Origin: an uncultured virus (IMG/VR IMGVR_UViG_3300009183_000092)
Taxonomy: Duplodnaviria > Heunggongvirae > Uroviricota > Caudoviricetes
Virus record (IMG/VR): IMGVR_UViG_3300009183_000092
Length of the DNA stretch: 64,000 nucleotides
Reading direction: 5' to 3' (one strand)
This document shows positions 1 through 64,000 of this stretch, in pieces; positions within the stretch are counted from its first letter, which is position 1; every line of letters starts with the position of its first letter. Under the pieces are notes generated by a model that was given only the letters and a program-made list of their open reading frames with translations, made no database searches and had not been told where the DNA came from. The translations under genes and the position numbers were made by a program.

Positions 1-124
1 ATTTAACATAATATTTATTATTGGATTATTTTACATATTCTAGCAATCTCTACACTTTAATTAATTAAAGTGTAGAGATTGCTAGAATATGTAAAATAAT
101 CCAATAATAAATATTATGTTAAAT
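1..124. repeat. Perfect 124-bp palindrome (62-bp arms, no spacer)
   Basis: Base i is complementary to base 125-i throughout; centre CTTTAATT|AATTAAAG at 62/63. Confidence 0.97.
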
Positions 125-173
125 AAGGCATGTGCGTATATAATACTCATAAACGCGGAGTCTTGGGCGAGGT

Positions 174-632
174 CTATTCTTTGGGAAGAGGTAAAGTAAG
201 AACTTGTTCGTAATCTTTTAATGTAATTTCTATCCATCCTAGTTCAAAGTCAACCCATCTTTTCTGGACTTCTAAGTGCGCTATTTGTTTATCTTCTTTC
301 ATTAGGGAATCTAAGAAAGCCTTTTGTAGGTTGTCTATGTCTGGTTTTGATTGGTGGAATCTTCCATGATATAGTTTCTTTTTTTTCTTTGACCAGGAGC
401 GAGGAACCGGAATTACAAATGTTATTGAAGCTCCAATCGGAGGCATCGTAAAGGATTTTCTTTTTGCTTCGGATGCAAGATCAATTTTGTATTTGTTATA
501 CCTCTCTAATCTCATTAGTCTTTTAAGACCGGCTGGGCGTAACTTTTCTCTTGGTATTCTAAAGAATATTGAATCACCTTGAGTTGCCCTTACGTGAGTT
601 TGAGGAGTTATGTTAAGAGTTACCTTTCTCAT
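174..632 (-). CDS. rusA: RusA-family Holliday junction resolvase
   Basis: PRSWSKKKK and KPDIDNLQKAFLDSL..ED..I motifs typical of RusA. Confidence 0.88.
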   Translation of the reverse strand: MRKVTLNITPQTHVRATQGDSIFFRIPREKLRPAGLKRLMRLERYNKYKIDLASEAKRKSFTMPPIGASITFVIPVPRSWSKKKKKLYHGRFHQSKPDIDNLQKAFLDSLMKEDKQIAHLEVQKRWVDFELGWIEITLKDYEQVLTLPLPKE

Positions 633-795
633 AAGCTATACCAGCGATGGTTTTTATTTCGGTTTTTTGTTTAGCTAAATACCTTTCTAAAATATCCTCT
701 ACTGTTTTACTTAATGACCATTTTTTCTTTTCTGCTAAAAGTTGTAGTTTAGTGTAACTTTCTTCTGATAATGTAATTGTTATTCTTTTCTTCAT
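613..795 (-). CDS. Ribbon-helix-helix (CopG/Arc-like) DNA-binding protein
   Basis: KRITITLSEESY..L..LA...SLS..VE pattern. Confidence 0.75.
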   Translation of the reverse strand: MKKRITITLSEESYTKLQLLAEKKKWSLSKTVEDILERYLAKQKTEIKTIAGIAYEKGNS

Positions 796-838
796 GTGAT
801 GATGTTTGATGCAATTTACATCACAATGGTGAAAGCAA

Positions 839-865
839 CAAAAAAACCTCCTTTTTTAAGGGAGG
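839..865 (-). terminator. Putative intrinsic terminator after 901..1092
   Basis: CCTCC/GGAGG stem followed by a U-run on the minus strand. Confidence 0.5.
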
Positions 866-900
866 CTAAGTAAAAGAAAGAAAACATAAAATCTACAAAC

Positions 901-1092
901 CTACTTTTTTCTAGCCATTGCTGATAGCTTAGAGAATTTCTTTGCACCGTATTTTTTACGGCCTATAGAGGCTGCTATTGCGGCTCCAACCTCTTTAGCA
1001 TGTTCTGGGTTCATTCCTTTCTTTTCGTATGATTTTGCCGCTTTATTTTCAATTGTAGCGAATCTTTCACCTGACCCCAACTTTGGTTTCAT
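901..1092 (-). CDS. Small lysine-rich phage protein
   Basis: LGSGERF...A.AA.IGRKKYG pattern common in small basic phage proteins. Confidence 0.7.
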   Translation of the reverse strand: MKPKLGSGERFATIENKAAKSYEKKGMNPEHAKEVGAAIAASIGRKKYGAKKFSKLSAMARKK

Positions 1093-1104
1093 TTTACATT
1101 TTGT

Positions 1105-1476
1105 TTATTGGTTTTTTAACTGGCCTTTCTTATTTTCAGCAATTTTTTCAATATATGTTTTTATATCAGATAAATGTTCTGGTTTCAAAGTTTCTTTTAT
1201 ATGTTTATCTATAAATTGTTTAACATCTATATTTTTATCATAAGCTTCTAAACCAACTTTGCCTAATCTTTCCTTAGTTTCTTCGTCCATGCTACGATAA
1301 GGTTTTATGTTATCTATTAATTTATTAGCTGATTTTTCTGCTTCATTTATATTTTTCAATATTTTTGATTTTTTTTCTTCATCAGGCGCTTTTAATGAAG
1401 TATTTTTCATGTCATATTTGGCTTTCATTGATGACAATTTTTTACCAATAGTAGAATTTATTTTTTGAGGTACCAT
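1105..1476 (-). CDS. Hypothetical protein
   Basis: 123-aa ORF with an upstream TATATTTG box. Confidence 0.6.
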   Translation of the reverse strand: MVPQKINSTIGKKLSSMKAKYDMKNTSLKAPDEEKKSKILKNINEAEKSANKLIDNIKPYRSMDEETKERLGKVGLEAYDKNIDVKQFIDKHIKETLKPEHLSDIKTYIEKIAENKKGQLKNQ

Positions 1477-1495
1477 AATTAATTTATTTAATCAC

Positions 1496-1503
1496 CAAAT
1501 ATA
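1496..1503 (-). promoter_or_regulatory. Bacteroidota-type -7 promoter box (TATATTTG)
   Basis: Matches TAnnTTTG, 20 nt upstream of the ORF start at 1476. Confidence 0.6.
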
Positions 1504-1820
1504 CGAAATATTTACCACCACAACCACCAATTATATTAGAAAAAAAACCGCAAAGTTCTACATCAACACTTGCTGAAAGGTCCCGACCATAAAAATTCGC
1601 CCCCACTTTTTTGGGGTTTCGCGCTCCCTAGCACCGAGTACCCTCGCTCATGGGTTGCCCTATGACCTACCTTGCAATCCTTTGTTGGCGTTGGTTTATG
1701 GGGTTGGGACATGGACATGGTTATGGTCATGGTGTCTTGCAATTGCTTACCTTATTTGCATTGGTTATATGTTGGTTGGTATGTTAAGGAAGGGGGGGGA
1801 TGTGGGGAAATATTTGGTTA

Positions 1821-1893
1821 ATCGTAACAGAACACCTACCTTTATCGTAACAAATCACTTAATCGTAACACATAATCGTAACAAATCGTAACA
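1821..1893 (+). repeat. Five direct repeats of ATCGTAACA
   Basis: Copies at 1821, 1844, 1862, 1875 and 1885. Confidence 0.9.
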
Positions 1894-1894
1894 C

Positions 1895-2158
1895 ATGAAA
1901 AACAGAACACCTTTTTGTATTTATTGCGGAGAAAGAATGGAAAGTCAAACATCCAAAAAAAAGTTTTGCTCAGACAAGTGTAGAGTTTATTTTCATAGGA
2001 AGTACCCAAATGGCAATACTATTTCTCCGGTAGAATTAGCCTCAAAATTGGCAGATAATGCCAAAGTGGTAGAAATACCTGTTGAAAAAGAAAAAACGCC
2101 TCCTGAAGGCTTAAAAGGGATAGATTTAGTTATTTGGAAAGCCGAGAACTGGAAATAA
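1895..2158 (+). CDS. Zinc-finger protein (CxxCG...FCSxxCR)
   Basis: CIYCG...KKFCSDKCRV. Confidence 0.75.
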   Translation: MKNRTPFCIYCGERMESQTSKKKFCSDKCRVYFHRKYPNGNTISPVELASKLADNAKVVEIPVEKEKTPPEGLKGIDLVIWKAENWK

Positions 2159-2174
2159 TTCGTATCTTAGCGGT

Positions 2175-2408
2175 ATGTTAAAGTCAATGAAGAAAACTTT
2201 TTATTCCGGTGGTGAAAAACATATAGTCTATAAAAAGACTAAAAACATTGGCAAAGGAGAAGTTGGGGATATAATTGTGAACCACCCTACAAAAGATAAA
2301 GGGAAGTGGGACACTATTGATTTGACTAAAATAGCTAATTCTAAAACAGTTGCACAAGGTATAGCTGCTACAAAGAAATGGCATAAAGAAAATCCATATG
2401 AAAAGTAA
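2175..2408 (+). CDS. Hypothetical basic protein
   Basis: 77-aa ORF, tightly packed in operon. Confidence 0.65.
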   Translation: MLKSMKKTFYSGGEKHIVYKKTKNIGKGEVGDIIVNHPTKDKGKWDTIDLTKIANSKTVAQGIAATKKWHKENPYEK

Positions 2409-2553
2409 ATTAAAAATGATGAAACGAGCTGATGGTTCAACCTCTCCTCGTGGTTTATGGGATAATATTCGTGCGGCTGCTGGTTCAGGTAAAAAGCCTA
2501 CACCAGAAATGCTGAAACAAGAAAAGAAAATTAAAGCACAAGAAAAAAAGTAA
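2398..2553 (+). CDS. Small basic protein (GLWDNI motif), missed by ORF track
   Basis: Manual translation MKSKLKMMKRADGSTSPRGLWDNIRAAAGSGKKPTPEMLKQEKKIKAQEKK*. Confidence 0.7.
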   Translation: MKSKLKMMKRADGSTSPRGLWDNIRAAAGSGKKPTPEMLKQEKKIKAQEKK

Positions 2554-2556
2554 ATT

Positions 2557-2841
2557 ATGTCTGGAGCTTGGCAAAGAAAAGAAGGTAAAAATCCTGAAGG
2601 TGGATTAAATCAAAAAGGTCGTGATTCTTATAACAAAGAACATGGTGGTCATTTAAAAGCTCCTGTTAAAGAAGGAACTAATCCAAGAAGAGTTTCTTTT
2701 GCAGCTAGATTTGCTGGTATTAAAGGAGCTATGAAAAAACCTAATGGTGAACCAACTCGTAAAGCTTTAGCATTAAAGGCATGGGGCTTTGGAAGTGTTG
2801 AAGCTGCTAGAAAATTTGCCAATGCTCACAAAAAATCGTAA
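2557..2841 (+). CDS. DUF6321-like small basic phage protein
   Basis: AWQRKEGKNPEGGLN...LKAPV...RR.SF.AR motif. Confidence 0.75.
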   Translation: MSGAWQRKEGKNPEGGLNQKGRDSYNKEHGGHLKAPVKEGTNPRRVSFAARFAGIKGAMKKPNGEPTRKALALKAWGFGSVEAARKFANAHKKS

Positions 2842-2862
2842 ATTAGCACAAAATATAAGTAT

Positions 2863-3660
2863 ATGGCAATAGATATTATGCAAAGAGTTAACCCATCTGG
2901 AGACCCAGAAAAAGGCGTTAAAGTACCCGGCACAGGATTAGTTTTATATCCAGGTGGAACTCAAAAAACACCAACAGGATTGAGTAATGCATTTTCAGCA
3001 TCTGGTTTAACTGCGGAAGATTTATTGGCATATGCTAAAAAATATAATCTTCCAACAACGTCTAATAAAGAGTTTCAACAAGCTCAATATGATATGTTAA
3101 CGCAAACACCAGAGGGAAGAGATGCATTAAAATCAATGATAGTTAAATATGGCGCTCCAAAATCCGGCATATATGCAGATGGCATGCTTGGAGCAAGAAC
3201 GGTTGACATGATGTTTGCGACTCCATCAAGACCAATGGAAGAGCCGGTAAGATATGATATGAAATATAATAACCCAATATTACCAGCTCCTGATATGCCC
3301 AACATTACTCCTCAACCTATTACTAAAACAGGTGAGCCAAGTTGGCAAGACCCAAGAATATCACCTGCGGAAAGAAGAGACATATATGAAAGAACTATAA
3401 ATGGTATAATTTTAGAACAAAAAGATAAAAAGAGAAATGAAGATGAAAGAGAATATTTTATGAAATATGGCAAATATCCGGAACAAAATACTATTGCAGA
3501 TGACTGGTATGCTCCAGGGGGAATGCTTGGCTGGAACGGAAAAGGGGAAGCCCCTAAATGGTATAATTTTAGAAGGAAAGCAATGGCTAAAAAGAATATA
3601 GAGCAGTTTAAAAGAAATATTAATAGGGGTAAGAATTGGTATGATGCTCAAGATTTATAA
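2863..3660 (+). CDS. Hypothetical protein with possible peptidoglycan-binding-like DGxxGxRT motif
   Basis: ADGMLGART. Confidence 0.55.
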   Translation: MAIDIMQRVNPSGDPEKGVKVPGTGLVLYPGGTQKTPTGLSNAFSASGLTAEDLLAYAKKYNLPTTSNKEFQQAQYDMLTQTPEGRDALKSMIVKYGAPKSGIYADGMLGARTVDMMFATPSRPMEEPVRYDMKYNNPILPAPDMPNITPQPITKTGEPSWQDPRISPAERRDIYERTINGIILEQKDKKRNEDEREYFMKYGKYPEQNTIADDWYAPGGMLGWNGKGEAPKWYNFRRKAMAKKNIEQFKRNINRGKNWYDAQDL

Positions 3661-3672
3661 AAATTATACACA

Positions 3673-4692
3673 ATGGCATTAAGTAGTATGAAAGGTTCAA
3701 AACCAGACCCAAGAGAGAAAAAAAATCAAGCTGCCGATAAGCAGCAAATAATTGATTGGTATAATAAATATTATAAATCTCCTTTTTTCAAACAACAATT
3801 ATATGATAAAGGTAATGGAGGTTTCCCAAATCAATCAGATGCCGTAAGTAAACAAACATTAGAAGGCATAAATAATTTAACATATACGTTTGATGATCAA
3901 TACCCATCAGGGCAAAGAAAACTAACTCAAATTGTTGATAGGAATATTAATATGGGTGATCCAAACTTTTATGAAAATCAATCAAAATCTTCCGCATTGG
4001 CTCATGAAGTAGGTCATTATAATGACCAAGAAATACTTGCACATCAACCTAGGAATTTATTTATAATGCTTGACAGGAACAATGCTAGAAGTACAGGCCC
4101 TAATAGAAAGAATGATGCAAAATATATGTTAGAAAGAGCAAGTGAAAATATACCTCGTTATTCTGATGGGACACCAATGTATAATTTCCCAACTACTGGT
4201 GATTATAGATTATCTAATTTAAGGGATTGGACACTTCGTGAAGCTAATAAATCTGTTCATGGCGCACATGATAATCTTGTAACAGAACAAAGAGCTGATA
4301 TAATGGCTTTAAGATATTTGGCTGCTAAATATAAAATATGGGATGCAGCTGAAAATAAGCCTGGATCGTTTACTCCTGAAATGTTAGATAAATTATATAA
4401 GTTAGGAGAAGTAAATACACCAAGATGGCAGCGTGGATGGCAGGAGGGTACTACGCAACAGACATTACCAAGTGAAAGAAGTTTAAAAAAGGGAGATTTA
4501 CCAAATGTAGCACCTCCTAAAAAACCTGGATTATTAATAGATAGATTAAGAAGCACATTTAAAGATAGTGATTTATTATATTTAATGAATAATTTAGCTA
4601 AAAATAACCCAGCCAAAAATAATAAAAATATTTTACAAGAAAATACTCCTAATTATTTGCAATCAATGAGAAATACTAATTATAGTTCATAA
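3673..4692 (+). CDS. Putative zincin-like metallopeptidase
   Basis: ALAHEVGH (HExxH) with downstream EQRAD. Confidence 0.6.
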   Translation: MALSSMKGSKPDPREKKNQAADKQQIIDWYNKYYKSPFFKQQLYDKGNGGFPNQSDAVSKQTLEGINNLTYTFDDQYPSGQRKLTQIVDRNINMGDPNFYENQSKSSALAHEVGHYNDQEILAHQPRNLFIMLDRNNARSTGPNRKNDAKYMLERASENIPRYSDGTPMYNFPTTGDYRLSNLRDWTLREANKSVHGAHDNLVTEQRADIMALRYLAAKYKIWDAAENKPGSFTPEMLDKLYKLGEVNTPRWQRGWQEGTTQQTLPSERSLKKGDLPNVAPPKKPGLLIDRLRSTFKDSDLLYLMNNLAKNNPAKNNKNILQENTPNYLQSMRNTNYSS

Positions 4693-4693
4693 A

Positions 4694-4786
4694 CTATTTA
4701 TCCTTATCTTCAAAAGGAGCATTGTACATTTCGTAAGAAAGCCACGCTATTACAGCCATTAGTATAAAAATTATTATGTATATCAT
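4694..4786 (-). CDS. 30-aa single-pass membrane peptide
   Basis: Manual translation MIYIIIFILMAVIAWLSYEMYNAPFEDKDK*. Confidence 0.5.
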   Translation of the reverse strand: MIYIIIFILMAVIAWLSYEMYNAPFEDKDK

Positions 4787-4800
4787 AATTTATGTTTTTG

Positions 4801-4872
4801 TTACTGGTCAAGGATTTGAACCTTGAATGACAGAATCAAAATCTGTAGTGTTGCCAATTACACCAACCAGCA
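4801..4872 (-). tRNA. tRNA-Gln(UUG), CCA not encoded
   Basis: Acceptor TGCTGGT/ACCAGTA, D-arm GTGTAATTGGCAACAC, anticodon arm ACAGA-TTTTGAT-TCTGT, T-loop GTTCAAATC. Confidence 0.93.
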
Positions 4873-4880
4873 TAAATATT

Positions 4881-5144
4881 TTAAGAAGGCGCTTGATCTT
4901 CTAATATTTTCTTACCTGCATCTGATAATGGTCTTGAAAATAATCTAAGTTTTTTACCAGTATTAGGGCATACGAAAGTAATACCTGCATCTTGGTAAGC
5001 TTTTAGTACTATTTCTAATCCACCGTTTCCATCAGGGCTTGCACCTACTACGTGTGGTTCATCATAATCAAATTGCATACAGAAATCACATCCTTCTGTA
5101 TAAACTTGTATTTCTTTTGGTATCTCTGCTTTTTTCTTTGCCAT
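4881..5144 (-). CDS. Hypothetical protein
   Basis: 87-aa ORF in a contiguous minus-strand operon. Confidence 0.7.
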   Translation of the reverse strand: MAKKKAEIPKEIQVYTEGCDFCMQFDYDEPHVVGASPDGNGGLEIVLKAYQDAGITFVCPNTGKKLRLFSRPLSDAGKKILEDQAPS

Positions 5145-5145
5145 T

Positions 5146-5514
5146 TTATTTTTCGTTTATTTCGTTTATATCAATTATTTTAACCTCTTCTCCGTTTATT
5201 AATGCATCTAATGTAGATTCAATCATATCTCTTTGGTCTGGGGTTAACAATGCTACCTTTTCAATAATCGCTGGTACTGCAAATACATCACTTGCTATTT
5301 CATTCTTAATACCAATTCTAACTTCTTCTGTTACAAATGGGTTTGTTATTAAATCACTAAATATCCATCCTATTTTATCACTATATTTTTTAAATAACCT
5401 TGAACCTTGTGAATTAGGGTATTGTCTGCAAAAATCCTCAAATTGTTCTTGAGCCATTTTTAAATTTTGAATGGCATTTATGATGTTTGCACCATTGTTA
5501 ACTTCAGGATTCAT
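5146..5514 (-). CDS. Hypothetical protein
   Basis: 122-aa ORF in operon. Confidence 0.7.
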   Translation of the reverse strand: MNPEVNNGANIINAIQNLKMAQEQFEDFCRQYPNSQGSRLFKKYSDKIGWIFSDLITNPFVTEEVRIGIKNEIASDVFAVPAIIEKVALLTPDQRDMIESTLDALINGEEVKIIDINEINEK

Positions 5515-5515
5515 G

Positions 5516-6238
5516 TTATTTATTAAAGTTTAAGTGTGTTTCTTCTAATTCTCTTAGAAATTCTCTTGCTTTTTCTACTTTTTGTTGGATGCGCAAAATA
5601 TCATCCTCATTTCTTCCAACATTAAACATTAATACCCTTTCTTCTAATGAAATATCATCAAAAGACATGTTAAATTCAATCTTCATTGCTTCTTTTACAT
5701 ATTCCGGGCTTTCTTCAGTAGCCACATCCATCTTTTTAAGCATATAATACTTCTCTTGCTCAATGATATTCTCTGGAGTATTTACCAAACAATACGCAAT
5801 AACAGCGCTTTTTGCCCCTGTTAGCCACATATAAGACTGCATTTGCCAATGGTATAAACTATCTAACTTATCTGGTATATTACCAATAAATGTCCACAAA
5901 TCATAGCTAGATTTAATGTCTATTATTCTGTCATTATCAATAATATCTGGAAATCCAGTTATATAATCATTGGTAAATCTTTGATCATTCTTAGTAAATG
6001 GCATTTTTAAGTACATAGAAAGCAATTCAATTGAATCTTGCTCTACTTCTATACCTTTACGCATTTGTTTTGTTTGTATATCCTTTTTACGGCCATACTT
6101 TTCAGCTATATAAACATCTAATAAGTGTTTTTGGGCTGTTTTAGACAACAATCCGGCTTCTTTATCGGCTTTAGATTGTGGTTCGGTCATTAAATAACCT
6201 ACAGAGCTTGCTCTGATGTGGATGTCATTCCATTGCAT
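5516..6238 (-). CDS. YqaJ / lambda-exonuclease-like viral recombination nuclease
   Basis: IRASS, G..VE, G.PD....IIDIKSS and Y.WQMQSYMWLTG motifs. Confidence 0.85.
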   Translation of the reverse strand: MQWNDIHIRASSVGYLMTEPQSKADKEAGLLSKTAQKHLLDVYIAEKYGRKKDIQTKQMRKGIEVEQDSIELLSMYLKMPFTKNDQRFTNDYITGFPDIIDNDRIIDIKSSYDLWTFIGNIPDKLDSLYHWQMQSYMWLTGAKSAVIAYCLVNTPENIIEQEKYYMLKKMDVATEESPEYVKEAMKIEFNMSFDDISLEERVLMFNVGRNEDDILRIQQKVEKAREFLRELEETHLNFNK

Positions 6239-6240
6239 AG

Positions 6241-6618
6241 TTAAAGTGTTTTAAGTTTATTATTATAATGCTCTAGCAATTCAGGATTACTTTTACTCAT
6301 CAATTCCCAAGCTTTTAATTCTTCCTTTGTCTTGCAAGAATCAATAAATTCTTTTGTTTTTTGTGCCAAAGTTTTTTTTGATTGAGTAGGAATTACTTCT
6401 TCAGTAAGCAGATCATCATAATTAACGCCTAAATACTCAGCAAGTTCTTTTTGTCTAACAACATTTTTGTTATGATATTCTTCTACTAGTTCTCTTGCGT
6501 GGTCAAGAGCTTTATTGGCTGATTCGCCTTCATTAAGGGAAAATTCAACGCCAATTTTCTCAGAAGAATAATTACCTAAATTAAATGTTCTAGTGTAGTT
6601 AACGGTTTGGATGTGCAT
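6241..6618 (-). CDS. Hypothetical protein (NLGNY.SE family)
   Basis: TFNLGNYSSEKIGVE, adjacent to the exonuclease. Confidence 0.7.
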   Translation of the reverse strand: MHIQTVNYTRTFNLGNYSSEKIGVEFSLNEGESANKALDHARELVEEYHNKNVVRQKELAEYLGVNYDDLLTEEVIPTQSKKTLAQKTKEFIDSCKTKEELKAWELMSKSNPELLEHYNNKLKTL

Positions 6619-6630
6619 ATGTGTTGGTTT

Positions 6631-6828
6631 TTATTTTACTCTAGATACGGTGGTAATACCATCTACGTATTTAATTTTAAACAGCTTATCTTTATGGGCT
6701 TCTTTCTTTTTTAAATTAGAAACCATTACCATTACTGATGTATATGGGTTTTCAAAGCGTATATTTTCTCCTAATGTTAGTTCAGCAACCTTACTTGAAA
6801 CTGAATCTGGACTGATATTTCTTGCCAT
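6631..6828 (-). CDS. Small putative DNA-binding protein
   Basis: 65-aa basic ORF heading the operon. Confidence 0.55.
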   Translation of the reverse strand: MARNISPDSVSSKVAELTLGENIRFENPYTSVMVMVSNLKKKEAHKDKLFKIKYVDGITTVSRVK

Positions 6829-6895
6829 TTTTATATATTTTTTGTAAAATTAATTTAATTAATTTAATTAAAAAAATAAATTTAATTAAATTTCG

Positions 6896-6903
6896 TATAT
6901 TTG
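6896..6903 (+). promoter_or_regulatory. -7 promoter box (TATATTTG) with no downstream ORF
   Basis: TTTCGTATATTTG, same context as at 23098 and 30271. Confidence 0.6.
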
Positions 6904-6907
6904 TGCT

Positions 6908-6966
6908 GCATACAAGCAAGTGTTAACGGTTTAATCTCGCCCTTCGTTTCTACGAGGGGCTTTTTT
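6908..6966 (+). ncRNA. Candidate ~60-nt small RNA
   Basis: Promoter box followed by GCCCTTCGT-TTCT-ACGAGGGGC-T6 terminator, opposite to all flanking genes. Confidence 0.45.
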
Positions 6967-7116
6967 ATATCCTGTAACATATACATCAAAAATTTATAAT
7001 TTTGACACATGTTTTAATTTATCAATCAAAAAACCCACATTTTGACTTATTTATTGATTGATAAAAATCCCCCACAATAGAAATTGCAGGGGTATTTACT
7101 ATAAAAAACCACAAAC

Positions 7117-7656
7117 CTATTTTATAAATTTCTTTTTTACTAAATTTAACTTAGCTCTATATTCTAAAACTAAAGCTTTTAATTCTTCTCTTGTTGGTCT
7201 TATTGGTTGCCTAGCTGTTTCTCTTAAATATTCAACTACTGCATTATTTTCTGCATGTAATTTGTACTCAAATTCTTCAATGTTTCCTGTTTTAAAATAA
7301 TTACATTCCATACATTGTGGTCTGCAATTTTCTTCCATCCACCTGGTTCCTAAATTAGATCTTCCCATAAAATGGCCACATTGTATTTCTGCAATAGTGT
7401 GTTTATTTCCACAAGTATAACATTCTACAATGCCATTTTTATCAGCATGTTTATTTCTAATGTATTGGCTAAATACATGGTCTAAATCTTGTACTAAATT
7501 ATTGAAGCTTTCCGAATCATCTTCAAATTCATCCATTCGCTTTTGCGTAGAAGCTATGGTAGCGCATTGTTTACACATCTTTTTTGAAAAATGATAATCA
7601 ATGTTACCACAATTAATACAACGTTTTTTCTTAACTATTATTGTGCTATTTCTCAT
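7117..7656 (-). CDS. ninG: NinG-like recombination nuclease
   Basis: LD.VFSQYIR...CYTCG...QCGHF..R....TRW.E.N...QC.ECN. Confidence 0.8.
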   Translation of the reverse strand: MRNSTIIVKKKRCINCGNIDYHFSKKMCKQCATIASTQKRMDEFEDDSESFNNLVQDLDHVFSQYIRNKHADKNGIVECYTCGNKHTIAEIQCGHFMGRSNLGTRWMEENCRPQCMECNYFKTGNIEEFEYKLHAENNAVVEYLRETARQPIRPTREELKALVLEYRAKLNLVKKKFIK

Positions 7657-7945
7657 AATCTGTTATTCTAAAATTTAAAGGTATATTATCTTCATCCATA
7701 AACTTATTGCATTGTTCAATATTTATTTTGTAATATTCATTTATATCCATATCGGATTTTAAAAACATTTTATGTACATCACAAATATCTGGTCTATTAT
7801 CATAAACACTACATTTATTATCAATAAGCATTTCGCAAGAACCATCATCATTTGCATTATATGGAAACTCTTCTTCAGTTAAAAATTGTTTTACCGTTCC
7901 AACTCTTTTGCAACAGCAGCCACAACCAGTACATGGGAATTTCAT
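7646..7945 (-). CDS. YkgJ-family cysteine-cluster (CxxCxxCC) protein
   Basis: FPCTGCGCCC...C..L....CSVYDNRP.IC. Confidence 0.85.
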   Translation of the reverse strand: MKFPCTGCGCCCKRVGTVKQFLTEEEFPYNANDDGSCEMLIDNKCSVYDNRPDICDVHKMFLKSDMDINEYYKINIEQCNKFMDEDNIPLNFRITDYEK

Positions 7946-8142
7946 ATTTTTTCAAGTGAATTTTTTACATTACTCCAATAAAACATATCATCTGGACTTT
8001 CTTTATATAAATCAATTTGATTTTGAACATGAGCTATAGCATCATTTTTTGCTTTAATTAATCTGTTTTCAAAATCTGTTACTCTGTCTTTTAAAAAAAA
8101 GTTTAAGTATATTTTTATTGCTTTTGTTTGGTATGCTTCCAT
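7942..8142 (-). CDS. Hypothetical protein
   Basis: YW.NVK..LEKI C-terminal motif; overlapping start/stop. Confidence 0.65.
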   Translation of the reverse strand: MEAYQTKAIKIYLNFFLKDRVTDFENRLIKAKNDAIAHVQNQIDLYKESPDDMFYWSNVKNSLEKI

Positions 8143-8143
8143 A

Positions 8144-8326
8144 TTAAAATGCTATTATTACTCCTTCTTTTTTCTTTTGTTTAGATGCTCTATTTTTTAA
8201 TACTGAACATGGTTTGCATTGATAATATTTACCATAAATGGCGTAATTATCTCTTGAAAATTCATTTATCGGTTTTTCTATCTTGCACGTTGCGCATTTC
8301 TTGGTTATTGTTACTTCCTGGTTCAT
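8144..8326 (-). CDS. Zn-ribbon protein (KKCxxC..EK....F...CKxC)
   Basis: KKCATCKIEKPINEF...CKPC. Confidence 0.7.
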   Translation of the reverse strand: MNQEVTITKKCATCKIEKPINEFSRDNYAIYGKYYQCKPCSVLKNRASKQKKKEGVIIAF

Positions 8327-8450
8327 TTAATTTATGCAGTTTATTGTTTATGAATCTGAATTTACCTATATATTCTCCTTTCTTTGTTACTTCAATTACC
8401 ATGTCTAATCTTCTAGCCATTTCATATATCAATTCTCTATTTTCCATCAT
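8262..8450 (-). CDS. Hypothetical protein
   Basis: 62-aa ORF in operon. Confidence 0.55.
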   Translation of the reverse strand: MMENRELIYEMARRLDMVIEVTKKGEYIGKFRFINNKLHKLNEPGSNNNQEMRNVQDRKTDK

Positions 8451-8676
8451 TAGTTTTATATTCTTGTAAATATTTTTTATAAATATTTTCTATTTCAATT
8501 CCTGTTTCACGCCAAAAATTAGACAAAATACCTTGCCTAGATAATTCGTTTTGAACTTCAAAAACCAATTTTAATGCACAATTTCTACCATGATCAAAAT
8601 TAATTGTATAAGCCCCATCTTTAGGTACTACCATAAATTGATTTAATAATGTTTCAGCTTTTTCAAATGATGTCAT
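8437..8676 (-). CDS. Hypothetical protein
   Basis: 79-aa ORF downstream of a minus-strand TATCTTTG box (8691-8698). Confidence 0.6.
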   Translation of the reverse strand: MTSFEKAETLLNQFMVVPKDGAYTINFDHGRNCALKLVFEVQNELSRQGILSNFWRETGIEIENIYKKYLQEYKTNDGK

Positions 8677-8801
8677 AGGTTATTTTTTAACAAAGATAAT
8701 TAATTTAATTAAATTACAAAATTATTTTAAAAAAAAGTTAAAAATATTTGGGAATATAAAAATTAATATTAAATTTGTGCTTCATTAATCAAAAACACTT
8801 T

Positions 8802-8999
8802 ATGGAAATCAAAACAGAATTAAGGCTTCATGAAAGAATAAAAGAAGCTATGGATGGCCGTACGCAAAGGTGGCTATCATTAAATGCAAAGATACCAGAA
8901 TCAGAATTATCTCGTAAGATGCAAGGTAAATTATTATTTACAGATGCAGAAATAGCTCGTATAAACGAAGCCTTGAAAACCGATTTAATAAACGATTAA
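8802..8999 (+). CDS. Cro/XRE-like helix-turn-helix regulator
   Basis: TQRWLS....IPESELSRKMQG...FT..E; first gene of a divergent operon; ATG at 8802 preferred. Confidence 0.75.
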   Translation: MEIKTELRLHERIKEAMDGRTQRWLSLNAKIPESELSRKMQGKLLFTDAEIARINEALKTDLIND

Positions 9000-9009
9000 G
9001 ATAATCAAA

Positions 9010-9705
9010 ATGCCAAAAGATACATTCTACTTCTCACACGACTATAATGCTCGTAATGATGAGAAGATAAAAAGGCTAATAAGAAAACATGGCATGATAG
9101 GCTATGGTATATTTTGGTCTATAGTTGAAGATTTATATAATAATGCAAACGCATTGCGAACGGATTACGAAGGCATTGCGTATGATTTAAGGTCGGATTG
9201 CGAAGTTGTTGCATCCGTAGTAAATGATTTTGATTTATTCATTTTTGATGGTGATTTTTTTGGTAGTAATTCTGTTCAAGAAAGATTAGACCAAAGAAAT
9301 AATAAAAGCGAAAGTGCAAGAAAATCAGCTAGTTATAGATGGGAAAATGCGAACGCATTGCAAACGCAATCCGAAGGCAATGCTAAAAAGGAAAGGAAAG
9401 GAAAGGAAATAAAAGGAAAGGAAAAGAAAATAAAATATAAGGATAATGTTCTTTTGACTGAAAATGAAAATCAAAAACTTGTTTCTGAACATGGTAAAGA
9501 AATAATTGAAAAAGCATATGAATTTTTATCATCTTATAAGATTGAAAAGTCATATTCTACAAAATCTGATTACCTAACTATACGTAGATGGGTGCTAGAT
9601 GCCGTAAAGAAGCCAAATAAGACGGTTTCTCCTCAAAATAATAATAACCCTTACCAACAACAATTAGATGCCGCTAGAACGGCTTATAAAACAATTTCTG
9701 AATAA
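9010..9705 (+). CDS. DUF4373 (Lin1244/Lin1753-like) replication initiator
   Basis: YFSHDYNARNDEKI..L..KHG..GYGIFW.IVE. Confidence 0.8.
   Translation: MPKDTFYFSHDYNARNDEKIKRLIRKHGMIGYGIFWSIVEDLYNNANALRTDYEGIAYDLRSDCEVVASVVNDFDLFIFDGDFFGSNSVQERLDQRNNKSESARKSASYRWENANALQTQSEGNAKKERKGKEIKGKEKKIKYKDNVLLTENENQKLVSEHGKEIIEKAYEFLSSYKIEKSYSTKSDYLTIRRWVLDAVKKPNKTVSPQNNNNPYQQQLDAARTAYKTISE
9144..9430 (+). repeat. 11-bp iteron-like tandem repeats (TGCGAACGCAT consensus) plus purine tract; candidate origin
   Basis: Repeats at 9144, 9155, 9166, 9177 and 9348, 9359, 9370, followed by a GGAAA-rich tract. Confidence 0.55.
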
Positions 9706-11567
9706 TGATTACAATTTTTAAAAACATTTTTAGCAAAGAGCCTCATTTTATAACCGTAGAAAAGGCACTTGAAAGGATTAAATTAGGTGCAAGTAAGCAG
9801 TTGGTAATGGATATTAGATTGGCCCTAGATAAGGAAAAAGCCAATAAATTGAAGTTAAATTTGCCATCAATATGCTTTAGTGGTAAATTTGGTGCTGATA
9901 GAAAAGATGAACAGCTTATTGAGCATAGTGGTTTTATTGTGCTTGATTTTGATGATATTTCTGAATTAAGAGATAAGCAAACCGAAATAATATCTTATAA
10001 ATTTATTTATGCTTGTTGGGTTAGTCCATCTGGTAATGGCTTAAAAGCATTAGTAAAAATAGCCGATGGAAAAAAACACAGAGAGCATTTTCAGTCTCTT
10101 CAGGATGTTTTTCCTGAGATTGACCGTAGTGGGATTAATGTAAGCAGGGTTTGTTATGAAAGTTTTGATCCTGATATTTATATAAACGAAAATGCTGAAG
10201 TTTTTGCAAAAGCCAAGAAAATAGAAAAGGTAGTAGTTTCTGAAACTGAAAATTTAGATGATTCAGAAAATTTCCGTAGAATATTAAAATGGCTTACTAA
10301 TAAAAATGATGCATTTGTAACCGGAGAAAGAAACACTTACATTTTTAAACTTGCTTCGGCTTGTTGTAGATTTGGTATTGGAGAAGAGTCGGCATTAAGT
10401 CTAATATCCACTGAATATACAGTTAGCAATGATTTCACAATGTCTGAAATGAGAAGTGCTGTTAAAAGTGGTTACAGGGCAAATAAGAATAACTTTGGCA
10501 CTGCTTCTTTGCAAAAAGAAAAGCTTGTAAGCAAAACTACAAATTATGAGATTGATGTTAAAAAAGAATTTACAGAAGAGGTTGGAGAGAGTTATAGAGT
10601 AGAAGATGTAGTATATGGAATTGATGTAAAAGATAGAGCATTGTATATCAATCAGAATGGATTTGATAAAGTTTTAGGAATTGGGATTCAGCAAATAGAT
10701 TATTTATTTAAACCAAAAAGAGGTGAAATTACTTTACTTACTGGTATTGGTAACTACGGTAAAACGGCATGGCAAAAAGCTCAATTACTTATGAGAATGG
10801 TTATGTTTGGAGAGAAGGTTGCAACATTTTCTCCAGAGGATGTGCCAGCGGAAGAGTATTTTCATGATTATGTTGAAATGCTTTTGGGTTGCGAATGTAC
10901 ACCTTATAATCCAAATAGACCACCCGATGATATTTATGAGGCAGCTTATGATTTTGTATCTAAACATATTTTTTATATAAGTGCTGAAATGCTATCACCA
11001 ACACCTCAATATATCAAAGAAAAATTCTTAGAATTGATAGTACAAGAAAAAGTTGATTACTGTTGTATTGATCCATTTAACCAAATGACAAATGATTATA
11101 AAGGTTATGGAGGAAGGACTGATAAATATCTTGAAACATTATTAGCAGATTTCTCAAGATTTGCTAGAAAAAATGATGTGTATTTTTGGATTATTGCGCA
11201 TCCTAAATTAATGGAAAGAGATAGGACTGGTAATTATAAATGTCCTGATGTGTTTGATGTAAATGATGGTGCAATGTGGTCAAATAAAATGGATAATATT
11301 TTAGTTTATCATAGACCATTTGCGCAGACAGATCCAAACAATCCATTGGCAGAATTCCACTCAAAAAAAATAAAGAAGAAAAGCGTAGGTAGAAAAGGTT
11401 TTATGATGCTTGATTATGTATGGGAAAGAAGAAGATTTTACATAGAAGGTAGAGACATATTGCAGGAGTTATTAAACAATAAAAAAATGGATTTTTGGAA
11501 ACGCAAAGAAGCTAGTCAATCATGGCTTCCATATAAAGATGAAAACGGAGAAGAAGTAATATTTTAA
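9705..11567 (+). CDS. Primase (BT4734/VirE-N-like, PriCT) fused to DnaB-like helicase
   Basis: SG..VLDFD, SPSGNGLK, GERN...FKLA; Walker A TGIGNYGKT; Walker B CCIDPFN; IIAHP. Confidence 0.85.
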   Translation: MITIFKNIFSKEPHFITVEKALERIKLGASKQLVMDIRLALDKEKANKLKLNLPSICFSGKFGADRKDEQLIEHSGFIVLDFDDISELRDKQTEIISYKFIYACWVSPSGNGLKALVKIADGKKHREHFQSLQDVFPEIDRSGINVSRVCYESFDPDIYINENAEVFAKAKKIEKVVVSETENLDDSENFRRILKWLTNKNDAFVTGERNTYIFKLASACCRFGIGEESALSLISTEYTVSNDFTMSEMRSAVKSGYRANKNNFGTASLQKEKLVSKTTNYEIDVKKEFTEEVGESYRVEDVVYGIDVKDRALYINQNGFDKVLGIGIQQIDYLFKPKRGEITLLTGIGNYGKTAWQKAQLLMRMVMFGEKVATFSPEDVPAEEYFHDYVEMLLGCECTPYNPNRPPDDIYEAAYDFVSKHIFYISAEMLSPTPQYIKEKFLELIVQEKVDYCCIDPFNQMTNDYKGYGGRTDKYLETLLADFSRFARKNDVYFWIIAHPKLMERDRTGNYKCPDVFDVNDGAMWSNKMDNILVYHRPFAQTDPNNPLAEFHSKKIKKKSVGRKGFMMLDYVWERRRFYIEGRDILQELLNNKKMDFWKRKEASQSWLPYKDENGEEVIF

Positions 11568-11587
11568 TAATAATAAAAACAAAAACA

Positions 11588-11926
11588 ATGATTAGAATTT
11601 CAGTTATTGGTCGTTTAGGCCAAGATGCAGTAGTAAACACAGTGAACGGTAAGACAGTGATTAATTTTTCTATGGCTTACAGCGAAAAGTTTAAAAACCA
11701 ACAAGGTGAAGATGTAGATAAAACTACATGGGTATCTTGTGCTTATTGGACTGATAAATTAAACGTATCAAACTATCTTAAAAAAGGTACTTTGATTTAC
11801 ATGGAAGGAAAGCCAGAAGCTAAAACTTATTTAAACGATAAGACAAAAGAAACCGTTGCTCAATTACATTCAAGAGTAACTTCAATTCAATTATTATCAA
11901 GTTCAAAAGATGAAAATCCACTGTAA
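11588..11926 (+). CDS. ssb: Single-stranded DNA-binding protein
   Basis: IGRLGQDA...FS.A...T.W..C..W...YLKKG..IY.EG. Confidence 0.92.
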   Translation: MIRISVIGRLGQDAVVNTVNGKTVINFSMAYSEKFKNQQGEDVDKTTWVSCAYWTDKLNVSNYLKKGTLIYMEGKPEAKTYLNDKTKETVAQLHSRVTSIQLLSSSKDENPL

Positions 11927-12150
11927 TGTATATACACGAATTAACAAATATTATTGACGTTGAAACCCCACTAGGATATGGAAAAGCAATCGCATGGATT
12001 GATTACGGAAGCCAAATCAACACTGTTTGGAAAGTCATATTATACGACAGTGGCATGGTCAGGAACTTTTATGATGACGACATTCTTGTTTACCCCAATA
12101 ACATGGATGGCGGACAATTAAATTTAGATTATTTTAAAAACAAAAAATAA
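11926..12150 (+). CDS. Hypothetical protein
   Basis: VETPLG.G.A..WIDYG pattern; TAATG coupling. Confidence 0.7.
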   Translation: MYIHELTNIIDVETPLGYGKAIAWIDYGSQINTVWKVILYDSGMVRNFYDDDILVYPNNMDGGQLNLDYFKNKK

Positions 12151-12154
12151 TACT

Positions 12155-12427
12155 ATGCAACAAGAATTAGTATTTAATGGAGCTGATTATGACCACGAAA
12201 GAGATGGTAAAAGATTAGCTAAAAACCACTTGAAATTAAAAGATTTAATGAAGGATAAGGTATATAGAACTTTGGGTGAAATATCCCATATTACCAATAT
12301 ACCGGAAGCTTCAGTATCTGCCGGATTAAGAGATTTTAGGAAAGAAAGGTTCGGAAGTCATATTTTGAATAAAAAATATTTAGAAAATGGCTTATATTCG
12401 TACCAATTAATCCTAAATAACGAATAA
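12155..12427 (+). CDS. Winged-HTH protein
   Basis: RTLGEIS.....PEASVSA.LRDFRK..FG. Confidence 0.7.
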   Translation: MQQELVFNGADYDHERDGKRLAKNHLKLKDLMKDKVYRTLGEISHITNIPEASVSAGLRDFRKERFGSHILNKKYLENGLYSYQLILNNE

Positions 12428-12428
12428 A

Positions 12429-12551
12429 ATGGCTAAAGTAAAATCAGACTCCAGAAAAATTACTTTTGGTAAAAGAAAGACTGGTAGTGCAAAAAAAACT
12501 TATAACAAGCACTCTCCAAAACCCAAAGATTATAGAGGTCAGGGGAGGTAA
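12429..12551 (+). CDS. 40-aa basic protein ending YRGQGR
   Basis: Manual translation; YRGQG terminus is common in small phage proteins. Confidence 0.7.
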   Translation: MAKVKSDSRKITFGKRKTGSAKKTYNKHSPKPKDYRGQGR

Positions 12552-12560
12552 AATTAAATT

Positions 12561-12704
12561 ATGAATAACAAAGCCGCAAAGAAACTAAGAAGATTATCTG
12601 TAGCATTAGCAGCGGGTGCTGGTAAAACTATTGATGATGTTGAAAGAATTTATAAAAACCTTAAATCGGTTTATAAAGAAAATAAAAAAGCCCCTAAAAA
12701 CTAG
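12561..12704 (+). CDS. 47-aa basic protein
   Basis: Manual translation MNNKAAKKLRRLSVALAAG... Confidence 0.55.
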   Translation: MNNKAAKKLRRLSVALAAGAGKTIDDVERIYKNLKSVYKENKKAPKN

Positions 12705-12709
12705 GGGCT
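12684..12709 (-). terminator. Intrinsic terminator between convergent genes
   Basis: AGCCCCTA/TAGGGGCT 8-bp stem, U-run on the minus strand. Confidence 0.7.
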
Positions 12710-12715
12710 AATTTA

Positions 12716-12961
12716 CTAAGCATTTGCTGCTGTAAGAACTTGGTTAACTGTAGAAGTTACAATTAATTGTACGCTTCTTTGGTTTAAACCAGTTGGAGGA
12801 AGAGTTATTACAGAGTTAGCAGTAGCTCCATTAACAGGGTTTGCACCTGTGTAAGGAACAACTACAATACCTTGAGATGGGATAGCACATACTACACCAC
12901 CCGATGTTGCTGTTGCGTATTGGTTTCTTTGTAAAACCGTTACTGCGAAAATGTTTGCCAT
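12716..12961 (-). CDS. Small beta-rich protein, possibly virion-associated
   Basis: 81 aa, Thr/Val/Ala-rich; own TATATTTG box (13005-13012) and terminator. Confidence 0.65.
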   Translation of the reverse strand: MANIFAVTVLQRNQYATATSGGVVCAIPSQGIVVVPYTGANPVNGATANSVITLPPTGLNQRSVQLIVTSTVNQVLTAANA

Positions 12962-13084
12962 TTTGTTTTTGTTTTAATTGTTATATAATATTTTTTTGGC
13001 AGTACAAATATAATCTATTTTTATGTTTATTTAAAATTGATTAAGTTAATAAAATCATTACCTTTGAATTAAATTAATTAAATT

Positions 13085-13750
13085 ATGAATTTAAAAGCTC
13101 CTTTAAATAGAGTTATTATTAAGGTTGATTTAGAAAGTAAGAATAGCCATACATTCAAGGATGGCACAAAGATTAAGTTAGAAAGGGTGTATGACAATTT
13201 TAATATGCGTTATGTTAAGCCTGTTAATGCGGAAGTGGTAAATGCAAAAAACATACCTGTTGGTTCTGAAATTTTAATACATCATAATGCTACTCATGAT
13301 ACTTATAAAATTTTTAATTACCAAAGACCTACAGCGGAAGCTTCATCTAGCATGCAGTATTTTTCAATACCTATTGAAGAGTGCTTTATGTGGAGAGGTG
13401 AAAAAGGTTCTACATGGAACGCCTTAAATAATTTTATTACTGGATTAAGAATATTTGAGCCATATACTGGTTTTTTAGAAGGAATTGAGCCAACATTAGT
13501 TAAAAATAAGATTTATGTTACAAGTGGAGAATTAGAAGGAAATGTAGTTGGAACAGTAATATCTAGTGATTATGAAATTATATATCAAGATGATGATGGG
13601 ACTGAGGGTAAAATTATAAGATTAAGATATTACCCAGAAGGTAATGATAGAAATGAAGTAATTTCAATTGAGCATGAATTAACTAATAAAGTTAAAAATG
13701 GCGAACTACTAGTTGGTTATAATATTTCAGATGCTAAAAAATTAAATTAA
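13085..13750 (+). CDS. GroES-like fold protein
   Basis: LKAPLNRVIIKV...AEVV...VG.EILIHHN resembles phage GroES-like proteins. Confidence 0.5.
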   Translation: MNLKAPLNRVIIKVDLESKNSHTFKDGTKIKLERVYDNFNMRYVKPVNAEVVNAKNIPVGSEILIHHNATHDTYKIFNYQRPTAEASSSMQYFSIPIEECFMWRGEKGSTWNALNNFITGLRIFEPYTGFLEGIEPTLVKNKIYVTSGELEGNVVGTVISSDYEIIYQDDDGTEGKIIRLRYYPEGNDRNEVISIEHELTNKVKNGELLVGYNISDAKKLN

Positions 13751-14139
13751 TGTCAGCAGAATTAGAGAATAAAATAAAAGATTTAGAAAAGCAAATTTCT
13801 TATTTGCAAGGCAAAAACGCTTATTATGAGCAAGATGGGATTGGAAAATTATACCATGCTCTTAATAGGAAAGCAAATGAAATGGCGGAATTATTAAATA
13901 AAACTAGCCTTACAGCAATTGATATTGATGATCCCAAGATTAAGACATTTGAAAGATTGCAAAAAATTTGGGTAGATGCAGGAACAATTTCATCATCAAT
14001 CAAGGCCTTGGAAGTGCTTGCAGGTATTAATCAAGAAGTAAAAGATGATAAAAAAGAACAAGTTCAAGTTACTAAAAAACCATTTTCTCCAGAAGATATG
14101 GCTAATGCCGTAGGTGAATTAGCTGGTAAAAGATATTAA
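13750..14139 (+). CDS. Putative terminase small subunit
   Basis: Helical protein immediately upstream of terL; assignment is positional. Confidence 0.45.
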   Translation: MSAELENKIKDLEKQISYLQGKNAYYEQDGIGKLYHALNRKANEMAELLNKTSLTAIDIDDPKIKTFERLQKIWVDAGTISSSIKALEVLAGINQEVKDDKKEQVQVTKKPFSPEDMANAVGELAGKRY

Positions 14140-14141
14140 TT

Positions 14142-16190
14142 ATGTATAATAAAATTGAAGGCGGAAGTGTAGTAAATATACAGGGATTGCTTTGCAATTT
14201 GCCTCCTGAAGGTTATGTGTTTAATATAATTACAAAACAAGTAGAATTTAGAGGGGTTTACAAAAGGTCTGAAATTGAATCAGAGCAATATTGGAAAAGA
14301 ATAATGTTACCAGATTGGTACCAAGATACTATGAAGAAATGGGATGAATTTGATAAAAAGAAAAAAGATGATGAGGTTGAATTTTATGATGAAAGATTAG
14401 AAGAATATAAGAAACAAGAATGGGATAGAAGGTTGAATGGATTTTGGTATATGAATAATGGCACACCAATATATTTAACAGGTTTGCATTATTTATATTT
14501 ACAATGGTGGCCCATAGATATAGGTTATCCTAAGTTCAGAATGCCAGATTTGGAAAAGTTTTATTTCATGGACTATTGTATTCAAGATCCGTTGTGTATG
14601 GGGATGCTTGAAGTAACTAAAAGACGTTTTGGTAAGTCATTTGTGGCCGGTCTGTTTGTTTCTGAATACATTACTAGAACCAAGATGACAAACGGTGGTA
14701 TTCAGTCTAAAACAGGATCTGATGCTAAAAAATTCTTTGCTAAAACTGTAGTAAATCCTTTTAGAAGGCTTCCTAAGTTTTTTAGACCAGAATATGATAT
14801 GTCTTTGGGTGTTAATCCTAAGACTGAGATGAGATTCCAAAAAACAAACGTAAGAGGTAAAAAAGCAGAAGATAGCGTAGATAAAGATGAATTAGGATCA
14901 ATTATTGACCACCAGTCGGCAGATACAGTTGCTTATGATGGACAGAAACTACATAGATACGTAGCAGATGAGTGTGGTAAAACTACAGAAGTGAATGTAT
15001 ATGATAGACACGAGGTTGTGCGTTATTGTTTGCTAGATGACGAAGGAAAGATTATTGGGAAGGCTTTATATACTACTACAGTAGAAAAATTAACTACCGA
15101 AAAAGATGGGGTTCAAGATGCGTTTAAATTATTATGGGAGGAAAGTAATCAAGACAAAAGGCAAGAAAATGGAACTACATCAAGTGGATTATATAGATTT
15201 TTCATGTCGGCCAAAAGAACTAGAAATTTTGATGACTTTGGATTCCCAGATGAAAATAAAACTTTAGACCAGATTTTAGCAGATAGGGAAACAGTTAAAA
15301 ATAACTCAAGGGCCCTATCTGCTCGTATTAGAAAAGAACCATTAACTATAGATGAAGCTTTTAGTACGGATTCCGATAAGTGCATATTCAATGTAATGAA
15401 TATAGGAGCTAGAGAACAATATTTAAAAGAAACTCCTGTATTAAAACGTCATATAATGTTCTATAGAGATATAGACCAGACTGTTAGATGGAGAAATATT
15501 ACAGATAAAGAAGAAGATTTTCATTGGGTAATTACACAGTTCCCAAAACCAGGAGAAGAAAACAAGCACACTTTTGATGTTAAAACAAGAAAACCAGGTA
15601 GGGTTTCGGATGGCGCAATAGCTATTGACGGATATAGTAATAGTCAAGGTGGTAAATATGGCTCTAAGGCCTCTGCATGGATTGGTAGGAGGTATGATTT
15701 ATTAAATCCAGAGCATACTGGTAAGCCTATTGGGCATCTTTATGGGAGACCACAAATAAAAGAAACTCTTCACGAGCAAGTTCTTTTGGCTGCTGAATTT
15801 TATGGTTATCAGGCATGGTATGAGCATAATAGTGATGATTATTTATCATATTTTAGAGATAGAGGTAGGGTTGGTTATTTGGGTTCATATCCTATGTCAA
15901 CTATTGCTCCAGATAAAAGAGAAACAGCAGATAGGCACAAGGGTTTCCCAACAACTCCGTTTAGTTTGACAAAGCAAACAGATGTGGGGATTATGTATTT
16001 TGAATCTCATATAGATTCAATAGATTTTGAAAATTTACTTGAAGATGCCAAAAAGTTTGATCCAAATAATAGAACAGATTATGACATAACTGTGTCTTTT
16101 TTGATGTTAATAGTTTGTTTAATGGAGCCTATTCAAAAACAAGTTAAACGAGAACCATTGGTGAAAAGTTATGTTCCTGTGTTTAATTAA
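14142..16190 (+). CDS. terL: Terminase large subunit
   Basis: Walker A TKRRFGKS, Walker B YVADECGK, nuclease IAIDGY and YD..VS. Confidence 0.9.
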   Translation: MYNKIEGGSVVNIQGLLCNLPPEGYVFNIITKQVEFRGVYKRSEIESEQYWKRIMLPDWYQDTMKKWDEFDKKKKDDEVEFYDERLEEYKKQEWDRRLNGFWYMNNGTPIYLTGLHYLYLQWWPIDIGYPKFRMPDLEKFYFMDYCIQDPLCMGMLEVTKRRFGKSFVAGLFVSEYITRTKMTNGGIQSKTGSDAKKFFAKTVVNPFRRLPKFFRPEYDMSLGVNPKTEMRFQKTNVRGKKAEDSVDKDELGSIIDHQSADTVAYDGQKLHRYVADECGKTTEVNVYDRHEVVRYCLLDDEGKIIGKALYTTTVEKLTTEKDGVQDAFKLLWEESNQDKRQENGTTSSGLYRFFMSAKRTRNFDDFGFPDENKTLDQILADRETVKNNSRALSARIRKEPLTIDEAFSTDSDKCIFNVMNIGAREQYLKETPVLKRHIMFYRDIDQTVRWRNITDKEEDFHWVITQFPKPGEENKHTFDVKTRKPGRVSDGAIAIDGYSNSQGGKYGSKASAWIGRRYDLLNPEHTGKPIGHLYGRPQIKETLHEQVLLAAEFYGYQAWYEHNSDDYLSYFRDRGRVGYLGSYPMSTIAPDKRETADRHKGFPTTPFSLTKQTDVGIMYFESHIDSIDFENLLEDAKKFDPNNRTDYDITVSFLMLIVCLMEPIQKQVKREPLVKSYVPVFN

Positions 16191-16220
16191 TTAAAATTTT
16201 ACTAAATTCTTAATATTTAG

Positions 16221-16228
16221 TATATTTG
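16221..16228 (+). promoter_or_regulatory. -7 promoter box upstream of portal
   Basis: TATATTTG. Confidence 0.55.
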
Positions 16229-16246
16229 ACGTAAAATATATTCAAA

Positions 16247-18736
16247 TTGGCAGATAGTCCCTTATCCATATCGGCAGCAAATAGTAATGGTGAAGCTTTA
16301 AAAAAGTTTCAAATTACTACAGACGTATCTTCTAAAAAAGATTATACTTATGGCAAAAATGTTGCTCAAAGCATTTATTCTACAATCTATGGTAATCAAA
16401 CTTATTTTTGGTTAAGAAATAATAGATTTAGAAAAAATAGACAAATAGCAAACGGAAAGATTGACATGAGTGTCTTTATGGATCGTTTAGAAATGAATAG
16501 CAAAGCAAACTTTGTAAACATCAATTGGAAATCAATTATTATTGGTAATACAATTGTCGCAAGGTTAGTTGGTTCATGGATGAGTAGAAAGGAAAAAATA
16601 AGTGTAACTGCGACAGATGAGGCTTCTGCAATGGCCAAGAAACATGCGGCAAGTGAAGCTGAGTTTGTTTATAATAATAAAGAAGTTTTAGCTCAATTGC
16701 AAGATGAGTCTGGAATACCTTTGGTACCACCAAGTCAATTTGTTGCAGAAGATAAAGATGAATTAGATCAATGGATAATGGAATTCAACCATTTACCAGA
16801 AGAAATTTTATATAGTTTAGGTTGTAACAATGTTTTAGAAGCAAATGGATGGAACGATGTTTTAAAACAAAGATTATTACATGATTCAGCAGAAGTTGGA
16901 TTAGTATGTACTTATACTTGGATGGATGAAGAAGGAGAGGTTCATGTTCAATGGATTCGCCCAGAAAATGCAATTTATTCTTATTCAGATTTTCCTGATT
17001 TTAGAGATACTACTTATAGAGGACATATCTTATCAATGAAAATTAGTGAGATAAGAGCAAGATATAGCAAACAGGCTGGAGGTTCATTAAGTGAGGAGGA
17101 TATTTTTGCTTTGGCACAATCTTCTAAAGAATATCAACTTACAGACAAGATTAAGTGGATGCAAGACTGGAATGTTGCTTGGTTGAGACCTTATGATGAA
17201 TGGAATATTGACTTAATGCAATTTGAAATTAAGACATTAGATGCTGATGGATATACTGTTACCAAGACAAAGAAAAATGGTAGTACTATTATAAAAAAGG
17301 GTAAACCAGAAAAATTAGATGATAATCAGCAATATTTAGAAGAGAAAAAATGGAATATATATGAAGGTGTATATTGTCCAGTTACTCAAAAGATGATTAA
17401 GTGGGGTATTAAAAAAAACATGATTCGCCCACAAGATCCAAAAGAAATAGGTAACTCAGAATTTTCTTACAGCTTTTATATGTATGATCCTTATGACATG
17501 CGTAACGTTGCTGTACCAGAAAAAATTGAAGAGCCTATTGAACAAATGATTTTAGCTAGATTAAAAATACAACAATTAGTAGCTAAGATGGTACCAGCAG
17601 GTGCAGCTATTGATGTGGATGCAATGCAGGAATTAGATTTAGGTTTGGGTGATTCAGTTAAACCATTAGATGTTCAAAGAATATGGGAACAAACAGGTAA
17701 ACTTTATTATCGTGGCAGAGATGCTGAAGGTAATAGAATTCCTGTTCCAATTACTGAATTGGCTAATAGCGGTTTTGCGCCTCAATTACAAGCTTTGATT
17801 CAATTATATCAATTCCATTATCAAGTATTAAAAGATGAATTAGGAGAAGATCCTAATTTAATGAATCAAGCTGCACAACCAAGAGTTGCCGCTTCAAATA
17901 TTGAAGCTTCAAGAGTATTGGCAAATAATGCTACAGAATATATGTATGATGCATATATTTATGTAATGGAAGAAACTAGCAAAAAAATTGCTTGTTTATT
18001 AAACAAAAGTGTAACATTTGGTGCAAAAAAATATAGAGATTTACTTAGAGAAGAAGATGTGAAAAATAGAAATTTTGTTGCAACAATAAAAATGCTTCCA
18101 AGTGAAATGGAAATTGCAAATTTGCAAGCAATGATGAATAACTCTATTGCTTCAAATCCTCAATTAGTAATTTACCTAGATCCATTTAAGGCAATGAGAA
18201 TTGCTAAAGAAAATGTAGCATTAGCTGAATTATATTTTAGACAAGCGCAGAAGAGATATATAAAAACAGAACAAGAAAAAGCTCAAGCGAATAGCGAACA
18301 AAATGCACAAATACAGCAATCTAGTATGCAAGCAAAAGCTCAAGGAGATGCTGCATTATTGGATAAGCAAACACAAGCAAAACAAAGAGAAATTATAATT
18401 CAAGGTATGTTTGATTTAGCTAAGGCCAATATTCCTATGCCAGCTGAATTAAAGCCTTTAGTTGCTGAGATGTTACAAAATGTTGAAATGCCATTAATGA
18501 TGGATAATCAACAAATGGAACAAGCTATTCAACAACAGCAAATGCAGCAGCAACAAGCGGCAATGCAACAACAGCAACAACAACAGGGTCAAGGACAAGA
18601 ACAACAAGGTCAAGAACAAGAAATGTCACCAGAGGAACAACAGATGATGGCAGAACAACAAGGCCAAGGTCAAGAAGAAATGTCACCAGAAGAACAGCAG
18701 ATGATGGCACAACAAATGGAAATGCAACAACAATAA
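16247..18736 (+). CDS. Portal protein with Gln-rich C-terminal tail
   Basis: Position after terL, size, WEQTG.LYYR and PITEL motifs seen in Bacteroidota podovirus portals. Confidence 0.8.
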   Translation: MADSPLSISAANSNGEALKKFQITTDVSSKKDYTYGKNVAQSIYSTIYGNQTYFWLRNNRFRKNRQIANGKIDMSVFMDRLEMNSKANFVNINWKSIIIGNTIVARLVGSWMSRKEKISVTATDEASAMAKKHAASEAEFVYNNKEVLAQLQDESGIPLVPPSQFVAEDKDELDQWIMEFNHLPEEILYSLGCNNVLEANGWNDVLKQRLLHDSAEVGLVCTYTWMDEEGEVHVQWIRPENAIYSYSDFPDFRDTTYRGHILSMKISEIRARYSKQAGGSLSEEDIFALAQSSKEYQLTDKIKWMQDWNVAWLRPYDEWNIDLMQFEIKTLDADGYTVTKTKKNGSTIIKKGKPEKLDDNQQYLEEKKWNIYEGVYCPVTQKMIKWGIKKNMIRPQDPKEIGNSEFSYSFYMYDPYDMRNVAVPEKIEEPIEQMILARLKIQQLVAKMVPAGAAIDVDAMQELDLGLGDSVKPLDVQRIWEQTGKLYYRGRDAEGNRIPVPITELANSGFAPQLQALIQLYQFHYQVLKDELGEDPNLMNQAAQPRVAASNIEASRVLANNATEYMYDAYIYVMEETSKKIACLLNKSVTFGAKKYRDLLREEDVKNRNFVATIKMLPSEMEIANLQAMMNNSIASNPQLVIYLDPFKAMRIAKENVALAELYFRQAQKRYIKTEQEKAQANSEQNAQIQQSSMQAKAQGDAALLDKQTQAKQREIIIQGMFDLAKANIPMPAELKPLVAEMLQNVEMPLMMDNQQMEQAIQQQQMQQQQAAMQQQQQQQGQGQEQQGQEQEMSPEEQQMMAEQQGQGQEEMSPEEQQMMAQQMEMQQQ

Positions 18737-18758
18737 ATAAAAATTAAAATAAAAAAAA

Positions 18759-19112
18759 ATGGCAACGGTAAGTAAACTATTAATAAGACTACAAAAATTT
18801 AGTTCAAAAATTAGTACAGTTATAGATGCTACTGCATCTTTTAATACTAATAACAATTTCTATCAAGATTTATCTGGATGGGATTCGGCAGTAGTTCAAT
18901 TTGTAGGTACATCTGGAACAATTAGTTTCAGCACTACGAATGATGATGGTTCTATAACAGGGCAATTATTGCCTGCACCAGAAGTGCCTATTAATGGGGT
19001 AACAGTATTAGGGGTAAATTTATCTACTAAAACTGATGTTTCATCTATTGCAGCTGCTGGAATTGTGGAATTTGGTATCATTGGTAAATATTTATTGTTA
19101 CAAGGTAACTAA
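18759..19112 (+). CDS. Putative virion (beta-sandwich) protein
   Basis: DLSGWDSAVVQFV; position in head module. Confidence 0.55.
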   Translation: MATVSKLLIRLQKFSSKISTVIDATASFNTNNNFYQDLSGWDSAVVQFVGTSGTISFSTTNDDGSITGQLLPAPEVPINGVTVLGVNLSTKTDVSSIAAAGIVEFGIIGKYLLLQGN

Positions 19113-19157
19113 ACAAATACAACAACAGCATCTTAATAAATTTTAAAAAAATAAAAA

Positions 19158-19424
19158 ATGGCAAATTTAATAGCATATGTATTATCTAAAAATACATATC
19201 CAACAGCAACCGAAGCGGGTAATGTCGCAACAGCGCAAGGAACACAAGTTGTTTACGCTACAACATCAACCCTAACTACTTCTAATGAATTATATACAAA
19301 CAGTAAATCAAAGCAGCCAATTTATGGAGATGGTACAAATTGGTATGGAATACATTTATTAACTAATGAAGCAGTTGATTATGTAATCACTATTGACAAT
19401 GATGGAGTAATAGTTATAGACTAA
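19158..19424 (+). CDS. Putative virion decoration protein
   Basis: LYT....GDG.NWY...ID.DG.I pattern. Confidence 0.55.
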   Translation: MANLIAYVLSKNTYPTATEAGNVATAQGTQVVYATTSTLTTSNELYTNSKSKQPIYGDGTNWYGIHLLTNEAVDYVITIDNDGVIVID

Positions 19425-19449
19425 TAAAATAGAAACCAAATCAGCATTT

Positions 19450-20598
19450 ATGCCAGAGAATACAGACATGTCAGCACCAATTACGCTGGCAGAAGGTTAC
19501 AATCCGTTTTCGGATGAAAATGTACCACAAGTACAACCATCAGTAGAAGTAGCCCCTACTGCACAAAATGAGCCGAATAATAGTCAAGAATCGGCTCAAA
19601 ATGAACAGCAAACTCAAACTTCTTTTGACCCAAATCAATTTGTAAAAGAAAGATTTGGTTTTGAAAGCGTAGAGGAAGCTGAAAATCAGTTTAAAAAACT
19701 AAAAGAACAGCAAAGCGGATTTGAGTTTAAGGATGATGTTAGTAAAACTTTATTTGATGCTATTAAAGAAGGTAAAGCTGACGATGTTTACCAAGTTTTA
19801 AATCAACAAAAAAGATTAGATAAACTAACTACAGCTGAATTAAATACAGAATTAGCAATTGAGATTGTTAAAGAAAACCTTAAACAAAAGCACAAGGAAT
19901 TAAATGAAGAAGAGGTTGAACTTTTATTTTATGATAAATTTTTCGTACCTTTAAAACCAGAACAATCATTTGATGAAACTGATGAAGATTATTCTAACAA
20001 AGTAAAGGCATGGGAGTCTCAGGTTGACTACACTGAAAAGAAGTTAATGATTGAGGCTAAAATGACTAGATCAGAATTAGAAAAACTTAAAAGTGAAATC
20101 AGATTGCCAGATATTTATAACGAGGCCGGTAGAAATGCGCAATATCAAGAGGATTTTGAATTGATGCAGCAAGCTAGGTCAACTTATGAACAAACACTAA
20201 ATTCTGATTTCCAATCCTTCAGTGGATTTAATGTTTCGGTAAAAGACGAGGATGTTGAAATACCGATTGCATTTAATGTAGCTGAAGAAGAAAGATTGGC
20301 AATGAAGAATCAGTTAGAGGATTTTGACACTGATACTTATTTTGAAGGCAGATGGTTTAACAAAGATGGCAGACCAAATGTTCAACAAATAATGGCAGAT
20401 AAATATCTGCTAGAGAATCGTGATAAAATTTTCTCAAAAATTGCAAATGAAGCTGCATCCCAAAGATTGTTAGCTCATTTAAAGAAAAGTGGAAATATAA
20501 ACATCAACCAAACCGCTACTCCTCAAGGTGCGAGACCAGATCTAAACGGCATTGAAGCTGAAAGGCAAAGAATGGCTGATTGGGCATTTAGTTCGTAA
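19450..20598 (+). CDS. Putative scaffolding protein
   Basis: Acidic, helical, directly upstream of capsid. Confidence 0.65.
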   Translation: MPENTDMSAPITLAEGYNPFSDENVPQVQPSVEVAPTAQNEPNNSQESAQNEQQTQTSFDPNQFVKERFGFESVEEAENQFKKLKEQQSGFEFKDDVSKTLFDAIKEGKADDVYQVLNQQKRLDKLTTAELNTELAIEIVKENLKQKHKELNEEEVELLFYDKFFVPLKPEQSFDETDEDYSNKVKAWESQVDYTEKKLMIEAKMTRSELEKLKSEIRLPDIYNEAGRNAQYQEDFELMQQARSTYEQTLNSDFQSFSGFNVSVKDEDVEIPIAFNVAEEERLAMKNQLEDFDTDTYFEGRWFNKDGRPNVQQIMADKYLLENRDKIFSKIANEAASQRLLAHLKKSGNININQTATPQGARPDLNGIEAERQRMADWAFSS

Positions 20599-20646
20599 CT
20601 TGATATTTGCCTTTGGAGGAGGCGTTAAAAACAAAAAACAAATATC

Positions 20647-22059
20647 ATGGCAGGAATACCTACCTCAAATATTTTGCAGCCGGGTTCAATCTCGTTGCAA
20701 ACCCAGAATAGGCAACTTATGGTTGACCTACAATTATTAACACCACAGTACTACAAGCAATACACTCAAAAGTATGGCAATGAAGATTTTACTTGGTGGT
20801 TAGCTGCTCATAGCGGCATGGAAGAAGTTAAAAACTTAAACTACTTCTGGTTTGAAAACCGCGGTAAATTAATGCCGGCTGTTACAAACGATAGTACAGT
20901 TGCTGCTGCTACTGGTGCTACTGTTACATTAACTTTAGGAGCAGAAGCATACTACAACAGTGGTACTCAAACTCCTTTAAGAGTTAATGAAACTTTGCGT
21001 GTTGCATCTTCAAACATTGAGGGTGTTATTGTGTCTATTGACGATACAACTCCTTACGCTTTTACTTTTGAGGTTGCACCTAAGCAAACTTCTCAAGGTT
21101 TCCAATCAGCTGGATCTGGTTCATTATTAGCTGGTGAAGTTCTATTATTCGGTGGTGATGCAGATGCTGGTGAAGCTTCTCAAGCAATCAATCCTTTAAT
21201 CCAATTGGATCAAAGATATGATAACTATGTAACAGAAATTCGTGATGGTTGGTCTAACACTGACTTAGCGCAAATGGCTGAAACATACTATGAGTTCCCT
21301 GTATCTCCAGATATGGCACAAAATGGTGTAACTGCGTTTACTTACAAAGGTATGTATAAGACTCTTGTTCGTTTTAAAAATAACGTAGAAGCAAAATTAA
21401 TGCGCGGTAATTTACAAAATAACACTGCAATTGATTCTAACTCTCAAGGTTCTGTAGGTATTATCCCTAAGGTAGTTGCTGACGGTGAAACAATTGGTTA
21501 CACTCCAGGTACATTAGACATCGCTAAATTACATGAAATCACTCGTATCATGGATGTTAACGGTTGTGCTAAACAATCTGCATGGTTAACTGACATCTTC
21601 CAAAGACAAGATTTCTCTGATGGTATCTTCGCTGCTTACCCAGCTGGTGCTTTCGTTTATGGACAAGGCGAAAAGTCTAAAGAGGCTTCTGTTGCTTATG
21701 GTTTCCAAGAAATCTTTATTGATGGATATTTATTATCTGTTAAGAAGTACTCTCAATTCAACACTGAGGTTACAACTGGTTTAACTCCAAACGTTGATTA
21801 CTTCCGTAATTTCGGTTTAATCTATCCAATGGGTGAAACTAAGGATGCTAAAACTGCTCAAGTTTACAAGAATATCACTATTATGTATCAACAACCTCCT
21901 CAAGGTGGTACTGTTGGTAACGGTATTCGTGTATGGCAATATGGTGGTGGATCTCCTAATCCAACAGATGGTACAATGACTAATCAAATTGCGATGATCA
22001 CTTATCGTGGTACTCGTGTTTGTGCAGCAAACCAATTCATCATCGTTCAAGGTAACTAA
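20647..22059 (+). CDS. Major capsid protein
   Basis: 470 aa, YFWFE motif, strongly biased codons, followed by a hairpin. Confidence 0.82.
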   Translation: MAGIPTSNILQPGSISLQTQNRQLMVDLQLLTPQYYKQYTQKYGNEDFTWWLAAHSGMEEVKNLNYFWFENRGKLMPAVTNDSTVAAATGATVTLTLGAEAYYNSGTQTPLRVNETLRVASSNIEGVIVSIDDTTPYAFTFEVAPKQTSQGFQSAGSGSLLAGEVLLFGGDADAGEASQAINPLIQLDQRYDNYVTEIRDGWSNTDLAQMAETYYEFPVSPDMAQNGVTAFTYKGMYKTLVRFKNNVEAKLMRGNLQNNTAIDSNSQGSVGIIPKVVADGETIGYTPGTLDIAKLHEITRIMDVNGCAKQSAWLTDIFQRQDFSDGIFAAYPAGAFVYGQGEKSKEASVAYGFQEIFIDGYLLSVKKYSQFNTEVTTGLTPNVDYFRNFGLIYPMGETKDAKTAQVYKNITIMYQQPPQGGTVGNGIRVWQYGGGSPNPTDGTMTNQIAMITYRGTRVCAANQFIIVQGN

Positions 22060-22084
22060 TTAGTTATTTAGGACTTATAATTAT

Positions 22085-22120
22085 GGTAGGGGCAACTTTA
22101 TTGATTGCCTCTACCTATTT
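22085..22120 (+). terminator. Hairpin/terminator after capsid gene
   Basis: GGTAGGGGCAA/TTGCCTCTACC stem then TATTTT. Confidence 0.6.
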
Positions 22121-22140
22121 TAACATTTAAAAAACCATTT

Positions 22141-23034
22141 ATGGCAAAGTTAAAGGCAATAGGGTTAGCAGATGCTAACTTTTCGCAACAAGGTGAAGTA
22201 AAAGTACAAAGACAAAATGATGAGGCTGCGCAAGCTATGCAGGAATCCTTATCATCTAATACAGCAACAACTTTCAAGATTTTCAAATTATCAGATACTA
22301 AGAAAAATGGCAGATACCATATGGAAGGTATTGACGATGTTTGGAACGAAAAGAAAGGAAGAATGGAAAGAATAAGGCTTTTGAGAGGTTATCCAAGTAT
22401 TTGGGTAGAAGATCAAAAAGGACTTGAAAAATCATTCGTTGAACAAAACAGAAGAAGCTTAATTTTTGATAGAAGAGTATTAAGAATAGCTGATTATGAC
22501 GTAGAAGCTCTTGAGTTTTTAAATCTATGTAACGCTAATTTAGACAATCCTAACAAAAAGGGTACTAGAAAAATTACATTCTTTCAATGGAATCCACAAA
22601 GAACAGCAGAGCTTGAAAGAGCTAAAAGAGTTGCTAAGGTTGAAGCAATTAAATATGCTTCATTGGCAAGCGAGGAAGAAATGCGTAAGCACTGCAATTT
22701 CTTGGGAATTACATTTACAGATGAATTAGGGATGCCAAAATCTATGGATGCATTAAGAAATGACTATGAACTTTACGCTGAAGCTCAACCTAATAAGTTT
22801 ATGCAAAGTGCTGGTTCTAAGGAGGTTGAAATAGCATTTATAGTTAAAAGAGCTTTAATTGATAATAAAATTGACACTACTACAAAAAGAGGTTCAGCCT
22901 ATTGGTCAAATAATGGAGGTTATATTTGTAAGATACCATCTGACAAAAAACCACAAAATTATTTAGTTGAATTTGCAATGTTCCCTCAAGATGAAAGTAA
23001 GGCATTTTTAGAACAATTAAAGAAATTAGTGTAG
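22141..23034 (+). CDS. Conserved virion-module protein
   Basis: ATG at 22141; follows capsid gene. Confidence 0.65.
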   Translation: MAKLKAIGLADANFSQQGEVKVQRQNDEAAQAMQESLSSNTATTFKIFKLSDTKKNGRYHMEGIDDVWNEKKGRMERIRLLRGYPSIWVEDQKGLEKSFVEQNRRSLIFDRRVLRIADYDVEALEFLNLCNANLDNPNKKGTRKITFFQWNPQRTAELERAKRVAKVEAIKYASLASEEEMRKHCNFLGITFTDELGMPKSMDALRNDYELYAEAQPNKFMQSAGSKEVEIAFIVKRALIDNKIDTTTKRGSAYWSNNGGYICKIPSDKKPQNYLVEFAMFPQDESKAFLEQLKKLV

Positions 23035-23057
23035 TTCTTCCCCCTCTAAATAAAAGA

Positions 23058-23090
23058 AGCCCTGTAGCCTAAAAATTACGGGGCTTTTTT
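23058..23090 (+). terminator. Intrinsic terminator
   Basis: AGCCC(T)GTA...TACGGGCT followed by a T-run. Confidence 0.7.
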
Positions 23091-23127
23091 GTATCTTTTT
23101 CGTATATTTGTTGTATAACTTATTTCA

Positions 23128-23790
23128 ATGAATGTTAATGATATGTATCGTATTTGCCAATTTGCGGTTAATAAAGCGCAAAATGGTTATTTGACACCAT
23201 CTGAATTTAATCTTGTCATAAATCAAGCACAGGTTTCATATCAAGATTATCTATTGGGTGAGTTTCAACAATATCAATACGGAAGGCCACAAGCTAGAAT
23301 TACTTATAGCCAAAATGAAAATATTAGACAAAGATTATCTCCATTAATTACACAAGCTACATTGACTATTAATGGGTCTGGCGAAGTAACCTATCCTGCT
23401 GATTATGTGCAAACTGATACGATAATAACAGCAGCCTTTAATAGAGTTAGATATGTGCAGCAAGACGCTCTATATTCTTATTATAATAGCCAAGTTGATC
23501 CAATTGCAACTAATCCTATTTACCTATTAGAACCTACTGGATTCCAATTTTATCCTGTAACACTTGGCAGTGCAATTTTAACTTATGTAAAAGATGCACC
23601 TGAAATAGTTTGGGCTTATACCACTGTTAGCGGCAGACCTGTTTATAGTTCTGGCACAAGTATTCAGCCTGTTTGGGATAATGTAGATTTATTAGAAATA
23701 ATAGCTAGGGCATTAAAATTAATTGGCTTAAATTTACAAGAAGGCCAAGTGCAGCAATATGCTAATCAAGTAACACAAACTGGACAATAA
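23128..23790 (+). CDS. Tail/neck ring protein (crAss-like)
   Basis: NKAQNGYLTPSEFN..INQAQ; TATATTTG box at 23103. Confidence 0.7.
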   Translation: MNVNDMYRICQFAVNKAQNGYLTPSEFNLVINQAQVSYQDYLLGEFQQYQYGRPQARITYSQNENIRQRLSPLITQATLTINGSGEVTYPADYVQTDTIITAAFNRVRYVQQDALYSYYNSQVDPIATNPIYLLEPTGFQFYPVTLGSAILTYVKDAPEIVWAYTTVSGRPVYSSGTSIQPVWDNVDLLEIIARALKLIGLNLQEGQVQQYANQVTQTGQ

Positions 23791-24416
23791 TGACTAGATA
23801 CGCATTAATAGAAAGAATACTAAGGCAGATATATAACGGACAACCATCCGATGATTCAAATATTACTTATAATTTAGTTAATCAATGGTTGAATGATGCT
23901 ATTGGTTTAGTTGTAAAGAAAAACTATACTGACAACATTCAGATGGATGGAGTGGCTTATGTAAATAACTCTTTTTATACAACATTTACAAATATAGATA
24001 TTAATGCAGAGTCTGTAGATACCGTTACTTATAGCATTGATTTGCCAATTATACCATATGCATTAGGAAGAAACGAAGGTGTAGCTATGTTACAGTTTGT
24101 AGGCGATAAGAAAACATCTCAAACAGCAATACCGTTGAGCATGAATCAAGTTGCTTATATTGAACAATTAAGGCCAATACAGAATAAAATATTATATTGG
24201 GTAGAAGGAAAAAATATTTATGTAAAAAGTTCAATACCTTTAACGCAGTATAAGGCAACATTAAGATTGATTAGCGGTGGAGACTCTACTGATTTAAACT
24301 CAACCTTGATAGTGCCAGATGATTATATGCCAATGGTAATTGAATATATAAAAGGTCAATTAGCTTTTGAGAAATCAAGACCTATAGATCAAAGCAATGA
24401 TGGAGTAGATAATTAA
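23790..24416 (+). CDS. Tail/neck ring protein
   Basis: Position; C-terminal D..ND motif. Confidence 0.6.
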   Translation: MTRYALIERILRQIYNGQPSDDSNITYNLVNQWLNDAIGLVVKKNYTDNIQMDGVAYVNNSFYTTFTNIDINAESVDTVTYSIDLPIIPYALGRNEGVAMLQFVGDKKTSQTAIPLSMNQVAYIEQLRPIQNKILYWVEGKNIYVKSSIPLTQYKATLRLISGGDSTDLNSTLIVPDDYMPMVIEYIKGQLAFEKSRPIDQSNDGVDN

Positions 24417-24431
24417 AATTAAGAAACATAT

Positions 24432-24704
24432 ATGAAACCAATTAGAGATTTTGTTTTAGTAAAACCATTTGCACCTGAAGAAATAACAGAAGGTGGATTA
24501 TTATTGCCTGAAGGGTTTAGAGAGAGAAATTGTAAGGCAAAAGTAGTTTCAGTTGGTAATGGTACGGCTAAAATAAAGATAGAAGCAAAAAAAGATGATA
24601 TTATTTTTCACATAAAAGGAGCAGGAGAGCCTATCATTGTAAATAATGAATTGCATTTCTTAATCAGACATAACGATATATTAGCTTACTTATCAAATAA
24701 TTAA
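24432..24704 (+). CDS. groES: Co-chaperonin GroES (Cpn10)
   Basis: MKPIRDFVLVKP...TEGGLLLP...VVSVGNG...DILA. Confidence 0.9.
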   Translation: MKPIRDFVLVKPFAPEEITEGGLLLPEGFRERNCKAKVVSVGNGTAKIKIEAKKDDIIFHIKGAGEPIIVNNELHFLIRHNDILAYLSNN

Positions 24705-24706
24705 AA

Positions 24707-25477
24707 ATGTCACAAGTTAGAAATTATATAACGCTAGATTCTGTAATTAATGATTACATAGATGAAAGTGAACAATCCGTACATAAATATGCTAAGTTAT
24801 ATAACATAGCTGTTAGGGGTATGGAAAAACTAGGTCTTGACTTTTTTTATAAAATAAGAACAGTTAAGGTAGCAGTTGATACTACTAATTTTACTGCACA
24901 ATTGCCAAATGATTATATTAGTTATACAAAAGTTGGAGTTTTAAATTCAGTTGGTGAAATTATACCATTGAAGTTTAATTCTAAAATGACTTTTTATGCT
25001 GACCAACAGCCTAATAGATTAGAATTAACACAAGACAATACTTTAGCAGCTTGGTATCAATCAGATCTACCTGTGTGGTTTAATTATTGGGATGGGTATG
25101 GTTTTAATAATATATACGGTTTACCAAGTGGTTCTCCATTTGTAGGTCAATTTAATATTGATGATTCAAATGGCGTAGTATTACTTAATCAGTATTTTTA
25201 TTATTCATATTTAATGATAGAATATTTATCAAGCGGTAATCCTGAAGAAACATTTTCTATCCCTATTCAATTTAGAGAAACAATGCTTGCTTGGTTAGCA
25301 TGGAGAGATATAGCAACAATGCCAGCTACTAGAAAAGGTAATCTAGGGGATAAAAGAGATAGAAAACAAGAATTTTACAATCAAAGAAGATTGGCTAATG
25401 CTCAGTTTAAACCATTGTATTTGATGCAAGCTTATGAGAATAATTTAGACACACAAAGAATGACTGTTAAGGCATAA
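24707..25477 (+). CDS. Tail tubular/ring protein
   Basis: YITLDSVIND...LPNDYISYTKVG. Confidence 0.65.
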   Translation: MSQVRNYITLDSVINDYIDESEQSVHKYAKLYNIAVRGMEKLGLDFFYKIRTVKVAVDTTNFTAQLPNDYISYTKVGVLNSVGEIIPLKFNSKMTFYADQQPNRLELTQDNTLAAWYQSDLPVWFNYWDGYGFNNIYGLPSGSPFVGQFNIDDSNGVVLLNQYFYYSYLMIEYLSSGNPEETFSIPIQFRETMLAWLAWRDIATMPATRKGNLGDKRDRKQEFYNQRRLANAQFKPLYLMQAYENNLDTQRMTVKA

Positions 25478-25480
25478 AAA

Positions 25481-28400
25481 ATGATAATAAATAACCCATT
25501 TAGTGGAAAGCTTAATTTAGATGATGCCACCTATAGAATTGGGAATGGCGATTATATTGATGCTTTAAACATAACAAAAGATGCACAAGGTAAAGGACAA
25601 GATAAGGTTGTATCCAATATATTGGGTAACACCTTGATTAATTATACTTTACCAATTGGTACCAATAAGGTTATAGGTTTTTATCCTGATAAAATAAGGA
25701 ATAGAGCTTATTATTTTATTTGGAATAGTGATGGTTACAATACGATAGCTTACTATGATTTAAATAACGAAGAAATTGTTAAAGTTTTAGAAAGTAAAAC
25801 AGATAGTGATGGTATTGATATTTTAAATTTTAATCCTTCTTATAAAGTTTTATCTGTAAATATGTTTTATAGAGATGACGAAGGAGATATATTGTTTTTT
25901 AATGATGGGTATAATCCACCTAAAAATATTAACATAAAAGAGGAGCATGGAACTTCATGGAAACTAGAATATATTTTAGTCGCTAAAGCTCCTCCTGTTA
26001 TGCCTCCAAAAGTTGTTTATGAGAATGATACAACTGTCAAGGTTAATAATTTAAGAAATAAGCTTTTCCAGTTTTCATATAGATATGTTTATTTGAACAA
26101 TGAAAAATCAGTATGGAGTTCAAAAAGTATTGTTCCATTACCACAGCAGGATAGTTTAAATCTTACAAATAATAATTATACAGATAACTCAAGAATATCA
26201 GTATCGGTAAATAGTGGAGGGCCAGAAGTTAGGGATATTGAAATTTCATTTAGGGAAACAACAAGTGGTGTTACTAGTGATTGGTATTTAATTCAGTCTT
26301 TTAGTAAAAATCAAATTGGGATATTAGACAACTCTATTTACACATATAATTTTTACAATAATGGTATTTATGTACAAATAGATGTATTAGAAACCGCGCA
26401 ATTGCAAGATTGGGTTCCTCAAAAAGCAAATGCCGCAGAATTGGCTAACGGTAATGTTTTATTATACTCTGGAATTACAGAAAGTTATAATAGAACAGAC
26501 ATGAATTTAGTCTCTAAGGTTAATACAAATGCCATTGGGTATGTTTATGATATTAATGGTACATTGTTTTTTGCTACATGCAACGCAATAGATAGTGGAT
26601 CATCTGGAACAGAATTAAAGATATATCTATTTGGAACTGGTGATAATGGGTCTAATGGTATAGTTCAGCGTTTAAACAATGTGGCTTGTGATTTCTTTAT
26701 AAATGTAGTTGATTTATCTGGTGCAAGCATAGGTGCTACATATACTAGTGTTTTTACTAGTCAATATGTAGGCAATTTGTTAAATTATATAAAAAGCAGT
26801 TTAATAGCAGCTGATGCTGGTTGGAGTGGAACAATTGATAACAATGTTCTTACAATGACATACCCAGATGGATTTTTATTGCAATCAAGTGGAACAAAAA
26901 TTAATCAATATTCAGAACAATATGATCCATGGTTTAATACTAGTTTTGCAAATTCATGGGATTCTGGTTATCAATATGCATTGCAATATTTTGATTCATT
27001 AGGTAGAACAATTGGCGCTCAAACAGATATTGATGCATCTGTTAATACACCTTCTTCTAATACAAATAGATTTTGTCAACCATATGTTGAAATAAAAAAT
27101 AGGCCACCATTAGAGGCTACGTATTATCAAGTTTTAAGGTCTAATAATATTACTTATAATAAAAGATTGTTTTGGATAAGCAGGGGGGCATATGCAAGCA
27201 CTAGTCAAGATACAACAGTTCCAAGATTTGCATATTTGGATATAAGCAATATTGAAGATTATAATATTCAAATTTCTTCAACGGAAGGTGTTGTTTCTTA
27301 TAATTTTACAGCAGGAGATAGAATTAAGTTTTTATCAAGATTTAATTCAAATAATGCACAGATAACATTTGATATTCAGTATGACTATGAGATTCTTGGA
27401 ACAGAATCATCAATTATATTAGAAAATGGAACTAGAAAGGTAGGAAATTTTATTAAGTTTTTATATCCTATAGTTGCAAATACAGACCCAAATTTTAAAT
27501 TTAATGGTGATGAGAATTTTTTACATTATGAAATATTCTTGTATAACTTTTCTTCTAGTGCTTCTGCGAATCAAAGATTTTTTTATGAATGTGGTAAGTG
27601 TTTTGGCATAGGAAATCCTGGCACAACATCTGCATATCATATAGGATTAGAGCAAACTCAATCAGCCTCATCTCCAGAAAGTGTTCCGGCAATTGTAAGT
27701 ATGGTAAATGGCGATTTGTTTTTCAGATATAGAAAAGTTCCATATGGAGATAACTTTTCTTTTGGAGCTGGTGGTTCTAGTCAGGATGTAGATTCTTTAT
27801 TAGGTATAACTGTTTCACCAACATCTCCTATTTCAAATAGTAGTTATGTAGTAAAAACACAAGCTTTTAATAATGATTTGCAAGCTAACTATCCAACTTA
27901 TTTAGATACAGATTTTTTCTTTAATAATTTATTAACAAGTCAAGCTTTAGTTTTAAAATTAAAAGCAGAATTTTCTGTGTTTCAATCACAAGCAAATAAT
28001 AATACTAATTTTAGTTTTAGAGCTATTATAATTACACCTTCTTCATCTTATGAAACTTATTTAACCCCAACCCAAATAGTTCAATCTCAAGTTCAAACTA
28101 CATTTTTTTTAGATAATGTTATTTCAATACCACCTTTGGCTAAGGTTTGGATAGCTTCCTACTCAACAAATGATTTACCAGGTGATACATTTACTATAAA
28201 TCCTTTTACATTAAACTTCCAAGTTTTAAAAAACAAAGTAATTAAAATAATAGAATCTTCTTTTAATGATACCTATAATTTAATTACAAATAGTAACGGA
28301 AGAGCTTCCGTTGTTGATATAAATGCAAAACAAACATATTTCCCTACATTAATTAGATTTGGAGGAGCTTATCAAGTTAATACAAATATTAATAAAATCA

Positions 28401-29071
28401 ATAATTTCCAATATGAGAATTTTGATGAATACGATAGAAGTTTTGGAGATGTGATGAGATTGCATGTTAGAGATAGGTATTTGAAAGTTTATCAAAAATT
28501 TAAAGTAGGTAATGTGCCTATTTTAACACAAATAGTTAAAGATAGTGCCAATAATCCATTACAAGCAAATACCGATACCTTAATTAATAAGATTCAGTAT
28601 TACTCTGGTGATTATGGCATTGGAGATGCTTCAACAAGCCTTGCGTGGAATAACTTTTCTGATTATTTTGTAGATAATTATCGTGGTGTGGTTTGTAGAT
28701 TGAGTCAAGATGGTATTACTCCTATAAGTATTATATTTAATACAAATGCTTTTTTTGTTGCTGAAACGGCAGCTTATAGAAAAGAGTTGAATAATGGTAT
28801 TTCTGATGGAGTGTATACTGGAGATCCATGTATTTATGGTGTATTTGATGCAAATACAAATAAGTATATAATTGCTATGGAGGAAATTAATAGATACACT
28901 CCTATTTGTACTTTTAATGGCGGAACCGCGGTTTTATTACCATATTTTTGTACTTTTAATGGCGGAACGGCTACGGTAATAAGCGCTTGTACTTTTAATG
29001 GTGGATCTTTAATTTTGAATCAAGGGACTTGTGGATATAATGGTGGAACATTGGTTGAAGATGTGCCATAA
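25481..29071 (+). CDS. Tail stabilisation/nozzle-like protein, N-terminal portion
   Basis: GKLNLDD..Y.DALN, DGYNPPKNIN, FQFSYRYVY..NEKS, YFVD..RGVVCRLSQDGITPIS. Confidence 0.75.
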   Translation: MIINNPFSGKLNLDDATYRIGNGDYIDALNITKDAQGKGQDKVVSNILGNTLINYTLPIGTNKVIGFYPDKIRNRAYYFIWNSDGYNTIAYYDLNNEEIVKVLESKTDSDGIDILNFNPSYKVLSVNMFYRDDEGDILFFNDGYNPPKNINIKEEHGTSWKLEYILVAKAPPVMPPKVVYENDTTVKVNNLRNKLFQFSYRYVYLNNEKSVWSSKSIVPLPQQDSLNLTNNNYTDNSRISVSVNSGGPEVRDIEISFRETTSGVTSDWYLIQSFSKNQIGILDNSIYTYNFYNNGIYVQIDVLETAQLQDWVPQKANAAELANGNVLLYSGITESYNRTDMNLVSKVNTNAIGYVYDINGTLFFATCNAIDSGSSGTELKIYLFGTGDNGSNGIVQRLNNVACDFFINVVDLSGASIGATYTSVFTSQYVGNLLNYIKSSLIAADAGWSGTIDNNVLTMTYPDGFLLQSSGTKINQYSEQYDPWFNTSFANSWDSGYQYALQYFDSLGRTIGAQTDIDASVNTPSSNTNRFCQPYVEIKNRPPLEATYYQVLRSNNITYNKRLFWISRGAYASTSQDTTVPRFAYLDISNIEDYNIQISSTEGVVSYNFTAGDRIKFLSRFNSNNAQITFDIQYDYEILGTESSIILENGTRKVGNFIKFLYPIVANTDPNFKFNGDENFLHYEIFLYNFSSSASANQRFFYECGKCFGIGNPGTTSAYHIGLEQTQSASSPESVPAIVSMVNGDLFFRYRKVPYGDNFSFGAGGSSQDVDSLLGITVSPTSPISNSSYVVKTQAFNNDLQANYPTYLDTDFFFNNLLTSQALVLKLKAEFSVFQSQANNNTNFSFRAIIITPSSSYETYLTPTQIVQSQVQTTFFLDNVISIPPLAKVWIASYSTNDLPGDTFTINPFTLNFQVLKNKVIKIIESSFNDTYNLITNSNGRASVVDINAKQTYFPTLIRFGGAYQVNTNINKINNFQYENFDEYDRSFGDVMRLHVRDRYLKVYQKFKVGNVPILTQIVKDSANNPLQANTDTLINKIQYYSGDYGIGDASTSLAWNNFSDYFVDNYRGVVCRLSQDGITPISIIFNTNAFFVAETAAYRKELNNGISDGVYTGDPCIYGVFDANTNKYIIAMEEINRYTPICTFNGGTAVLLPYFCTFNGGTATVISACTFNGGSLILNQGTCGYNGGTLVEDVP
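28907..29049 (+). repeat. Tandem CTFNGG coding repeats
   Basis: TGTACTTTTAATGG at 28907, 28949, 28988 plus degenerate CGYNGG. Confidence 0.85.
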
Positions 29072-29102
29072 AGATATAAATATTAAATTAAATAATTGAA
29101 TA

Positions 29103-29552
29103 ATGAACGTAATATTAACATTAAACGCTGGCCTAGGGGCTGATTTAGGGCCGAATTTTACACTTACAGCTAATGTTGGTCTTGTTACCCCAAATACGGC
29201 AACTAAGACTGAGCTATTGGCAGGTAAGTCATTGGTTATTGATAATGCCGCCACTAATGTAAGAGCAACTTCGGTTGGCACATGTACTAATTACATAACT
29301 GTAAATTTAGGTACATTTTTATGCGATTTTAACGGAGGGACTGCCGTGGTTTCAGCTTGTGCTAGTGCTATATATTCTATACAAAACATAGGCGCAACAA
29401 CAATTCGTTGGGAAGGCTTAAATTGTGATGATGTATTAGTACATGGATATGTGCAGGAAAGCAATACTGATAATACAACCTGTGTACAAATAGACACGGT
29501 TACGGTAGACCAACCGGAAAATGCAATTATAACATTTGTAGAATATTGTTAA
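29103..29552 (+). CDS. Small beta-rich tail accessory protein (paralog A)
   Basis: GLGADLGPNF domain plus CDFNGGTA repeat. Confidence 0.7.
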   Translation: MNVILTLNAGLGADLGPNFTLTANVGLVTPNTATKTELLAGKSLVIDNAATNVRATSVGTCTNYITVNLGTFLCDFNGGTAVVSACASAIYSIQNIGATTIRWEGLNCDDVLVHGYVQESNTDNTTCVQIDTVTVDQPENAIITFVEYC

Positions 29553-29570
29553 ATTATAAAAATATAAAAA

Positions 29571-29786
29571 ATGAACGTATTAGTAACATTAAATAGCGGC
29601 CTAGGGGCTGATTTAGGACCAAATTTTAACCTTACAGCCGATGTTGGCACTGTAACGCCAAGTACAGCAAGTAAGACCGAATTATTAGCCGGTGTAACGG
29701 TTGCTGTCAATGGTTCTGCAACAGAAGTTGTTGTAACATCTGATAGCAATTGCACCAATTCAATAACTATTCCAATTACAGCTTAA
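29571..29786 (+). CDS. Small beta-rich tail accessory protein (paralog B)
   Basis: Clear paralog of the first ~70 aa of 29103..29552. Confidence 0.7.
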   Translation: MNVLVTLNSGLGADLGPNFNLTADVGTVTPSTASKTELLAGVTVAVNGSATEVVVTSDSNCTNSITIPITA

Positions 29787-30331
29787 TGCCACATGTTTTA
29801 TCATATCATCAAGACCCAATTACAATTTCATTTGATGAAAATGCTAACGCTTTTGAGTCTTTTTATTCATATTACCCTGAATTTATGGGTGAAATAAATA
29901 CAACTTTATTTACATTCAAAAATGGTGATATTTGGCAACACGGAACTACGCCTTATTGTAATTTTTATGGGACACAAGCTAGCGCTTCAATAACCACTGT
30001 ATTTAATTCAAGCTCTTTAGACAAGAAAACTTGGATTTCTGTAATGGAAACGGGAAGTGAAGTTTGGGCTTGTCCTGTGATATATACCCAAGTGGATAGC
30101 GTGTCAACAAAGCAACAAAGTGAACTTTTAAGTACCGATTTTGTGACATTAGAATCCGAGTATCAGGCTTCTTTTTTAAGGGATTCTACTAGTCCAGGAG
30201 GGCTTGTTGAAGGGGATAGTTTAAAGGGAGGGTATATTGTCATAAAATTTGAAAATTTAAATGCAAATTCTTTCGTATATTTGAACAGCGCAACAACTAA
30301 ATACATTAATTCACCATTGAATAATAGATAA
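29786..30331 (+). CDS. Probable C-terminal portion of tail stabilisation protein
   Basis: TISFDE....FESFYSYYPE...LFTFKNG.IW.H; TAATG-coupled start. Confidence 0.6.
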   Translation: MPHVLSYHQDPITISFDENANAFESFYSYYPEFMGEINTTLFTFKNGDIWQHGTTPYCNFYGTQASASITTVFNSSSLDKKTWISVMETGSEVWACPVIYTQVDSVSTKQQSELLSTDFVTLESEYQASFLRDSTSPGGLVEGDSLKGGYIVIKFENLNANSFVYLNSATTKYINSPLNNR

Positions 30332-30333
30332 TT

Positions 30334-31134
30334 ATGGAACCAATGACTATGGCCGCTTTGGCAGCAGGAGCACAAGCATTAGGCGGTGGTGTGCAAGCTT
30401 TGCTTAGTGGCAGAAAGAAACGTGAAAGAGAATTGAATGATTTTGCCAAACAAAGCCCATTATATACACCTAATAAATCTATTCAAGATTATTACCAACA
30501 AGCTTTAAATAGATATAATGAGAACCCTTATCAATCTCAGCAATATCAAATGGGTGCTAAAAATATTCAAAGAGCAACAGCTCAAGGATTAGGCGCTATG
30601 CAAGATAGAAGAGGTGGCATTGGTGGTGCGTCAAGATTAGCTGAAGCTCAAATGAGTGGTATGCAAAATTTAGGCGCAAATGCAGAAGCACAAAGAAATG
30701 CAAGATTTGGACAATATGGACAAGCTTCTCAAGCTAAAGCAGGAGAGGATTATAGAGCATTTGATATTAATCAAATGACTCCGTACAATCGTCAATTGCA
30801 ATTAAAGCAAATGGCTGCACAAGCTGCTAATAGTAGATTTAATGCAGGCTTAAGTATGGCAGGACAGGGTTTGAGTAATTTAACTCAAGTTGGAATTGCA
30901 GATAAAGCATATTCTGGTGGATTGGGTGGCGCAAATAAAACTAATTCGGCTTTAGCCAAATCAATTACGAATTCTCAAAATGAATTTGACGCTAATCGTT
31001 TAAGTTTACCTAAACTAGATGCTAGTTTAAGACCAGCCCCTTTGCATTATACTGATTTATATAAAGCGCAATTGAAGGCAAAATACGGGAATCCTTCTAT
31101 TGCTGGCTATGTAAACAATATTCCTACTTGGTAA
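30334..31134 (+). CDS. Putative small ejection/internal virion protein
   Basis: Ala/Gly/Gln-rich with hydrophobic N-terminus; follows nozzle gene. Confidence 0.6.
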   Translation: MEPMTMAALAAGAQALGGGVQALLSGRKKRERELNDFAKQSPLYTPNKSIQDYYQQALNRYNENPYQSQQYQMGAKNIQRATAQGLGAMQDRRGGIGGASRLAEAQMSGMQNLGANAEAQRNARFGQYGQASQAKAGEDYRAFDINQMTPYNRQLQLKQMAAQAANSRFNAGLSMAGQGLSNLTQVGIADKAYSGGLGGANKTNSALAKSITNSQNEFDANRLSLPKLDASLRPAPLHYTDLYKAQLKAKYGNPSIAGYVNNIPTW

Positions 31135-31155
31135 TTAAATATTAAAAATATAAAA

Positions 31156-32532
31156 ATGGCAGCTACAGGTTTATTAGGAATAAATCCATATCAACAAGGT
31201 GTAAACATAGATATATCATCTAAGCCAATGGCTTTAGCTTTCCAAATAGAGCAAAAAGAAGCAGCTAAGAGAGATGCTCTACAAAAGTATTTAATGGATT
31301 ATGAAAAATCCTTGAATTCAGCCGGAATGAGAAATGTAGATCAAGATGCATTTTTAGCAACATTAAATCAGGCAAAAGAATATAATTTAAAAAATACAGA
31401 AAAAATTTTAAACCCAGCTAAATACGGTTCAGAGTGGCAGTCAAATTATCTTGGAATGTTGAAGAAAGCTCAATCTTTGATTGAGGAATCAAAAGTTCAA
31501 GCTGCCGATGATAAAGTTGCAAATGAGCATATATATAGAGCAACACAAGAAGGAAAAACAATACAAGATGGCTTAATGCCTGCGATTGAAGCATCAAGAC
31601 TTTCAATTGTAGACCCAAGATTTAAGAAGATTAATCCTTGGGAATTGAAGTTTGATGAAAAATATGATGATAATAATATAATAAAAAATGTTTGGGGCAA
31701 TATTACTTTGCCGACAAGGGTAGTAGATGAGAAGTTGCCTGATGGGAGAATAGTTCCTGTAAAAAAATCGTATATAGATGATGAAATAAAGGAAATTGTT
31801 CCTTTAAATGGAATAAGAGATTACAAAATGCTACCTGGAGCTGCAAGATATTATAATGAAATAGCCAAAAATCCTGCTATATATGATGCTGCAAATAAAG
31901 AATTTGGTGAAGCATTTGCTACTATTGATCCAGTGACTGGAACAAAAATAAAACCAGAAATTGGTGATGATATAAATAAATTTATAGCTGGTTATGTTTT
32001 ATCTAAAAAGCCAGTAGGCAATGTTTCAGCTGATAGAGCTGATTATGATTGGTTAACTAAATTCAAAATTCAACAAGAAGCTATTAATAAAAGACAGCAA
32101 ATATCAGATGCGAGAGCCGATGCAAGGTCTCAGAAAGGACAACAACCACAAGGGCCAATGATTAATTTGCTTGATAAAATACCAAACAAAGATTTTGGTG
32201 GAGACGTTAAGTTAATAAATGGTATGGCAACAAAGGGCGGAAATCCATGGTCTGGAACAATAGATATTGAAAAAACTGATTTGCCTGGTGAATTATATAG
32301 CGTTATATTGAAAGATTTTGAAGATAGTGGTAATAAAATTAAAAAAATTCGTGTACATTACGATAACGGAGTTCCTACCAAATTCACTAATCCTAAAACA
32401 GGAGTATTTGATAGAGAGAGTATAGAAAGATATCAGAAAAAATACGATTCAGAACGTAAAGGCGAAAGTCTTTATCAACAAGGAGGTAATACAGGCGCAA
32501 GTAAAAAAACACCAAGACTTAACTTGAAATAA
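31156..32532 (+). CDS. Putative ejection/internal virion protein
   Basis: 458-aa helical protein; position. Confidence 0.55.
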   Translation: MAATGLLGINPYQQGVNIDISSKPMALAFQIEQKEAAKRDALQKYLMDYEKSLNSAGMRNVDQDAFLATLNQAKEYNLKNTEKILNPAKYGSEWQSNYLGMLKKAQSLIEESKVQAADDKVANEHIYRATQEGKTIQDGLMPAIEASRLSIVDPRFKKINPWELKFDEKYDDNNIIKNVWGNITLPTRVVDEKLPDGRIVPVKKSYIDDEIKEIVPLNGIRDYKMLPGAARYYNEIAKNPAIYDAANKEFGEAFATIDPVTGTKIKPEIGDDINKFIAGYVLSKKPVGNVSADRADYDWLTKFKIQQEAINKRQQISDARADARSQKGQQPQGPMINLLDKIPNKDFGGDVKLINGMATKGGNPWSGTIDIEKTDLPGELYSVILKDFEDSGNKIKKIRVHYDNGVPTKFTNPKTGVFDRESIERYQKKYDSERKGESLYQQGGNTGASKKTPRLNLK

Positions 32533-32543
32533 AAATTAATATA

Positions 32544-35500
32544 ATGGTACCTGAAAAATTAAATAAAGAAAATATTATTCCAGTTAAAGATGTAGTTGCT
32601 GAAATTAAGCCTACGCCAAATCCTTATACAAAAAAGGTGTATGAAAATTTATTGGATGCATTTGGTCAAGATCATTTGCCAACATATGAAATATTTTCTC
32701 AGAAAATTTCAGATCCTAAATATAGATACGCAGTTCGTGAGAATTTATTAGATGTATATGGGCCAGGGAATGTGCCTGATTTAAAATCGTTCAATGATAG
32801 CCTAAACGTTGTCATCCCTGAAAAAAAAAATCTTGGCGAGATTGGTGGAGTCGTATCACCTCTTACAGAATCAGAATTATCATCTACTCCAAGCACTCAG
32901 ATATTAAATAATGGAATTGATAAAACTAAAAACCCTTTTAGTTTATTAGATGAAACTAGAAATAATTTTGATTTTACTAAAAATAAACAAGTAGAAGATG
33001 TTGTTACTAATTTAGGTATGCCTAAATCAGTAATATCTGCTTACAGACAATTAAATCAAGGATATTTTAATCCAAACCCAGACCCAAATAATTTACAATC
33101 AGGACCTGGCGTATATTCTGATCGCGAACAATCTTTGGCTGATTATAAAGCTAATCCAAATGATTTTACTAAAAAACTAAATGTACACGTTTGGAAAGAT
33201 TATCTTTTGTCAAATCACGCTAATTTTAATGAATATTGGAAAAATATTGAACCATCTGAAGATAAGGATGTTAATCAACAAAAATATTATAAAGAAATTG
33301 AAGATATTTCAAAAACAATAAATAATATATATTCTGGTAAACAAAGCGCTAATGGAGTAGTAGGAGATGCCAGAGGGTTGATAAATTTGCAAAATGATGT
33401 TGAAAAAGCTTCAAATTATATAAAACAGTATGTTAGAGAACCAGGCGATCAGGAAAAAGCTTTAATTGCATTAGGCAATAGTTCCATTGATATTTTTGGT
33501 AATAATGAGGAATTAGAAGAATACGACCAAAAGCCGCTTGGTAAATATTTAAATTCTTATCAATCTATAGGGTTAAATTATTTAAGAAGATTAGACAGGG
33601 GTAAAGCTGAATTTTTTGAAAAATATAAAGATGTAGATCCTAGTAAATATGATAATTTTGGAGGATATTTTAATAAATTAGGTTATGAAAAACAAGCAAA
33701 GCAACTAGACGAGCTTGGAGCACGTATTCATTTAAATTGGGCACAAAATCAATTAAATGAATTAGATAATAGATATAAGCAACAAGGCAATTATCTGGAT
33801 CCAGAAGATGTAATTAAATACGGAAAAGTATTAGAGTCTGCAAACAAGGCACAAGAATATTTAAACCATTTGGCTGAATATTATCCAGATGTAATTGATG
33901 CGGATTCTCGTCAAATAGCTCAAGATTATTTAGGTTATAATTCAGGTGTTTGGGGTACAGCTGGTTCAAAATTGAGTTATGGATTTGCCAATTTGGGTCA
34001 GTCAGTATATGATTTAGCAGCTGCACCTTTTAGAAGTAAAGAAGAAATTGACGAAGCTGCATTATTTGCTTCTGGTTTTGGTGATTATACTTCAGTCCAA
34101 ACTATGCCTCGCTCCGATATCAGGTCAGATAAAACAGGTCAGTTTATACCTAATAAAGAATTACTGGGTAAAATGGAGGAAATAAAAAATTCAAATTTAG
34201 AACCTGTTGTTAAAGCGCAAAAAATTTCAAATTTAATACAAAATAATCGTGATAAATATACTTTTATTCCTCCAGATGGCGGATATAATTGGGGCGCTAA
34301 AATGATATTTTCATCAACTTTGAATTTTGCTGCTGATTTAGCTCCATTTATTTTGCAAGCATATGTAACAAGGGGAGCTGGTGGTTCATCTATGTTAGGT
34401 AGATTTTCCAATATGTTTGGTAATGTTTTAGTTACATCTTATGAACAAGAGCTTGCTAGGGCTGTTAATGAAAACAATCCAAATCCAGAATCTAGTGCTT
34501 TGGCTAATATTTTTGTAAATGCATTGGCATATGAAGCGGCTGGTGTTGGTACTAAATCAATATCTTATATAAGAAATGCAGCTGGTAAAATGGGGGGAAT
34601 GGCTGATAAAATAATAAGCAAATTAGATGATGCTACAATAAAGAAAATGTTAGATAATCCGCCTAAGAACTTAAAGTCATTTATGACAGATTTAGGTAAG
34701 GCATCTTTAAAAACAGCTGGGGAAGGTGCTCAAGGTGCACTTGCTTTTGAAGCAATTTTGGGTGGTAAAAAGTATTTAGAAACTGGTGAGTTTAATTTAG
34801 AAGAATCTGCTTTAAATGCGTTAAATTTTACTTTATTCCATACGGTTGCTGGAACTGGTAGCGAAATGGTTGGGTTAAATAGTAGAAATAAAAATAACTT
34901 ATATCAAGCTGCATTAGATGTAGATAATGTTAAATTTGATGCAAAAAAAGCTTTAGCTGAAGGAAAAATTACAGAGCAAAAACATAACCAAATTGTTAAA
35001 AATGTAGAGGCAGCTTCCAAAGTTTTAGAAAGAGTGCCAATGGTAGATGAAAATGGGAAAAAATTAAACGATAAAGATGCTTCAGAATTATTATATTTAA
35101 AAATAAAAGAACAATTTATTAAGGATAAATTAAATAAAGATATACCTGAAAAATTAAAAGAAAAATATAAAAAAGAATTATCTGATAACCAGCAGAAAAT
35201 AGATAAAATATATAAAGGTAGTTTACCTCAAAATATAGGCAAACCATTTGCTGGTTTTGAAGAAGGTAAAATGGGTGAAGCTCCAGTCTTGGGGACTAAA
35301 GTTGCTGAAACTCCTACTACTGAAATTAATGCTATTCCAGTTCAAGAAGGTGGTAAAGCGCCTGTTACCGAAGTAGTTGCTACTGAAACTCCTGTATCAC
35401 CAGAAAAGCCAGTTACCGAAGCTGTTCAAGAAGGTGTTAAACCAACTACTGAAATACCTGTTGAAGAAGGTGGTAAACCAGTAACTAAACAAGCTATTCC

Positions 35501-38500
35501 AACTGCTGAAATACCTGTTGAAGAAGGTGGTAAACCAACCGAAATAATTCCAGAAGTAACAGTAGAAGGAACAAAACAAGGTTATCAAGTTCTTAGTGGT
35601 GACAAAGGAAATGCAATAGGAGATATATTTAGACAAGAAGCATCAGAAGCAAGAGCAGCAGGTAAAGATTCTTTTACCAAGGAAACTGTTAAAGATGGTA
35701 AAAAAACATTTACATTAGTTGATGCAAATGTTTATGATGATTTTGGAAGGGGAGGATTTAAATCTGCATCTATAACACTTCCAGAAGGAACTAAATTAAC
35801 TATTGAAGATGTAATGCCTGCCTTAAAAGCTGGATTAAAGGGGGAGAAAATTGAACCTATTAAGATTGGTGAAAAAGCAGAAGTTAAACCAACTGAAGCA
35901 ACTAAACCAACTATAGAGAAAGAAGAAGTTAAACCAACTGATGTAGAAACTAAAATAACTGATATACAAAAAAATCTTGACCTTGCAAATAAAATTGAAA
36001 AAGCGAGAAGTGGTGATAAGAAAGCTCAAGAAGAATTAACTAAATTTGGTATAAAATATGATAAAAATCCTATTTATAGACATGTTTCAGAAAGTGAAGT
36101 AAATGCTTTAAATAATGGAGAGCAAATAGAAGGTAAGTTTAAAAATGGCAGAGTAGATGTTACAACTAATTCAAAGCCTTCAACAGGAGCAAATGCTGAA
36201 TACAGAATTACTTTTAATGATACTTATGATTTTAATAAAGGAGATAAGGCAAAAGTAAAAAATGAAGAGCTTGGTGATGGTTGGATTGCAGAAGGAGGTT
36301 ATAACAAAGGTGATGTTTTAAGAATTGAAAAAAGAAATGAAGATGGTAGTTATACTTCAGTTTATGAAGGTAAAAACAAAACAGTTGAAGGTGAGCTTAA
36401 TAAACAATTAAGTGATTTACAAGGAGATAAAACACAACAAGTTAAACCAACTGAAGTAGGTAAAACGGAAAATACAGAAAAGCAAGAAGCTATAAATAAA
36501 GCTAACAAGCAACGTCAGTCAACAATAGAAAAAACAAGTAGAGAATGGCAGGAAGCAAATATTGATACAGAAGAGCATCCATTAATTGTTGGGGATAAAC
36601 TTGCAGAAGGCGTTATCATAAAAGTAGGTCAAGTATTAGATTATAGAGAAAATAAAGATGGGAAGTTATTAGGCAAAAGTGTGCCCGAAGGAGGTATTCC
36701 AATTGTTACTAGTATTGAAGATTTGGGTAATTTACATAAACAAGGTATGGTTGATGTTGGTATTTTTAATTCTAAAGAAGAGGCTAATAAATGGTTAGCT
36801 GATAGAGATGCTGGGTTTAAACAAAGTTATGAAAACAAATTATCTAAAATTGATGGTAAATATGGAGAACAGGCTATTTCAGAAGGTGGTAAAAAAGAAG
36901 TTAAACCAACTGATGTAACTGAAACAATTCAAGAACAAAAGCCTTCAAAAAAAGAAAATATTAATATAAAAAATATTGCAGATGAAAAAGGTAATATAAA
37001 TACATATAGTTTAAAAGCTGCTATAGTTGATGCTCCTGCTTTAATAAATGTAAATGAAAAGACTGTAGAAAATACTGTAGGTCATTTAAGACAAATAGCA
37101 GATAAAATAAATGATAAAGAATTAAATGATACTGTTGCTTATTTAGAAGATGCATCTAACATGTTATTATCTATAAAAAACATGGAAGAAGGTAAAAGAA
37201 ATGAATTTTTAAGCAATCAAGAAAACTTTTATTCTGATAAGAAACCACCATCTGAAGTATTAAAAAGACTTGATGATTGGGCTAAAGTATTAAAAGGCAA
37301 TACTGCAAAAAATAATGCAGAAAGATTATTAAAAGAGCAATATCAACAAGTTTTAGGTGAAATCCAAAAAAGATTTATTGATGAAAAGCAGCAGCCAAAT
37401 AGACCAAAATTATTAGAAGCTCCTGTAGAAGTTAAACCAACTGCTGAAGCCAAAGTTGCTAGTGATTTAGTTAGTGTATCGGTAGCGCCTTATTATGATA
37501 CTCAAATAAAGGATATATCTGATGCATCTAAATTAAGAGAATCTGAAGGGTATAAGGAGCATATCCAAATGCTAAAAAAAGTAGCAAAAACAATGGGATT
37601 AGAAATTAATTCTATTGATGATACTATTGGCGGTTTTGAAAATGAGCAAAACAATAAAATAACAGAAATATCAAATAGGGTAAAATTAAATACCAAAGAT
37701 ATAGATGCAGCGGAAAAATATGCAGCTGTTGTAGGTGCATTAGCCCATGAAACTCAAGAAGCTACAATTGCAGCTAGATATGTGGAACATGGAGATCCAA
37801 ATCAATCAGCAATAGAAACCGAATTAAAGGTATCTGATTTAAATAATGCAGTAAAATCACTAAAAGAAGCAGGAATTAACAGCTTTGAAATCAATGAAAA
37901 TGGTAATTCTATTAAAATTTTAGACTTTGACAATGGGAAAAGTAAAGATTTTAATAATAAAATGCTTAGTTTTGCGGACATACTAGATAAAAACAATGTT
38001 AAATATGAAACAGAACACCACGCAATTGAATCAAGATATGTCAGCCCAGAAAGACGTGCCGAGCTACTTAAAGAGGCTAAACTCCAAGCAGAGCAACAAA
38101 AAGGTGGGGCAAAGCTTCGTGACATTTACGAAAAATCAGAAGCAAAAAGCAAAGAATTCTTAGATAAAAAAGAGTTACCTGTTGAGATACCAGAAGAAGT
38201 CTATAATCCTATTGTAGATAAAATAAGGAAAGGTATTCAAAAGCTTAGTGATAAAGCCAAAATAAGTGTATTAAAGGGCAAGAATTTTGCAAAAGCTCTA
38301 AATGAAGCTATTAAAACAGGTGGTGCAAATCTACAATCATGGGGTGGTTTTGAAAAGAAAGGTTTTGAAGAATCACCTGAATGGAAAAAATTAATAGATG
38401 ATGGTACTGTAAAATTAAAATTTGATTTAAAGGGATTAGAAGGTAAAACTGTTGTAGTAATTAACCCTGATAACATGTTAACAGGCGAGGTTGTTACTAA

Positions 38501-40067
38501 AGATGGTAAACCAATTGTAGATGGCAATGGGGGTATTAATTTTGTTACAAAATACGGTGATGTATGGGCATCTTCTGATAAGTCAACAGCTAATACGTTA
38601 GCTAGATATATAAATGAGGCAAGGCAAAAAGATTTAGCTGCTGGTGGAGATGGAACCGTACATGTTGTTGTTACAAAGGGAGATTTGTCTAAATCTTTAA
38701 CATCGCATACTGGTGCTAAAGCTGCAATGAAAGTTTTGGAACATTTAGTAGATAAAAAATTAGTTTCTGTATCTGATTTTAGAAAATCCTTAACTGAAGT
38801 AGGTAAAAAATATAACATAGATTTTGACGGCAGATTGGATGCTAAATCAATACATGATGATATTGCAAAAAAGTTTTTTGGTGTTAATGATTCAACATTC
38901 TCAAAAAGAGGATTTTTTATTCAAGATGTTATTGATCATTTATCTAAAAATAGCAAAAGTGCTAAAGAGAATATTAGTAAGATAAGAGAAATGCTTAATA
39001 CTGAGGCATTACCAAAATCAACAGAAAGAAAAACGGGAGAAATTAGCTTTGCTAAAGAAGGTATAGTAGATGCTATTGGTCATTTGTTATCAGATAATAT
39101 AACTGTAGGTGTTAAAAATAGTGAAGCTTATGCTACAATTGAAATAAAGCATCCTGTAGAAGTTTTTAATTTAAATAAAGAAGAAGGTGGTCACGAAAGT
39201 TATCCATTCCATTTAAGACAAATTGATAAAAATGGTAATAAAGTAAAACCAGTTTTAAACGTATTAAATGAAGCTCAACATGTTACAGATGTTTTAAATG
39301 ATGTAAATAATAGACCAGTAGATAAAAAAGGAGGGGCAGGTAAATTTGGTAGTAATCAAATAGGCATGGCTAGAGGCGTAGTTAAACCAGCTTCAGAACA
39401 TCCAAGTGGTGTAAACATGATGACTGATGCCACAGGTAAAATTTATGGTTTTGAGAAAAATGGTAAAATTGTATTAAATGCTGATTTAATGAATGGCAAT
39501 ACCCCATTCCATGAAGCAGGTCATTTATGGTTAAATTGGGCAAGAGAAAGTAGGGCAGATTTACATGAAGCAGGGATGACTAAAATTGAAGGGTCTAAAT
39601 ACCTTCAAGATGTTAAAAATAACCCTGTTTACCAAGAGAATGCATCTAAGTTGCCAGAATTAGAAAGAGACGCTTATTTTAAATCTGAAGCCCTTGCGAA
39701 AGCTATTGGAGACAATGGAGAGCAATTTGTAAATAGTGCTAAAAAAGCTGACTTTAAACAATGGCTTAAAGATTTATGGACTTCCATAGCTGATCAATTT
39801 GGACTTAGAGATATGACGGCTGAACAAATTTCCGATTTAACTTTAGATGAGTTTTCAAAAAAAGTTGTGTCTGATATTGTTGGTAAAGAAAAGGTTGTGG
39901 AAAAAGGTCTTGAAACAGAAGGCATTATAGAACCAGCCAAAATGGAGAGAAAATATGAAGAAATTTATAAAGACTTGACAAATATTGAAAAAAGACAAAT
40001 AATTAATAGTAAATTTGAGAAATTACTAGAAGAACTTAAAATAGAAAAAATATGTCCAACGGATTAA
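32544..40067 (+). CDS. Giant (2507 aa) polyvalent ejection protein with C-terminal zincin-like motif
   Basis: TPFHEAGHLW..E.LA.AIG; EIPVEEGGKP and VKPT repeats. Confidence 0.7.
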   Translation: MVPEKLNKENIIPVKDVVAEIKPTPNPYTKKVYENLLDAFGQDHLPTYEIFSQKISDPKYRYAVRENLLDVYGPGNVPDLKSFNDSLNVVIPEKKNLGEIGGVVSPLTESELSSTPSTQILNNGIDKTKNPFSLLDETRNNFDFTKNKQVEDVVTNLGMPKSVISAYRQLNQGYFNPNPDPNNLQSGPGVYSDREQSLADYKANPNDFTKKLNVHVWKDYLLSNHANFNEYWKNIEPSEDKDVNQQKYYKEIEDISKTINNIYSGKQSANGVVGDARGLINLQNDVEKASNYIKQYVREPGDQEKALIALGNSSIDIFGNNEELEEYDQKPLGKYLNSYQSIGLNYLRRLDRGKAEFFEKYKDVDPSKYDNFGGYFNKLGYEKQAKQLDELGARIHLNWAQNQLNELDNRYKQQGNYLDPEDVIKYGKVLESANKAQEYLNHLAEYYPDVIDADSRQIAQDYLGYNSGVWGTAGSKLSYGFANLGQSVYDLAAAPFRSKEEIDEAALFASGFGDYTSVQTMPRSDIRSDKTGQFIPNKELLGKMEEIKNSNLEPVVKAQKISNLIQNNRDKYTFIPPDGGYNWGAKMIFSSTLNFAADLAPFILQAYVTRGAGGSSMLGRFSNMFGNVLVTSYEQELARAVNENNPNPESSALANIFVNALAYEAAGVGTKSISYIRNAAGKMGGMADKIISKLDDATIKKMLDNPPKNLKSFMTDLGKASLKTAGEGAQGALAFEAILGGKKYLETGEFNLEESALNALNFTLFHTVAGTGSEMVGLNSRNKNNLYQAALDVDNVKFDAKKALAEGKITEQKHNQIVKNVEAASKVLERVPMVDENGKKLNDKDASELLYLKIKEQFIKDKLNKDIPEKLKEKYKKELSDNQQKIDKIYKGSLPQNIGKPFAGFEEGKMGEAPVLGTKVAETPTTEINAIPVQEGGKAPVTEVVATETPVSPEKPVTEAVQEGVKPTTEIPVEEGGKPVTKQAIPTAEIPVEEGGKPTEIIPEVTVEGTKQGYQVLSGDKGNAIGDIFRQEASEARAAGKDSFTKETVKDGKKTFTLVDANVYDDFGRGGFKSASITLPEGTKLTIEDVMPALKAGLKGEKIEPIKIGEKAEVKPTEATKPTIEKEEVKPTDVETKITDIQKNLDLANKIEKARSGDKKAQEELTKFGIKYDKNPIYRHVSESEVNALNNGEQIEGKFKNGRVDVTTNSKPSTGANAEYRITFNDTYDFNKGDKAKVKNEELGDGWIAEGGYNKGDVLRIEKRNEDGSYTSVYEGKNKTVEGELNKQLSDLQGDKTQQVKPTEVGKTENTEKQEAINKANKQRQSTIEKTSREWQEANIDTEEHPLIVGDKLAEGVIIKVGQVLDYRENKDGKLLGKSVPEGGIPIVTSIEDLGNLHKQGMVDVGIFNSKEEANKWLADRDAGFKQSYENKLSKIDGKYGEQAISEGGKKEVKPTDVTETIQEQKPSKKENINIKNIADEKGNINTYSLKAAIVDAPALINVNEKTVENTVGHLRQIADKINDKELNDTVAYLEDASNMLLSIKNMEEGKRNEFLSNQENFYSDKKPPSEVLKRLDDWAKVLKGNTAKNNAERLLKEQYQQVLGEIQKRFIDEKQQPNRPKLLEAPVEVKPTAEAKVASDLVSVSVAPYYDTQIKDISDASKLRESEGYKEHIQMLKKVAKTMGLEINSIDDTIGGFENEQNNKITEISNRVKLNTKDIDAAEKYAAVVGALAHETQEATIAARYVEHGDPNQSAIETELKVSDLNNAVKSLKEAGINSFEINENGNSIKILDFDNGKSKDFNNKMLSFADILDKNNVKYETEHHAIESRYVSPERRAELLKEAKLQAEQQKGGAKLRDIYEKSEAKSKEFLDKKELPVEIPEEVYNPIVDKIRKGIQKLSDKAKISVLKGKNFAKALNEAIKTGGANLQSWGGFEKKGFEESPEWKKLIDDGTVKLKFDLKGLEGKTVVVINPDNMLTGEVVTKDGKPIVDGNGGINFVTKYGDVWASSDKSTANTLARYINEARQKDLAAGGDGTVHVVVTKGDLSKSLTSHTGAKAAMKVLEHLVDKKLVSVSDFRKSLTEVGKKYNIDFDGRLDAKSIHDDIAKKFFGVNDSTFSKRGFFIQDVIDHLSKNSKSAKENISKIREMLNTEALPKSTERKTGEISFAKEGIVDAIGHLLSDNITVGVKNSEAYATIEIKHPVEVFNLNKEEGGHESYPFHLRQIDKNGNKVKPVLNVLNEAQHVTDVLNDVNNRPVDKKGGAGKFGSNQIGMARGVVKPASEHPSGVNMMTDATGKIYGFEKNGKIVLNADLMNGNTPFHEAGHLWLNWARESRADLHEAGMTKIEGSKYLQDVKNNPVYQENASKLPELERDAYFKSEALAKAIGDNGEQFVNSAKKADFKQWLKDLWTSIADQFGLRDMTAEQISDLTLDEFSKKVVSDIVGKEKVVEKGLETEGIIEPAKMERKYEEIYKDLTNIEKRQIINSKFEKLLEELKIEKICPTD

Positions 40068-40552
40068 AATCCTTATTAAGCTCAAGCATGAAAAAAGGCA
40101 TGCAAGATGCAGTTTATATTGAATTGTATCAATCTAATTTATGGAAGAGTTTAGCTAACCAATTGCAAAGATTAGGTTACTTTGGTAGTCAAAAATATTT
40201 TTTAGCAGAAAGCGCTGAAGAATTAACCCATTATCAAATGCATGTAGAATTCATGAATGACATGGGTGATTGTGCTGATTTGCCTAAAATTGATGCCATT
40301 ACTGATAAAGTAGAAGATATTGGCGATGCCTTAGAAATAGGTTACAATATTGAATTAGACGTATATAAACAATATAAGGATTTTTATAAAAAAGCAGAAG
40401 ATGAGGATGTGTCAGTTGCTCAATATTTATTACAATTTGTTGAAATTCAGCGTAAAGCAGTTGGTCATTATGGTGACTTATTGGCTAAATACAAAGTAGC
40501 AGAAACAACTAAAGAAATTTTAGAATTTGACCAACATATATCAGATGTATAA
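40052..40552 (+). CDS. Ferritin-like protein
   Basis: ELYQSNLW...G...YF..ES.EELTH...ELDV...YLLQFVEIQ four-helix ferritin pattern. Confidence 0.82.
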   Translation: MSNGLKSLLSSSMKKGMQDAVYIELYQSNLWKSLANQLQRLGYFGSQKYFLAESAEELTHYQMHVEFMNDMGDCADLPKIDAITDKVEDIGDALEIGYNIELDVYKQYKDFYKKAEDEDVSVAQYLLQFVEIQRKAVGHYGDLLAKYKVAETTKEILEFDQHISDV

Positions 40553-43500
40553 TGGCTAGAAAAAATCCTTGTAAATACCTTTTTGAAATAAAGCCAGGAG
40601 AGTTTAAAGAATTCACCGAGGCGGAGCTTAAGGATTATTTATTAGAACAAGATTTATCAAAATTCAAAACAATACAAGATGCCATACAAGAGCGAAGCCC
40701 AGAGAAAATGGTTCAACCTACACAAGCAGGAGTTGGAGAAGCAGGGGGTAAACGTACAGGAATGGAACCAGGCGAGCAAGGGCAAAAAGTTACCACAAAA
40801 GGTGAGCCCATTAAAGTCAATGAAAAAGCGCAAATAGCTCAATCAACAGATTTTAATGAGCCTACAGAAGGGATGACCAAGATTGCAAATGCAGTTAATG
40901 ATGCTTTTGTTGAGGGTAAATATGGCGTAAAAGCATTAGATGATATTATTTCAAAACTTCAAGATACAGATCTTAAAAATATATACGATAGGGTTAAGAC
41001 TAAGATTGAAGATAAAATAATTGATCCAAAGGATGTCAGAGATAGAGTTATGACTAATATGTCTGGTTCAGAATTTGATCAAGCTGTTTTATTATATGAC
41101 AGAGCTGAATTAGAAGGTAGAGAAAAAAAATATTACCAAGAATTATTGGAGACTACTGATCCGGCTGAAAGACAAAAAATACAAGATAATTTAATTGATG
41201 TTCAGAATCAAATATTAGATAATGCGGCTGCGAATAGAGTTATTGGTCGTTCTGCAAGTTCTGTATTTAGAATTCGCCAAATGTGGGTTAATAGAGATTA
41301 TAATTTGGCTGATATGGAAATGCAATACAAAGCTTCCAAAAATATCAAAGATCTTACTGATACTCAAAAAGCAGAAATTAAAAATCAATATGATGAGATT
41401 AATAAATCTCGTGCAGAACTTGAAAAGGCAAGACAATCTCTTGCTGAAGTGGTAGAGCAAAATGCTAAACTTGAAATTGAGAATGAAAAATTAAAGGAAC
41501 TACAAAAAACTGCTAAAGAACAGAAAAAAGCAGATATTAAGCAAAGCGCTAGTGATGCAATTAATAAATCTAATGAAAGAATTCAGAAATCTAAAGAAGC
41601 TCTTAAAAAATTAGGAGGTAACTTAAATGCAGGCTTTGATCCTAAGATAGCTTTAGAGTTAAGTAAAATTGCCGCTGAAAAAGTTTATCAAGGTATAGTT
41701 AAAATTGATGAATTAGTTAGTAGCGTTTACGAAGATGTAAAAGATGTATTAACCAACTTTACTAAAGAAGATATAGCTAAACATATTTTGGCTCAAAAGG
41801 ATAAAAACGGTAATTATGTTGAATCTGAAGTATCTGATGTTTATTTAAAATCAAAAACCAAAATTGATTTAAATAATAAAGAAATAAGAGAGAAGGTAAA
41901 AGCATATAAGAATGCTACGGAAATGGTTGCTAGAAAGCAGTTTGAATGGCAAAATGAAAGACGTAAAGATATATTTGAAAATAAATCCACTAATGAAAAA
42001 ATAATTGATTCAATATTAAGATACCAAAGATTTGCCGTATTAACATATCCTAGCACAATGGTAAAACTTGCGGCTGCGGTAGTTAATCAAACAGTATTAA
42101 AGCCATTGAAATTTGGAGTGAATGCATTGGTTAATTTAGTTACTCCTAAGTCAATTAAAAGCAAACAGCCAATATGGGGTAATCCTAGATTGGAATCCCT
42201 AGCTAATTATTATTCAGAATTTCTTAGAAATTTTAGTGTTGCTAACTTCAAAGATCAATTTTCTGGTATTGATACAAAAGAATTGTTATATGGAAACCCT
42301 CATATTTATGATGAATTTGTTTCAGCAAGAGGGTTATTAGAAATGCCAGGTAGATCACATGGATATATTAAATCATTTATTAAGAATCCAGAATTCGTAT
42401 ATGCTAATACTCAGCAAGTTAATTATCATTTAACAAAAATGTTTGAAGCTCAAGATAAGTTAAATGACGAAAATTTGAGTCAATCAGAGAGAGAGAAATG
42501 GCAGAAAATATATGATGAAAATGATGTTACTAATGAGGATGTAATGGAGAAGATTAATAAATTATCATTAGAGCATGCTAAGTGGTCAATTTTTATGAAT
42601 GATAGCGAAGTGGTTAGCGCATTTAGAAGAGCCACTTCTGGTAAAAGTTGGATGAGTGCATTTTGGCGAAGTGAAGTGCCAATTGTAAAAATACCAATAA
42701 ACTATATAGGCAGATATTTTTTAAATAAATATGGGCTTTTTAAAGCTATTGCTGGTAGTGGTAAAGAAGGAGTAGCTGGTAAAATGTATTCAGAATCAAA
42801 ACCAACAGATTTTCCTGGATTAGCTCAAATCATAACAAAAGGTTCTAAAGATTTAACAGAAAGGCAAGCAGATATGTTAGGTAAAGCATTGACAGTTGGA
42901 AGTATGGGTGCTGCCCTTTTCGCTTTAGGATACTTGAATAGAAAAAATATAAAGAAAAATGATGATGGTTCTGTTGATTTTTTTGGTATTCATATTAATA
43001 AAAATTTAATTCATGCTCCAGAATATGATAGTATGTTTAGTGGGGCAGAAACTGGACAAAAATTGGATGGGGATGAAGGATGGTTAAGTTCTATGATAAG
43101 TACTGATATTGATATCATGAAGCACAATCCATTTATGAATATGTTACAATATGGTTTCTTGCCTAATTTAGGGGCCGCATTAATGTCTAAGGATGAAGAT
43201 AGTATGTATGGTAAAGTAAAAAAGGCAATTAATCAAAAAATAGCAAATATGCTTATCCCTGGATTTTCAAAGCAACCAGCTCAATGGTTTGATACAGAAT
43301 CTGGTAAGTTTAGCGTTACAGAGCAGCCAATTAAGAGAAGAGCTGAAAATGAACCAGGATTTAAGGGGTATTTTACTAATTTAATGCAAGAGGTGATGTT
43401 GGGAATACCTGGTTTAAGAAGTATGGTTCCGGCAGTGGAGGATGTTATTAAAGACTATACTAAAGATGAGAATGGTAAGCCTATAAGTGGCTCACAAAGA

Positions 43501-43785
43501 AAAGAATACGAGGAATTGGGTTCAAAATATTATGATGAATATTTAAATAAAGCTAAAGAAAATGGTGCATTTATTAGAGGAGAAAGTGAATTAGTTCCAT
43601 TTAATAAATTAACAGATGCCCAAAAAAAGGATTTTACTAAAGATATAAGAAATATGGCTAATCAGAAAGCTAAAAAAGAACTTTTTGGGGAAAAACCAGA
43701 AACAGAGAAAACCAAAGAAGATAAACAAAATTACAAAATGTTAAAGTCAATGTTCATGGGAGAGCAGGATGACAGTGAATGGTAA
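40552..43785 (+). CDS. Large coiled-coil ejection/internal virion protein
   Basis: 1077 aa, coiled coil, hydrophobic segment; position. Confidence 0.6.
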   Translation: MARKNPCKYLFEIKPGEFKEFTEAELKDYLLEQDLSKFKTIQDAIQERSPEKMVQPTQAGVGEAGGKRTGMEPGEQGQKVTTKGEPIKVNEKAQIAQSTDFNEPTEGMTKIANAVNDAFVEGKYGVKALDDIISKLQDTDLKNIYDRVKTKIEDKIIDPKDVRDRVMTNMSGSEFDQAVLLYDRAELEGREKKYYQELLETTDPAERQKIQDNLIDVQNQILDNAAANRVIGRSASSVFRIRQMWVNRDYNLADMEMQYKASKNIKDLTDTQKAEIKNQYDEINKSRAELEKARQSLAEVVEQNAKLEIENEKLKELQKTAKEQKKADIKQSASDAINKSNERIQKSKEALKKLGGNLNAGFDPKIALELSKIAAEKVYQGIVKIDELVSSVYEDVKDVLTNFTKEDIAKHILAQKDKNGNYVESEVSDVYLKSKTKIDLNNKEIREKVKAYKNATEMVARKQFEWQNERRKDIFENKSTNEKIIDSILRYQRFAVLTYPSTMVKLAAAVVNQTVLKPLKFGVNALVNLVTPKSIKSKQPIWGNPRLESLANYYSEFLRNFSVANFKDQFSGIDTKELLYGNPHIYDEFVSARGLLEMPGRSHGYIKSFIKNPEFVYANTQQVNYHLTKMFEAQDKLNDENLSQSEREKWQKIYDENDVTNEDVMEKINKLSLEHAKWSIFMNDSEVVSAFRRATSGKSWMSAFWRSEVPIVKIPINYIGRYFLNKYGLFKAIAGSGKEGVAGKMYSESKPTDFPGLAQIITKGSKDLTERQADMLGKALTVGSMGAALFALGYLNRKNIKKNDDGSVDFFGIHINKNLIHAPEYDSMFSGAETGQKLDGDEGWLSSMISTDIDIMKHNPFMNMLQYGFLPNLGAALMSKDEDSMYGKVKKAINQKIANMLIPGFSKQPAQWFDTESGKFSVTEQPIKRRAENEPGFKGYFTNLMQEVMLGIPGLRSMVPAVEDVIKDYTKDENGKPISGSQRKEYEELGSKYYDEYLNKAKENGAFIRGESELVPFNKLTDAQKKDFTKDIRNMANQKAKKELFGEKPETEKTKEDKQNYKMLKSMFMGEQDDSEW

Positions 43786-43840
43786 TATTTTTCTCTTAAT
43801 ATAGCTATATTTTTCTTATATTTGAGTAAAATTTAGCAAA

Positions 43841-44359
43841 ATGCCTTTCGTACCTAATTTTACGGCAAGCCAATATAGCGGTACGCCCTCTGTTATAACT
43901 TTAACAGATACATCAACTGGTTCAGATGTTACTATTGCCAAGCGTAGAGTATATCTATTGCAAGCAAATGGTACATTTTTAGTGCCAGCTGGAAATACTA
44001 CAGATTATATTAATTGGGACTTGGTAGATACAAGTATCAGTTTAGATGTATTATCTCAAGATAGTGCATTAAGTATTACTGTTCAATGGTTAACTTCTGC
44101 AAACGCAGTGGTTACTTCAAAAACAATCTCATTTGCATTTACTGCATACAATGAAACTTTCTACTATGGACTTACAGAAAGCCAAGTAGCTAATTCTAAT
44201 TTAAGTGCTAGTACAAACTGGTATCAAACTAAATTAGTATTGAGAGTTGAATTAGATTCAGCAGACCAAGCAATTACATTTGCATCTGATATTTATTCAG
44301 CACAAGCTGCATTAAACAGAGCAACATATATATCTACTAACCAAGCTTTATTCTTCTAA
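43841..44359 (+). CDS. Virion structural protein (Ig/PKD-like N-terminus)
   Basis: PNFTASQ...ITLTDTSTG; TATATTTG box at 43817. Confidence 0.6.
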   Translation: MPFVPNFTASQYSGTPSVITLTDTSTGSDVTIAKRRVYLLQANGTFLVPAGNTTDYINWDLVDTSISLDVLSQDSALSITVQWLTSANAVVTSKTISFAFTAYNETFYYGLTESQVANSNLSASTNWYQTKLVLRVELDSADQAITFASDIYSAQAALNRATYISTNQALFF

Positions 44360-44361
44360 TC

Positions 44362-44895
44362 ATGTTAGATCCACAAACAGTAGTATCAATAGCAGAGATT
44401 TCACAATACTTATGGAACGATGCAATTCCTAAGCAAAATGTTTTCTTTAACGGAAGCATTGATCCACGTAAGGCTCAACAGCTTTATATGGAGAGAAAAG
44501 CATTGCAATATGGTATTGACGAGTCATTAAGTGGATTGCCGGGTACATCAAATTATGTTTATGCTTTATGTGGTGCAAAACTACAATTAGCAATTGAAAT
44601 ACTAGGAACAGGACAAGGTGGTGGAGGCGTTATTCCTGGAGGTGGTGGAAACTTTAGTGTATATGAATATACTACTAATGCTACATTAGGCTCATTCACA
44701 GTTTACTTCCCAGATGCAGTTGGTAAGCGTTGCATAAACGCATTTAGACAAGGTAATAACATTGGAACTATATTAACATCAGGAACGCCAACAGGTAATC
44801 AAGTTGTTTGGAACTCAGCAGCAGCTTCATTAACTGTGGCAGCAGATGTTCCTTTTTATGATCAAGAGTTTGTGCGTGTTATCGTTCAACAATAA
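44362..44895 (+). CDS. Virion structural protein / fibre adaptor
   Basis: Position before fibre; Gly linker. Confidence 0.55.
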   Translation: MLDPQTVVSIAEISQYLWNDAIPKQNVFFNGSIDPRKAQQLYMERKALQYGIDESLSGLPGTSNYVYALCGAKLQLAIEILGTGQGGGGVIPGGGGNFSVYEYTTNATLGSFTVYFPDAVGKRCINAFRQGNNIGTILTSGTPTGNQVVWNSAAASLTVAADVPFYDQEFVRVIVQQ

Positions 44896-44906
44896 AATAT
44901 TTTATA

Positions 44907-47900
44907 GTGGCAATACAGAATTTAATTTCAGGCGATTTAAAATTAAGAAATGAAAATGGTGTTCTTGTTGCCGTAAACGGAATAGTGTCTGCAGATACTT
45001 CTGGAACTATAGGAACTTCGGGATCGGCTGGTACTTCAGGTACTAGTGGAACTACAGGAACTTCAGGAACTAGTGGTACGGATGGTAGTGGTGGTACTTC
45101 GGGTACTTCAGGAACATCGGGAACCACTGGAATAGATGGAACTTCTGGAACTAGTGCAACATCTGGTACGAATGGTACAGGTGGAACAAGTGGAACTTCT
45201 GGTACTTCAGCAACAAGTGGTACAAGCGGTACGACTGGTACTTCTGGTTCTTCAGGAACTAGCGGAAGCAGTGGTACAAGCGGTACTACAGGAACTAGTG
45301 GCACAAGTGCGACAGATGGAACAGGTGGAACTTCTGGTACTACAGGTACTTCAGGTACGGATGGTACTAGCGGCAGTAGTGGTACTAGCGGTAGCAGTGG
45401 AACTTCAGGAACAAGTGCTACAAGTGGTAGTTCAGGAACTAGCGGAACAGATGGAACAGGTGGTACAAGTGGAACGTCAGGGACTTCAGCCACAAGTGGC
45501 ACAGATGGTTCGGGTGGAACTAGCGGCACTTCTGGTACGTCTGCAACAGATGGTACAGGAGGAACTTCTGGTACATCAGGCACCTCTGCAACTAGCGGTA
45601 CTACAGGAACTAGTGGAACTAGTGGTACAAGTGCAACAGATGGCACAGGCGGTACAAGTGGAACAAGTGGTACAAGTGCGACAAGTGGAACAGATGGCAC
45701 GTCAGCAACAAGTGGAACTAGTGGTACATCAGGAACTACAGGAACTAGTGGCTCATCAGGATATTCAGGAGATAAGTATTATACAACTTCATCTTCAACT
45801 TTTACATTAGGTAATGCAGGAACAATCATTGTTGGAACAGGATTGGCATATTCACCTGCTCAATCAATAATCGTAGTTTATGATGCCTCAAACTTTCAAG
45901 AGTGCGAGGTTATAACTTATAATAGTGGAACAGGTTCATTGCAATTTGCAGCTCCAACAAGAACTGTAGGTAGTGGAACTTATTCATCATGGACAGTTAA
46001 CTTGGATGGTGCTAGTGGTGGTGATGGTAGCTCAGGTACTTCAGGTACTAGTGGGACATCTGCTACAGCCGGAACATCAGGGACAACAGGTACTTCTGGA
46101 AGCAGTGGTACAACAGGTAGTAGTGGTACATCTGGAACTTCAGCAACAAGTGGCACTTCAGGTATTAATGGTACTTCAGGTACTAGCGGTACATCTGGGA
46201 CAAGCGGTACAACTGGAACTAGTGGGAGTGCCGGAACATCAGGACGAAATGGTATTGATGGTTCATCAGGAGCTTCTATTGCTAACTGGTATGGTTCTTT
46301 TTCTGATAGTACAACACAAGTAATTACAGCAGCAAATACGCCAACTGCAATAACTTATAATACTGTTGAAATATCTAATGGTATTGCAATAAGTGGCTCT
46401 CAAATACAATATCAACATACTGGAATATATGAAATAGGGTATTCATTACAAGTTGAAAAAACAAGTGGTGGAACTGCTGTTGATGTTGATATATTTTTAA
46501 GATTGAATGGAACAAATATTATTAGAACAGATTCAATTTTATCTTTAGGTAGTAACAATGGTAAACAATTACCATTTGTTTCTAATATTTTTGAATTAAA
46601 TGCTAATGATTATCTAGAAGTATTATTTTGCTCTACAAGCTCGCATATTCAAATAACAGGAGTGCCAGCTCAAACAGTACCATATATTCACCCAGCAGCT
46701 CCTTCTATTATTATTGTAACAAAACAAGTAGGGGTAGCTGTAGGTACAACATCAGGAACAAGCGGAACAACTGGGACTAGCGGTACAAGTGGAACCACAG
46801 GGACATCTGGCACTTCTGGAATTAATGGCACTTCTGGATCTAGCGGTACTAGTGGTAGTTCTGCAACTAGCGGAACTTCAGGTACAACTGGAACTTCTGG
46901 TAGTTCAGGTACAAGTGGTGGAACTGGTAGCGCAGGTACTTCTGGTACAAGTGGAACTTCTGGTTTAGCAGGCACAAATGGTACAAGCGGAACCACAGGG
47001 ACATCGGGTTCTAGTGGTACTTCAGGTAGCGCAGGTACTAGTGGAACCACAGGTACATCAGGTACTTCAGCTACATCTGGAACGTCAGGTACATCAGGAA
47101 CAGCTGGTACTAGTGGTACGTCAGTATCAGTAACTGGGACAGCAGGTTATGTTGCATATTTTAATAGTTCATCAACTATTACAGGTAATTCAAATCTTTT
47201 TTGGGACACAACAAATAACTATTTAGCAATAGGTAATCCAGCTACTCGTTTAGCACAATTACACGTTTATAATGCAAGTGCAGCAGCTTCAATGCTATTA
47301 CAAACTAATAGCACTACTGACTATTCAGAAATAGCAGTAAGGAATGATAGTTCAACGGCTACTTCTTATTTCAGACAATATTCAACGGCTGCAACAGGAA
47401 GTGATTTTGGTATATCAAGAGCAGGGTTAGCTTTATTTTTTAGTAACTATGCTACTAACTTTGCAATAGGTACAAGAAACGGAGGTGCTTTAATTTGGGG
47501 AACGGCTGATACTGAAAGAATGAGAATTAATACTTCAGGTAACGTAGGTATAGGAAGTAGTAGCATTACAAATGGAACAACTTGGGGTGGTGGTTTGCAA
47601 ACAAATTTATTAAAATTATCTGCTGCAGGTTATCCTGCCTTAGAAATAAATACAACAAGTGATGGTGGTGGTTCTATACAATTTACTTATGGTACTAATT
47701 TGCCAAACCAAGTAAGGGGATTTATTGGGTATAATAGCGGAGGTGGTACAGTTAATGAATTTTATTTATATAATTCAGCTTCAGGACCTTTAGTATTTGT
47801 AACTAACACCACCGAAAAAATGAGAATAACTTCAGCGGGTAACGTATTAGTGGGAGCAACGGCAGCCGCCGCTTCAGTATTCCAATTCCAAGTTGGTAAT

Positions 47901-49292
47901 GGAACGGCAGATACAAGAGCTTATTTTAATCCTTCAAATGCTTTTGCAATAGGGGTATCAAATTCAAGTGGTAACGCATATTATTTAGGAGTTGGAGCAA
48001 GTGGTTCTGCGGGTTCGTTTCAAATTTATAGTAATACTACGGGTAGTGCAAATTTAACAATTACTTCAGGTGGCAACGTAGGAATAGGAACAAGTTCGCC
48101 TAAAACACTATTGTCTATTAATGGAGGAACAGGAGCATACCCAACATTGGGAACGAATGTTACTAGTTCATTAATGATAGCTAGAAATGATAATTTAATT
48201 GGAACATATTTTGGTTATGCAAGTGATGGTAATGGTTGGATTCAACAAATGAGAAATGATAGTGCTACCGCATATAATTTAGTATTACAACCTGTTGGAG
48301 GTAACGTAGGTATAGGTACTACTCCACAATGGACATTATCAGTATTTAAAGCATTAGAAATAGATACAACAGGATTAATATATGCAGGTAGTGGTCAAAT
48401 GGCTATAACAAATAATGGATATTATGCTTCAGGTTGGAAATATAAGACAACAGATTATGCAACTAACTATACAACTGATGGCGGTACTCATGTTTGGTAT
48501 AATGCACCAAGTGGAACGGCAGGTTCTGCATTAAGTTATGTAGAAAGAATGAGACTTAATTCGTCTGGAAATTTAGGAATAGGAACAAGCACACCAAACG
48601 GAAAACTAAACGTTTCAAATGGCGGTGCAGAAGGGATTGAATTTTGGGTGGTATCAGCTGCTGCAACTAACTTAATTCAATCTTATAATCGTTCAACAAG
48701 TGCTTGGAATAGTTTAGAGTACAAAGCATTAGACCATATATTTTATGGTTCAGGAACTGAAAGAATGAGAATTACCAATGCAGGAAGATGTGAATTAAAA
48801 TCAGATGGTTTTGTATCTCAAAAAGGAGCAAGTAATAGTGTTGGTGGTGGTTCTTTTATTGCAGTACAACAAGTAGGAACAGAAAGATGGATTTTGCAAC
48901 AATTAAATACCTCTTATGGATTAGATTATTGGGCATATAATGGTACTAGTTGGAGTGTAATAGCAAGTATAAATGCATCAACAGGTGTTTATACTCCATT
49001 GTCAGACATAAATAAAAAGAAAGACTTTGAGGATAGTACAATAGGTTTAAATGCTATATTAGGATTGAAGCCTACTTTATACCGTATGAAATCAGATGAT
49101 ACAGAAGGAAATAAAGAATTAGGATTTATTGCTCAAGAAGTAAATGAATTTATCCCTCAAGCATTTGTTGAAAGTGGTGATGAAGATAATAATTTTATAG
49201 GTTTAAACTATAACGCAATAACCGCAGCTTTAGTAAAGTCAGTTCAAGAATTAAAAGCAGAAATAGAAGAATTAAAAGCTAAAATAAAATAA
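44907..49292 (+). CDS. Tail fibre with Gly-Thr-Ser collagen-like repeats and C-terminal peptidase S74 chaperone
   Basis: GTS triplets; ERMRI..GNVGIG repeats; SDINKKKD...GFIAQEV...LVKSVQEL. Confidence 0.88.
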   Translation: MAIQNLISGDLKLRNENGVLVAVNGIVSADTSGTIGTSGSAGTSGTSGTTGTSGTSGTDGSGGTSGTSGTSGTTGIDGTSGTSATSGTNGTGGTSGTSGTSATSGTSGTTGTSGSSGTSGSSGTSGTTGTSGTSATDGTGGTSGTTGTSGTDGTSGSSGTSGSSGTSGTSATSGSSGTSGTDGTGGTSGTSGTSATSGTDGSGGTSGTSGTSATDGTGGTSGTSGTSATSGTTGTSGTSGTSATDGTGGTSGTSGTSATSGTDGTSATSGTSGTSGTTGTSGSSGYSGDKYYTTSSSTFTLGNAGTIIVGTGLAYSPAQSIIVVYDASNFQECEVITYNSGTGSLQFAAPTRTVGSGTYSSWTVNLDGASGGDGSSGTSGTSGTSATAGTSGTTGTSGSSGTTGSSGTSGTSATSGTSGINGTSGTSGTSGTSGTTGTSGSAGTSGRNGIDGSSGASIANWYGSFSDSTTQVITAANTPTAITYNTVEISNGIAISGSQIQYQHTGIYEIGYSLQVEKTSGGTAVDVDIFLRLNGTNIIRTDSILSLGSNNGKQLPFVSNIFELNANDYLEVLFCSTSSHIQITGVPAQTVPYIHPAAPSIIIVTKQVGVAVGTTSGTSGTTGTSGTSGTTGTSGTSGINGTSGSSGTSGSSATSGTSGTTGTSGSSGTSGGTGSAGTSGTSGTSGLAGTNGTSGTTGTSGSSGTSGSAGTSGTTGTSGTSATSGTSGTSGTAGTSGTSVSVTGTAGYVAYFNSSSTITGNSNLFWDTTNNYLAIGNPATRLAQLHVYNASAAASMLLQTNSTTDYSEIAVRNDSSTATSYFRQYSTAATGSDFGISRAGLALFFSNYATNFAIGTRNGGALIWGTADTERMRINTSGNVGIGSSSITNGTTWGGGLQTNLLKLSAAGYPALEINTTSDGGGSIQFTYGTNLPNQVRGFIGYNSGGGTVNEFYLYNSASGPLVFVTNTTEKMRITSAGNVLVGATAAAASVFQFQVGNGTADTRAYFNPSNAFAIGVSNSSGNAYYLGVGASGSAGSFQIYSNTTGSANLTITSGGNVGIGTSSPKTLLSINGGTGAYPTLGTNVTSSLMIARNDNLIGTYFGYASDGNGWIQQMRNDSATAYNLVLQPVGGNVGIGTTPQWTLSVFKALEIDTTGLIYAGSGQMAITNNGYYASGWKYKTTDYATNYTTDGGTHVWYNAPSGTAGSALSYVERMRLNSSGNLGIGTSTPNGKLNVSNGGAEGIEFWVVSAAATNLIQSYNRSTSAWNSLEYKALDHIFYGSGTERMRITNAGRCELKSDGFVSQKGASNSVGGGSFIAVQQVGTERWILQQLNTSYGLDYWAYNGTSWSVIASINASTGVYTPLSDINKKKDFEDSTIGLNAILGLKPTLYRMKSDDTEGNKELGFIAQEVNEFIPQAFVESGDEDNNFIGLNYNAITAALVKSVQELKAEIEELKAKIK
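44997..47122 (+). repeat. Three blocks of (G-T/S-S/T)n coding repeats
   Basis: Blocks at about 44997-45770, 46010-46270 and 46742-47122. Confidence 0.92.
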
Positions 49293-49293
49293 A

Positions 49294-49665
49294 ATGAGTA
49301 CAACTTACAATTGGGTAATAAACCAAATGGACACAAAGCCTCAAGAAGGGCAATTAATGGATGTGGTAGTAACAGTACATTGGACAAGAACAGCAGAGCA
49401 ATATGTAGGAGGTGAACCCATCTTAGTTTCTAGTTATGGAACTATGAATTGTACCACACCTAGTGCTACAGATTTTACAGCATACCCTGATTTAACACAA
49501 GCAGAAGTAAACTCCTGGCTTGATTCTGGGTTGGATGTGCCAACTATTGACTTGGGATTAGACAAACAAATTGAGAATATTATCAATCCACCGACTATAG
49601 TTTTGCCGCTACCTTGGATTCCTGAACCAACAACTACAACAACTACTGAGGCTCCTGTTGTTTAA
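49294..49665 (+). CDS. Tail-fibre-associated protein
   Basis: YNW.I..MD...DVV.TVHW...FT.Y.DLT...V..W...LPW. Confidence 0.65.
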   Translation: MSTTYNWVINQMDTKPQEGQLMDVVVTVHWTRTAEQYVGGEPILVSSYGTMNCTTPSATDFTAYPDLTQAEVNSWLDSGLDVPTIDLGLDKQIENIINPPTIVLPLPWIPEPTTTTTTEAPVV

Positions 49666-49703
49666 TTAAATTAATTATACTACATTTGTAAAAATAAAAT
49701 TTT

Positions 49704-49886
49704 ATGAATCAAGAGACAAAGCAATTACCAGTACCATCATTAACACCAGAACATGTTCAAGTATTAATGAATTATGTTAACGAACAATTACCAACTAAGT
49801 ATGGTAAAGAAATCCTAGGATTTATTGAAAAAGTAGCATTGGAAGCTGAAAAAGCATCTCAAACAGAAGAAACACAAGCTAGTTAA
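49704..49886 (+). CDS. Hypothetical protein
   Basis: LPTKYG motif; TACATTTG box upstream. Confidence 0.6.
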   Translation: MNQETKQLPVPSLTPEHVQVLMNYVNEQLPTKYGKEILGFIEKVALEAEKASQTEETQAS

Positions 49887-51898
49887 ACACTAGCTTTTTT
49901 TATTTCCTCTATTACCATATCGGCTGTTATTGACCTTTGACATTCAAAGTTCTTATTTCTTGGACACCAATTCCAAAATGGATCTAATTTAATATTAGGG
50001 TCATTCCAACAGCTATTACACACATCAGGCTTAGTTACTCGGTAGCAATCAAATTCATGGTCTGCTTCGGTAAAATTAGAAATCATGACTACTTTTTGAT
50101 TCAAAGCCCATGCTAACCAAGATAATCCACTAGATAATCCAATAAACAATTTAGCCCCTTTAATTACTTCCATTGTATTTTCTATAGATGTATCACTTAT
50201 TTTATGACAATTATCAAATGGGTTATCCTCTTTAGATACATTAACTATATTTTTATACCCTGAATCATATAAATAGTTTATAACCTTTTGCCATCCTTCC
50301 CTAGTCCAAAACTTGCACTCCATTGTAGAATTTGTGGCAATTGCAATATAATCTGGTGCTTTATTACCAAGTATCTCGGTTTTAGTTTTAAGCCTAGGTT
50401 TAACTTCTTCAAATTCTAATCCAAGTATATTGGTAGCAGCTTGCTGTAGTGGTATCGTATTGCATCTTACAGGCTCTTTATTCTCATCCCACTTCCATCC
50501 AACCCTATATAAGGCATAACAATTAACCGTAGCCCCAGGCTCAACTAGCTCTAATTCTGGGTAGTCCAGTATTTTATTCCAAAAACTGGACATTACCACA
50601 TGGCAATTATGCTTTTCTTGGAATTTTAAGGCATATCCACTCCATGCAATTGTGTCACCTAGACTCTTACTATCAATTACTATAAAAACCCTCTTATTGG
50701 TCAGATTTAGGGTGTTTTTGTAGATTAAATAACCATCCTGCCAAACCTTAGCTGTCCATGCGGTGAAATATTGCCTGTTTAACTTAACCCAAGAGTTTGC
50801 TTTTATTGTGTTTTCGTAAGCAATACTACCTTTTTCATCTAAAAATTGAACTTTGAAATTACTATCAGAAATACCTTTAATTTCTAAAAATGGGCCATCA
50901 ACAAAATGCTGTGTAATTTTTACCTTTTGTTTTTGAATAGGTAATTCTAATAATTTCTTATAAGCTGTTTCATGAGCAAAAGCAAATATTGGTGTGGTAT
51001 TATCTGTAGGTACATTGTATGTACATTTTAATGTACGTAAATCTGTATCTATTGGCTGTATGTATTTGGTAAACATATCGCCATATTGAGGTAAGTTTCT
51101 AGCTATGATAGGTAAACCAAAACTTATGGCTTCGCGTAAAACTAATGGGTTACATTCCCAAGTGCTATTAAACATGAAAATATCAGCCATCTCCATAAAA
51201 GTATCAACATCTTTTCTTTCTCCCCATACCTTTACATTATCTGGTATATCTTTCATCAATGGTTCCCAATAATCTTTAAAGTTCCCAGCTTGGGAACCAA
51301 CAAAATGAAATGTCATGTTAGGATATTTGCGAGCAATCTCAAGTCCTTCTCCTTGATTTTTACCCCTAGTCCATAAACCCACATTAAGAACATGTTTACC
51401 ATCTTTTACTGCATTTACTTCTTGTTTATCTATTGGATATTGTATTGTAACAAACTTAGATTCCATATTAGAAAATGTTTGCTCATGGTATGGCGTACAA
51501 AAAGCATATAAATCAGGATAAAATAATTTTTCTTCATCAGGATTAAATGAAATATCATGACACGTTTCTACTATTCTATACTTTCTATTAGGATTATAAA
51601 GTTTAGCTACCATCTGTCTATCTAATCTTTCTGATGGTTCGTCTATATGAATGATGTCTGGTTGCCACTGCTCAATTACTTTAAATAGCTCCATTTTATC
51701 CTCATACAAAGTAGTAAAGTTTTCTAATAGTAAACTTTTTATGGCATCACGTTGTACCACAAAATCCAAGCTATGACATTGATATTCAACTACATAATAT
51801 TCATTTTCGGTATAATCTTTAAGACTTTGTATTCTTTTAAGTATAAATTGCGGGCATCCCCCCGTACTAAGATGCGGTGCTAGAAATAATATTTTCAT
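49883..51898 (-). CDS. Two-domain glycosyltransferase: GT4-like plus TibC/Aah-like O-heptosyltransferase
   Basis: N: PHLSTGG.PQ, KNQG, S.WECNPLV.REA; C: SLGDTIAW, FIGLSSGLSWLAWA, CNSCWND...WCPR...FEC. Confidence 0.78.
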   Translation of the reverse strand: MKILFLAPHLSTGGCPQFILKRIQSLKDYTENEYYVVEYQCHSLDFVVQRDAIKSLLLENFTTLYEDKMELFKVIEQWQPDIIHIDEPSERLDRQMVAKLYNPNRKYRIVETCHDISFNPDEEKLFYPDLYAFCTPYHEQTFSNMESKFVTIQYPIDKQEVNAVKDGKHVLNVGLWTRGKNQGEGLEIARKYPNMTFHFVGSQAGNFKDYWEPLMKDIPDNVKVWGERKDVDTFMEMADIFMFNSTWECNPLVLREAISFGLPIIARNLPQYGDMFTKYIQPIDTDLRTLKCTYNVPTDNTTPIFAFAHETAYKKLLELPIQKQKVKITQHFVDGPFLEIKGISDSNFKVQFLDEKGSIAYENTIKANSWVKLNRQYFTAWTAKVWQDGYLIYKNTLNLTNKRVFIVIDSKSLGDTIAWSGYALKFQEKHNCHVVMSSFWNKILDYPELELVEPGATVNCYALYRVGWKWDENKEPVRCNTIPLQQAATNILGLEFEEVKPRLKTKTEILGNKAPDYIAIATNSTMECKFWTREGWQKVINYLYDSGYKNIVNVSKEDNPFDNCHKISDTSIENTMEVIKGAKLFIGLSSGLSWLAWALNQKVVMISNFTEADHEFDCYRVTKPDVCNSCWNDPNIKLDPFWNWCPRNKNFECQRSITADMVIEEIKKASV

Positions 51899-53243
51899 TA
51901 AATTGGTTTAGTTTATTAATATCTTTTTCGCCATGATAGAATAAGTGGTTTTGTTCCAATGGCACTTTTTGCCAATCTTTAATAAAATATTCATAGTTTC
52001 TATATTCTAGTTTATCATGCAATCCATTAATATAACAGTATGGCAATCCTTTATATGCTTTGTAGTCATATAGCATGGTTTGTAGAATTGTTTCTTCGTT
52101 GAAGCTAGCGTATTTAGAGTTGTCCTTTAGTACAACTGGATGATTGCATCTATAATACCAAAGTTCTAAAAAATCAATACAATTTTGCCCTGCTACAAAA
52201 TATCCTGTTTGCCTATAACCGGTGTTGTGTCTTTCCATTTGATTTGAACCAAACAATTCACAAGCCGGAGCTTCTAATGTACCACTTAAATCTTCCATAC
52301 TTTCAGCTCCACCACGCCCATTAACTATAAGATATTCATATATGCCTTCTGTGAAATAAGGATAGCTAGAATCAGTGTCAAAATAATCAAATATGGTATC
52401 TATTTTATCAGTAGCAATGCTATCTGTATCAATGTAGGCAACAGTTTCAGCAAAGTTTTCTAATGCGTGAGCTACTATTTTAGGGCGTTCAATTAGTAGT
52501 TTATATATTTGTTTATCTTCCCTATCAATATATTCTTTTCTTTTCTTTAAATGTATTACATCACATTGCCATTCAATGCTTAGAGTGTTTTTTATATTTA
52601 CTTTAGTTTTAGAATTAAGTAGATAAACGAAAATAGGAATATCACTATAACTTCTAATGGAATTACAACAAACATCCACAAGATCCAAATAAGACTCATC
52701 AGCATAAAGTACAAAGGCTTTTTCATGTTTTACTTTTTTGTTTATATAATAGCCATAATAATTATTGCCATAAAGAAGCTCTAAGTCTGGATATCTTTGC
52801 TTCATTATATCTGGCGTTAAATCTGGCTGTAAATGGGTTTCATGTGTATTCCCCTCATATTCACCTTGTTCCATTTGATATGGTACTGCAACAATATATT
52901 TTTTTTTATTTTGTTTTAAAAACAACATTACTAATTGTCCTTCCTCTACTGTCAAATGCTCTAATACATCTCCTAAAATAAAAAAATCATATTTGTCAAG
53001 TATAACAAAATCTATCGCAAGTATGTTTTTATGATAAACTACGTCATATTTTTTCTTTAATTCATATTTGTCTATATATGGTTTCCATATTTCTATTGCA
53101 TCCATTTTATAACCATAACCACGCAATAAATCAGAATAAGTACCACATCCAGCTCCAACATCTAATATTTTAGCATCTAATGGCACATGATTCAAAAACC
53201 AATTCCTTACAGAATCTTTGTATAACGGGTAACTTGTCGGCAT
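51867..53243 (-). CDS. Class I SAM methyltransferase fused to GT-A-like domain
   Basis: ILDVGAGCG, GDVLEH; YIDTD (DxD), NEET, YHG. Confidence 0.75.
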   Translation of the reverse strand: MPTSYPLYKDSVRNWFLNHVPLDAKILDVGAGCGTYSDLLRGYGYKMDAIEIWKPYIDKYELKKKYDVVYHKNILAIDFVILDKYDFFILGDVLEHLTVEEGQLVMLFLKQNKKKYIVAVPYQMEQGEYEGNTHETHLQPDLTPDIMKQRYPDLELLYGNNYYGYYINKKVKHEKAFVLYADESYLDLVDVCCNSIRSYSDIPIFVYLLNSKTKVNIKNTLSIEWQCDVIHLKKRKEYIDREDKQIYKLLIERPKIVAHALENFAETVAYIDTDSIATDKIDTIFDYFDTDSSYPYFTEGIYEYLIVNGRGGAESMEDLSGTLEAPACELFGSNQMERHNTGYRQTGYFVAGQNCIDFLELWYYRCNHPVVLKDNSKYASFNEETILQTMLYDYKAYKGLPYCYINGLHDKLEYRNYEYFIKDWQKVPLEQNHLFYHGEKDINKLNQFNENIISSTAS

Positions 53244-53256
53244 AAATTATTTATTT

Positions 53257-53556
53257 TTAATATCTTTCAAAAAGGAATTTACCAACAAATGGGTGAATTT
53301 TAAACATTCCATAATTCACAGCAATTCCTTGATTACAAGAAATTACTAATTTGTGAAAACCTTTTAATTTCTCTCTAAATTCTTCTATATTATCATTCCC
53401 TTTATAATCTTTACATGTATTACAACAAGGCATAAGATTATCATATTCCATTGATTCGGGCATCATTTGATCAACTTTCATATCATTTATTGTAATTCTT
53501 TGTCCACAATAAGCACAAAGACCATCATATTTTTCGTATATTTTTTCTATATTCAT
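53257..53556 (-). CDS. HNH endonuclease-like protein (possibly degenerate)
   Basis: CAYCG...VDQ (His replaced)...NLMPCC.TC. Confidence 0.65.
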   Translation of the reverse strand: MNIEKIYEKYDGLCAYCGQRITINDMKVDQMMPESMEYDNLMPCCNTCKDYKGNDNIEEFREKLKGFHKLVISCNQGIAVNYGMFKIHPFVGKFLFERY

Positions 53557-53641
53557 AAGTTATTTGTTTGATTTACCACAAAGCTATATAATTAATTTAA
53601 TTAAATTAAATAAATATTAATAAAATTATTACCTTTACCAT

Positions 53642-54019
53642 ATGAAAATAGAAGTAAGCATAGGTGAAGTAGTAGATAAATATACCATCTTAACCATCAA
53701 AAAGCTTTTTATACATGACAGCGAAAAGCTTGCAAACATTGAGAAGGAATGGAAGTTAATTAAATCTTCATTGGTCAAAAAGTACCCAGAAACCTTAACA
53801 GATCCATTTACCCAAGAGCTTTATGATATTAACAAAAAATTATGGAAAGTAGAAGATGATATAAGGGATTGTGAGCATAAAAGCTATTTTGGCGAAAAGT
53901 TTGTGGAATTAGCTAGGGAAGTTTACCAATTAAATGATGTAAGAGCCATAATTAAAAAGCAAATCAACCAAAAATATGGTTCGGAACTCGTAGAAGAAAA
54001 ATCTTATAAACACCATTAG
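53642..54019 (+). CDS. DUF6165-like protein
   Basis: IEVSIGEVVDK.TIL.IK...LW.VED.IR...ND.R...K..IN...S.LVEEKSY. Confidence 0.8.
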   Translation: MKIEVSIGEVVDKYTILTIKKLFIHDSEKLANIEKEWKLIKSSLVKKYPETLTDPFTQELYDINKKLWKVEDDIRDCEHKSYFGEKFVELAREVYQLNDVRAIIKKQINQKYGSELVEEKSYKHH

Positions 54020-54244
54020 ATGAATAAATTAAAAGAGATTTTGATTTCATATGCCACCAAGTACAACCCAACAGAAGAACAGCAGAAGGTAGCAGAAAAG
54101 AGACTTGAAATATGCATGGGATGTGAATATTGGAAGCAAACAGCCATAAGAGATTATTGCAGTAAATGTGGGTGTACGACAAGTGCCAAGGTATTTAGTC
54201 CGGTAGGTTCGGCAGCTTGCCCAGATGGGAGGTGGAAAGAGTAA
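54020..54244 (+). CDS. DUF6171-like cysteine-rich protein
   Basis: RLEIC..C...C..CGC...K......CP.GRW. Confidence 0.75.
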   Translation: MNKLKEILISYATKYNPTEEQQKVAEKRLEICMGCEYWKQTAIRDYCSKCGCTTSAKVFSPVGSAACPDGRWKE

Positions 54245-54310
54245 CTGAAAAAAAATATATAATTTAATATAATATAACTAAATTAATCTTATATTTGATA
54301 AAAAATTGAC

Positions 54311-54490
54311 ATGACCAATACTCAAGGGGATGTATCTGCAACAGTTAGTATTTTAGGTGCGGTAGTTACAATAAGTAGCATACAGCCAATTGTAAGTCTT
54401 TGTGCAGGTTTGGTAGCTATAGTTTCAGGTATTTTTGCGGTAAGATATTACTATTGGAAAACTAAACACATGAATAATGATAAATGCTAA
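54311..54490 (+). CDS. Two-TM holin-like protein, missed by ORF track
   Basis: Manual translation MTNTQGDVSATVSILGAVVTISSIQPIVSLCAGLVAIVSGIFAVRYYYWK...; TATATTTG at 54290. Confidence 0.6.
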   Translation: MTNTQGDVSATVSILGAVVTISSIQPIVSLCAGLVAIVSGIFAVRYYYWKTKHMNNDKC

Positions 54491-55043
54491 AAATATATTA
54501 ATAGCTTTATTGGTAATTGTTTTAGGTTTTTTTGTTTTTAGTGATCCAAAATATGTTGGGGGTGGCAATACTACCACTATAGTTACCAAGATAGATACAC
54601 TTTATAGATTAGATACATTAAGAGAATATAAGAAAGGGGATGCAATCCCTTTTGCTGTTTTAGATACAATATACGAAATTGACGAAGTGCATGTTCATGA
54701 TACCACTTATATTGTCAATGATTACAATAAGGTTAAGGTATATTCAGATACTTTACGTATAAATACAGATAATTACGTATCTATTCAAGATACGATTTCA
54801 CAAAATAAGATATTTGGAAGAGGTTATAATGCTCATTTTATTGAAAAAACCATAGTAGTTACCAATGATATATACCATAAGCCTAAGAAAGAGCTTTTTG
54901 TGGGGTTAATTGGCGATTTAAGACGTTTTGATAATAAATTAGGCGTAGGGGTTGGATTGAATTATAAGAAGCAAAATGAGGCTTATACACTGAATTTTAC
55001 TACCAATCAAATTAGTTTCGGATTATATAAAAAATTATTTTAA
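54477..55043 (+). CDS. Membrane-anchored lysis-module protein (spanin-like)
   Basis: N-terminal TM, DT-rich stalk, C-terminal beta strands ending KKLF. Confidence 0.55.
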   Translation: MINAKNILIALLVIVLGFFVFSDPKYVGGGNTTTIVTKIDTLYRLDTLREYKKGDAIPFAVLDTIYEIDEVHVHDTTYIVNDYNKVKVYSDTLRINTDNYVSIQDTISQNKIFGRGYNAHFIEKTIVVTNDIYHKPKKELFVGLIGDLRRFDNKLGVGVGLNYKKQNEAYTLNFTTNQISFGLYKKLF

Positions 55044-55349
55044 ATGGCAACAAGCAAAAAAACAAGCATAACTCCATCTTTATTACCAATGGATTTTAAA
55101 ACATTTGCTAAAAATCCTGTAGTAGCTACTTTATTTATTGTGTTAGGTGCTATTGGGTATTTGTATATTGATGTTAAGAGTACATTTAAGGAACAAGCTG
55201 TATCGCAAGGATTTAGAATTGAGAAAATTGAAGGCAGATTAGATATTGTTCAAGATGCATTAAGAAGAAGTGATTCTGTTAAAGCAGTTACTAGTACTCA
55301 ATTAAGTACATTGAGAGAAATGGGTGCTATAAAATCAACTATAAAATAA
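55044..55349 (+). CDS. Membrane protein
   Basis: Single TM then coiled coil. Confidence 0.6.
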   Translation: MATSKKTSITPSLLPMDFKTFAKNPVVATLFIVLGAIGYLYIDVKSTFKEQAVSQGFRIEKIEGRLDIVQDALRRSDSVKAVTSTQLSTLREMGAIKSTIK

Positions 55350-55687
55350 TGAAATATTTATTTGTTATATTGATTGTGGGTATGTATGGGTGTCAAAATA
55401 TAACAGCTCAAGGTAAAGATAAAACTTTGGCGAAAGACGCAGATTTTGAAAATTTGATGAAACAAGTTAAAGAAAATGATCAATTGACTTTTAAAATAAG
55501 TGCTGACGCAACTGCTGAACAAAAGCAAATAGTAGAAGAAACAGTTAATAAAATAGTCGCATTGAAAGAAGAAAATAAAGACTTAAAAGAACAGTTAAAT
55601 GAAACAAAAGCAAAACTTGATAATGCTAGTATTGATACTCTTATCCCATTCACTCTTAGCCCAATATCCAATAAAAAGGATTTTTAA
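55349..55687 (+). CDS. Lipoprotein, coiled coil
   Basis: Signal peptide with MYGC lipobox. Confidence 0.6.
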   Translation: MKYLFVILIVGMYGCQNITAQGKDKTLAKDADFENLMKQVKENDQLTFKISADATAEQKQIVEETVNKIVALKEENKDLKEQLNETKAKLDNASIDTLIPFTLSPISNKKDF

Positions 55688-55988
55688 GGGTGATTCGGTA
55701 GTGATAATGAAAGTATCTCAAGCTGACACAATTAATTTGCTTTATAAAAATTATAATGATACGATAAACGATTTAAAAAATTCAATAAAAATTAAAAAAT
55801 TAGTAGTAGATAGTTTAAATAGTGAAATTTTAGATTTAAACATAAAAAAAGAAAATTATAAAACAAGATATGAAGAACGATTAAAAATGCCTACAAAATA
55901 CCAATATCATGATGACGGTTGGGACTTTGCACAAAAATTAGTATTGATTGGTATTATCGTTTTACAATTTTTTACAATAAAAAGATAA
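55599..55988 (+). CDS. Secreted/membrane protein
   Basis: Signal peptide ending SLLA-Q; C-terminal TM. Confidence 0.55.
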   Translation: MKQKQNLIMLVLILLSHSLLAQYPIKRIFKGDSVVIMKVSQADTINLLYKNYNDTINDLKNSIKIKKLVVDSLNSEILDLNIKKENYKTRYEERLKMPTKYQYHDDGWDFAQKLVLIGIIVLQFFTIKR

Positions 55989-55992
55989 AAAT

Positions 55993-56259
55993 ATGAAACA
56001 GTTTTTTTGTGACGAAACAGGTCAATTAAGTATGAAGCGTATATGCGGTTTGCTTTGTACGGTATCTTTATGTGTTACTATGTACCACAATAGTTTTAGT
56101 GAAGAGCATACAGCTCCCAGTGCAATTCTAGTAGAATCAGTAGCTTTGTTGGCTTTTGGTTGCTTAGGTTTAACAGCAGTAGAAAAAATATTTAAAAATA
56201 AAAACAATAACAATGAAAGATCAGAAAACTCTGGAGAGAATACAACTCCTACATCCTAA
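55993..56259 (+). CDS. Holin-like protein
   Basis: SMKR motif, two TM segments, directly upstream of endolysin. Confidence 0.6.
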   Translation: MKQFFCDETGQLSMKRICGLLCTVSLCVTMYHNSFSEEHTAPSAILVESVALLAFGCLGLTAVEKIFKNKNNNNERSENSGENTTPTS

Positions 56260-56719
56260 ATTAAGAGAAGAAGCATTAACAATGTATGATGAAATTGTTG
56301 CTGCCTTAACTGGTACAGCAATTTGTCGTTTTTCTTATACTTTAAGAACTTTTGCAGAGCAAGATGCACTATATGCACAAGGTAGAACAAAGCCTGGGGC
56401 TATCGTAACTAAGGCCAAAGGTGGTCAATCTTACCATAACTATGGTCTAGCTATTGATATCGTATTATTAGTAGATACTGATAAAAATGGCACATTTGAG
56501 ACTGCAAGCTGGGATTTAAAAACAGACTTTGATGGTGATGGTAAAAGTGATTGGCAAGAGATTGTAGCTATCTTTAAAAGATATGGCTATGAGTGGGGCG
56601 GAGATTGGAAATTTAATGACGCTCCCCACTTCCAAAAAACACTTGGTAAATCAGTTGCAGAGTTGCAAGCATTATATAACGCAGGCAAAGTAGATAAAAA
56701 TAACTTTGTCTTAATATAA
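56213..56719 (+). CDS. Endolysin, M15 (L-Ala-D-Glu peptidase-like)
   Basis: RT..EQ..LYAQGR, SYHNYGLAID, WGGDW..DAPHFQ. Confidence 0.92.
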   Translation: MKDQKTLERIQLLHPKLREEALTMYDEIVAALTGTAICRFSYTLRTFAEQDALYAQGRTKPGAIVTKAKGGQSYHNYGLAIDIVLLVDTDKNGTFETASWDLKTDFDGDGKSDWQEIVAIFKRYGYEWGGDWKFNDAPHFQKTLGKSVAELQALYNAGKVDKNNFVLI

Positions 56720-56723
56720 ATTT

Positions 56724-57731
56724 ATGCCATCAATTAATGGTAATTCAAAAATAGCAAGGGCATACAGGGCTAAATACCCCGATATGCCCACTTTGAAGTT
56801 AGCAAGAATAATGTACAATGAAAACAATCTAACTTTCCCAAATTTAGAGGGGGCTAGAGGTACATTAAGGTACATAGAAGGTAAAAATGGAGAAGGTCAA
56901 AGAAAAAAAATTACCAAAAAAAATACTGAATTTTTAAAAGAAGAAGCTAGGCCATACAATCCATATAGTCTGCCTAAATCAGATGAAACTGCATTTGAGC
57001 CTTATGTATTCAAAGGACATAAGAAAGTTTTAATTCTTTCTGATATTCATGTGCCATATCATAGCATAGATGCCATAACTGCGGCTATCCAATATGCAAA
57101 AAAATCAAAGCCTGATGCCCTTCTTTTAAACGGAGATACCATAGACTGCCACAGATTAAGTCGGTTTATAAAAGATCCAAAAAAGCGTAACTTTAAGCTA
57201 GAGTTAGATACATTCAAAGAGTTATTTGATGTGTTTGAAAAGCAATTAAAGTGCAAAATCTATTTTAAAATAGGTAATCATGAAGAAAGATACGAGCATT
57301 TCCTTTATGAGAAAGCCGGTGAATTGGTAGGCATAGAGGAGTTTGAGTTTGAAAACATCATCAAAGCTAGAGCCAGAGGTATAGAAATTATAGGAGATAA
57401 AAGGCCTATGAAATTAAATAATCTGTGGGGAATTCATGGCCACGAATACGTAGGTGGTATTTCGGCTCCTGTTAACCCTGCTAGGGGGTTATTCTTAAAA
57501 GCTAAGGTAAGTACCTTCCAAGGCCATAACCACCAAACAAGTGAGCATACAGAGCCTACATTGACTGGGAAAATGGTTACCACGTGGTCTCTAGGTTGTT
57601 TAAGTGAATTGCATCCAGCCTATATGCCACTAAACAAATGGAACCATGGTTTTGCAGAGGTAGATTTAGATTCTAACGGAGAAGATTTTGAATTCAACAA
57701 TAAGCGTATCTTTAAGGGCAAAATATTATAG
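56724..57731 (+). CDS. Calcineurin-like metallophosphoesterase
   Basis: SDIH, GD..D, GNHE, HGH, GH.H. Confidence 0.88.
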   Translation: MPSINGNSKIARAYRAKYPDMPTLKLARIMYNENNLTFPNLEGARGTLRYIEGKNGEGQRKKITKKNTEFLKEEARPYNPYSLPKSDETAFEPYVFKGHKKVLILSDIHVPYHSIDAITAAIQYAKKSKPDALLLNGDTIDCHRLSRFIKDPKKRNFKLELDTFKELFDVFEKQLKCKIYFKIGNHEERYEHFLYEKAGELVGIEEFEFENIIKARARGIEIIGDKRPMKLNNLWGIHGHEYVGGISAPVNPARGLFLKAKVSTFQGHNHQTSEHTEPTLTGKMVTTWSLGCLSELHPAYMPLNKWNHGFAEVDLDSNGEDFEFNNKRIFKGKIL

Positions 57732-57735
57732 TGCC

Positions 57736-58158
57736 ATGAAGCAGAAGTTATATAAGACTTATACTTATAAGATACCTACGTTTTACGTTACCATTAAAAT
57801 AATGGTTGCGCCTAAAATGTCTGATATGCTTTCCGATAAGATATTTGAGTTAGATGATAACAAAGATAACTACGCAAAAACTGCTGCTGCTTTATGCCTA
57901 ACATACAAGGATGACATATACCTTTGCTTGCCAAATGAAGGCAAATTTGCCACCGAATTCATGTTTCATGAGATAATCCATGCCAAGAACTTTATATACT
58001 CAAAAAGAGGCGTTAAATTAGATGTAGACAATGATGAGAATGAAGCATACCTTGTCCAATATATTTATAGCAAGTGCGAGGATGCTAAAAAGAAATTCGC
58101 TAAATTTATATCAAATTCTCAAAAGCCTGCTGATGAAAGCGTACCGAGTGTATTTTAA
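57736..58158 (+). CDS. HExxH-motif protein
   Basis: MFHEIIH...DENEAY. Confidence 0.65.
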   Translation: MKQKLYKTYTYKIPTFYVTIKIMVAPKMSDMLSDKIFELDDNKDNYAKTAAALCLTYKDDIYLCLPNEGKFATEFMFHEIIHAKNFIYSKRGVKLDVDNDENEAYLVQYIYSKCEDAKKKFAKFISNSQKPADESVPSVF

Positions 58159-58303
58159 AAAAAACGGCATAAACCTAACTAAATTGGTCTATGCCGAGTC
58201 TTTATTGGAGGTGCTTAATCAATTCAAAGGAATGGATGTCATAATGGTAAAAGAAATTGATTTATTACCAGATGGAGATATTGATATTATTTCTTTGAAT
58301 TAA
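58133..58303 (+). CDS. Hypothetical protein
   Basis: MKAYRVYFKK... from ATG 58133. Confidence 0.5.
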   Translation: MKAYRVYFKKNGINLTKLVYAESLLEVLNQFKGMDVIMVKEIDLLPDGDIDIISLN

Positions 58304-58308
58304 ATATT

Positions 58309-58506
58309 CTAATTATTTTTTATTTTATTATAATTATTAAAATCAACAGCTAATTTTATAATATTTAAAAAATCTGGGCTCTCCTCTAATCCAATAGCAA
58401 GTAAAAATCCTAAATCCTCCATTTCTCCATCAATTTCAATTTTAGATTCATTTTCAGTTAATTCCAAATAAATTTTTGCATTTTTTGGTTTGTAGTCATA
58501 TTTCAT
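58309..58506 (-). CDS. Hypothetical protein
   Basis: ORF in minus-strand array. Confidence 0.55.
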   Translation of the reverse strand: MKYDYKPKNAKIYLELTENESKIEIDGEMEDLGFLLAIGLEESPDFLNIIKLAVDFNNYNKIKNN

Positions 58507-58516
58507 TTTTTTTAAT

Positions 58517-58708
58517 TTAATCTAGTTTAATAATTAATTCATAAATATCAATGCCATTTGGTTTTACTTCCGAGTTCCATATTGCTAACATTCTTTTTCT
58601 ATGATAAACACTATGAAACTTATATTCCCTAATTAGTTTACCGCTCTTGAATAATTGCATTGTCCCCTTTATTTTGCTTCCCCAGTCTTTCGGCCTCTTG
58701 TTCATCAT
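58517..58708 (-). CDS. Hypothetical protein
   Basis: ORF in minus-strand array. Confidence 0.55.
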   Translation of the reverse strand: MMNKRPKDWGSKIKGTMQLFKSGKLIREYKFHSVYHRKRMLAIWNSEVKPNGIDIYELIIKLD

Positions 58709-58820
58709 AAATTTTTTTTAATTCTTTATAATCTGCAATTAATTTATTGATCCTTTCTCTCAAGGTTTCGTTTTCCAATTTAAGGAGATAGTTTTGCCCC
58801 ATTTCATATTGGTTTCTCAT
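58638..58820 (-). CDS. Coiled-coil hypothetical protein
   Basis: ORF in minus-strand array. Confidence 0.55.
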   Translation of the reverse strand: MRNQYEMGQNYLLKLENETLRERINKLIADYKELKKIYDEQEAERLGKQNKGDNAIIQER

Positions 58821-59056
58821 TAGTTGTCGGTTTCTGTGTTTGACAATATAAACTTCCTATCGGGCAATGGGTTAGCAGCCCATTTATTATATAAATCGTA
58901 CATTTCCTCGTATCTCTCTTGATTATACCATGCATTGTGGTATATTTCTGCTATTATCATTTGCCTTTCGTATGGGGTGAATTCTGCAAATGTTGTGAAA
59001 GTTTGTGGTTGTGTTGGTGTTCCCAATACTTGTTCGCTGATTGATTTGTTTCCCAT
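58820..59056 (-). CDS. Hypothetical protein
   Basis: ORF in minus-strand array. Confidence 0.6.
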   Translation of the reverse strand: MGNKSISEQVLGTPTQPQTFTTFAEFTPYERQMIIAEIYHNAWYNQERYEEMYDLYNKWAANPLPDRKFILSNTETDN

Positions 59057-59073
59057 GTTTTTTTGTTTTGTGT

Positions 59074-59277
59074 TTAAAAATTTACATCTACTGTTAATAC
59101 GTGTACTTTACCTACTCTATTATACTTTATTACTTCCGGCAATATCATGTTATTCTTTATACGATATTTTATAGCCTGCTGTGTTAATGAAGCATTAGGA
59201 TTCTTTCTGTTTGACCTGAAATAATCAGGACTAATTTTTTCTGAATATTCCTTAACACTAATTTGTTTCGTTTTCAT
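59074..59277 (-). CDS. Putative HTH DNA-binding protein
   Basis: ISVKEY...TQQAIKYRIK. Confidence 0.55.
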   Translation of the reverse strand: MKTKQISVKEYSEKISPDYFRSNRKNPNASLTQQAIKYRIKNNMILPEVIKYNRVGKVHVLTVDVNF

Positions 59278-59470
59278 TTTTTATTTCAATTGTTTTAATA
59301 GATTCTTTGAAAGTTTCTTGTTCATTGTTAGTAATAATAGTATGAAGATAATCTTCCACTTTTGCAAGGTCAGAGCTAGCAGAATTCATTATATATCTGC
59401 CATCCTTTTCAATGTAATAAAGTACATCACCGGTAAAAGACGTTTCTTTTACGATTTCAAATTTTGCCAT
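59258..59470 (-). CDS. Hypothetical protein
   Basis: ATG at 59470 (MAKFEIV) with A-rich leader. Confidence 0.6.
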   Translation of the reverse strand: MAKFEIVKETSFTGDVLYYIEKDGRYIMNSASSDLAKVEDYLHTIITNNEQETFKESIKTIEIKNENETN

Positions 59471-59483
59471 GTTTTTTGGTTTT

Positions 59484-59726
59484 TTAGTTATTAAAATATT
59501 CATTAAATATTGATTCAAATACGCTTAGTTTATTTGACGATGCTGAATTTATCTCTTCGGTAAATTCTTCCCATTGGTCATCATCTAAGTATATATCCCA
59601 TTTCTCGGCAAGGGATTGCCACATCACAATAAGATCTTCCATGTCCAAGTATGGAAAGTTATTGTCTTTAAACATTCGGTGCATTGTGTCGCAAAGCATT
59701 GCTTCTTTTGTTAGTTCTTTACCCAT
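59484..59726 (-). CDS. Acidic hypothetical protein
   Basis: ORF in minus-strand array. Confidence 0.6.
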   Translation of the reverse strand: MGKELTKEAMLCDTMHRMFKDNNFPYLDMEDLIVMWQSLAEKWDIYLDDDQWEEFTEEINSASSNKLSVFESIFNEYFNN

Positions 59727-59848
59727 TTTATTATTCTTTTAAGTTCAAAAAATATGTGTGCAGTGAGGTATAAAATAATAGCTAATGGCAAACCAATAAT
59801 TAACAAATGCAAAAATTGGAGCATAGTAATGATTGTTGATTTAATCAT
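59711..59848 (-). CDS. 45-aa membrane peptide
   Basis: Manual translation MIKSTIITMLQFLHLLIIGLPLAIILYLTAHIFF... Confidence 0.5.
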   Translation of the reverse strand: MIKSTIITMLQFLHLLIIGLPLAIILYLTAHIFFELKRIIKWVKN

Positions 59849-59938
59849 GTGTGTCGGTTTTGGTAAAATTAGCATTTATTTTTATTACAGCAAAATAAAT
59901 TAAATTAATTAATTTGTTAGTTGGCGCGTTCTGTGATT

Positions 59939-60127
59939 TTAGATAGAGGACAGCGCTTCCCAATAATGGTTTTCTACTTCTATGTTAAGAGCCTCTTTTA
60001 AGCCTTTTATTTTACGCTCTACCGGTATGATATTCTTTACCTTGCCATCAGTCAGTAGCTTGTTTAATGCCTTAATTTGGCTTTTTAATTTGTTGATTTT
60101 TTGAGATGGTGTTAATGGTTTTTTCAT
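59939..60127 (-). CDS. Basic coiled-coil hypothetical protein
   Basis: ORF with A-rich leader. Confidence 0.6.
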   Translation of the reverse strand: MKKPLTPSQKINKLKSQIKALNKLLTDGKVKNIIPVERKIKGLKEALNIEVENHYWEALSSI

Positions 60128-60158
60128 GGTTTTTTATTTTGTTTAATATATAAAATAT

Positions 60159-60202
60159 GTGCGTTGATATCGTATGCGCACCCCACGTTAACCCAACGAT
60201 AT
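60159..60202 (-). ncRNA. Candidate H-type pseudoknot RNA element
   Basis: AUAUCGU/ACGAUAU crossing GUGCG/CGCAC; intergenic GC-rich island. Confidence 0.4.
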
Positions 60203-60218
60203 ATAATTAGATAAAATA

Positions 60219-60503
60219 TTAAAAGTTGGATAGGTAGTCAACTGCGGTGTAACTAACAAGAATCTTTTGGTCATCATCCAAGGATGCCAATGGGATTGCT
60301 CGGCTCCACGATTCGCAATAGTCATATACTTGCGCCATGTCAGAGGTTGTAGTGTATTGCACACCATCACTTCCATAATTACATGAGTCACAATAAGCCT
60401 CAGCTAAATGTTTGCTAACGAATGCATCACATTTGAATGCCTCAGCGCCATCGCAATCGGTTCCATAACCAATCACGAAATAAATTCCAATAGCTTTAGT
60501 CAT
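60219..60503 (-). CDS. Hypothetical early protein
   Basis: Starts 14 nt after hammerhead HH4. Confidence 0.65.
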   Translation of the reverse strand: MTKAIGIYFVIGYGTDCDGAEAFKCDAFVSKHLAEAYCDSCNYGSDGVQYTTTSDMAQVYDYCESWSRAIPLASLDDDQKILVSYTAVDYLSNF

Positions 60504-60516
60504 AAGTTTTATTTTT

Positions 60517-60572
60517 GGTTAATACGAGCTATTTCTAGCTCGTTTCAAGGATTCACCTATCATCAGTTAACC
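60517..60572 (-). ncRNA. Hammerhead ribozyme type I (HH4)
   Basis: GGUUAA CUGAUGA U-AGG-UGAAU-CCU-U GAAA CGAGCUA-GAAA-UAGCUCG UA UUAACC. Confidence 0.8.
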
Positions 60573-60760
60573 TATGCGATAATATCATCGTGTAGCGCCT
60601 CTAATTCATTAATCCATCCATTGTACGATATGTCACGACCATCCTCTAGGACAACACATTCAAATGTGCTTTCTAGGTCATCGTTCCACCCATTGGTAAT
60701 ATTTTCTTGTATTTTAGCTAGGATTTGTTCTAGTCTGATTTTGATTTCTAAATTGGTCAT
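60572..60760 (-). CDS. Acidic hypothetical early protein
   Basis: TAG stop overlaps the first G of HH4. Confidence 0.6.
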   Translation of the reverse strand: MTNLEIKIRLEQILAKIQENITNGWNDDLESTFECVVLEDGRDISYNGWINELEALHDDIIA

Positions 60761-60771
60761 GTTTTTTAATT

Positions 60772-60969
60772 TTAAATAAATCTAATAATAAGATTATTGT
60801 TATCAAATATGTTTATGTTAAACATTCGTTCAAATTTTCTTATATCAATGGAATCTCGTTTTTGCCGAATTGATTCCGATATGAATTCATCATCGTTACA
60901 TGTTAAGCAACTAAAATTGTCATCCATTTTATCTACATCAATTGAATAGACTTTAATTTGTTCTATCAT
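60772..60969 (-). CDS. Hypothetical early protein
   Basis: ORF in array. Confidence 0.6.
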   Translation of the reverse strand: MIEQIKVYSIDVDKMDDNFSCLTCNDDEFISESIRQKRDSIDIRKFERMFNINIFDNNNLIIRFI

Positions 60970-60973
60970 AAAA

Positions 60974-61195
60974 TTATTTTAATTGGTTTCTTAATAAATA
61001 GGATTCTATTTTGGCATGCATGATATCAAATTGTTCCTGCATGAATTCGGTGTATCTGCTACCACCATCGCCATCATCCTCCCAAATTGTTTCAGTTGTA
61101 TACTCATAGGTTTGCTTAATAAATAAATCAGCTAGCTCGCAGGCTAATTCATTAATATAGAAAGTTCCTTTTGGTGTTGCGTTTAATGTTTCCAT
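60974..61195 (-). CDS. Hypothetical early protein
   Basis: INELACELA...YTE..QE.FD. Confidence 0.65.
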   Translation of the reverse strand: METLNATPKGTFYINELACELADLFIKQTYEYTTETIWEDDGDGGSRYTEFMQEQFDIMHAKIESYLLRNQLK

Positions 61196-61196
61196 T

Positions 61197-61580
61197 TTAT
61201 TTAATTTTAAATTTTGTAAATTGTTTATCTAATTCAAATGCATTCATCCAAGGTAAACTGATAGAATCATCCACAAAATAATTTGTAGGATTACCTAGAA
61301 TCTCGCAGTTCCCAATTTCATCAATTTGTTGGGTGCAATATTCTTTGACATCATCATTACCCCAAGTAAGCAAATATCCAATACCCCATATCTCGCAATA
61401 TGGCTCATGATTTGCACTTTCTTGATGGTAGTTGACATCTAAGTCAGTTCCATCCTTTAATTGAAAAGAATGCCAAAAATCACCGGTATCACCGGAGGTT
61501 AAATCAAACATAAAAACTTGTCCTAGATAATGCAAAGTCAATACTTTGTTATCATAGTCAATAACGAATTTTTTTTCCAT
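61197..61580 (-). CDS. Hypothetical early protein
   Basis: Starts 15 nt after HH3. Confidence 0.65.
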   Translation of the reverse strand: MEKKFVIDYDNKVLTLHYLGQVFMFDLTSGDTGDFWHSFQLKDGTDLDVNYHQESANHEPYCEIWGIGYLLTWGNDDVKEYCTQQIDEIGNCEILGNPTNYFVDDSISLPWMNAFELDKQFTKFKIK

Positions 61581-61594
61581 TTTAATTTTGTTTT

Positions 61595-61646
61595 GGTTAA
61601 TACCGGATTGCTCCGGTTTCGGAAATTTATTCCTCGTCAGTTAACC
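61595..61646 (-). ncRNA. Hammerhead ribozyme type I (HH3)
   Basis: GGUUAA CUGACGA GGAA-UAAAU-UUCC GAAA CCGGA-GCAA-UCCGG UA UUAACC. Confidence 0.93.
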
Positions 61647-61648
61647 TT

Positions 61649-61912
61649 TTAAATTGTCAATTGCCTATCATTATAGAATGGCTTTAAATCCTCATAGAAT
61701 GCCTCAAATTTTTCTTTATCTACTATGTTGGTGCAATCCACTACAAATTTATCATAGTAGCTTAATTCGTCTCTAATTGCATCATGTAGATATTCAGTTT
61801 GTTTTTTATCACATTCGTTAACTAACATCTTGAATAATTCATCTGCATCAAATTCCTCTAGGAGATTGCTAATCCATCGCTCTAATTTTTTAGAAGGTAT
61901 TTTATTTTTCAT
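61649..61912 (-). CDS. Acidic hypothetical early protein
   Basis: Stop 2 nt before HH3. Confidence 0.65.
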   Translation of the reverse strand: MKNKIPSKKLERWISNLLEEFDADELFKMLVNECDKKQTEYLHDAIRDELSYYDKFVVDCTNIVDKEKFEAFYEDLKPFYNDRQLTI

Positions 61913-61913
61913 T

Positions 61914-62024
61914 TTACTTATTTTTTTTGAATAATATCATGTAGCATATCTTAATACCAATGGCAATGAATATGCCAAATAATACTAAGTCAAAAATTGC
62001 AGTTGCGGTTTGTAGTGTGTTCAT
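61914..62024 (-). CDS. 36-aa membrane peptide
   Basis: Manual translation MNTLQTATAIFDLVLFGIFIAIGIKICYMILFKKNK*; same TTAAATTAAACAACATG leader as the 62451 gene. Confidence 0.6.
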   Translation of the reverse strand: MNTLQTATAIFDLVLFGIFIAIGIKICYMILFKKNK

Positions 62025-62034
62025 GTTGTTTAAT

Positions 62035-62451
62035 TTAAAATTTTATAAATTGATAATCGTATTCACCTTGATATGCTCCAATAAAAATTGAATCATCGCC
62101 TAAGTTTATTTCGTCAATCTCTTCGGGGTCTGACAATGTAATTGCGCCACTAATGAGTTTATGAAATTCTTTTTTACTTATAATTGGATGTACTTCATTT
62201 ACATTGCAAAATATCATTACACCATAAAGTTTTTCAGCATTGCGAATAAAAGTAAATGAGCCTTGGTCATCACCTTTATCATATGTAATACATCCAATAC
62301 TTGATTCAATATTTTCAGCATTGGTTTGAATGTCTACTAAAGATTCCAAATATTTTTGGGCCTCAGAATCACTAGTAAATTCTTTAATGTAAGCTAGATT
62401 ATCACTTGAATAACCTTCTCCGTTCCATGTTTCAGTAATTACGTATTTCAT
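62035..62451 (-). CDS. Hypothetical early protein
   Basis: ETWNGEGYS motif. Confidence 0.65.
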   Translation of the reverse strand: MKYVITETWNGEGYSSDNLAYIKEFTSDSEAQKYLESLVDIQTNAENIESSIGCITYDKGDDQGSFTFIRNAEKLYGVMIFCNVNEVHPIISKKEFHKLISGAITLSDPEEIDEINLGDDSIFIGAYQGEYDYQFIKF

Positions 62452-62469
62452 GTTGTTTAATTTAATAGT

Positions 62470-62703
62470 TTAATAATTATCTAATTCAGTCAAAATTTCG
62501 CCATCAGATGAGATAATGCCATTATCTATCAACTGAGATGCGAAACGGCCATAAAAGCCTTGTAATTGCCAACAATCACCGGTTTTGACGAGATATGCCC
62601 ATGCGCCTATTTTTTCTCTAGGTGTAGGCTCATCCTCGCAAAAACCCTCAATAATTGAACAAGCACGATAAGAGTCCATTGGTGTTAATGTTAATGTTTC
62701 CAT
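62470..62703 (-). CDS. Hypothetical early protein (W.LQG.YGR family)
   Basis: AW.YLV.TG..W.LQGFYGR; ATG at 62703, since the track start at 62733 lies inside HH2. Confidence 0.72.
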   Translation of the reverse strand: METLTLTPMDSYRACSIIEGFCEDEPTPREKIGAWAYLVKTGDCWQLQGFYGRFASQLIDNGIISSDGEILTELDNY

Positions 62704-62717
62704 GTTTATAATTTTTT

Positions 62718-62768
62718 GGTTAAGACCACCCAAAGGTGGTTTCGGCCATTAGGCCTCGTCAGTTAACC
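62718..62768 (-). ncRNA. Hammerhead ribozyme type I (HH2)
   Basis: GGUUAA CUGACGA GGCC-UAAU-GGCC GAAA CCACC-UUUG-GGUGG UC UUAACC. Confidence 0.95.
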
Positions 62769-63662
62769 TGCATAAATTGTCTCAAATAATCTCTCATCCA
62801 ATGTCCTTTGTTGGTCAAAGGTTTTTTTCAATTTACCATGAATCAATTCATTGAATGCATTGTATACTATCCATTGGTTAGGTCTAGTATTCAATTGCTT
62901 TGTCTCGCGCTCTACAACATCAAAGATGAATCGTGCATTGGCGCTAGGCTCCGGATTCTTATCAGATGCCTCATATTTAAACAATCCTAGAGTCTTAGCA
63001 GTTACTTTAACGTAATCCTCTAAGTTGTATACCGGTCTCTCTGCAAGCACCTCAAATTTGCGCTTAAGGGTAAAGAATTCATTGTCCATGAACAATTTTA
63101 CAATCTCATCCAATTTAGGCATTACGATGTCGGTAATGGCTCCGCTATGCTTTACTGAGAATCCTATGTGAGTCTGAGCTACGTGTAATCCATTGTCACA
63201 TACTTTGCGCCAAAATCCAAAGCTACCACTAGTCTTGCAACTGCCATCGTAACTATTAACGAATCGTAACATAGGGCGTAAAATATCTTTCTCACCTTTA
63301 ACCTCTACTTTGTATCGGTCATCTGCTAGGATATAATCCACTACAAAAGAGCGATTGTCACGATTAATACTACGTTGTTGGTAATAAATGTCCGCATCAA
63401 TTAACTTCTCCTCTACTCCTAGGAAGAAAATCTCATTAGGCAAATGGCCATAAGAATTAGATACTACGTTCACGATTTGATTCTCACAAACGATAGCATT
63501 CTCCAAACCCCTTCTAGACGGGATTCCGGTTAGTTTCTCCAATGGGACTACCTCAGATGTCACTAGAACATCATCTTGTCTAGAATTGGCTAAAAGGTGG
63601 CTTAATTTTGATTCTGCCTCTTGACTAGTTTTTGCTGAAAATTTGTCTTGTAATTGATTCAT
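62763..63662 (-). CDS. DUF932 family protein
   Basis: VS.SY...PN, NSYDGS...GFWRKVCDNGL...KH, W..YNA.N. Confidence 0.85.
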   Translation of the reverse strand: MNQLQDKFSAKTSQEAESKLSHLLANSRQDDVLVTSEVVPLEKLTGIPSRRGLENAIVCENQIVNVVSNSYGHLPNEIFFLGVEEKLIDADIYYQQRSINRDNRSFVVDYILADDRYKVEVKGEKDILRPMLRFVNSYDGSCKTSGSFGFWRKVCDNGLHVAQTHIGFSVKHSGAITDIVMPKLDEIVKLFMDNEFFTLKRKFEVLAERPVYNLEDYVKVTAKTLGLFKYEASDKNPEPSANARFIFDVVERETKQLNTRPNQWIVYNAFNELIHGKLKKTFDQQRTLDERLFETIYAG

Positions 63663-63701
63663 AAAATTAGGTCAGTTTTTTATGTGGTGGCTCCACATTA
63701 T

Positions 63702-63753
63702 GGTTAAGACCATCCGGAGATGGTTTCGCATATTGAATGCTCCTCAGTTAACC
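63702..63753 (-). ncRNA. Hammerhead ribozyme type I (HH1)
   Basis: GGUUAA CUGAGGA GCAU-UCAAU-AUGC GAAA CCAUC-UCCG-GAUGG UC UUAACC. Confidence 0.93.
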
Positions 63754-63757
63754 TTTG

Positions 63758-64000
63758 TTACGCTAGTCTAGGTAAAAAGTCCTCATCATCCTCTCTTAAT
63801 CCATTGTAATCGTGTGCAATTGTTTCAATGATTATTAAAGGAGTCTCAGCATTGTTTACCAATTCCTTCAGATTGTCTATGTAAGGACATAGCTTAACTG
63901 CTATATCCATTTGTGTACGAGGTGATGCTAAATCGCCAACATACTTTTCAATGATTAATAACGTGTCACATAATTGTTCATACTTGTTGCTTAATAATTG
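63758..64000 (-). CDS. Hypothetical early protein, 5' end outside window
   Basis: Open frame to the window edge ...TIAHDYNGLREDDEDFLPRLA*. Confidence 0.6.
   Translation of the reverse strand, partial: QLLSNKYEQLCDTLLIIEKYVGDLASPRTQMDIAVKLCPYIDNLKELVNNAETPLIIIETIAHDYNGLREDDEDFLPRLA

Follow-up and report, generated by a model that had tools for sequence, protein, structure and literature searches.

The stretch of DNA analysed here, a 64-kb window from an uncultured lake phage, carries four type I hammerhead ribozymes, all on the minus strand, which is the coding strand of the early genes between which they lie. The array probably punctuates a polycistronic early transcript by cleaving it in cis, with stem I serving as the signature of a phage ribozyme subclass and as the standard of one phage clade, a reading drawn from sequence analysis. 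The source is an uncultured freshwater tailed phage of about 67 kb, whose terminase, portal and primase genes were found in the window and whose leftward block of small early/accessory genes holds five hammerheads. The roles played by self-cleaving ribozymes within bacteria and phages are described as still largely unknown in passages of a 2019 review (PMC6765202). Hammerheads as operon punctuation are a layout known since the clustered phage arrays treated in sections of an earlier study (Perreault et al., 2011; PMC3088659), and the present locus is a clean, compact example of it.

The array was scanned with an exact pattern combining stem I and the catalytic core (GGTTAA-CTGANGA-N8-30-GAAA-N8-30-TTAACC), which gave four matches in the window, on the minus strand only (63702-63753, 62718-62768, 61595-61646 and 60517-60572), and none in 100 dinucleotide shuffles. 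A looser descriptor that accepted any stem I of at least 5 bp returned the same four hammerheads and no others in the 64 kb. In addition, a covariance model trained on 48 family members, with the window copies excluded, scored the four at 54.6-66.2 bits (E 1.9e-12 to 1.3e-15), the next-best match in the window reaching 11.4 bits (E 1.2). The three scans thus bore out the first-pass annotation of the window, which had placed four hammerheads on the coding strand at these positions:

63702..63753, minus strand: HH1, type I hammerhead; predicted cut between 63708 and 63707, after GUC; 65.3 bits
62718..62768, minus strand: HH2, type I hammerhead; predicted cut between 62724 and 62723, after GUC; 66.2 bits; weak RF03152 match
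61595..61646, minus strand: HH3, type I hammerhead; predicted cut between 61601 and 61600, after GUA; 62.1 bits
60517..60572, minus strand: HH4, type I hammerhead with an 8-bp stem III; predicted cut between 60523 and 60522, after GUA; 54.6 bits

The minimum-energy fold predicted at 37 °C was a three-way junction for each copy, with the type I topology in which helix I is open and helices II and III are loop-closed. Stem I (GGUUAA/UUAACC) was identical in all five array helices, the four in the window and the fifth beyond it, and its invariance, already claimed for the array, was confirmed by the four exact pattern matches. Stems II and III differed in all six pairs among the four window copies. 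The description of loop II as always U..AAU holds only loosely, the four loops being UCAAU, UAAU, UAAAU and UGAAU. In HH4, stem II opens with a U-U mismatch, and a competing, different fold was predicted at 20 °C; a U10.1-U11.1 mismatch is among the features noted for active natural hammerheads in the relevant section of Perreault et al. (2011; PMC3088659).

The Infernal comparison with Rfam models that the first-pass annotation had suggested left the four window copies unrecognised at the gathering score of the hammerhead models. At E ≤10, HH2 alone matched, to RF03152, with 23.2 bits, the gathering score being 56.3, and the same models gave no match in 20 family loci (97,225 bases). The misses reflect the coverage of the models and not a defective core. 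Family RF03152 has the same catalytic core and three-way junction as the copies described here, and so do the further Rfam hammerhead families RF00163, RF00008 and RF02275-RF02277. The failure of the Rfam models, together with the coincidence of the motifs with mosaic junctions, could suggest inactive relics, or DNA-level repeats such as recombination sites that merely resemble hammerheads. This is barely credible, however, given that every core position is intact in the four copies (C3-U4-G5-A6-N7-G8-A9, G12-A13-A14, the A15.1-U16.1 pair, and C or A at H17), that the three helices keep pairing through many compensatory changes, and that all copies show a strict coding-strand bias; a DNA site would not preserve pairing at the RNA level that includes G-U wobbles. 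Sequence, predicted fold and family membership all identify the four motifs as hammerheads.

The array continues beyond position 64000, as had been suspected. A metagenome contig (L274) that is identical to positions 63939-64000 of the window carries a fifth hammerhead at the equivalent of 64025-64077, about 25 nt past the window end. On recount, the predicted cuts, the units of 984, 1123 and 1078 nt between them, and their 1, 4 and 4 ORFs all agreed with the earlier figures. With the fifth hammerhead included, the units carry 1, 1, 4 and 4 ORFs, the additional one being a 323-nt unit from the fifth hammerhead to HH1 with a single gene, an 82-aa ORF. The features of the units are as follows:

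63758..64000, minus strand: 3′ part of the 82-aa ORF, no Pfam family; stop at 63758, 4 nt before HH1
63682..63698, minus strand: small leader hairpin immediately downstream of HH1 (-6.7 kcal/mol, z -1.99)
62763..63662, minus strand: unit 1 gene, DUF932 protein of 299 aa (Pfam PF06067, E 1.7e-15; phrog_21518)
61649..62703, minus strand: unit 2 gene block of four ORFs, DUF7417 first
62470-62703, minus strand: DUF7417 protein, unit 2
62035-62451, minus strand: 138-aa ORF, unit 2
61914-62024, minus strand: 36-aa ORF, unit 2
61649-61912, minus strand: 87-aa ORF, unit 2
60572..61580, minus strand: unit 3 gene block of four ORFs
61197-61580, minus strand: 127-aa ORF, unit 3
60974-61195, minus strand: 73-aa ORF, unit 3
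60772-60969, minus strand: 65-aa ORF, unit 3
60572-60760, minus strand: 62-aa ORF, unit 3
58309..60503, minus strand: remaining leftward small-ORF block after HH4, without a hammerhead, converging with plus-strand genes near 58305

HH1 is followed by a 45-nt leader and the DUF932 start codon, and the TAA in stem I of HH2 (62763-62765) is the DUF932 stop codon. Leaders of 20 nt separate HH2 from the ATG at 62703 and HH3 from the ATG at 61580, while the first G of HH4 is the final base of the upstream TAG stop and a 19-nt leader then precedes the ATG at 60503. Every copy occupies a gene junction and is on the coding strand. Among 214 family members with at least 300 nt on each side, an ATG-initiated ORF of at least 40 aa began within 150 nt downstream in 205 and the stop of an upstream ORF was nearby in 195. 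The ribozyme itself supplied that stop in many cases, through the TGA of CUGA in 46 and the TAA of stem I in 33 of the 214, and the leader had a median length of 24 nt, with few below 18. Terminator-like sites showed no excess between units. Among the things that the locus adds to the known layout is this tight geometry, namely a 6-bp stem I flanked by A, stop codons provided by the ribozyme and a lower limit of about 18 nt on the leader.

We propose that the block would be transcribed as one polycistronic RNA, co-transcription being assumed, and that each hammerhead would fold on the nascent RNA and self-cleave in cis, 3′ of GUC or GUA. The entire ribozyme would stay with the upstream piece, whose 3′ end it would form and which would carry a terminal 2′,3′-cyclic phosphate, and the downstream piece would begin with 5′-OH-UUAACC followed by an A-rich leader of about 20 nt to the start codon. 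The transcript could in this way be divided into messages of 0.3-1.1 kb, each stable and translated independently of its neighbours, which would amount to insulation of gene cassettes. The closest known systems are the clustered hammerheads of phages and prophages. As presented in parts of Perreault et al. (2011; PMC3088659), these also occur several at a time on the coding strand, at gene junctions bounding single genes or short blocks; three of the arrays cleaved in vitro and one in vivo, and the role proposed for them was the punctuation of a long transcript into gene-length mRNAs. Set against those arrays as described there, the present one differs in being made up entirely of type I ribozymes of a subclass with a 6-bp, A-flanked stem I. 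It differs further in that stem I is identical across array and clade while hairpins II and III reassort.

The window hammerheads belong to a large and very common phage type I subclass that is missed by Rfam 15, which means that annotation pipelines will miss it as well. Its members have a stem I that measures exactly 6 bp, has an unpaired A on either side, begins with G and has AA next to the core, stem II has 4 bp, and loop II reads U-N-A-A/G-U. Among 122 canonical copies, the A was present before stem I in 98% and after it in 99%, stem II had 4 bp in 112 and loop II had 5 nt in 87. When the pattern fixed stem I and the core, it gave 144 unique matches, of which 129 had a stem II of at least 3 bp and a stem III of at least 4 bp, compared with a mean of 0.36 and a maximum of 2 in 200 shuffles. 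When the core alone was fixed, stem I reached at least 5 bp in 87 of 129 cases and exactly 6 in 66, permuted partners giving a mean of 4.4. An alignment of 64 sequences had 98.2% of its cells paired and a covariation score of 0.762 against 0.150 in shuffles (0/500 as high). The fixed geometry may reflect a tertiary contact of loop II with stem I for fast cleavage, as its conservation suggests.

The invariant stem I is real, yet it is not specific to the window array. GGUUAA/UUAACC was the commonest stem I of the subclass in a sample collected without fixing stem I (8/94), and it occurred in at least 129 IMG/VR stretches. In a clade sample of 39 hammerheads from 16 related loci and the window, it was present in 36, although the same 39 copies fell into 19 classes by stem II and 19 by stem III, which met in 27 combinations. 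Eight of the stem II classes were paired with two or more stem III classes, and five of the stem III classes with two or more stem II classes; for instance, the hammerhead after DUF932 has one stem III hairpin, whereas its stem II hairpin comes in four different forms and its downstream flank in two. This reassortment of hairpins within the clade indicates that DNA recombination runs through the ribozymes. Stem I alone consists of two separated strands, which would have to stay compatible after an exchange of hairpins, and we infer that recombination crossing the ribozymes may therefore have kept it uniform. Recombination compatibility is thus our hypothesis, suggested by chimeric ribozymes, for a clade-wide standard whose pattern is observed directly; a uniform stem I would equally result if a helix that changes slowly were simply inherited.

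It is unlikely that stem I is instead fixed by structure alone, through tertiary contacts with loop II, the array being plain punctuation to which recombination and rejoining are irrelevant. The G1, the AA adjacent to the core, the flanking A, the 6-bp length and loop II are indeed shared throughout the subclass, even by copies with another stem I, and the prevalence of GGUUAA/UUAACC as the commonest single variant agrees with such a constraint. However, the three middle base pairs of stem I vary freely between contigs, with compensatory changes, so structure does not dictate them, and these same pairs are constant in the 36 clade copies in spite of the diversity of stems II and III. That the two hairpins reassort within one clade around an unchanging stem I suggests an explanation of the interchangeable ends at the level of populations, one that does without RNA circles.

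The first-pass annotation had inferred from the identical ends that the units could form circular or partner-swapping mRNAs, each refolding a hammerhead on its own ends or those of another unit, with either the ribozyme or host RtcB religating the ends. We consider this highly improbable. In its favour, the five identical stem I helices would make every unit end-compatible, and the type I topology, as outlined in part of Perreault et al. (2011; PMC3088659), leaves the whole core with the 2′,3′-cyclic phosphate end. Stem I was also much more uniform within than between contigs, a comparison that the annotation had proposed: in contigs found without fixing stem I, it was shared by 17 of 48 pairs taken within a contig and by 30 of 3003 taken between contigs. 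Stems II and III were likewise somewhat more alike within contigs (11/48 vs 232/3003 and 13/48 vs 158/3003, respectively), so part of this likeness is recent duplication. Moreover, among 43 well-flanked copies that share this stem I, 20 had no second same-strand hammerhead within 2.5 kb, where no unit can form, and some arrays mix different, incompatible stem I sequences (contigs L141, L148, L184 and L188). Since stem I is kept in copies without partners and across the clade, compatibility inside the array is unnecessary as an explanation; the uniform ends have simpler explanations, which removes the main argument for circles.

The properties of the units also weigh against rejoining. The helix that would hold the ends together has just 6 bp (-4.1 kcal/mol at 37 °C and -5.9 at 20 °C), is bounded by conserved A-A mismatches and is never extended. 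The end-to-end stem I pairing computed with ViennaRNA, whose energy model is lenient on long-range closure, was favourable for unit 1 (0.73 at 37 °C and 0.71 at 20 °C) but low for unit 2 (0.025 and 0.12) and unit 3 (0.005 and 0.0003). Units across the family range from 179 to 2573 nt and carry ordinary ORFs, and a scan of 63 window ORFs turned up no family of RNA ligases, RtcB or polynucleotide kinases. The idea of circles is not new, having been raised for clustered phage hammerheads in a passage of Perreault et al. (2011; PMC3088659), which states, as data not shown, that circular or spliced products of those other arrays were not detected. In retrozymes and viroid-like RNAs, as covered in part of the work of de la Pena et al. 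(PMC7761336), two hammerheads likewise bracket a unit with ligatable 5′-OH and 2′,3′-cyclic phosphate ends, and circles have been observed; there each unit is a non-coding repeat of one and the same ribozyme, whereas the units described here are ordinary cassettes of 0.3-1.1 kb that code for proteins and lie between ribozymes that differ, without repeat structure. No back-joint was listed for the sequence runs that matched the region, of which four are contigs and three with a doubtful RNA label are probably DNA. Circular messages, if true, would represent a class new among phage mRNAs, and nothing found here points there. We regard as very doubtful, too, the wider proposal of an identical stem I that is an adapter both for rejoining units into circular or reshuffled mRNAs and for genomic cassette exchange.

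Under the preferred reading of cis-cleaving punctuation, the array resembles two further kinds of element in the way it would work, with no claim of membership. In synthetic ribozyme insulators such as RiboJ, a self-cleaving element defines the 5′ leader of a cassette whatever lies upstream, and in repeat-bounded cassette systems (T4-type PeSL repeats, integron attC sites), short conserved junction sequences accompany cassette shuffling. The hammerheads, in contrast, are natural phage elements that imply no dedicated recombinase, and their link to recombination is drawn entirely from chimeric ribozymes. Gene order is permuted among the relatives of the window; DUF932, for example, lies between HH0-type and HH1-type ribozymes in contig L259 and between HH1 and HH2 in the window. 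Of 104 breaks in Blast homology, the four junctions with a hammerhead accounted for 47 and six hammerhead-free junctions for 35, with 22 elsewhere; breaks thus mark gene junctions in general, and the hammerhead windows are wider, so there is no clear enrichment. A leader module with the hairpin seen at 63682..63698 also follows the hammerhead downstream of DUF932 in the relatives L262, L265 and L267.

The layout GGUUAA-CUGANGA-hairpin-GAAA-hairpin-U-H-UUAACC was found in four copies on the minus strand of positions 60400–64000, at the following sites:

63702–63753, minus strand: hammerhead HH1, exact pattern match
62718–62768, minus strand: hammerhead HH2, exact pattern match
61595–61646, minus strand: hammerhead HH3, exact pattern match
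60517–60572, minus strand: hammerhead HH4, exact pattern match

The exact pattern gave no match in 100 dinucleotide shuffles, and a looser descriptor allowing any stem I of at least 5 bp recovered the same four copies and no others in the window. The covariance model R1, built from 48 family members with the window's copies left out, scored HH1–HH4 at 54.6–66.2 bits, the next-best match in the 64 kb being 11.4 bits with filters off. The minimum-energy structure at 37 °C was a three-way junction for all four copies. HH4 showed a competing fold at 20 °C, and its stem II starts at the base with a U-U mismatch, which Perreault et al. (2011; PMC3088659) reported from active natural hammerheads. Comparison of the four copies in pairs revealed that stem I was shared by 6/6 pairs, stem II by 0/6 and stem III by 0/6, in agreement with the first-pass annotation, whose predicted cut sites (63708/63707, 62724/62723, 61601/61600 and 60523/60522), unit lengths between neighbouring cuts (984, 1123 and 1078 nt) and ORF counts (1, 4 and 4) were also correct when checked against the sequence and its ORFs. 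The Rfam hammerhead models that it had named as a check recognised none of the four at the Rfam 15 gathering scores; at permissive thresholds HH2 alone matched, to RF03152 with 23.2 bits against a gathering score of 56.3. A tRNA gene at 4801–4872 (minus strand, 58.3 bits) was the sole Rfam match at gathering score in the window.

The full pattern, including the stem I sequence, was present in at least 129 IMG/VR stretches. Among the 144 unique non-window matches listed, obtained with a pattern that made no demand for pairing in stems II and III, 129 had a stem II of at least 3 bp and a stem III of at least 4 bp, whereas the same criterion gave a mean of 0.36 and a maximum of 2 in 200 interior shuffles. 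A second scan with the core fixed and stem I free yielded 129 unique matches, including 94 well-formed copies; stem I reached at least 5 bp in 87/129 and exactly 6 bp in 66/129 (permuted flanks, mean 4.4). GGUUAA/UUAACC was the commonest stem I among the well-formed copies (8), accompanied by many other sequences, mostly of the form G-N-N-N-A-A/U-U-N-N-N-C. In a 64-sequence alignment, 98.2% of cells were paired and both-sided changes occurred in 13 of the 15 pairs. By sequence, fold, family membership and covariation, the four copies in the window are hammerheads, and that such motifs would be inactive look-alikes is scarcely credible.

Because copies in which an extra U precedes stem II escape the descriptor scan, though not the covariance model, the descriptor-based family counts (the contig-pair, 214-copy, 122-copy and 43-copy sets) are lower bounds. 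Such a U lies between A9 and stem II in 24 of the 35 hammerheads detected in 16 related loci of the same phage clade (L259–L274). The 122 canonical copies have an A before stem I in 98% and after stem I in 99%, a 4-bp stem II in 112, and a 5-nt loop II of type U-N-A-A/G-U in 87. [quoted passage not shown] No hammerhead was detected in an Rfam search of 20 family loci.

The hammerheads are placed on the coding strand in gene junctions. Analysis of the 214 copies with at least 300 nt on both sides showed an ATG-initiated ORF of at least 40 aa within 150 nt downstream in 205, with a median leader of 24 nt and few leaders below 18 nt, and a nearby upstream stop codon in 195, the stop being the TGA of CUGA in 46 copies and the TAA of stem I in 33. 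Units between adjacent family copies ranged from 179 to 2573 nt (median 534). Judged by its sequence, the source of the window is a tailed phage, with the following genes among others:

14142–16190: large terminase
16247–18736: portal protein
56724–57731, plus strand: calcineurin-like metallophosphoesterase (PF00149; phrog_221)

It also encodes a primase-helicase with a BT4734-like domain, RusA, NinG and SSB, and related IMG/VR contigs span 66–68 kb. The hammerheads sit within a leftward block of small ORFs extending from past 64000 to ~58309, in which DUF932 and DUF7417 were the only Pfam families. Their junctions in the window are tightly packed: the stop codon of the DUF932 gene is a TAA within stem I of HH2, the stop codon preceding HH4 overlaps the first G of HH4, and the leader from cut to ATG is 19–20 nt at three of the four junctions. 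A promoter and terminator scan of the region, with a consensus ill-suited to Bacteroidota-type promoters, gave counts near chance. In a blastn comparison of the region with cultured phages, matches were confined to DUF932, in phages of Flavobacterium psychrophilum (~68% identity), and a 64-nt query around HH2 found weak partial matches only (E of at least 0.1). We consider it probable that the hammerheads cleave in cis and split one transcript into separately behaving cassettes. The leftward block would be transcribed as one RNA and cut in cis by each ribozyme, the 3′ fragment would begin with a short leader bearing a free 5′-OH, the 5′ fragment would carry the folded ribozyme, with its cyclic phosphate, as a 3′ cap, and the stability and translation of neighbouring cassettes would thereby be uncoupled.

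The array goes on past position 64000, as the first-pass annotation had suspected. A 2.7-kb metagenome contig, L274, is identical to window 63939–64000 and carries a fifth hammerhead at window-equivalent 64025–64077, with the same stem I as the window copies. Downstream of this hammerhead come a 24-nt leader and the beginning of the ORF that is cut off by the window's end. The unit between this copy and HH1 is 323 nt; therefore units are not uniformly ~1 kb, contrary to the original description.

From the uniform stem I it had been proposed that the excised units have interchangeable ends and become circular mRNAs or rejoin in trans. In contigs found without fixing stem I, this helix was indeed more uniform within contigs than between them, being identical on both strands in 17/48 and 30/3003 pairs, respectively; the remaining comparisons were as follows.

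Stem identity in pairs of hammerheads from the same or different contigs
Stem I, 3′ strand only: same in 27/48 within-contig pairs
Stem II (4 nt): same in 11/48 within-contig and 232/3003 between-contig pairs
Stem III (4 nt): same in 13/48 within-contig and 158/3003 between-contig pairs

However, among the 43 canonical copies with at least 2.5 kb on both sides, 20 have no other same-strand hammerhead within 2.5 kb, yet carry the same stem I. The R1 search of the 16 clade loci returned 35 hammerheads, all on the coding strand, and together with the window's four, 36/39 carry GGUUAA/UUAACC, the exceptions being two G-U variants and one aberrant copy; this sequence is therefore standard throughout the clade and not peculiar to one array. 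A search among the DUF932 relatives for orthologous arrays with another stem I showed that all 16 loci use the same one. Uniformity of stem I is thus no longer an argument for interchangeable RNA ends. Further points against circles are that arrays on four other contigs (L141, L148, L184 and L188) mix incompatible stem I sequences, that pairing of the 6-bp helix yields −4.1 kcal/mol at 37 °C (−5.9 at 20 °C), and that stem I is flanked by conserved A-A mismatches in place of further pairs. The estimated probability that the two ends of an excised unit pair with each other, 0.73, 0.025 and 0.005 for the three units at 37 °C, leans the same way. A scan of 63 window ORFs detected no family of RNA ligases, RtcB or kinases, with the calcineurin-like phosphoesterase as its one related match. 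The openly accessible articles searched, supplementary files aside, contained no account of circular mRNAs produced by such phage arrays. We regard circularisation or rejoining as quite improbable. Calcineurin-like fold enzymes include 2′,3′-cyclic phosphodiesterases; the phosphoesterase gene faces the early block and runs towards its end, with nothing linking it to ribozyme products. In arrays with another stem I (L179, L221 and L232), the 3′ strand is constant and the 5′ strand tolerates G-U, as where GGCUAA and GACUAA both stand opposite UUAGUC; such variants resemble steps on the way to a compensatory change.

The clade is highly mosaic in the hammerhead region, with genes present or absent and gene order permuted among relatives. 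Homologues of 61924–61668 and 61588–61183, the small genes flanking HH3, are swapped in L260 and L262–L265, and some relatives have no hammerhead between these two genes. In the window and in L262, L265, L266 and L267 alike, the hammerhead after DUF932 has one and the same stem III hairpin, with the stem II hairpin in four forms and the downstream flank in two. In L259, DUF932 lies between ribozymes with hairpins like those of the window's fifth copy and HH1, unlike in the window, where it lies between HH1 and HH2. Across the 39 clade hammerheads, stem II and stem III fall into 19 classes each, and 27 combinations of the two are seen; eight classes of stem II are combined with at least two of stem III, and five classes of stem III with at least two of stem II. 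Hairpins II and III therefore reassort around a clade-wide stem I, which implies that DNA-level recombination passes through the ribozymes. At 63682–63698 (minus strand) in the window, a leader module with a small hairpin comes immediately after a hammerhead, before DUF932; in three relatives (L262:4609–4623, L265:3055–3069 and L267:4361–4375) this module stands after DUF932 and before the homologue of a 138-aa ORF, so that leader modules move with the 3′ edge of the ribozyme. A search for RNA runs covering the region listed none. In the four runs compared with the window, three labelled 'RNA?' and one DNA, all of them related-strain contigs and probably DNA, loose ends coincide with hammerhead edges at 63754 and 61599–61650, and no back-junction was listed, which speaks neither for nor against expression or circles. 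Gene junctions as a whole collect the ends of blast homology: of 104 such ends, 47 lie at the four hammerhead junctions, 35 at six other junctions and 22 elsewhere; enrichment of breakpoints at hammerheads (47/104 vs 35/104) was not convincing once window width was allowed for.

Stem I is the sole helix made of two separated strands, while hairpins II and III are self-contained and would work in any combination. A common stem I would keep hybrid ribozymes functional after recombination, and would also lengthen the conserved blocks at both ribozyme edges. Plain inheritance of a slowly changing helix may account for the clade-wide stem I; ribozyme structure alone, set beside the variety of stem I in the core-only scan, is unlikely to fix it. 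Compatibility of hybrid ribozymes is the reason that we prefer.

The layout and proposed role of the window array were already described by Perreault et al. (2011; PMC3088659), who reported that clustered hammerheads flank single genes or short blocks in prophages, that three clustered arrangements cleaved in vitro and one in vivo, and that circular or spliced products were considered and none detected. A 2019 review (PMC6765202) still calls the roles of bacterial and phage hammerheads unresolved. The points added here are modest, namely the Rfam-invisible subclass geometry and the pattern of a fixed adapter with reassorting hairpins.

Several minor observations were made on L274. At 515–560 (minus strand, equivalent to ~64450–64500), directly upstream of the block's first small ORF, lies a partial hammerhead-like core (CUGAAGAG, a short hairpin and CGAAAC) with stems I and III not recognisable; it is absent from the matches of model R1 down to the E cutoff of 0.001, and could be a relic or chance. 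Upstream of the first two small genes, positions 520–1250 (minus strand) form a stretch of ~700 nt that lacks long ORFs and probably serves the leftward early block as its promoter or regulatory region, or else encodes a non-coding RNA. Finally, L274:1249–2719 is the reverse complement of window 335–1805 at 100% identity, with 1186 new bases between this inverted match and the 63939–64000 match, which has the same orientation as the window. These matches point either to inverted terminal repeats, at least ~1.8 kb long, in the ~67-kb genome or to a hairpin-type artefact in one of the two assemblies.
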